From NCBI RefSeq assembly GCF_009914755.1, contig NC_060940.1: DNA of 64,000 bases, one strand, 5' to 3'. The translations under genes and the position numbers were made by a program. The notes under the pieces are model-generated. The model had not been told where the DNA came from, made no database searches, and saw only the letters and a list, made by a program, of their open reading frames with translations. Source of the DNA: the human T2T-CHM13v2.0 reference genome, Homo sapiens. The stretch's first letter is position 1; each line of letters opens with the position of its first letter. Below, in pieces: positions 1-64,000 of this stretch.

Positions 1-139
1 ACGGGACTGATGTCAGGGCCGGTATGTGACAGTGTGTGTGGGTGGTGCCACCTCCTGTCCCCCTACCTAGAGCAGAGGTTCCTCCCCAGCTCCTGGGACG
101 ATTCACCTCCTCTTGTTACTGCAAAATTAGCCAGGAAAT

Positions 140-1240
<1,101 letters not shown>

Positions 1241-1396
1241 ATTTTAAGCGCCTCTCTCCACCACATCTAACTCCTGTCAAAGGCATGTGCCCCTTCCGGG
1301 CGCTCTGCTGTGCTGCCAACCAACTGGCATGTGGACTCTGCAGGGTCCCTAACTGCCAAGCCCCACAGTGTGCCCTGAGGCTGCCCCTTCCTTCTA

Positions 1397-1797
1397 GCGG
1401 CTGCCCCCACTCGGCTTTGCTTTCCCTAGTTTCAGTTACTTGCGTTCAGCCAAGGTCTGAAACTAGGTGCGCACAGAGCGGTAAGACTGCGAGAGAAAGA
1501 GACCAGCTTTACAGGGGGTTTATCACAGTGCACCCTGACAGTCGTCAGCCTCACAGGGGGTTTATCACATTGCACCCTGACAGTCGTCAGCCTCACAGGG
1601 GGTTTATCACAGTGCACCCTTACAATCATTCCATTTGATTCACAATTTTTTTAGTCTCTACTGTGCCTAACTTGTAAGTTAAATTTGATCAGAGGTGTGT
1701 TCCCAGAGGGGAAAACAGTATATACAGGGTTCAGTACTATCGCATTTCAGGCCTCCACCTGGGTCTTGGAATGTGTCCCCCGAGGGGTGATGACTAC
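1397..1797 (+). mobile_element. MER44A-like (Tigger-family) DNA transposon fossil with an internal 42-bp tandem expansion
   Basis: Matches recalled consensus segments TTTCAGTTAC..., CTGTGCCTAA...AAATT, GGGTTCAGTACTATC and GGGTCTTGGAA...CCCCCG. Confidence 0.7.
1511..1620. repeat. 42-bp tandem repeat, 2.6 copies
   Basis: Unit ACAGGGGGTTTATCACAGTGCACCCTGACAGTCGTCAGCCTC. Confidence 0.9.
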
Positions 1798-2865
1798 CTC
1801 AGTTGGATCTCCACAGGTCACAGTGACACAAGATAACCAAGACACCTCCCAAGGCTACCACAATGGGCCGCCCTCCACGTGCACATGGCCGGAGGAACTG
1901 CCATGTCGGAGGTGCAAGCACACCTGCGCATCAGAGTCCTTGGTGTGGAGGGAGGGACCAGCGCAGCTTCCAGCCATCCACCTGATGAACAGAACCTAGG
2001 GAAAGCCCCAGTTCTACTTACACCAGGAAAGGCCCTTTGACAAGATGGGAGGGGGGCAGGCAGCCCAGCACCTTGGACTCTGGTGACATGGGATGCCTGG
2101 GGAGATGAGCGAGCACTGCGAGCTGGGGACAGCCTGTGGCGGTGCTGGGCAGGGCCTCGCTGCACGGGGCCATTTCCCCTGGGGCTGTGGCCTCCATGCC
2201 CTCTGGAGGGTATCGCATGGGGCCAGAACACACAAGCAGGGCCTTTCATACGAACAGTGCTGGTGACCGTGCTCAGCTGCTCGGGAGGCAGGTGCAGGAC
2301 CCCATGCCACAATGGAAAACACGGTTCACGATGTCAGGCCCCTGCCAGGGCCGATGTCCACGAGTCCCTCTGACCCACCCACTGTGGCCTGGTCGCTCAC
2401 TGCAGGCCACAGACAGTCACGGCCAGGTGACGGCAGCCTCAGGCTGACAGCAACCATGGGGCCGCTCTTGGGAAATGGGTTCTCTGGAAACACCGACCAC
2501 CGGTGGCTGGGCTTTGTAAGTTTGGTTCACTCCTCGTCTCCTCTCTGTACCTGACATAGAGCAGATAAAATGATACCAGCCTGCAGCTTCAGGCTCTTTG
2601 CTTTAAGCATCATGCAGTATTTATAAATGACACCATTATTCCTTTGATACTTAAAGCCACAGCTGCTCAGCAGCTACTGATATTATCACTGTAACAACCA
2701 CTGCAGCCAACCTCAGATCTCAGGTTAAGTACTAAAGTCTCCCTATTACTATGAAGGAACACTGAACTTTGGTAACTTTCTATAAACATCTATTTGGCCA
2801 AATAAAAACATTTCAAATGGAAGAGAGAAGGCCACTGCCGCACAGAAGTTTAAGAAGTCTACGTC

Positions 2866-2960
2866 CACGGCACACGGGTGCATCTGTAGCCCACGGCACT
2901 TGGTGCGTCTGTAGCCCACAGCACACGGCGCGTCTGTAGCCCACGGCACATGGGTGTCTG
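2866..2960. repeat. 25-bp tandem repeat, 3+ copies
   Basis: TCTGTAGCCCAC(G/A)GCAC at 2883, 2908 and 2933. Confidence 0.85.
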
Positions 2961-3690
2961 TCTTGGCACGCACTGGAAGCACGTGCCCTGCCCTCATGCT
3001 GCCATGGGGCTCACACCTGTCCCGTCACTTGGGAGCCACATACAGCAGAACGAAGCCTTCTGTGTTCATGTGTCCAATTCCAAATCCTTCTCCCACTCTG
3101 ACTTCCCAGGTGTGCCTTTCACATTTTTGGAAAACCTGTTTGTCTTTAAAATGAGAAGCAGGAGAAACGCAGGTTTCCCATTTTCCACAAGCTCCAGCAC
3201 ACAGCAAGTTCCACTGCACACAAGCACCAAGGTCAGGCAGCAAAGGGGAGAGAAGCGGGAGAAGGCGGCTGGGAGAAAAGAAAAGGAAGAAGGGCAGCCT
3301 GTTTACTATTGATCTTCGTAACAATCCCAGACAACTGCCCTGGCTCTCAGGATCTGCCCTCAGCACTCAGATGGCTCCTGTACCTGAAGACACAGGCGGC
3401 CGGGCTTGGCCTTCACTACCAGCAGATGCGACCAAGAACGTTCTGGTCAAAGACACGTCCAAGGGGAGGTCACATGGGAGTTCCAGGATCCCCCCATATA
3501 GCTGGGATCCAGTGGCGGGAGGGGCATGTGCTCGCGTGCCTGCCTGTGCGTGCGCCTATGGATGCGTGCTTTGTGTGTGCATGCCCACGTATCCATCTGT
3601 GTGCGCGCCCGCATGCCCATGTGTGCACCTGTATGCCCGCCCTTCACGAGCACCTCCACCTACACCTGCACTTCTCAGACAGTGGAGATG

Positions 3691-3895
3691 CTGACCCCTG
3701 GCTGTGTGCGGTGAGAATGCGGCTGGGGCCTTGGTGAGAGCGGCTCTGACCCCTGGCTGTGCAGAGAGAATGCAGCCGGGGCCTTGGTGAGAGTGGCTCT
3801 GACCCCTGGCTGTGTGTGGAGAGAATGCGGCCGGGGCCTTGGTGAGAGCGGCTCTGGCTGTGCGGAGAGAATGCGGCCGGAGACTTGGTGAGAGC
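3691..3895. repeat. About 54-bp tandem repeat, 3.6 copies
   Basis: Unit CTGACCCCTGGCTGTG...GAGAATGCGGCCGGGGCCTTGGTGAGAG. Confidence 0.88.
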
Positions 3896-4068
3896 TGTGC
3901 CCAGCCCCCCACGCTGATGACCTCAAACAGGAAAACGTGCACAGCTCTTCTGGAACAGGTGCCAGGACTCAGGCAGAGTCCGGGGACACAGAGGCTGGGA
4001 GACCCTGTAGAGCCAGGTAGTGACAGACTCCTCGCAACTCTTCTGTGTGTTCAAAGGCTTTCTTTAGG

Positions 4069-4212
4069 GTCCGGTGTGGTGGCGCACACCTAGAATCCCA
4101 GCGACTTGGGAGGGTAAGGCAGGAGACTCGCTGGAGCCCGGGAGTCTGCAGTAAGATATGATCACGCCACTGTGTTCCAGCCTGTGCTCCAGACTCTGTC
4201 TCAAAAACAAAA
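4069..4212 (+). mobile_element. Alu monomer (FLAM/FAM-like)
   Basis: Single diverged Alu arm with an A tail. Confidence 0.7.
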
Positions 4213-5019
4213 ATGTCGTGGAGAGGAGGCATGAGAAGACACGGTGACTTAGGGAAAAACGTGCCCATCACAGAAGGGAAAGTCCAGTGGAGCGGTGAGG
4301 AGGCGCTGATGGCAGAATCAATGCCCAGGAGCTGTGTCATAAACAAACACCTGTGGGGTTTGACAGCTACAAGGACCCTATTAGCTTCAAGGCAACAGGA
4401 AATGAGAAGCCATGAGGCGGCCAGTGCACTCTAGGCTGGCCTAGGAGGCCCAAATGTCAGGGCCACACAGAAGGTCTCCCCTGCCCAGGTGTTCATGGAT
4501 GGTGGAGAAAGGTGCTCCTCCTGCCCCAGGAAGGCACCTCTCTGGGACTCCCGCGGCTGCTCCCACATCCAGCATGGCCACGGCACCGGCTCTCTGGTCA
4601 CTGTGGTACTTTCATCTTCCGTCTTTTCACATTTAACCATTCTATATTCTTCTACTTGTGTAAGCAGCCTGCCTTTTAAAAAGGTAGCATAACAATTTTT
4701 CCTTTTAATGAGGCTGTCTGGTCCGGTTACATTTAGTGTGATGTGGAGGGAGCTGGGCCACCGTCGGATCGGGTTGGTTTATCACATCTGCTCTACTTCC
4801 TTTTGCTCTTTCTTGCCTTCTTTGGGGTATTTTTTGCTTTCCATTTCCTCCCTCTGAAAAAGTAAATGTTGTACAGTTCTTTCATTGGTTCCTGTGCCTG
4901 GACATGTCTCAATCCCACACATCACACCTGCCTCTTCCCAGGCCGCATGAGAACCTCAGAACCGACAGCCCCCCACACACTCACAAGCAACGCATTTCCT
5001 GCACTGACATTTTCTTTTT

Positions 5020-5910
<891 letters not shown>

Positions 5911-6086
5911 ACAAAAAATGTTTCATGCCAAAAGACCACCTGGTGTGACGGATGCCACCCAGAACATGGGAAGAGGAGGCTGGAGGTAGATCTGGCCCTG
6001 GGAATCACCCGAAACCACTGCTACAGGCCCTCCTGCCTCCTGCTACCCACGCTCTGGGATGCTCTGGGCCCGCTGCTCTCTGTGCC

Positions 6087-6187
6087 TTCCATACCCAGGC
6101 AGGAGCCGCCACCCTCCCTGGTAGTAAGGCACCACATTTCCATACCCAGGCAGGAGCCGCCACCCTCCCTGGTAGTAAGGCACCACA
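6087..6187. repeat. 51-bp tandem duplication
   Basis: TTCCATACCCAGGCAGGAGCCGCCACCCTCCCTGGTAGTAAGGCACCACA twice. Confidence 0.9.
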
Positions 6188-6424
6188 TGGCACCTGCTGG
6201 TGACAACCACTATGGGGAAACAGCAAACAGCAGCCCCAGGAGAGCTCTGCATAGCACGTGCCCCACCCCGCCAAGACTTCTGTGTTGTTAAAAGTAAGTT
6301 CTGATGGTTTTGCTTAAGCAGCACAGGTCAGTACACCACGTAAAATAATTATAGCCATTTTGAAAGGCAAATCGCCTTTTTCTCCAACCACAGAGCTCCT
6401 CAACTCACGACAAGGCTGTGTCCT

Positions 6425-6702
6425 GATAAACCTCTCATAGCTGGGAATACGAGGTAGAAGGTGGATTCCAACCCACGAAGGGTTAAACCCTCTCACAGCT
6501 GGGAATATGAGGTAGGTGGATTCCAACCCACGAAGGGTTAAACCCTCTCATAGCTGGGAATATGAGGTAGAAGGCGGATGCCAACCCACGAAGGGTTAAA
6601 CCCTCTCATAGCTGGGAATATGAGGTAGAAGGTGGATTCCAACCCACGAAGGGTTAAACCCTCTCATAGCTGGGAATATGAGGTGGAAAGTGGATTCCAA
6701 CC
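6425..6702. repeat. About 59-bp minisatellite, 4.7 copies
   Basis: Unit CTCTCATAGCTGGGAATATGAGGTAGAAGGTGGATTCCAACCCACGAAGGGTTAAACC. Confidence 0.93.
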
Positions 6703-7881
6703 TCAAAGTGTTATCCAGACACAGCCTTGCCCTTCGTTGACGGGCACCCTGAATGCTTCAGGCTGGTTGTAAAGTTGAAAAGGCCTAAGTGGAGCCATCC
6801 TAAGTTAGAGACCAGCTGTATTCTGAAAGACAGAGGCTGGAATTAGTAAAATGGCTGGAAACACACATCTGTGAGCCCTGGATGATAAGCCAGGAATGAG
6901 CCAATGAAAGCCCAATTCCAAGTGAGCTGGACATGAAGACGGAGGTGGCCGCACAGACCCAAAGATGCACGACCTTCTGAGAAGCACAGAGAGCCCCGTC
7001 TTGTGGCCAGGGAAACCCAGGCAGCGCATGCCGCAGGCGTGAGGCTGGGTGCTTCTCCCAGGCCTGGCTCAGGGCAGGGTGGCTGCAAACAGTGGTGCAC
7101 ACCCCAGGCTCCAGGAGGAGGTGACCGAGGGGCAGCTGGGGAACATGGCGCACACCCCAGGCTCCAGGGATGGCCCTGCTGGTAGTGCGGTCTAACGGGA
7201 GGCAATAACTCATGACTGAGTATGTCTCCCCTCAACCCATCACCCTGTACCTGCCCGCAGTGGAGTGTGCACCTGTGCTCAGGTATGGGGACAGATGTGC
7301 TCCTACGGCTGTGTTTCCTCTGCACAGGTGTGGGAGGCCTGTGCAGGAGCTGAGTTAGCATGGCAGGTGCTGGTGCTGACCTGTGCCTCACCTGGGCACA
7401 GAGGCAGAATCCCCTGGGCTGCACATCCTCCTCTCCAAAGCAAGTGGGACCTGGCTGTCCGCGAGGCAAAGAGTCCATGCAGACTCGGGTGTGCGTCTGC
7501 CCCTCAATACCCCATCCATGTGTCTCCAGCCACCTGAGTCCCACAGAGCCACTGAGGATGGTGGGTGAATCCTACACACAGAATCGCTGGCTCCCGGGGA
7601 CCCTCTTCATTTTCTGGAGCTGTGGGCGGTGGACGGATGAGTGCATCCTTTAGAGCCCAGACACTGGCAGACACAAAAGCCTGGCAAGAAGCAACACAGG
7701 CAGAAAAGGCCTCTGAGGATGGCGGGCAGTGGCCTGGGGGAAGAGGTGAGCCATGGCCTGCAGCTGCGTCCCAGCTCTGGTCTGCAGTCATGTCCAGGGA
7801 AGGGGCTCTGGCACCAGATGGCAGGGAGCGGTCACCTGGCAGAGGCCATGGATGCCAATGCCACTTGCTTCCCAAAACTGA

Positions 7882-8727
<846 letters not shown>

Positions 8728-9931
8728 CTAGGAGCATAAGCACAGGTCTTCACCACTGTGGGTGCAAAGGGAAAAGGTGTCAACTGCGACAGGGGATGGA
8801 ATACGGCACAGAATGAGCAACCCACCCTGGAGACACCAGCCTGTGGGAGCCCCAAAGCCCACAGGAGAGCCCCATAGTCCATGGGGAGACCTGTCCATGG
8901 GAAGCCCCGTAGCCCACAGGAAACCCTGCAGACCATGGGGAGCCCAGTGCAGGAGAGCCCTGCAGCCCACAAGAGTCACATCTGAAATACCCGGGACCGT
9001 CCGCACTGACCAGCAGCCTCCATGAGGGGCAGATCTGGGGCCAAGTGTCAGTGAGCCGCCTTACGGGTCTTTACGGGTCTTCCGGGCCACATTACGGGTC
9101 GGCACTGGGCACGAGGCCACCTGCTCAAGGACGCCGATGCCATGGCATGGGGGCTACATTTGCTCTACAGGTCTCCTGCCGGATCCTTTCTGAGCCCTCC
9201 TGGGAGGAGGCTGGGGGCCGGAATGCGGGTGCATAGAAACGGCTGGAAGCAGCGCAGGGCAGAAGCGATATGGAAAGGCGGGTCAGGCACAGGCCTCACA
9301 GGCCCGCGGTCCTCCGGGGAGGTTTGCAAGGATCACATGGCCAAGGGCACCATGAGCAGCTTCCCAACCAACCCGCCCAGTGTCCCGCAGAGTTTGTGGA
9401 GATAAACAGAAGCTTGACAAACACAACTGAGCAGAAAACGCCCGCAGGTGGTCAGTAGGCGCTTCCAGTGTTATCACAAGACCACACGCCGCACGTCAGC
9501 ACATGACACAGACACACTTACTTGATCCCTGTTTTGACAAGCTAAGTCGTACTTTATACCAGGAGGAGGAGGGGCACCCCAGGTGAGCGGTCCAATCCTC
9601 AGACACGGCCAGTGCCATCAGCGACCTGCATCCCGACCCCCCGGAACAGCACAGCCAGCAGACAGAACCCGCCCTGCAGAGGCAGCTTCCGGCAGCCGCA
9701 GGCCCTTCCCAGGCCCAGCCCCCGAGTCCCGCGCAGGGAAAGGCTCTGCCCAAGCCTTCAGGGAGGCAGCAGCGCCCGGTGCACAGTTCCTAAGGGCGCA
9801 GAACTCCGGGATGAACAAAGGCAAGGAAACGGCTGTGTAAAAATCAGCTCTACTGACGCACGGCTGGGTGCTCAGCGGACCCGCACAGAACCACAGTCCT
9901 ACCTGGCACGTTCTGACGCGCACCAGATCAC

Positions 9932-10058
9932 AGCCTCAGCCCCGCGGGCGCGCCCCAGGAAACCATGGCCTCAGCCCCGCGGGCGGCCCCGCACCCCAGG
10001 AAACCATCGCCTCAGCCCCGCGGGCGGCCCCGCACCCCAGGAAACCATCGCCTCAGCC
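9932..10058. repeat. About 41-bp GC-rich tandem repeat, 3 copies
   Basis: Unit GCCTCAGCCCCGCGGGCGGCCCCGCACCCCAGGAAACCATC. Confidence 0.88.
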
Positions 10059-10944
10059 CACATATTCAACCCGGAAGCCTGGGGAGGCTTCCCTTGGGGA
10101 AATCCACCTGTCGCTCGAGGTCAGTCGGCCTTTTCTAGAATTCTGTATAAACGCAGTCTCATGGGGAGCTAGTGCCCCCCGCTGCTCCGGCGCCCCCTCC
10201 GCTCTGGCTTTCTTCACTGGCACAGGATCCTGAGATGCACCCCTGCCTCCATGGTTATCAGCGACTCATCCCTTTTATGCCGTGGCATGCCAGGATGCAC
10301 CACGGTGTTTTTCTCCAACTGCTTGGCAGTGCCACTGGAGTTGGGGCAGCGCTTCCCAGCGGGCAGAGTTGACCCCGAGGCCAACAGCCAGGCCACAGCC
10401 AGCGCCCTCCCCACGTCTCGCCTCCCCCAGTCCAGACACAAACCTGGTCAAGGGCGCCCAGACCAGGGCTCAACCCACTGCCCGCAGGGGCCGACTGCCA
10501 AGGAGCGGTCACCGCCCCAGAGTGATGGCTGCCACAGCGTCGTGTGTACAACTTATGGTCTGTCCCACGTGGCTGCAGGCTCCAGCCCTGAGAAGAAGAG
10601 AGGAGAGCCATTCCCCAACACGGCACCTTGCTCTGTGTTAGCTCCATCTTCTCTCATGACGGGGCCTTCGGAAACACCAAGAAACGACCAAAGCAGACAG
10701 GCACTGGGAGAAGCAGGACAAGCATTTCCTCACCTCACATGAACTTCCATATGAATGTGACAAAGGCACAGCACACAAAATGCAGATGCTGACCACAGAG
10801 AGGGCCCCACTCACTCACGCTGGCCACGAAAAGGCCCGCCCTGGTTCACACCGGCATGGAGAGGTCTCGCTTCTGTTTTAGCAATACTGACAACTGGCCC
10901 CCATTCATGCAGATGCTGTCACTTATATACTATATATATAACAA

Positions 10945-12190
<1,246 letters not shown>

Positions 12191-12838
12191 TCACACTGAA
12201 TGAGCAGGTGATTTCTCGGTCACTCAGGGTGGCAGACACAAAAGGGCAAGAGAATGAGTCACCAGGCACCAGGCAGGAGCTTCCGGCTCAGCCCTGCGGC
12301 CTGTGCCTAGGAGGCCTCGCTGTGGTTCCACGCTGCGGCCAGCCTTTTCTTTGTTTTATAACACCGCTGGTGCCCCCACCCACTCACTGTGAACCGCACA
12401 ACACACCAAAGGCCCTTTATGATCAAAATCAAACAGTGACGATAGGGAGGGTGTGTGTTTCTGCAGACTGTCCACAGGCGCAGCACAGGCGGGGCAGCCC
12501 TGGCAGCCACCCACACCTGCCATCCCGGGAGTCCAACAGCTCAAACTGTGGCCAAATGCCCCTCACCAGCACTTACTGGCTACTGACCACAGGCAGTCTG
12601 CCAATTCCTAGCTTACAAAGCGGAAATGACAGTGGCCACTTCTTTATAAAGTTTCTGAGCATTTCAGCAAACAGTGCTTGGGTGAGGCCAGGCACATGAT
12701 GCAGAAAGCCCTCACTACAGCCTAGCAACCAAAGTGTCCTGCACATTAGTTAGGGGACTGGGTGGGAAAGGCTGCAGGTCACAGTTAAACCCACAATTCC
12801 AACTAACTGTCTGTGAGACTCTAAACAAATGCTTCACC

Positions 12839-15252
<2,414 letters not shown>

Positions 15253-17168
15253 TAGAACTCTGACAACAATCTGTCTTTGCATTGACTGAAAACTATGCAA
15301 TAATGTACATGAAGAACACTTTGAAAATTATAATGCACCAAAGAACTCACTAATGAGACTCACTAGTTAGTGCTCAGCACAATCAGTTATGAAACTGACG
15401 ACCTCTTTCCTCTGCTCAGCGTGAACACCGTGCATTGAATTCAGTTTTGTGCTGCTCACTGCCACATTTCTTCAATGTCACAAAAGTCTCTTCAGAGCCT
15501 GGAACTGCACAAATGGCTTCACATCACATTTTTAGGTTCACAAGGATCTGATGAGAAACACTTTATGTAATGAAGAGTGGTAACATTTAAAAAGTAGAAC
15601 AAAAAAATGTTTTATGCTTTCCTCCCCAGGAGACACTAGCACCCTCACTCCAGCCTTCACCCCTGGAGCAGAAGCCCCCAGGAATTTACTGGTTCCAAAG
15701 AACAGCCAATGACCTTTCACAAGCTCAGATTATCTATGCTGCAACAAACATTTGGAAGTGGCAATTCCCAGCAAATTGCAGGCAATTTAGAGTCATTTGC
15801 CAAGATGCAATCTGCCCTATTGCTCCAGGGTCTTTACAAAGGCCAGCCAGACTGCAGCCCTTGCAGACTGCAGGGTGGCAAGTCTCACGCCAGCCTCAGA
15901 GCCTCCTCAGCAGAAGTCTGAATACATCACTTACCCAGAACCAGGTTGCCGGCTTACAGTCATGGTCCCTGAATCCTGCATAAAACTCACCTGAAGGAGA
16001 CCAGCTCTCAGTGCTGAAGCTACAAGACGAAAATAACAACTTCTGAAAGCCACGTCTTATTAAAAATTAAAACACTGGACACTTATCAATCTAGTTAAGG
16101 TAAAAATTCTGTACATGAAAAAAAAAATTCTGTACATGAAGCACTCTGGTTTGTTCCCTTGAAGTAATTTAGAAACTGCAAGTTCCAAGCTGGGTCTACC
16201 CTCTTTATGACATTCTCAGGGATCCTGGAGCCCTTCCCTGGGCTGACAGCTCATGGACGTCCCTAACACTCCAAAGCAGCTGTGTCCAGTTTCCTTGACT
16301 CTGAGTGTGCAGCAGGAAGAAGCCTCTGTCTGGAAAGAAACACTCTGAGGCAGAAATAGAAAATCTTTATTTTTATGAGATATTTAATTTTTTTCTGCTT
16401 CTTTTAAAAGGAGTTTCACTTTACCCAAATGAAAGAAACGCAACCAACTCATGAGAATCTATCAAACACTCCTATCAGCGTATAGAATGCACAGCAGTAA
16501 GCGGACGCATAACAAAGCCAAAACAAAAACTGCCTGGACTGCTTTTATTTGCAAACTTTTTTGTTCACCATGGAAATGCTTTATCTTTGTGGTATCTCCA
16601 ACATAACTCCACACTGCACCACGAAGCTATAAATTCCAAAGCTAATGGAATTTCCAAGCAAAGGTGCAAGCCTGACACTGCATGAGGGGCCCTCACGCCA
16701 GTGCCTCTACTTACGTCACCCTCAGATCTCCACACAGGCGCACCTCGGCCACTAGTCTGACCCCCAGCCTCGCTGAGCCCCTGCTCAAAAGCGCTGTTTC
16801 CAGGCCTGTGGGTTCCAGAGACCACGGTGACTAAGGGCCCGACCCTGACTACAGCAGATGGGAAGTTACTTAATCTCCCAGGGCCTCAGTTTCCACATGG
16901 ATGGCATGACACTCCCACACCTCGTTAGGGGCTCGCGGATGGCCTGACGCCTGACACAGGCAGTGCGAGAGTCCACAGGTCGGCAGCCTTCAGCAGCGAC
17001 AATGGTCCCTGACAGTCCTCTGTTCACAGCTCCTGCAGATGGTGGTGGACCAGCAACAACTGAGGGCCCCACGGTCCAAGGACAGTTTAGAGAACTCGCA
17101 GCAGCAACATCACAATCACAAGTAAAGCATATTTAACTTTTAGAAACAGGATATAAAACCTGCAGCCA

Positions 17169-18341
<1,173 letters not shown>

Positions 18342-18639
18342 TTAAACTCCAGAATTAAAGGACAAGTTTCTTCAGCACGATGAAAGAAAAAAGCCCCCAG
18401 CAAAACACAGTATTATGAAATAACACTGTTGATAAAGAAAACATCCAAAAAATGTCTGGAGGGAAGAAAAAAAGCACCATCCACACCGTATGAAGAGAAT
18501 GGAGCCAGGTCTTTCCAGGGCAGCTCAGAAAAACAGAAGGTGATGGTGCAAATTCCTCTAAATTTATGGGGGGGGTGCCACCCAACCTAAATTCTAAACC
18601 CAACTCATCTCTCCTTCAAGTTCTTTTGGCATGAGCGCA

Positions 18640-20580
18640 TAACACCAGTACCACAGCACAACAGTAACACAGCACGAGGTACCACAGCATGCCAATAACA
18701 CAGCACCCAGTACCACAGCACACCCAGTACCATGGCACCCAATACCACAGCACACCAGTAACACAGCACCAGGTACCATAGCATGCCCATAACACAGCAC
18801 CCAGTACCATACCATGCCAATAACACAGCACCCAGTACCACAGCACAGCAATAACACAGCATGCAGTACCATGGCATCCAATAACACAGCACGCAGTACC
18901 ACAGCACCCAGTACCATAGCATGCCCATAACACAGCACCCAGTACCAAGGCACACCACTAACACAGCATCCAGTACCACGGCATGCCAATAACACAGCAC
19001 CCAGTACCACGGCATGCCAATAACACAGCACCCAGTACCATGGCACACCAATAACAGCACCCAGTACCATGGCATGCCAATAACACAGCACCCAGTACCA
19101 TGGCACGCTAATTACACAGCACCCAGTACCACAGCACACCAATAACACAGCACCCAGTACCACAGCATGCCAATAACCCAGCACCCAGTACCATGGCACG
19201 CTAATTACACAGCACCCAGTACCACAACACACCAATAACACAGCACCCAGTACCACAGCATGCCAATAACCCAGCACCCAGTACCATGGCATGCTAATTA
19301 CACAGCACCCAATACCACGGCATGCCAATAATGCAGCACCCAGTACCACGGCAAGCTAATTACACAGCACCCAGTACCACAACACACCAATAACACAGCA
19401 CCCAGTACCACAGCATGCCAATAACACAGCACCCAGTACCATGGCACACTAATTACACAGCACCCAGTACCATGGCACACTGATAACACAGCACCCAGTA
19501 GCACAGCACGCCAATAATGCAGCACCCAGTACCATGGCATGCTAATTACACAGCACCCAATACCACAGCACACCAATAACATAGCACCCAGTACCACAGC
19601 ATGCCAATAACACAGCACCTAGTACCACAACACACTAATATCACAGCACCCAGTGCCACAGCATGCCAATAACACAGCACCCAGCACCATGGCATGCCAA
19701 AAGCAAACCATCCAGTACCATGACACGCTAATTACACAGCACCCAGTACCATGGCACACTAATTACACACCACTCACTAGAGAGAAACACTCTGAGGCAG
19801 AAATAGAAAATCTTTATTTTTATGAGATATTTAATTTTTTTCTGCTTCTTTTAAAAGGAGTTTCACTTTACCCAAATGAACCAAACGCAACCAACTCATG
19901 AGAATCTACAAAACACTCCCATTGGCGTATAGAATGCACAGCAGTAAGTGGACACATAACAAAGCCAAAATAAAAACGGCCTGGACTGCTTTTATTTGTA
20001 AACTTTTTTGTTCACCATGGAAATGCTTTATCTTTGTGGTATCTCCAACATAACTCCACACTGCACCACGAAGCTATAAATTCCAAAGCTAATGGAATTT
20101 CCAAGCAAAGGTGCAAGCCTGACACTGCATGAGGGGCCCTCACGCCAGTGCCTCTACTTACGTCACCCTCAGATCTCCACACAGGCACACCTCGGCCACT
20201 AGTCTGTACCAGGACACACTAATAACACAGCACACAGTACCACAGCATGCCAATAATGCAGCACCCAGTATCATGGCACGCTAATTACACAGCACCCAGT
20301 ACCACGGCACACTAATTACACAGCACCCAGTACCACAGCACACCAATAACATAGCACTCAGTACCACAGCACGCCAATAACACAGCACCCAGTACCACGG
20401 CACACCAATAACATAGCACCCAGTACCACTGCATGCCAATAACACAGCACCCAGTACCATGGCACCCAATAACACAACACCCAGTACCATGGCACCCAAT
20501 AACAGCACCCAGTACCACTGCGCCCAGTTACACAGCATGCCAGTACCACACACACCAGCTCCAAGGCACCCAGTACCACA
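18640..20580. repeat. About 31-bp minisatellite (AATAACACAGCACCCAGTACCACAGCATGCC), interrupted at 19783-20206
   Basis: Roughly 45-50 diverged tandem copies read directly from the sequence. Confidence 0.95.
19783..20206 (+). repeat. 424-bp direct duplicate of 16336-16759
   Basis: Colinear at offset 3447, no indels, about 13 mismatches by eye. Confidence 0.95.
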
Positions 20581-20785
20581 GGATGCCTAAAGAGTAACTG
20601 TTTCAACCAGAGTGGGAATATGGAAGACTTCAGGACACATGTCTTCCAGAGAAAAAATACTTTATCCAAGAGGTTTTACAGTGAGGAGAAGAATATTCAC
20701 AAGCACTCTATTGAGCTGAAGAATATGGGAAGATTTAAGTTGGAAAGTAAAATATTTAATCAAATGAAAAAAACGGCCATTATTA

Positions 20786-22250
<1,465 letters not shown>

Positions 22251-23443
22251 CTATTTGCTGGAATATTACAAGCAGCACTCCTTAGGGTTATTTTAAATGT
22301 TTGTTTAGGAGCAGACACCAATCCCATAGACTACAGGTGAGCTAGTAAAGATCCAGAGTGGGTCAAAACCAAAAAAAAAAAAAAAAAAAAGCACTGGAGC
22401 AACCTCAAAGGAGGCAGGAGGGTGAGTGCCATGAGCAGGGCACAGGACCAAGCAGCCCACTGCAGCTCACAGTGAGGACAGCGCCTGCCAGGACACCCGG
22501 ACGCCCAGCTACCCGGCCACCTGGCCACCTAGCCAGCTGAGCCAAGAGCTGAGCCCATTTGCCAGCAGATGCTTCAACGGATCACAAAGGAAGCCCGTGG
22601 GCCGAGGCTGCAATCCACACAAGCCAGCGTTCAACTCCGGACAGGGCCCAGGGTCCTTGCTGGAGGAGAAGGGGCATGGAATCTGGGCCCTATGGGCACT
22701 CAGCCGGGCGTGCGGCCTCTGGGGGCCCCCTGGACGCCACAGCAGTATGGCAGAGCTGTGTGTGTTTTCACAGAGCCCTGTGACCAGTCTCCATCTCTCA
22801 GGGAGTGGAGAGACCGAACACCTTCTGGAGCTAATGGGTTCTGAGAGAACCCTGAGTGGTTATTCTCACAGATGTGACACGGGGAAAAACTGAGGTGAAG
22901 CTGCTTCCCTCCACACGCACAAGTAGGCAGCGGAGGGGCCCAAGAAAGAGCCAACAGGCGGCCCTCTCTCCCTGACAGCCACCATAGCCCAGCCTGGCCC
23001 CCACCTCCGATAACTGCAGGGTACGCTGCTACAAATGACGTCTGCGTTTGACAAGGATGAGCAGAACCGGAGCGTGTGCGTCAATTCAAATCTGTGACAC
23101 TGGCGCAAAATGTGAGAATGGGCTGGGGTGCCAGGCGGCCAGTCACGGCTAGGGCACAGTTCCAAGAAGGGCCACAGGGGCCCGCAGGGACACTTACCCC
23201 AAGCCCTCCAGAAACAGCTGCTGCAGGTCAGCACCAGCACCAGGGCCAGGCACACAGTCTCATCGGCACGTCTGCCACTGGCTGTCTGCAAAGTGCTTCC
23301 CTTTCACAACCCACCCACACAGCTCAGGACTGAGGTCCGCCCAGGCAAAGGGGCCTCTCGGTTCCAGAATCCTTTGGCCTGACAGGCAACTACAGATACT
23401 TTCGTGGACTCTGCTGAAACCTGTCTGAGACTATGGAGCTTTA

Positions 23444-24572
<1,129 letters not shown>

Positions 24573-25956
24573 TCAGATCTGCTCAAACAGGGGAAGCAAA
24601 TACCCCAAAGGAGACTAGAAACCCCCCACACCCAGGCAAGGGGAGCCCACGCAAGGGGCAGTATGGCTCACAAGCACCTCTGCCCCCTCTGCACCACAGC
24701 AGAGGTCCCCTTAACAAGACAAGCCTGGGGGCGACCCCACCCTGGGCCACACCCTTTGCACAGGAAGCAGAGTTCACCCTTGCAACACAGCCCCTCTGCA
24801 GCCGGGCACCTTCAACAGCACCACCGCCTGAGGTCCAACGGACATGGAAACCCAAAACCACTCCTCCACAGACAACTCTGTACACATTTTGGGCCCTTTC
24901 TTTTTCTTCTTCTTCTTCTTCTTTTTTTTTTTAACCATTTCTTCTCTTAACCTTTTAGGCCATTACCAGAAACACAGTCAATAAACTAATGAGCAGGTCC
25001 GACGGTTCCTCACGCACCCCTGCGGGAACCTGAACGGCAAGGGCTGGCTGCCCACCTCGAAAGGACCCACCGGTCCTCTGAGCAGCTCCAGGAACCAGCA
25101 GCCCAAGACAAGCCACCATGTTGCTCCTGCTGTGGACATGTCTGTTGTCCACTCTCTGGCCACAGCCACATTGACCAGCCCTATCCACAAGTGCATCACT
25201 GGACTGGCCCGGGAAGACACACGAAAATATCCAGGAAGACCCTGTCCCCAGTCATCAAGGAAGGTCAGGGCAGTCAACAGAAGGGGCCAGCGGCGAGGAG
25301 ACTGCGGGCTTGACCAAGCGGACCTGGCAGGGGCATGCAAGGCCAGCCCTGAAGGCCACCTGGTGGGCCAAGCCACCCTGAAGGGAAGCAGAGCCTGAGC
25401 CCGCCAGCCAGGGAGTGCAGGCCCTGGGCCTCCCGCCCAACACTCAGTCAACAGCAGAACCTGCCTGCTGATCCACACCGCTGAAATGACGAGGTGAACC
25501 AGCCAGCTCTGTTCAAAGTTCCACTGACAATGGGAACAAAGACCCGAGGGTGCAGAAAGTGTTCCCACAGAGGCAGAGCGGGGGAGCCAGGGAGGAACCC
25601 CATGAAACCTTGGCCCAGGAGCTCAAAATGACAGTGGGTGAGTGGGACAAACACAGAAAAGGGCCAGGAATGGAGCTCTTTCCTAGGCTGAGACAAAGAC
25701 CTAAGCAGAACACTTCACTTTCCTCAAATCAAGTATGTGAAACCACCACGCGGCTCACACACGGACCAACAAGGACCCGCACTCAGGCGTCCCACAGGGG
25801 AACTGGATGCCTGTGGCCGTGCTGGACCGCAGCAGCCCCACCGCAGGGGATGAGCGACTGTGGCAGAGATGCAGGCAAAGTAGCCTCCAGGACAGAGGGG
25901 TCAGCACCCGAGGGCTGGCCCTCCTGGCACGTTCCTCCACGCAAATTCCACCCCGG

Positions 25957-27263
25957 TGAGAGGTGACAGCGTGCTGGCAGTCCTCACAGCCCTCGCTCGC
26001 TCTCAGCGCCTCCTCTGCCTGGGCTCTCACTTTGGTGGCACTTGAGGAGCCCTTCAGCCCACCACTGCACTGTGGGAGCCCCTTTCTGGGCTGGCCAAGG
26101 CCGGAGCCGGCTCCCTCAGCTTGCGGGGAGGTGTGGAGGGAGAGGCGCGAGCGGGAACCGCGGCTGCATGCGCTTGCAGGCCAGCTGGAGTCCCGGGTGG
26201 GCGTGGGCTTGGTGGGCCCGGCACTCAGAGCAGCCGGCCAGCCCTGCCGGCCGCGGGCAATGAGGGGCTTAGCACCCGGGCCAGCGGCTGCGGAGGGTGT
26301 GCTGGGTCCCCCGGCAGTGCCGGCCCACCGGAGCTGCGCTCAATTTCTCGCAGGGTCTTAACTGCCTTCCTGCAGGGCAGGGCTCGGGAGCTGCAGCCCG
26401 CCATGCCTAAGCCCCCCACCCCCTCCGTGGGCTCCTGTGCGGACCGAGTCTCCCCGACGAGCGCCCGGTCCCATTGACCACCCAAGGGCTGAGGAGTGCG
26501 GGCGCACGGCACGGGACTGGCAGGCAGCTCCACCTGCAACCCCGGTGCGGGATCCACTGGGTGAAGCCAGCTGGGCTCCTGATTCTGGTGGGGACGTGGA
26601 GAACCTTTATGTCTAGCTCAGGGACTGTAAATACACCAATCGGCACTCTGTATCTAGCACAAGGTTTGTAAACACACCAATCAGCACTCTGTGTCTAGCT
26701 CAGGGTTTGTGAATGCACCAATCGACACTCTGTATCTAGCTACTCTGGTGGGGACTTGGAGAACCTTTGTGTGGACACTCTGTATCTAGCTAATCTGGTG
26801 AGGATGTGGAGAAGCTTTGTGTCTAGCTCAGGGATTGTAAACGCACCAATCAGCGCCCTGTCAAAACAGACCACTGGACTCTACCAATCAGCAGGATGTG
26901 GGTGGGGCCAGATAAGAGAATAAAAGCTGGCTGCGGGAGCCAGCAGTGGTAACTCGCTCGGGTCCCCTTCCATAGTGTGGAAGCTTTGTTCTTTCTCTCT
27001 TTCCAGTAAGTCTTGCTGCTGCTCACTCTTTGGGTCCACACTGCCTTTATGAGCTGTAACACTCACCGCGAAGATCTGCAGCTTCACTCCTGAAGCCAGT
27101 GAGACCACGAACCCACCAGAAGGAAGAAACTCCGAACACCTCCGAACGTCAGAAGGAACAAACTCCGGACAGGCCGCCTTTAGGAACTGTAACACTCACG
27201 GCAAGGGTCCGCGGCTTCATTCTTGAAGTCAGTGAGACCAAGAACCCACCAATTCCGGACACA
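25957..27263 (+). mobile_element. Solo LTR12C (ERV9 LTR)
   Basis: Starts TGAGAGGTGACAGCGTGCTGGCAG and ends CCAATTCCGGACACA; 4-bp target-site duplication CCGG on both sides; repeated CCAATC (NF-Y) units; GATA site plus AATAAAA TATA-like box at 26910-26925. Confidence 0.95.
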
Positions 27264-28277
27264 CCGGGACGACTAACCGGCTCTCCACAGGATATGCATC
27301 CCCTAACACGTGAGGCCTAAGCTCCAGGCCCTGCTGTGGTAGCAATGCTCACCAGCCGCCTGTTCAGTACCCACTCTCCTTTTCCCTTTGCATTACCCGC
27401 AGCCTTCCTTTGGAGGACTGCCCCCAGCTCCCCACTGGGGAGCAGCCGTCTGTCTGGGTGGAGAACCCACTTTCCTTCAGGAGTGACCCTGCTGCACAGC
27501 CCCCAGCGCACGCACCGTGACTGTGCTGAGACAGACGGGACACAGCGGCACACGTGCCCTCCTCAGAGCAACAGCGGGCCCATCCGTCAGAGCTGCGGGA
27601 AGCATCTGTAAACAAGGGAGCCCAGAGCCCAAGGTCACTGCAGCAGCCACCTCCAACACAAAGCCCACGAAGTCGCCCACCAGGCAGGCAAAGTCAGAAT
27701 GGCACAAAGCAAAGGTGCCAGGCCCTAAGGCACACCTGAGGCTCTGCCTCAACAGTGCCCTTCAGGGTTGGGCTCAGGTGGGTGGGTTTCCACGACTTCC
27801 AACCTAGTGCACCCTCACCTACACCTGGCAGGACAAAGAGAATGGTCTAAATGTGAGGAACGCAGCCTGGACTTCATGCCCTGTCTGTGCTGACAAGCAA
27901 CCATTCCAACATCAGAGATCTTCAAGCCACAAGGCTGCACCACAGGCCACCTCCCACAGAGAGGATTCAACCGCAGACACGACTCCCAAGCCCCAGGGTC
28001 CTCTGCCACCAGCAGCCCCAGAGCAGTCAAGTTAGGACCCAAACTGTGTAGACAGAGCTACACAAAATTAGACAGGAGAAGCCAATGTATCCCACTAATT
28101 TCATAGCAAAGGTTCCTTATTACAAATACAGCAAACCAAGGACAGACAGCAAAGCTACTGCTCGCAGCCAAGAACTGAAGAGTGGCTGGGAGGGAGGCAC
28201 TGGGGTTCCAACAGCGGAAATCAGAACGGAGCTCATTTTCCTCCTGCAGCCCAGCCCTCAACTTCAGTCCCATCTTA

Positions 28278-30680
<2,403 letters not shown>

Positions 30681-31021
30681 CTACTGGGTAGATCCAGCTC
30701 CTATTTAAGAGGTGACAGACTTTACTGCTGAAGGGTAAAGTTTACATGTCATTGTGACTTCTAAGAATTCCGATGTTCCTAATGACTCATAAAGTCATAT
30801 ATTTTAGTCTGTTCTCAGTAAAAGTGTTCTCAACATTACAAATATAAAAAAGTAATGACAAATGCAAAAGTATCACAAATAAGAACAGAACCAAAATTCA
30901 ACCCCAGCGGCAGCAGGACATCCGGTGTGGGTTAACGCCCGCCTCATCAGCACCTTTCCCTGGCTTGTTCTCCAGCTCTCGGAGGTGAGTACAGAAAGTG
31001 GACGCCTGGCGTCGGACTCAC

Positions 31022-31899
31022 CTGAACTCTCTGCCTTCGCTGTACCGTCTACTGGAGGAGACCCTCGGGGCAGCTGTCTCCAGGAGCAGCTTCTGAGGGA
31101 GTCTTCCGGGGGGAGCAGCGTCTCTGCCATCGTCCTCATCCATGTCCTGGTCACACTTCCATTCCTCATCTTCATTTAAGGTCGGCAGGTATCCAGATAT
31201 GCCCTTCCCTGTCCCTGACCCAGAGCTCTGGTCACTACAGACTTTGGGGCTCTCCGAGCCTGTCCTCGTATATTCCAAATAAATATCAGACTTAAGGAAG
31301 GAGGGATAGGTGTTTTCCTCCATAGTGGCCTGGATTTCGGTCTGGGCCTGGTCAAACATGGCAGGATCGATCAGCTGCTTCATGATGCAGCCCTTTATGA
31401 AGCTCTTGGTGGCTGGCTTGGTCTGCCGGGACACGATGCCATTGTTATCAAGAATGTACTTTCGGTAGATGGCTCTCGCCAGCTTCAGCCTCTTCTCCTC
31501 GTTCGAGTCACAGGGCTCCAGCTTCCTGAAGCCAGTGCAGGCAAACCAGAAGTCCAGCAAGTCGGCACAGCCCTCCTGCTTCAGGAAAGTCCTGAACAGG
31601 CTTATCCCATCTTGGTCATCCAGCAGGGAATGCAGTGACTCAGCCCACTTCAAGTATGGTGGGGTGGGGGAGGCACTGCCCTCAGGCTCATACCCCAGGT
31701 CCAGATCCGAGCGCCTCGGAGTGGCCGTCGAAGTCTCACCTTTAATGCCAACACCTTTCCCGGAGCAGAAACTGTAGCTGGCGGGCCTCGGGTCTGTGGA
31801 CACCAGTTCTCCCTCCTCACCAGGCACTGGGGGTCGGGGAGCATCTTCGGTGAAACTTGCTCCGAGGTCCAAGGGGAAACCCTGCTCTTGGATATTCAT
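31022..31899 (-). CDS. AXIN1: AXIN1 (Axin-1, Wnt destruction-complex scaffold), first coding exon (exon 2 = 31980-31022, 959 nt; 878 coding nt). Later exons lie beyond the left edge.
   Basis: Translation [30 protein letters not shown]... contains the tankyrase-binding RPPVPG and YEPEGS segments and the RGS domain ([14 protein letters not shown]...[10 protein letters not shown]). Acceptor tttcaacag|GAC at 31980, ATG at 31899-31897, donor TTCAG|gtgagt at 31022. Confidence 0.98.
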
Positions 31900-33391
31900 T
31901 TTGGGACTCTGCGTCAAGGAACAATGAGCGCTGCACCCTAATACATCAGTACTTACAGCTCCAAAGTGAATCAATCTGTCCTGTTGAAACCATTAAGAGG
32001 ACAAGGATTAGGAAAGGTGGGTCCATGAAACACGACCAGAGGTTTTCTCAAGACAAGACTCACGATGACGCCCTCCCGCTCAAACTCAAAGCAAGAAACT
32101 CAGTTTAAATGTTCAATCAAGATATATTTTGGCCACAAGCATAGTTCTACTTTAAAGCAATTTCTGGAAACTTTTACAACTACAGGAATGCCTCTCATGC
32201 TAAGAAGGGATGCCCAGGACATGGGAATGCCACTCCCCACAAGTCTCACTGCACAAACATCACGGAGGCTGGCAGCTTGAGCACCTCCCACCTCAGCTGC
32301 AGAGCTGAGGGACAGGGAAGGCAGGAAGACCGGAGGAAGGAAAGCTGCCTCTAGTCCTGACTATGTGTACAAACCTGAGTGAGGGCTGGACCCTCACAAG
32401 TAAGATGGAGACAATCGCTCCACCAGCCCCAGCAACACTCAGAGAGAAAGGAAGGTGCGCTACAGCCCCGAAGGTGGTGGGCGTCTTCTGAACCCCACGT
32501 CCTCCAGGCCCACGGCCACTGTTTTCTACCTGCTGCATCACGTCACGCGTGGTACACCTTCCGACACATGAGAACACACTGCAGGGTGTTCCTCCGACTC
32601 TCAACACACGCCTCAAAGAGAGATAATCATGGGTCACCTTCAGCCCCATCGACCGAGGGATCAAGGACACCACCCAGGCCCACAGAGGCGCTCGGACACC
32701 GTCACTGGAGACAATCTTAAAATGCTCTGTCAGAATGCTGCACTTGACTCTGAAAAGCCTCTCTGATGAGGATTCAGATAGCAAATAGTAAATGGGTACT
32801 TCAAGGAACAGAGAAGGTACAGAATAAAAGGAAATGCAAATACAATTTTTAGCTAAGGAAGCTATAGTTCATGTGACTTCACTCCTTAAGCTGAAAACCA
32901 AACCACCCACCCTCTTAGACATCAGGGAACTATAGAATTTGCTGCTACTACTGCTGCTGCTGCTACAAGCCTGCAAGGGGTGTGCAAAAGAGAGTAGATA
33001 AGGGCTCCAACAGAACCCCTGCCATGGTCTATGGTCCTTCCTGCCACGTCCTACAGGAGCCCAGGAGCTCTGGCTATGCCTGTCAACCCGGCCATGCAGG
33101 TGACTGAAACAACAGCCTGCCATGATGTAAGTGGTCCTGGCTAAAAGGGGCTGGAGAGAGGGCTTTAGAGAAGCATGTTGGGTTCAAAAGCCTAGAGTGC
33201 TGAACAAGTCACAGCAAACAAATAAAACCCTAAAACCCAGGACCAACTGAAGGGGGATCTATCCCCCAGCCACCACTCCACACTGCTGTCCCTTGTCTAT
33301 GTGGAATCTGTCCCCCACACCAACTTCCTCACATTGCACACACTTTACCAGCCAACAGCTGCTCACGGCTGGAAGCACGAAGGATCCACAG

Positions 33392-36630
<3,239 letters not shown>

Positions 36631-36799
36631 TATATATCTTATAGATGGGCTGAGAAAAATCCCCAGAGAACTGACATGTTTTTCTCTACTTTCTTCAATG
36701 CCAAGCTGAAAGTTTCACTGCTCGGGCAGTGCAGCTCTGGTTTCACGGGGGCTAAATTCCAAAGTGCGGGGCGGGGGTAGAATCTAAGAACCACACCCA

Positions 36800-38400
36800 A
36801 GAGAAAGACCAGTGTTTGGGCAGCAAGGCATCAACCTGGAGGGTACGGACGCCGGAGCACGCGGCTACTCAGGCCGAACCCCGACCCGGACCCGGCACGC
36901 GGCCTCGGCGAGGGCGGGCGGGAGTGTCCTCCTCCGGGACAGCCGGACTCCCGCCGACTTCTGGGCGGCGGGGAGGGCTCCAGGCCCGGCTCTCCCGGGC
37001 CCCCGCACGCGATGCGCGGCCCCTGCAGCTGCTCCGTGCCCCGAGACGCGCCCGAGGCCTCGGACCTCCAAGCGGCCACCGCGCCGCCAGTCCCGCTGCC
37101 CAGGGACACCCCGGCCCCAGCTCCCCGCGCGCCCACCCCCTCGGTCCCACGCGCGTCAGCCACCCGCGCCCCCCGCCGCTTCCGGGTCCCGCCCGCCCGG
37201 CCTACCGCGGCCTAGCCCGCCCCGGAGCCCGGCCCTACTCACCCGCGCGCGGTGGTGGCGGGACCCCGGGCCCGGCTCCCGGAGCGGCGCGGCGCGGCCC
37301 GGCCCATGCGCTCAGCGGCAGCGCGGCGGGCGGGACCCGGCGGGGGCGCGGCCCGGGGCGGCCCCCATCTCGGCGGCTGCGGCTCGGCGGCCCGGAGGCG
37401 GACGCGGGGCAGGCCGCGGGGGCGCCGCAGGGGCCCAGCCGCCAGCTCCCACCCGCCCGCTCCGCGTGGACGCGGCTCCGGGCCGACTCCGGCCGGCTCT
37501 GGCGGCGGCAGCGGCCACGATCGCCTCCCGAGCCAGAGCCCGAGCCAGAGCGCCGAAGCCCAGGCCCGAGCGCCCCCGCCGGCGGCGTCCGGAAGTGCGG
37601 GGGCGGGGCCGGGGCGCGGGGACGAGGTGAGAGCGCGGGGCGGGGCCTCAACACGGGGCGGGGCCGGCAGCGCGGGGACGAGGTAAAGGGTGTGGGGCGG
37701 GGCTTCAGGCGCGGGGCGGGGCTGAAAGCGCGAGGATAAAGTGAGGAGCGTGGGGCGGGGCCGACAGCGAGGGGACAGGTGAGGAGCGCGGGGCGGGGCC
37801 GGGGCGTGGGCGGGGCCGGAAGCGAGAAGACGAGGTGAAGAGCTCGGGGCGGGGCCTCGGGCGTGGGGCGGGGACCAGGGAGTAAGGCGGGGCCCGCCTC
37901 GAGCAGAAGAGGTAAAGAGCGTGGGGCGGGGCCTCCGGCGCGGGGCGGGGCCGGAAGCGAGAAGACGAGGTGAGAAACATGGGGCGGGGTCTCTGCATGG
38001 GCGGGAGAGGGCGTGGTCAGTGCCTGCCGGGGGCGGGGCGTGCCGGGGGCGCGGTCGCGCCGTCTTCCCGAGGGGCGGTGCGGAAGCGGAGCCCGGGAGG
38101 CTTTGGCTTCCCAGAGAGCGGAGTGGGAGAGGCGGCGTTGCAGGTCCTTGGAATGGCCGCGGCCGTGGGGAGCACTGGGCGGACTGCGCGCCCCGAAGGG
38201 CGCACGTGGGGCGCAGCCCTTTTCTGCCGCCAGTACATCGGAGGGCAGTCAGGGGGCTGCAGGCCTCGGGGCTCCCTGCCCAGCCGGCCCTGGAGAGGAG
38301 GCCCTCGTGGGGACCGCCACGGCCTGCCCGCCGCCGTGAGGGAAGCAGGCTCCCAGGAGTGGGGTGGTCGGCAGGCAGGGATGGCCAGGGCCCTTGGAAG
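36800..38400. promoter_or_regulatory. AXIN1: AXIN1 CpG-island promoter with more than 12 GC boxes and ETS sites
   Basis: Very high GC and CpG density; repeated GGGGCGGGG between 37598 and 38040; CCGGAAG motifs. Confidence 0.9.
37243..37600 (-). other. AXIN1: AXIN1 non-coding exon 1 (5'UTR); TSS approximate
   Basis: Donor CGCGG|gtgagt at 37243 inside the CpG island; ETS motif CCGGAAGT at about 37589 next to the GC-box array. Confidence 0.85.
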
Positions 38401-40432
38401 GTGGGGTGGGCTCCACCCTCCTGAGTCCCAAGGCAGCCTGGACTCACAGCGCCAGGGAACACGTTAGGCCCCAATATATGGTGGCTCTCACCCGGACAGG
38501 AGCCACAACCTCCAAAGAGCCCACCGGCTAGGACCCTCTGCCTTGATTTCTCCCAGGCACCATCTAGTATCAGAGAAGGGTTCTCCTTCCCTCCGCTGCC
38601 CAGGCCAGCCCGAGAGCAAGGCCATTGGAGTGTCCAGACCCCTGCACCCCTTCCCCTGGGCTGTCTCCACAGCGGCCCTGCCAAGGGGTCCAGTCCGATC
38701 CTGCCACCCTGGCTGCCCAGATCCGTGTCACTTGCCCTGCAGGCCACAGAGCATGAGGTCACAGCCCCAGGCACCCCACGGCAGAGAGGCACGGGCCCCC
38801 AGCAGCAGCCCCAGCACCAGCTCTGGCCAGCCCAACCCTGTCAGAACCAACCCTCTGCTCTCCACCCAGGCCTCAGCCAACCATCAGGCCCTCCCCAAGG
38901 AGGAGGATGTGAGTACCAGGATCTGCCGCCTCCCACAACAGCCCAGGGCCCTGTCCTTCCCAGAGCACTATTGGGCCTGGCACCTCCCGGGATGCTCCAG
39001 GCAGCCCCCTGGGGTCAGCTATACCCCCGTTTCACAGAGGAGACAGCTGCAGTTCAGGCCACACAGGACCAGCTCGCCTCCTGTTGGGTGAGGGCTCCCC
39101 ACCTCGTCCGCCCCACACCTGAGACAACAGCCCTCATCTATCTGCCCTCTGCTTTAGGCCTCCCAGGGCTCCCTGCTGCCCACAGCCCTTCAGGGCCCTT
39201 CCTAAGGGCGCCTCCCCCACACCTTCCCCTAGATGCGTCTGGCCACTTGCCCGCCTCCGTGCTTCCGTGTCCATCATGTCCATACCTGCCAGCTCCCTCC
39301 AGGCACCTCTCACGTCACCCCCATGTCTTTCCCTGGGCTGTGTCACCCTGGATGCCCAGCCTCACCCTTCAGAGCTCCCAGGCAAGCACAGAAGTCCCAG
39401 CTCCAGGCTCCCCGAGCTTCCAGCCTACCCCCAACCAGATGCCCACAGGTGGGACTGCATGGGGAACCATGTGTGGAAGCCTCCCAGCCCTCGCCCCTGC
39501 CAGCACTCAGCATGGTGTCTGATGCCAGCATCGCTGTGTGGGAAAGGGGGTAGCATGGGACAAGGGCCACTAGGCTGTCCCCAGCCTGCCAAGGGCCCAG
39601 GCCCACCTCCCAGGGCCATCACTGTGCTCAGAGCAGGTGGGCAGGGGCTGGGGATATGAACGAAGCTGCACTGTTAGACCAACACCTGGCCCCGCTGGGT
39701 CCTGGCCGCAGGCACCCTGCCAGGTCCCACAGTGCTGGACACTGGGGCCTCCCCGCAAGCCCCCTAGCCCATTCAGCCTCAGAACCTTAGAGGAGACAGA
39801 GTGGGTGGCCTCCATGGTAAAGCACAGTTTCCAGGGATGAGGGAGTCCTGGGTGGCCAGACAGACAGCAGGACCTCAGACACTGGCCCCTGGGCTGCCCC
39901 CCGACTCCCAACAAGGTCCCCAATGCTTGCCTTGGTTCTGCAGAGCTGCTGCTGTGTCCGGGCCAGGCTCTCGGGGCTGTGTCCACGTCCATCCTCCTCT
40001 TGGCCCTCGGTGGCAGGTGTCCCCAGGCCCTGGGACCAGAACAAGGCCCTTGGGCCTCCAGCTCCTCGGGGCCCCTGCCCTGCAGGGACAGGAAGGGGGT
40101 CAGAAAGCCTGGAGGAAATGCAGCAGCCCTTCTAAAGTAGGTTGTGGTGTGGGTGTGGAGGGGAGATTCTCTGAGCCTAGTGGGGGTAGGAGGAGACCAG
40201 AGGCAGGCCAGGCAGAAGAGAGGTAGAGGAAGGCCCTGAGGAGGGGCAGGGAGGCGCGCGGGGGCCTGTGGTGTGCAGGGTGAGGTTCAGCCACCTCCCT
40301 TCCTCACAGAGCTCCTTGAAGAGGCAAACGCCCTTTGCTTCGAGCGTGAGTTTGCCACGAAGGCTTTTATTTGATTGACCGTAGATGACATTTAATCAGG
40401 TTTTGTTTCTAGGCACCAAATGAGACACTTAA

Positions 40433-43975
<3,543 letters not shown>

Positions 43976-45199
43976 TCACCCACGTCGCCTGCGCCCAGCC
44001 CCGTCCAGCAGACCTGACAGTCCCCACATCCCCGCTGGCCTCCAGGGGTCAAGGGTCAGGACGCCAAGGCCAACAGGAAAGCACTGGCAACAGGGCGGGG
44101 GCCTGGCCAGCCAGGCGGCCCAGAGGCGGTCCCCTCCATCCCAGGGTACTGTCCACACCTCCCAGTGTCCTGAGGGGAGTCCTCCTGCACTGCCTTTCTG
44201 AAGAGTTCTGACCCCAGGGTGTCCAGGGGCTGGGACTGGGGCCAGGTGGATACCAGGATGTGGTCAAGTAGGCCTGCCTGGAGGGTCCGGCCGCAGGGGC
44301 TGGGGAAGTAGGAGGGGAGGGCGGCCACCACTTCCCAACTCGGGAGCTGCTGACATCAGGGGACTGTTGGGCCTGGCCTGGCACCTGCCTCCCAGGAGAC
44401 CTGAGTGCCCATCCTTGTCTTGGGCCAGCCTGTAGCCCTAGGCAAAGCAGGCACCTCCTTGTGCCAGTGTCCCCCTGGGCAAAGTGATCGTCCTGACCTG
44501 GCCTCACAGCCCCAGAGGTCCGTGTGTGACCCTCTCTGACAGGCCGGGTGGCGGGATGGAGCCCACGGCTGGCCATGGACCAGGTCTGGTGTCCCAGGCA
44601 CATTGTGAGCACAGGGCAGGGCCTGCTGGCCTCCCCCAACCTCAGTGCTGTTTTCCCAAAAAGAGGTGGCATCCAAGTGCAGGGGCCATGCCCCGAGGGG
44701 CCTCGCGCTGACTTCGGGAAGTAGCAGGTGACGTCCCACCTCCCTGGGCAGCCTCAGGCCGCTTCCTGTCCTTGTTGGGGGGACTCCTGCCCCTGCCACA
44801 CCGACCACAGTCCTTGTCCCTGCTGTTCCCTCACCTGAACGCCCTTCCCTGCCCTGACGGCCTCCATCCCACACGCCTCTCCGGGCGCTGCCGCCCCCCC
44901 GTTGGTGCTCATCTGTCCTTCTGCCCACTATCCCCAGCGGCCCCGATACCTGCACACCCCAGTGCCCAGCGGTTCCCCCTCGAGCTGGCAAGGGGACATT
45001 AAATGGGAGGTGAGGAAGTGCGGCCCCCAGCGGGCAGCTGCCTTTGCCCCGGCCCACCTGCGCCCCCGCCCACCTGTGCCCTCCGCCGCCTCCCTCTGCT
45101 TGGCTGTCCCAAGATGTCTCTCTCCACTGCCTAGGAACCCTGAGGCCGCGGCCAAGTTCTGAGCGTGTGACTGTGTGTGCTGGGCCCCAGGCCCCTTTG

Positions 45200-46530
45200 T
45201 CGCCGCGGCGTCTGTCGTGGCAAACAAAAGTGAACCGGATTAGCCACAGTGGATTAAAAGATTTACGTCTCAGAGTTTACCTAATAACCTAACAATCGTG
45301 TCAACGGGAGCTTTGAACCCCCAGGGCGCGCCTGCCAGGCCAACTGAGAGCTCAAGGCCTCTGTGGGCAGCAGGACGTGGTCGGGGGGAGGAGACGCAGC
45401 CACGGCTGTCCTCACACCCAGCTCGGCCCCTGCGGGCTCCTCTGGGCAGAACCTGGGGAAGGCACGGCCTCTAGCAGGAGGTGGAGGCCTTTGAAAGGGT
45501 GCAGGTGTTGGGACCAGGTACCCGGCCCAGGCCCCCAGCCGCGTCCACACACGTCGCACACGGCAGCAAGGACGCAAGCAGTGTGGAGGTGGCCGCGTCG
45601 GCGACGTATGGGCCCCGTGGTGCTGCGGTGCACGACCTCTGTGCTGTCACCCCACAGTGTCCGCTCCTGCACGTACACGCGTGCACGCGCACACACGTGC
45701 ACACGCACACACACACAAGCACGCCCCGCTTTGATCTCTAAAGGAGAGTCCATTGACAAGCTCTTAATCGCAGCTGCCCTTGCAGGGCCTGTCCCTGAAG
45801 TCCCGAGTAATGGGATTTGGCGCTTCTGATCCATCGGGCTGGCCGCTTCCCGTGTCATAGGTGGACATTTTTTTTCTTTATATCGCTTCTGTTTCTTTTT
45901 TTTTTTTCTCCTCGAAAAAATGCTGCTTAAACGGCACCGACTTGACATGGCTTGTCTCCTAACCTTGGAGTGGCGGCCGGGACGCCGGCCTGGATCAGTC
46001 GGGGGTCTTTGATGCCGCCTCCATGTGAAACCTGACGTGGAAGACCCACCGGGGCGGTTTTGGGGTCCGAGGTCCGTCAGGATTCATCCTGCCTCACCCT
46101 GCTCCCTTTGTCTCTTCCCCTGACCCTTCCTCGGGACACCCGGAGAGGGTCTGAGGGTGAGGGTGCGGGCGCTGCGTGTGGGCTTGCACTCGAGGGTGGG
46201 GTGGGCCGAGGGCAGGGCCGCAGCCGCGAGAACAATGGGCAGAGGAGGCGCGTCCACCTGTCCGCCCGGCCGCCTGCCCGGCTTACCTCACCTGCCTGGC
46301 TCCGTGTGCCTGCTCACGCCCCACCGTCCCGCTGTCCGCCATGATGGGCTTGGCCGTCCGTCCGAGCACTTTCAGCCACTCTGGGAAGCAGGTCCCTGCT
46401 CTTGGCCACTGTGTGGCTGGGAGGCAGAAGCGTGACTCTGGGCTGCAGCTCGGGCTCCTGCCGCCGATTGGCTGAGGCAGGGACCAGATGACGGGCCTCA
46501 GAACCCTATGGTAGCCATGGCAACCAGCCC
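45200..46530. promoter_or_regulatory. Candidate CpG-rich, repeat-free enhancer/promoter (TCF/LEF, homeodomain, NF-Y and RFX motifs)
   Basis: CTTTGA(A/T) at 45311, 45489, 45729 and 46007; GGATTA at 45237 and 45251; ATTGG at 46467; GTAGCCATGGCAAC at 46511-46524. Confidence 0.55.
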
Positions 46531-47694
46531 CTTTAGACACCGCCACCCCCGAGCCACTCCTGACTGCTGAGGGAGCAGGCGGCACTGCCCGTGGGCCCAT
46601 GCCAGGGTCCCCTTGGAGGAACGAGGTGGGCATGGCTGCATGGTAGCTGTCCCCACAACAGCTGTTAAGCGTTTCCGTGTGTTTCATTCATGTCCAGTGT
46701 GTGGGGTCCTTGCCCCTCTCCTGGCCTGTCCGGGGCCACTCTGTGCCCTGCCTTACCCCCAGCAGAGGCAGAAGCACTGGCCTTGCAGCCCCTGCTGAGA
46801 GGAGGACTTCAGGTCAGGCTTGCCTCAGGGGCTGAAGGCCAGGCCCAGTCTGGTGGGAAAATAAAGGGTGGGAGCAGTGGAAGCGGGAGCAGGGAGAACT
46901 TCCCAGCCCCACTGGGCAGAGCCAAGCTCTCGCCCACCTCAGACGGCAAAGGCTGCCAGCTTTCTCTCCGCCCACAGTCCACTCCGCCACCCTCTCGTTA
47001 GCTGCGGCCTGTGGAATACGTGCACGTGCTCACACAGTCCCGTCTCACAAGCCCCCTGAGGCCCCTCCCGAGGCCTTGCTCCCTGGACCTTGGGTTCCCA
47101 CTGGGCAGGACTCTGGGTCTTTGGCCACACTGAGGAGACCGTCTCGCCATCAGTCACACACCTGCGGCTGCACCCGCTCTCCCCTGGGCTGCAGTGCCCT
47201 CTTGCGTCCCAAGAACGCCTCTTCCCTCCAGGGCGCACCAGCATTGGCCCCTGGCAAAGCTTTCCCGTATGTCTGGAGACGAGGCTTCTCAACCGTCACC
47301 CGTGGACATCCTGGGCACTGCAGGGCACTGAGCATCCCCGGAACCACCCCCTGCCCCCAGCCCCGTGACAGCCAGAAACAGTGTTGGCTTGTCCACGCGC
47401 TCTGACAGCAGCACTGCCTGGCCAAGACCCCTTCGAAGGCTTCCCCTAAGCCCGGGAAGCTGAGTCCCACTTCCTGGCCCAGGCCCAGCACCCGATGAGC
47501 AGAATCTGGTGATGAACAGCTGCAGGACTGCAAGGAGCAAGCGAGAGCCTTGGGCTGCTGCAGCCCAGGGAGGCCACTACCAAGGCCATCAGAGGGACCC
47601 GGGATCCAGGGGAGCCTGGAGCATGGTCCATGGGGATCCACCTTCAAGAGAGCGACTTCGGGGCCAGTCCCAGGGAACCGGGCTTGGCATGGGC

Positions 47695-47871
47695 CTGGGC
47701 GCCGGGGGTCTCGGGCCGCGGCTGCTCCCCCAGGACTCTGGGCGCCGGGGGTCTCGGGCCGCGGCTGCTCCCCCAGGACTCTGGGCGCCGGGGGTCTCGG
47801 GCCGCGGCTGCTCCCCCAGGACTCTGGGCGCCGGGGGTCTCGGGCCGCGGCTGCTCCCCCAGGACTCTGGG
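47695..47871. repeat. 43-bp perfect tandem repeat, 4 copies
   Basis: CTGGGCGCCGGGGGTCTCGGGCCGCGGCTGCTCCCCCAGGACT at 47695, 47738, 47781 and 47824. Confidence 0.95.
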
Positions 47872-49887
47872 TCCGGATCCAAGCTTCTTCGCACTGGCCT
47901 GGTTGTGAGCCGCCTGTCCCAGGATGGAACCCGGCCTTGAAGCCCTTCCCATGCCATGCTCAGAGCTACCAGCTTGTCTGGGGACAGGATGTGGGTAGGG
48001 ACACCATCCCAGGACAGCAGGCAGTGGTTAGGGAGGATGGTCCAAGGCTGGAGCCCGCCTAGGGAGGGCTGCGGGGCGCTGCGGCAGAGGGAGCCAGGAC
48101 CGCACGGGAGCCCAGGCTGCTGGGTGTGGCCATGTGGCCAGGGTTCCAGCTTGGGTGGCTGGTGGGTGTCAGAGGGACAGGGACTCAAGGGAGCCTGGGA
48201 GCCCCACACAATCCAGCCCGTGCCTGGGGCCAGCAGAGGGCTGGAGTTACAGACGGGCACTGGTGAGAGGGCGAGGGCGGCCAAGGACTGAAGGTGGAGG
48301 CGGAGCCCTAAGCAGGCCCGCGGGACACACAGTGGTCTCCCGGCAGCTCCCTTGGGCTCCCAGCACCCTGACGGGGGCACAGGACAGGAGCAGAGTTGCC
48401 AAGCGACCCAGAGGGCCCGCCCGCTCTCCATGCCCTTCCCTCCACTATCCTGCTGCTCTGTGCACCTGAGCAGGACTCAGGAAGCAGGCGAGACCCTTGG
48501 GGTCAGGGGTCAGACATGGACTTGTGACTGGGTGCCTCAGGCCAGCCTCACATCCACTCCACCCTACCCTTCCTGGCCTTGGCTTCCCCGTCTCTATGTG
48601 GAGTGATGGGGTCACTGACACCCCTTCCAGTCCTCCAGTTTTCTACCCCCAAGGGATCCCTGCCCATAGCCGTGAGGGTCCACCCCGGAGTCCACCCTCA
48701 GGTCCACAGCCCATTCTCTGCCCGACACCGCGGCTGACTGTTGTCATGGAAACACATGGCCTCTGCCAAGCCTGGGACACGCGTGGGGAACTCCTGGCCC
48801 CTGAGGGCTCCGAGAGGCTGGGGCTGGTGCAGGCCGGCCCAGGGCAGCTCTGCCTCCTGTGGGGTTGATCTTGCTCTGCACAGATCCCTCTCCCACTCCA
48901 GGTGCCTGAGGGTCTGCACGCCTCAGTGAGGGAGAACTGGCCGTTCTCAGAGACGGAGTCCAACACTTCAGGAAGGAGCCTGACAGGTGTGATTGGTGAG
49001 GATGGCAGAAGGAGGGTCTGGTGGCCCCAGCCCGGCCTGGCTCTGGAAGGGGTGGGGTGGGCATAGGGAGGGCAGGGAAGGGGTGGGGTGGGCGCGGGGA
49101 GGGCGGGGTGGGCGTGGGGAGGGCGGGGAGGGCGGGGAGGGGTGGCCAGCAGCCATTCCCAGGTTGGCTGCCCGGGCTCCCAGCTCAGTTCTCAGTTCCC
49201 CACACACATGTTGGAGCCGGTACAGTCCCTGGGACCCCTCCCCACAACCCAGAAGGCAGAATAGCATGCTGGATCCAGCTGCTGGGTCTGTCCCAGACCT
49301 GAGTCACGGTTTGGTCTTGAGGGATGGGTCCGGCATTTACGGAAGGCCTCTTACCTTTTTCTCAGTCAAGGACTTTTGTGGCCTCTGACCAGAAAGTTGT
49401 CAGGGCCCTGGCCACACCCAGACCCCACCTCAGTCTGGCCTGGCCTCCCCTGCGGGAGGACTAAACAGCCATGGGTTCCATCGAGGTGACTGGCAGAGGA
49501 GGTAACCTGCTGAGGCCAAATGCAGCTTCTCCCACTGGCCAGCTGGTAGCCTGGTCCCAAACCCACAACCCTGAGTCAACACAAGTCAGGACACACTGAT
49601 AAGCACGTGCCACCATGGCCGACAGGGGGACCGAGGCCAGCGCCTACCAGCCCATTGCCAAGCCTGGCCCCTAACTTCTTGGGGCCCCCAGAGTCTGACC
49701 CAGGAAGCCCTACAGGCCTTGGCAGGAGCCCTGCTTACCGTGGGGCTTGGTTGGGGTGGGAAAGAGCAGGTGGTGAGTGAGGGGCAGCCACCGAGGCCTG
49801 AGTTGGGAGGTGCTGGACACACACACCATCAGGGAGTCAGGGGCAGGCCGAGGGGCTGGAGGGGGCTTGGCTTAAGTTCACAGCTGA

Positions 49888-52100
<2,213 letters not shown>

Positions 52101-52280
52101 CAAAACACAGAATTGAACCTCGCTCTCTGCAGCTCACCGGGGGACGGGCACAGCCAGAGTCAATGCCCACGGCTCATCCGAGGTCTCAGGGGCAGCAAGG
52201 GCAGGGGTGACAGGATCAGGATCCCCAAAGAGAACACCAGTCCTCAAAGCAAAGATACACACACACAGCCTGGCCCAGAC

Positions 52281-52286
52281 TTTACT
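52281..52286 (-). terminator. MRPL28: MRPL28 variant poly(A) signal AGTAAA
   Basis: AGTAAA about 260 nt after the stop codon, followed by GU-rich GTGTGTGTGTATCTTTG. Confidence 0.6.
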
Positions 52287-52546
52287 CGCTCCCGGCCCCA
52301 CGGGCACAAGGAACACTGCCGCAAACGTCGGGGCCCAGCCTGAGAGGAGCCTCTGGGCGGCCCAGGCCTCCTGGGGATCCCTGCCAAGCTGGCCCCGGGC
52401 TGGAAGGTGCATGGGCAGCACACGAAACCAGGATCCACCCACTGCCCACCGGTGGCCCTCACAGCTCCCCGGGATCTGTGTCCTCAGTGCAAAGGGCCTG
52501 GCAGGGAAAGCTGGGCCTGTTGGTCAGGCATGGAGGAGCTGTGTGG

Positions 52547-56060
<3,514 letters not shown>

Positions 56061-56146
56061 GTTCTCACTCCGGCCCCTGTCCCGCACCCACCTGCCCCTC
56101 CCCTTCTGCCCCGGCGCCCCCCCACACCCCACCTGCCCGCGCCCAC

Positions 56147-56200
56147 CTTTCAGGGTTCAGAGCCCACCGGAACCGGAAGCCGATCTGCCGCGCCTGGCCC
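56147..56200 (-). other. MRPL28: MRPL28 non-coding exon 1 (TSS approximate); exon 2 acceptor at 55098
   Basis: Donor GAAAG|gtgggc at 56147; tandem ETS CCGGAA motifs at 56167-56179, typical of nuclear-encoded mitochondrial gene promoters. Confidence 0.75.
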
Positions 56201-57526
56201 TCCTCCCACCGCTGACTGGCTGTAAAAGCCATCCGTCTACCCCCTCGTCCCGCCCCGCTTCCGTCTTTAGGGACCGTAAAAAACACCCCACATACAGCAG
56301 CAGCAGCTCAAGGCACCGTTAGCTACGTGCGGCCCCGGCGTTTCCGCGAAGGGCGGCACGGGCGGGGCGGTGCTTGTTCTCCCGGGCCCCACTTACCCTA
56401 CCCGGGAAGGAGCACAGAAAAAATGTAAAAACTCGTTTAGTTTGAAAAATCAATGTAGAATATTAAATTCACCAAACACAGATAGATCAGATCTACATAA
56501 AAATATGTCTTAATATCTTAGAATTTTCCTTTACTCCAAAAAACCCCATATATATATGTTTCTCCTTTATAAGCTTAGAGATTGCTTTGGTGGTCAAGTG
56601 CAGGGCGGCTGGGGGAGGTAAGACCTTCAGGAAGGCCATATCCCGGACAAGACCCAGAAGGGAAGCCCCCAGAGCCAAGGGTAGGAGGGCCCCACCCGGG
56701 TCTCAGCCACTCACTTCTCCAGGGCGGATCCGAGACACTCACAGGCCTCAGGGAGGGGCCAGGTGCTGCTCCTGGTCATTGCTTCCCCCACAAGGTTTGC
56801 ATGAGGAGCAGAGACAGTCCAGTCTCCTGAACACCCACAGGGCACAGAGCCCAGTGCAGGGGGCAGACACCACCGCAGCTCCTGGGACCAAGAGGAAGCT
56901 CCCAGAGGGGGGCCCAGGAACGCTGGGGTGGGTGGACAGGGCTGGGTAGGGGTTCCTTCTGGGCCAAACCCCCAGAGCAGCAGAGCACCCCAGTCCAAGG
57001 AAGCTCTTCTCAGGGACCCAAGGCTCCAGAGCCAGGAAAAAGGGAGGGGCGGGGCGGGAGCCTGCATCCCCAGTGCCCATCAGCTCTGGGGGAAACCTCC
57101 GTCTCCCGTCCCTATGGTGACCACAGCAGCAGAGGGGGATCCTCCATGCCCCAGGCAGGCTGGCATCAGGGCCACACAGGGGCCAGGAGCAGGGGTCTCG
57201 GAGTCCACAGCTCCCGGCCCCAGTGGTGGGCTCAGGGCTCCTGGGCGCCATGGGTCTCACCACAGCCTCGCCAGGGAACAGGACCATAGGGAGTCCTTCT
57301 CCCCATCTCTAGCCACCCACAGGCCAGCAGAGCACACAGCCCCACCCTCGCACAGGCACCTGTGGTCTCCAAGTAACCAAGCCCAGGCCCCAGGGGCCAC
57401 TGCAGACAGCAGCTGGGATCTGCAGAGGGATCTCAGCAGCGAGCAGGCAGCTGGCGAGGAGAGGTGCGTGTGAGGGAGGGGTGGCCCTCTCCTCAGTAGG
57501 AGGAAGTAAGAGGGTATCTAGGCCAA

Positions 57527-57532
57527 TTTATT
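57527..57532 (-). terminator. PGAP6: PGAP6 proximal poly(A) signal AATAAA
   Basis: AATAAA about 100 nt past the stop codon. A distal variant ACTAAA with a U-rich downstream tract is at 56436-56441. Confidence 0.55.
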
Positions 57533-57634
57533 CAGCTGGAAATCAATCTGTCCAGGGCTGGACCAGGCGCCTCCCCCTCGATACAGCTCCTGGCTGAAGA
57601 GGTCATCAGAGCAGCAGCTGTCCCCAGGCCAGTG

Positions 57635-60600
57635 TCACGTCACTGCGTACAGTTCCTCCCGATCGTTCTTGCAGATCTGATAGTGGCAGGGGAATTTCTG
57701 CGAGCAGGCCCAGGGCTCGGCGGGCTGGTCAGGTGGCGGCAGCAGCAAGGCTGCGCTCCCGGCCAGCAGGATGTGCCAGATGCTGTGGGTGTAGTAGTAG
57801 TTGTCGCTAGTCATCATGGAGGTGTAGATGGCGATGCCCACAGAGGCCATAGAGACGCCGGGCAGGAGGTAGAAGGCCCAGCGCTGCCACGAGGTGGGGT
57901 AGCACTGGCGCCGGTGCCCGCAGCGGTAAGCCTGGAGAAAACAGCCACGCAGGTATCAGTGCAGGTGGGGCCGCGGCTGCAGCTCCCAGGGCCCAGATAC
58001 GGTGGTTACTGGGGGCCTGCCCAGGTCTGGGCAGCAGAACGACAAGGGTGGGCTGCTTCGAGGGGGCTCAAGGCCACTGGTCCTCAGGCCCAGGCCTCAG
58101 GGACACAGCCATGCTGGGCCTCTGTGGGTGCCATGGCAACCCCCAGCAGATATGGGCATTCACTGGTTGGAGCAGGACCAGGAACGTGGCTAGAGCAAGG
58201 GGCCAGGCTCTCTTCTCCGAGCACCTGGGCAGCAGTGCCAGCCAGCCCGGCTCCTTACCCACATGGAGGCCATGATCACGAAGGCAAAGAGGCAGGGCCC
58301 CAGCATGTTCCACATGCCCCTGCGGTCCAGCTGCAAGGACATGGCGATGACCAGTGTACCCAGAAGAAACAGCACCTGCGCAAGACACAGGGATGACTGC
58401 AGGGACGTCTCTGAGGGCTCAAGGCCCAGCAGGAGCACGCGTACCCCACGGCCCCACAGCACCTCTGCCTGCCCCCTCGGAGCTGCTGCCACCCTCAGAC
58501 CAGCTCTGCCAGCCTCTGACTAGCTCTGCCAGCCGGCAGGGACATGCCCCTCCTTCAGCTTCTGTATTGCATCCACAGGTGAATGTGGCCAGGCAGGCAT
58601 CTCTGGGGGATTAGACGATGCTCACACAAACTGGACAGACGCATATGGCCGCTCTGCACCCACACACTCACTAGCCCCCTGTACCACTGGGTTTCTAGAA
58701 GTCCCCCATCAGGGTGGCTTCAGTCTCCCACCCACTGTTCCATGGGGAGGGGCTCCCACCCCCCAGTCTCCATCAGACACCTCTGCCCACAGCCTACAGT
58801 TCTCTGCCTATCTGCAGGTTCAGGCCCCGCACTCAGCCCTGCAGGACCCTGGTGCTTCCCAGCCTCCCCTCTGCCCTGGCTGTGGGGCTCCCATGGGCAC
58901 CCCCTTGGGGCAGTACCCAGCCTGCAGTTCCCAGAGCAGATGGGAGGGCAGAGCATGCAGCTCACAAGCCCAGGGCATGAGTCTCCCCTTGCCAGGGCCA
59001 GCTGCCACAGAGAGTCCCCAAAGCATCATTGGCCCCAAGGACCCAGGGAGCATGGGTGGGGGCTTCTCGAAGGCAGGGGGCCTGGCCTCCCCTGCCTACC
59101 ACCTTCCTTCCTGGCATCCTCCAAACAGCTGGCACTGCCCCCTCACAACTGCCTGCGGGGTCTCAGACCCGCATCTCCGTGTGGCATCACAGAAGACATG
59201 AGGTTTCTTTTCTTTTCTTTTGTCACCCAGGCTGGAGTGCAGTGCTGTGACCTCGGCTCACTCCAACGCCTCCAATGCCTGGGATCAAGCGATCCTCCCA
59301 CCTTAGTCTCCCGAGTGGCTGGGACCACAGGCATGTACCACTACGCTCGGCTAACTTTTCGATTTTTTGTACAGCCCAGGCTGCTCTTGAACCCCTGGCC
59401 TCATGGGATCCTCCTGCAAGTGTTGGGATTACAGGTGTGAGCCACCATGCTCGGCCAAGGCATTACAGGTGTGAGCCACCATGCTCGGCCTAGGGATTAC
59501 AGGTGTGAGCCACCATGCTCGGCCGAGATGTGAGGTTTCCAGGGGCCGTGCCCAACGCCAGGTCCGGCCTCTCCCACGGTACTGCCTTTCGCAGGCTGCA
59601 CTTGGGGGCCCTGCTCCCCCGGAGCCCACACCCCACGTCGAGGGCCACTCACGTATTTCAGGACTGTCTTGAGCCGTGCCATGCACAGGATGGTGACCCA
59701 GATGGCCGCCCCGGAGCCCAAGAAGTCGCAGTACTGCAGCGTGTCGTAGCTGAGGATGCACAGCACCGCCTCCCCGGGCTGGTCGCAGGCGTGGTAGAAC
59801 TGTGGGGAGGCTCCATGAGCGCGGTCCTGCCCTCCCACCCCACATCCCTGCAGGAGGGGCCAGCCTACCGTGGAGAAGAACATGGTGTAGGCGTAGACGG
59901 AGGCCTCCACCAGGAAGAATCGCCGCACTGAGACGGCGATGGGGGCCAGGAACATGAGGTTGCTGAGCGTGAGCAGCAGTGTGGCCGCCCTCTGCTGGGC
60001 CACCGTCTGGGCTGTGCTGTTGTCCGTGCAGCTCCACCCACGCCAGCCTGCGGTCACAAAACCCCGACGCGGAGGCTGGGGGCACTGCTGAACCTCAGGG
60101 CCCACCCCTCACCCAGGACCCTGCAGAGAAGCCCCTTCCTCACCCAGGAGCAAGCAGGGTAGGCACGGCGGGCGGGGTCCAAGGTCAGGAGGCAGTACCA
60201 CCCCCCGGGGATACCTGGTGCCTGTGCCAGGCAGACGGATTGTTGGTGGGGAATGGGGGAGTGGGGAGGAGGCTTTGCCCCTGCATTGCTCTGCAAGGGT
60301 CTCTCTCCAGCCCCTTGCGGCGCTCCCCCAGGGGAAAGGCACAGCACAGCACTGGAAGCCAACAGCAGCAGCGTCTCGGGGCGGGCGGGGCCCTGGCACT
60401 CACCTGCCTTGCAGCTGCAGCTGGCATACAGGTAGCTGTGTCTGCGGAGCAGGAGGCACTGGCCATAGGGTCCACAATCGTTCAAACAGGGCACCAGGTA
60501 CAAGGTGGTCTCCACGTGGACCACAGCCTGCTCACAGTCCCTTTGAGGAAGGGGCCACAGGAAAGCTGGTGCAGTGATCTGACAGCCCAGCTGCCACCAG

Positions 60601-63496
60601 CGCTCCCAACAGGCTGACAGACATGAGAACGCAGCATTAGGGCCCCCAGCTTTCAGCAGCCCTGGAGGAAGCACCCCTCTAGCTGGGTCACTCCGAACGC
60701 CAACCTCAGGCAGCCCGGCCTGTGGTCCTGAGTGAAATGACAGGGTGCCTGGCCCCCGTCTCTGCCCTAGGTTTACTTACTCAGCATTCTCAGGGCACAT
60801 GAGCTGCAGGGAGAGGTACCAGTTGTCTGTCTCTGGGTAGGGGATGATGAGGTTGGCCCTGCGAGACCAGGCGCTCAGAGACAAAGGGTAGCCCTGGAAG
60901 AAGGCTGCAGGGGAGCCAGAGGGCCCCATCAGAGGAGGCCGGGGCGGGGGGCTGGCCGGGGCCACGCTGACGGTGACGCCTGCCCATCATACCTGTGGTG
61001 CAGTTGAGCGAAGTATTGAAGCCAAGGAAGGGCGAGGCAGCATTCACGCAGGCCACTACGACGGTCTCGTTCCGCATCTCTGTCTGGAAAGGGAGGCGGT
61101 GCCGGCTCAGCTCCAGCAGCCCCTGGCCGCAGTGGGGTCATCTGCCCCACGTGCCAGCTCAGCCTGGTGCTGGTGCCTTTCTTTTTTTTTTTTTTTCTGA
61201 GATGGAGTCTTGCTCTGTCGCCCAGGCTGGAGGGCAGTGCCGCGATCTCGGCTCACTGCAACCTCCGCCCCTGGGTTCATGCCATTCTCCCGCCTCAGCC
61301 TCCCGAGTAGCTGGGACTACAGGCGCCCGCCACCACGCCCGGCTAATTTTTGTATTTTCAGTAGAGACGGGGTTTCACCGTGTTAGCCAGGATGGTCCCA
61401 ATCTCCTGACCTCGTGATCCACCCTCCTCGGCCTCCCAAAGTGCTGGGATTACAGGCGTGAGCCACCGCGCCCGGCCGGTGCTGGTGCCTTTCTCTGAGA
61501 CTCCTGCAGGCCCACGGTGCACCGGGACCTTCCTCCCCGGGCCCTGGGACATCCTGCCTCCACCCCACCTCTGACCCGAGCTACCCCACAGCCCCGGGGC
61601 CTGTTGACAGGAACAAGGCTGCCCAGCAGGGGAGGCCCCCCAACATGGGCCCCTGTCTTGGCCCGTGCCTGCTGGTGTCACTGTGCCGCCTGTCCCGTGC
61701 CAAGGTAAATGAGGAGGCGCTGCAGGGGTTGCCCGGCGCCCTGCCCGAGCCCAGGCCACAGGCCGCTTGCAGACAGCAGGTACCTTGTTGGCCCGCAGGG
61801 AGATGGTGAGGGAACCCCCGCTGTCCATGCCGGTGTTCAGGCGCAGCCGCATCACGGAGGGCGTGTCCGAACACACCCTCACCGAGACCCTGTCCAGGGG
61901 CTGGAAGTGCACCGACACCACGTCCATGTCCTCCCGCGTGACTGGGTAGTTTGTGAGGCAGAAGGGGCTGCGGTCCACCCTGCCACTCCTGCCCAGGTCC
62001 TGGTGGTCGGGGCTCGGGGACAGCAGACCAGAGGAGGCATTGAAGCTCTGGTTTTGGCTGCTCTGCAGAAGGGGCTGGATGGTCACGCTCCGTGGCCTGC
62101 AAGCTGCCGAGAGGACAAGGGGTTTGGCTGGAGGAAAGTCTGGGGATCTGGGGAGGGGCAGGGCCATCCCTCCAGCCCTTGTGCGGCCCACCTGTGAGGG
62201 CAGCTACAGCACTGAAAGCCACTGTCCCGAGGGGCCCCACCAGGCTCTCAGCTGTCACTTGCAGCCACCGGTCCCAGGGCGGTGAGGGCAGCAGCAGGCG
62301 GCAGGGCCAGGGGGCACCGGTGCAGGTGAGCACCTTCTGGAAGTTGCTAGGCAGGGTGACCGGGCCCACGGTGAGACGCACGGGGCAGCCCAGGCTCCCA
62401 TTGGACACGCAGTCCCGCAGCTCCAGCAGAAGCTCCCGCGTGTAATCGGGGACAAAGACCCTGCAGCGAGGGGACACAGCTGGCTCAGGCTCTGCCATTC
62501 CTCAGCCCAGGGACGCAGCGTGCCCAGGCTCTGCTGTTCCTCAGCCCACTCTGGTGGGGGCCAGGCATCTGGACCACTTCCCAGCCCAACCCCAGGACTC
62601 AGGGCCAGGCTCTCGCACCCACTCCACCGAATCTGAGAAGGGGCCGGAGGGCAGAGCCGGGCTGCCCCCCAGGCCCCCGCTCACTTGAGGTAGCTGGGAT
62701 GGGAGAGGAGGGTCTGAGGAAGGGGCACGTCCGGCTCCATGATGGAAATCTCGACCACCCGCGTGACCAGCAGTTCAGGCTGGAAGACGTAGGCACAGGT
62801 GGGAGCCAAGCCCTAGGGAAAGAACAGGTGTGGGCGGGGGCGGTGTCAGAGAATGCAGGTGTGAGGGCATGGTCTCACCAGACGCCCCCGGCATGCAGGG
62901 AGCAGGGCTGGCCCCAGAGTGCAGCGTGGAGCCTAGAGCGAGGACCACCCCAAAGAGGTGAACGGCAGGGACAGGCCATCGCCGCAAGGTTCTCTGCCTC
63001 CATCCCGGAGGGCAGCCCCCCTCACCTTCAACTCGATCTTCTGGGATGAGGGGGGCAGGTGGGCGGCCACGAACCAGTCCCCGGGGGCCGGGTGGGAAAC
63101 GTTGACGGAGGCATTGCTTCTCGGTGTGGTGCTCAGCGGCACCCCGACCTGGAAGGAGGGCTGTACCGCGGTGTCGTCCGGGAAGCTGGTGCCCAGCGGG
63201 TTGATGACCGGAGGGGCGCCGGAACGGAAGTGCCTGGAGACGGGAGAGCAGCACCGGGTTCAGGCACAGGGCTTGGCCAGGCGCGGGAGGGTGGGCAGGC
63301 GGGCGGGCAGCCACCTACACGGTGATCTCCGCGTCGGTGCAGGCAGCGCCGCTCTCCCGGGAGACCTGCAGGAGCCAGCGTAGAAGCACAGCATCTGGGG
63401 GCACGCGGAAGCGGAAGAGCCTGGCACTGCCGTACCAGCTGTAGAAGGACAGCCTCTGCGGGGCCTGCGAGAAGTGCTCGGACACCAGCCCCACCT
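57635..63496 (-). CDS. PGAP6: PGAP6/TMEM8A (GPI-specific phospholipase A2, CREST family), exons 2-13: 63496-63319, 63233-63026, 62812-62685, 62460-62192, 62103-61784, 61083-60993, 60904-60781, 60540-60404, 60047-59869, 59799-59653, 58375-58259, 57931-57635
   Basis: All introns are GT-AG and exon phases chain consistently. The product has an EGF-like motif ([11 protein letters not shown]...[12 protein letters not shown]), multiple transmembrane helices, CREST SxxxH (STFYH) and HxxxH (HSIWH) motifs, and ends ...EELYAVT*. Exon 1 is outside the window. Confidence 0.96.
59205..59524 (-). mobile_element. Alu in PGAP6 intron 11 with a triplicated 5' end
   Basis: ATTACAGGTGTGAGCCACCATGCTCGGCC occurs three times at 59428-59524. 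Confidence 0.8.
61178..61477 (-). mobile_element. AluY-like element in PGAP6 intron 6
   Basis: Alu consensus, flanked by the direct repeat GGTGCTGGTGCCTTT (target-site duplication). Confidence 0.9.
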
Positions 63497-63787
63497 CTGT
63501 GAGGAGAAGGAGGTGTCAGCCAGGCCGGGACCCTCCTCCAGGGCCGCAGATGGGGAGGACGAGTCCCCCAGATGGAAAGGGCTGGAAGCCCCCGGGGACC
63601 CACCTGGAGATCTTGGCACACCAACTCTGACCTTGGCAAAGGTCACCGACACCCTCTGGCCCCTCAGCCAGATCCTCTGCTGTCCCTCCCCAGATGGCCT
63701 ACATCCCACCCTCCTGGCATCTGGGTCTTTTCACAGCTGCCGCCTCACTGCAGCAGCTTCCAAACAAGCCGCAGGGTACCTCAGCAG

Positions 63788-63995
63788 CCATCGCCACCCT
63801 GACTGCCATCGCCACCCGCACTGCCATCCCCACCCGCACTGCCATCGCCACCCTGACTGCCATCGCCACCCTGACTGCCATCGCCACCCGCACTGCCATC
63901 CCCACCCGCACTGCCATCCCCACCCACACTGCCATCGCCACCCGCACTGCCATCGCCACCCGCACTGCCATCGCCACCCGCACTGCCATCGCCAC
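63788..63995. repeat. 18-bp VNTR (GCCATCGCCACCCGCACT) in PGAP6 intron 1
   Basis: About 11.5 tandem copies. Confidence 0.95.
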
Positions 63996-64000
63996 TCTGA

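What the first reader, a model, noticed from the sequence alone, without database searches (positions are those of the whole stretch)
45230..46020. Cluster of four co-oriented TCF/LEF sites plus homeodomain sites: possible Wnt-feedback enhancer for AXIN1
Seen: CTTTGAA at 45311 and 45489, GCTTTGATC at 45728, and CTTTGATGCCGCC at 46007, where the HMG site abuts a GCCGCC C-clamp helper-like site. All four lie within about 700 bp on one strand. Also present are paired GGATTA (K50 homeodomain: OTX/PITX/CRX), GATTTACG (posterior Hox/Cdx-like), TGTCAA/TTGACA (TALE-like) and CCTTTGT (SOX-like). Established: AXIN2 is the classic TCF-driven feedback gene, with sites in its promoter and intron 1, while AXIN1 is regarded as constitutive. 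Inference: this block would lie in intron 1 of the candidate upstream exon, mirroring the AXIN2 layout, and could give AXIN1 tissue-specific Wnt inducibility.
Basis: partly seen in the sequence, partly recalled or inferred. Interest (0 to 1): 0.7.

Follow-up and report, generated by a model that had tools for sequence, protein, structure and literature searches.

The report
TCF-bound enhancer upstream of AXIN1
A CpG-rich stretch 8 kb upstream of the human AXIN1 gene carries four clustered TCF/LEF sites, overlaps weak TCF7L2 binding peaks in one liver-tumour cell line, and is likely a tissue-restricted enhancer that would let Wnt signalling tune AXIN1 in some cell types only.

Summary
The motifs are real. 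Four of the window's 11 CTTTGAW sites lie within 700 bp on one strand (scan P 0.0015; 0 of 3000 shuffles; at most 2 per 700 bp in 200 kb of neighbouring chr16). The block is single-copy, sits in an orphan CpG island 7.6-8.4 kb upstream of the annotated AXIN1 start, and matches AXIN2's promoter island in site density, not in sequence. Published TCF7L2 ChIP-seq has two weak, HepG2-only peaks that convert onto sites 1-3; the other five lines, HCT116 included, lack them. Against a general Wnt element: no beta-catenin or TCF7 peak here in hepatoblastoma organoids or in stem-cell endoderm and neuromesodermal lists, and AXIN1 is not in those Wnt-regulated gene lists. The 'intron 1' layout rests on an unannotated exon. 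Best reading: a cell-type-restricted TCF enhancer with OTX-, FOXA- and TALE-type sites, probably acting on AXIN1. Wnt inducibility, target gene and conservation are untested. Chick Axin1 is reported in Wnt1/3a brain domains, which keeps a developmental feedback loop open. It is a new member of a known kind and was not found in my literature searches.

The parts
44800..46500 (.). Orphan CpG island between AXIN1 and the 3' end of MRPL28 (GC 0.64, CpG obs/exp 0.67; 0.77 over 45230-46020)
   Evidence: single copy in the genome apart from a short CA/TG repeat
45311..45318 (+). TCF/LEF site 1, CTTTGAAC
   Evidence: inside HepG2 peak 1
45489..45495 (+). TCF/LEF site 2, CTTTGAA (not followed by C/G)
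   Evidence: inside HepG2 peak 1
45728..45736 (+). TCF/LEF site 3, GCTTTGATC, the only SCTTTGATS in the window
   Evidence: inside HepG2 peak 2
46007..46019 (+). TCF/LEF site 4, CTTTGATG, with abutting GCCGCC
   Evidence: outside both HepG2 peaks at offset 365126
45971..45977 (-). Full GCCGCCR C-clamp helper, 30 bp from site 4
   Evidence: motif as given in PMC13273282
45125..45574 (.). HepG2-only TCF7L2 ChIP-seq peak 1 (hg19 chr16:410,251-410,700; 40 reads, score 4.53)
   Evidence: converted with the anchor
45575..45874 (.). HepG2-only TCF7L2 ChIP-seq peak 2 (hg19 chr16:410,701-411,000; 21 reads, score 3.89)
45194..45304 (.). Dense co-factor block: SOX-like CCTTTGT 45194, FOXA-like GCAAACA 45220, K50 homeodomain GGATTA 45237 and 45251 (2 of the 9 non-Alu copies in the window), Hox/Cdx-like GATTTACG 45260, TALE-like TGTCAA 45299
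   Evidence: factor names are recalled consensus motifs, no binding data
45753..45776 (.). TALE-like TTGACA 45753, TAAT core 45765 and E-box CAGCTG 45771 just after site 3; a further TTGACA at 45942
45670..45712 (.). Short CA/TG-type tandem repeat directly before site 3
46286..46524 (-). Promoter-like end of the island: RFX X-box 46511-46524, CCAAT 46467, ATG 46342 and two donor-like sites at 46291 and 46286; unannotated, untested

Best explanation
The block is a cluster of four TCF/LEF sites in an orphan CpG island that overlaps weak TCF7L2 peaks in HepG2 cells, and it is likely a tissue-restricted enhancer that would add a Wnt-sensitive input to the otherwise constitutive AXIN1 promoter 8 kb away. 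Shown: the motifs, their clustering, the island, TCF7L2 peaks in 1 of 6 lines. Inferred: lineage factors (FOXA in liver-type cells, OTX/PITX- and TALE-type homeodomain proteins in embryonic tissue) open the island; TCF7L2 or LEF1 then binds sites 1-4 and, with beta-catenin, raises AXIN1 transcription modestly, a second and weaker negative feedback beside AXIN2. In most cells the element would be closed, which fits AXIN1's reputation as Wnt-independent.
For: Cluster beyond chance. Density like the AXIN2 island: 5 CTTTGAW in 808 bp there, 4 in 703 bp here. No CTTTGWW at all between the AXIN1 ATG (31899) and 45311, so this is the nearest upstream TCF cluster. HepG2 TCF7L2 peaks cover sites 1-3, are the first 2 of 6 HepG2-only peaks in the first Mb of chr16, are not in the amplified-region list, and a 791-bp block would touch such a peak 0.7% of the time. 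A FOXA-like site lies in peak 1 and over half of HepG2-specific TCF7L2 sites are reported co-bound by FOXA2 and HNF4A (PMC3491396). Chick Axin1 is reported in midbrain and posterior forebrain in a pattern like Wnt1/3/3A (PMC2757023). AXIN1 mRNA rose on GSK3 inhibition in HCT116 and SW480 (PMC13217735). AXIN1 has the nearest annotated start (hub table).
Against: The peaks are weak (40 and 21 reads; the floor in the rows read is 20) and absent from HCT116, HEK293, HeLa, MCF7 and PANC1 by the list's definition. Over all six lines about 5% of such blocks would touch some peak (my arithmetic from 116,270 peaks), more in CpG islands. None of 1,415 Wnt peaks of hepatoblastoma organoids is here (30 of 34 chr16 rows seen, in ascending order; AXIN1 and MRPL28 absent from the gene lists). 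No row named AXIN1 or MRPL28 at this place among beta-catenin peaks of stem-cell endoderm (750, 4,518, 18,609, and 1,830 held of a cut sheet) or neuromesodermal cells (6,138), TCF7 peaks (95, 11,244, 21,182, 2,402) or 24,838 held TCF7L1 peaks, and AXIN1 is in none of the held Wnt-regulated gene lists (PMC10123531). The CHIR rise was also seen in SW480, where AXIN2 did not rise, and in HCT116, which lacks the peak. Mouse Axin1 is described as ubiquitous. A 2024 review lists no TCF among AXIN1's regulators. No reporter, contact or conservation data.
Confidence: 0.45

Rival explanations
1. An enhancer or open island driven by lineage factors, where TCF7L2 binds passively or as a repressor and Wnt changes nothing.
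For: Only TCF7L2, not beta-catenin, is seen here; beta-catenin lists are blank; peaks are weak; CpG islands attract ChIP signal (established knowledge).
Against: Four canonical sites beyond chance, and the peaks centre on them, not on the GC-richer 46.2-46.5 kb end.
Confidence: 0.2
2. A TCF-responsive enhancer whose target is another gene (MRPL28, PGAP6, LOC100134368, NME4, DECR2, or PDIA2/ARHGDIG/RGS11).
For: The region is gene-dense (hub table); the MRPL28 start is only about 10 kb away; AXIN1 is missing from Wnt-regulated lists.
Against: MRPL28 is missing from the same lists; AXIN1 is nearest and is a pathway gene.
Confidence: 0.13
3. The island is an alternative AXIN1 promoter (RFX and CCAAT boxes) with a first exon ending near 46290, so the TCF sites are intronic elements as in AXIN2; one donor would add 44 residues in frame.
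For: RFX X-box at 46511, CCAAT at 46467, ATG at 46342, donor-like sites at 46291 and 46286; island status.
Against: 0 of 9 RefSeq transcripts start here (hub table); the second donor puts the ATG out of frame; the open frame before the annotated ATG is shared with the annotated exon 1 and so says nothing about this exon; no convincing sequence likeness to the AXIN2 island.
Confidence: 0.12
4. A chance cluster without function; the HepG2 peaks are near-threshold noise.
For: The scan reads many windows and motifs; at the local rate about 13 such clusters per Gb of GC-rich DNA are expected; negative peak lists.
Against: About 0.0008 clusters are expected per 64 kb; independent ChIP peaks and a CpG island coincide with it.
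Confidence: 0.1

Closest known systems
AXIN2 promoter/intron 1 Wnt-responsive elements
   Same: Several CTTTGAW sites packed in a CpG island 5' of the first coding exon of an Axin gene: 5 in 808 bp against 4 in 703 bp.
   Different: AXIN2's sites lie in its main promoter island, 2.1-3.0 kb from the ATG, on both strands, and are bound by beta-catenin broadly; these lie in a separate island 13.4-14.1 kb from the ATG, on one strand, and are missing from most lists. No convincing sequence homology. The name AXIN2 for C17:66.43 Mb is recalled; the call shows a 59% identical paralogue.
HepG2-specific TCF7L2/FOXA2/HNF4A enhancers (Frietze et al. 2012, PMC3491396)
   Same: The block is listed among the HepG2-only TCF7L2 peaks and has a FOXA-like site in peak 1.
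   Different: FOXA2 and HNF4A binding here were not checked; no good HNF4 motif; the homeodomain sites point to embryonic rather than hepatocyte use (inference).
TCF HMG plus C-clamp helper elements
   Same: GCCG abuts site 4 and a GCCGCCR lies 30 bp away.
   Different: Not above chance in this GC-rich block; site 4 is outside the peaks.
AXIN1 intronic enhancers at rs9921222/rs10794639 bound by GATA4 and ER-alpha
   Same: Distal, tissue-specific control of AXIN1.
   Different: Other factors; seen only as a reference title and a review mention; their intronic position is recalled.

Membership tests
Wnt-responsive element (TCF/beta-catenin enhancer) | Clustered CTTTGWW sites above chance | tested here: met
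Wnt-responsive element (TCF/beta-catenin enhancer) | TCF/LEF occupancy in cells | tested here: met
   Weak TCF7L2 peaks in HepG2 only, 1 of 6 lines; coordinate conversion anchored on one side by a search; TCF7 and TCF7L1 lists blank
Wnt-responsive element (TCF/beta-catenin enhancer) | Beta-catenin occupancy | tested here: inconclusive
   Not found in organoid, endoderm or neuromesodermal lists; no list from HepG2 or neural tissue was reachable
Wnt-responsive element (TCF/beta-catenin enhancer) | Site-dependent Wnt induction in a reporter | not testable with these tools
   needs the bench
Wnt-responsive element (TCF/beta-catenin enhancer) | Linked gene responds to Wnt | tested here: inconclusive
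   AXIN1 up on CHIR in two colon lines, regional in chick brain, absent from stem-cell Wnt-regulated lists
Wnt-responsive element (TCF/beta-catenin enhancer) | Conservation of the sites | not testable with these tools
   no other vertebrate genome is held
AXIN2-type promoter/intron 1 arrangement | Sites lie at the promoter and in intron 1 of an expressed transcript | tested here: not met
   By the hub's RefSeq table the block is 7.6-8.4 kb upstream of exon 1; the upstream exon is only a prediction
AXIN2-type promoter/intron 1 arrangement | Sequence homology to the AXIN2 island | tested here: inconclusive
   Best blastn E 0.042; best local score 36 against a maximum of 33 in 30 shuffles; the best island match is one GC-rich 16-mer near 46270, outside the TCF block
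CpG island | GC over 55%, CpG obs/exp over 0.65, over 500 bp (criteria recalled) | tested here: met
   1701 bp, GC 0.638, obs/exp 0.67

The most novel reading that the evidence does not exclude
AXIN1 is not purely constitutive: it has its own OTX/TCF-coded feedback enhancer (perhaps with an RFX-driven upstream promoter) that makes it a direct Wnt target in embryonic midbrain/diencephalon and liver-lineage cells, a retained form of the ancestral Axin feedback loop usually credited to AXIN2 alone.
Probability: 0.25. Interest if true: 0.68.

Novelty: new member of a known kind. Interest (0 to 1): 0.42.

Why it matters
[quoted passage not shown] A mapped TCF element would make the question 'is AXIN1 a context-specific Wnt target?' testable with one reporter and one CRISPRi experiment, could explain the regional chick expression, and gives a place to look for non-coding variants or methylation changes. 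If it fails those tests it is one more weakly bound TCF7L2 site.

Tried and rejected
Repeat or RNA gene: no other genomic copy beyond a 40-65 bp CA/TG repeat; Rfam gave one sub-threshold match on that repeat (mir-297, 27 bits against a cut-off of 90). Amplification artefact: the two peaks are not in the amplified-region table. Alu origin of GGATTA: 60 of 69 copies in the window are in Alu-like context, these two are not. Paralogy with AXIN2's island: not convincing. The 2006 twin study of AXIN1 methylation was not held and three papers citing it give no position, so whether its island is this one stays open. Zambanini 2022: no AXIN1 in 2 small supplementary files, which may lack peak tables, so uninformative. 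Pagella preprint: main text has AXIN1 only in a reference; its supplements are closed and may bear on the claim. Norton 2014 rat hepatoma supplement could not be searched. Guo 2021: no Axin1 in the main text, supplements not opened. The full Frietze peak file is too large to read. A coordinate-phrase search of the stem-cell tables gave zeros without a positive control and is not counted; the LEF1 and TCF7L1 neuromesodermal sheets carry no gene names and were not tested. No downstream hg19 anchor was found in print. Protein folding and microbial collections were not used: the element is non-coding and human.

Full report
Observation. All four TCF/LEF cores are at the stated places on the + strand, as are the GGATTA pair, GATTTACG and three TGTCAA/TTGACA sites; CCTTTGT is at 45194, 36 bases outside the range. 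The window has 11 CTTTGAW sites and 4 lie within 697 bp: scan probability 0.0015 on either strand, 0.0002 on one strand; for the looser CTTTGWW 0.029 and 0.0044; 0 of 3000 di- and trinucleotide shuffles of the block give four CTTTGAW. Of 7,539 patterns of the same shape, 24 rare ones form a four-copy cluster in the window; 22 fall in two overlapping groups at 6.4-6.7 and 19.6-20.3 kb that look like repeated units (not checked further), one lies in the promoter tandem repeat, and the last is CTTTGAW. In 200 kb of neighbouring chr16 (58% GC) 25 sites never exceed 2 per 700 bp. The side motifs are weaker, and the helper beside site 4 is at chance level.

Setting. The block lies in a CpG island of about 1.7 kb (GC 0.64, obs/exp 0.67), separate from the AXIN1 promoter island at 36.8-38.3 kb and the MRPL28 island near 55-56.5 kb. 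It is single-copy and holds no Rfam family. By the hub's annotation it is intergenic, 7.6-8.4 kb upstream of AXIN1 exon 1 and about 6 kb past the MRPL28 3' end. No CTTTGWW occurs between the AXIN1 ATG and site 1.

Binding data. Additional file 10 of PMC3491396 (supplement searched, one part read; main-text passages read) lists HepG2-only TCF7L2 peaks at hg19 chr16:410,251-410,700 and 410,701-411,000. Conversion: rs1805105 is given at hg19 396,264 A>G, synonymous (PMC3734069, one passage); I recall it as c.762, which is window 31138 with A on the + strand, so the offset is 365,126 and the peaks are 45125-45574 and 45575-45874, covering sites 1-3. The gene's hg38 length of 65,284 bp equals the hub's span, so no net indel lies within AXIN1. 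A peak labelled MRPL28 promoter at hg19 420,417-420,563 implies a difference of 700 bases or more further right; a 35-copy 26-bp repeat in MRPL28 intron 1 is the obvious place. Had the difference lain left of the block, the peaks would move to about 45.9-46.6 kb, still on site 4 and the island. The peaks are weak (40 and 21 reads), are 2 of 6 HepG2-only peaks in the first Mb (0.7% chance of contact), are not in amplified regions, and by definition are absent from the five other lines, though small peaks may fall under the cut-off. Across all six lines the chance of touching some peak is nearer 5% (my arithmetic).

Results against. Hepatoblastoma organoids (PMC13273282; passages, one section, supplements searched): none of 1,415 beta-catenin plus TCF7L2/LEF1 peaks is here. 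Human stem cells to endoderm and neuromesoderm (PMC10123531; passages, supplements searched by gene name, four files cut when stored): no beta-catenin, TCF7 or TCF7L1 row assigned to AXIN1 or MRPL28 at this place; the only AXIN1 rows are a SOX17 and a TCF7L1 peak in intron 2; AXIN1 is in none of the held Wnt-regulated gene lists. So the element is not a general Wnt target of the AXIN2 class.

Expression. A 2024 review (PMC10826278, section 5 read) calls AXIN1 broadly expressed and names GATA4, RUNX1, VDR, C/EBP-beta, PHB1, EGR1 and ER-alpha as regulators, not TCF. PMC13217735 (passages) reports AXIN1 mRNA induced by GSK3 inhibition in HCT116 and SW480, but SW480 did not induce AXIN2, which points to another route. 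PMC2757023 (passages) reports chick Axin1 at the midbrain-hindbrain boundary, dorsal midbrain and thalamus, like Wnt1/3/3A, and proposes feedback, while noting that mouse Axin1 is ubiquitous. That territory is largely Otx2-positive (recalled), which fits the GGATTA pair beside the TCF sites; whether chick has this element is unknown.

AXIN2 comparison. The paralogue on C17 (name recalled) has 5 CTTTGAW sites in 808 bp of its promoter island, on both strands. The likeness is one of density. Sequence likeness is not convincing: best blastn E 0.042; best local score 36 against a shuffled maximum of 33 in 30 trials; the best match inside the AXIN2 island is one GC-rich 16-mer outside the TCF block. 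The island's right end has an RFX box, a CCAAT box, an ATG at 46342 and two donor-like sites five bases apart; one would add 44 residues in frame, the other gives a short upstream frame. No annotated transcript uses it.

Mechanism. Most likely (0.45) lineage factors open the island in a few cell types, TCF binds the cluster, and beta-catenin adds a modest boost to AXIN1. Motifs, clustering, island and HepG2 peaks are shown; opening factors, beta-catenin, induction and target are inferred. Rivals: Wnt-blind binding 0.2, another target gene 0.13, alternative promoter 0.12, chance 0.1.

Novelty. Searches found no paper describing a TCF enhancer at this place; the library lacks most subscription journals, and the element may be among the 8 RefSeq enhancers that the hub did not list. 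The kind of element is well known. Interest 0.42; 0.68 if AXIN1 proves a direct, tissue-specific Wnt target through it (probability 0.25).

Noticed in passing
window 55141-56045: 26-bp repeat, 35 copies, fills MRPL28 intron 1 next to its start; probably about 30 copies longer than in hg19 (inferred).
   Followed up: partly
window 47695-47871: 43-bp GC-rich repeat, 4.1 identical copies, 1.2 kb right of the island; a likely length polymorphism near the element.
   Followed up: no
window 46286-46524: RFX X-box, CCAAT box, ATG and twin donor-like sites on the - strand; one donor is in frame with AXIN1 exon 2.
   Followed up: partly
window 31900-31980 and 37243-37596: The 81 untranslated bases of exon 2 are open in frame with the AXIN1 ATG, and the frame continues some way into annotated exon 1 before a stop, leaving room for a non-AUG N-terminal extension.
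   Followed up: partly
window 37597-37952: Array of GGGGCGGGGC-containing repeats directly upstream of the AXIN1 start, periods 18-152.
   Followed up: no
window 45868-45920: T-rich run inside the CpG island between sites 3 and 4; would disfavour nucleosomes.
   Followed up: no
window 6433-6693: Repeated unit of about 57 bp seen as a group of clustered 7-mers.
   Followed up: no
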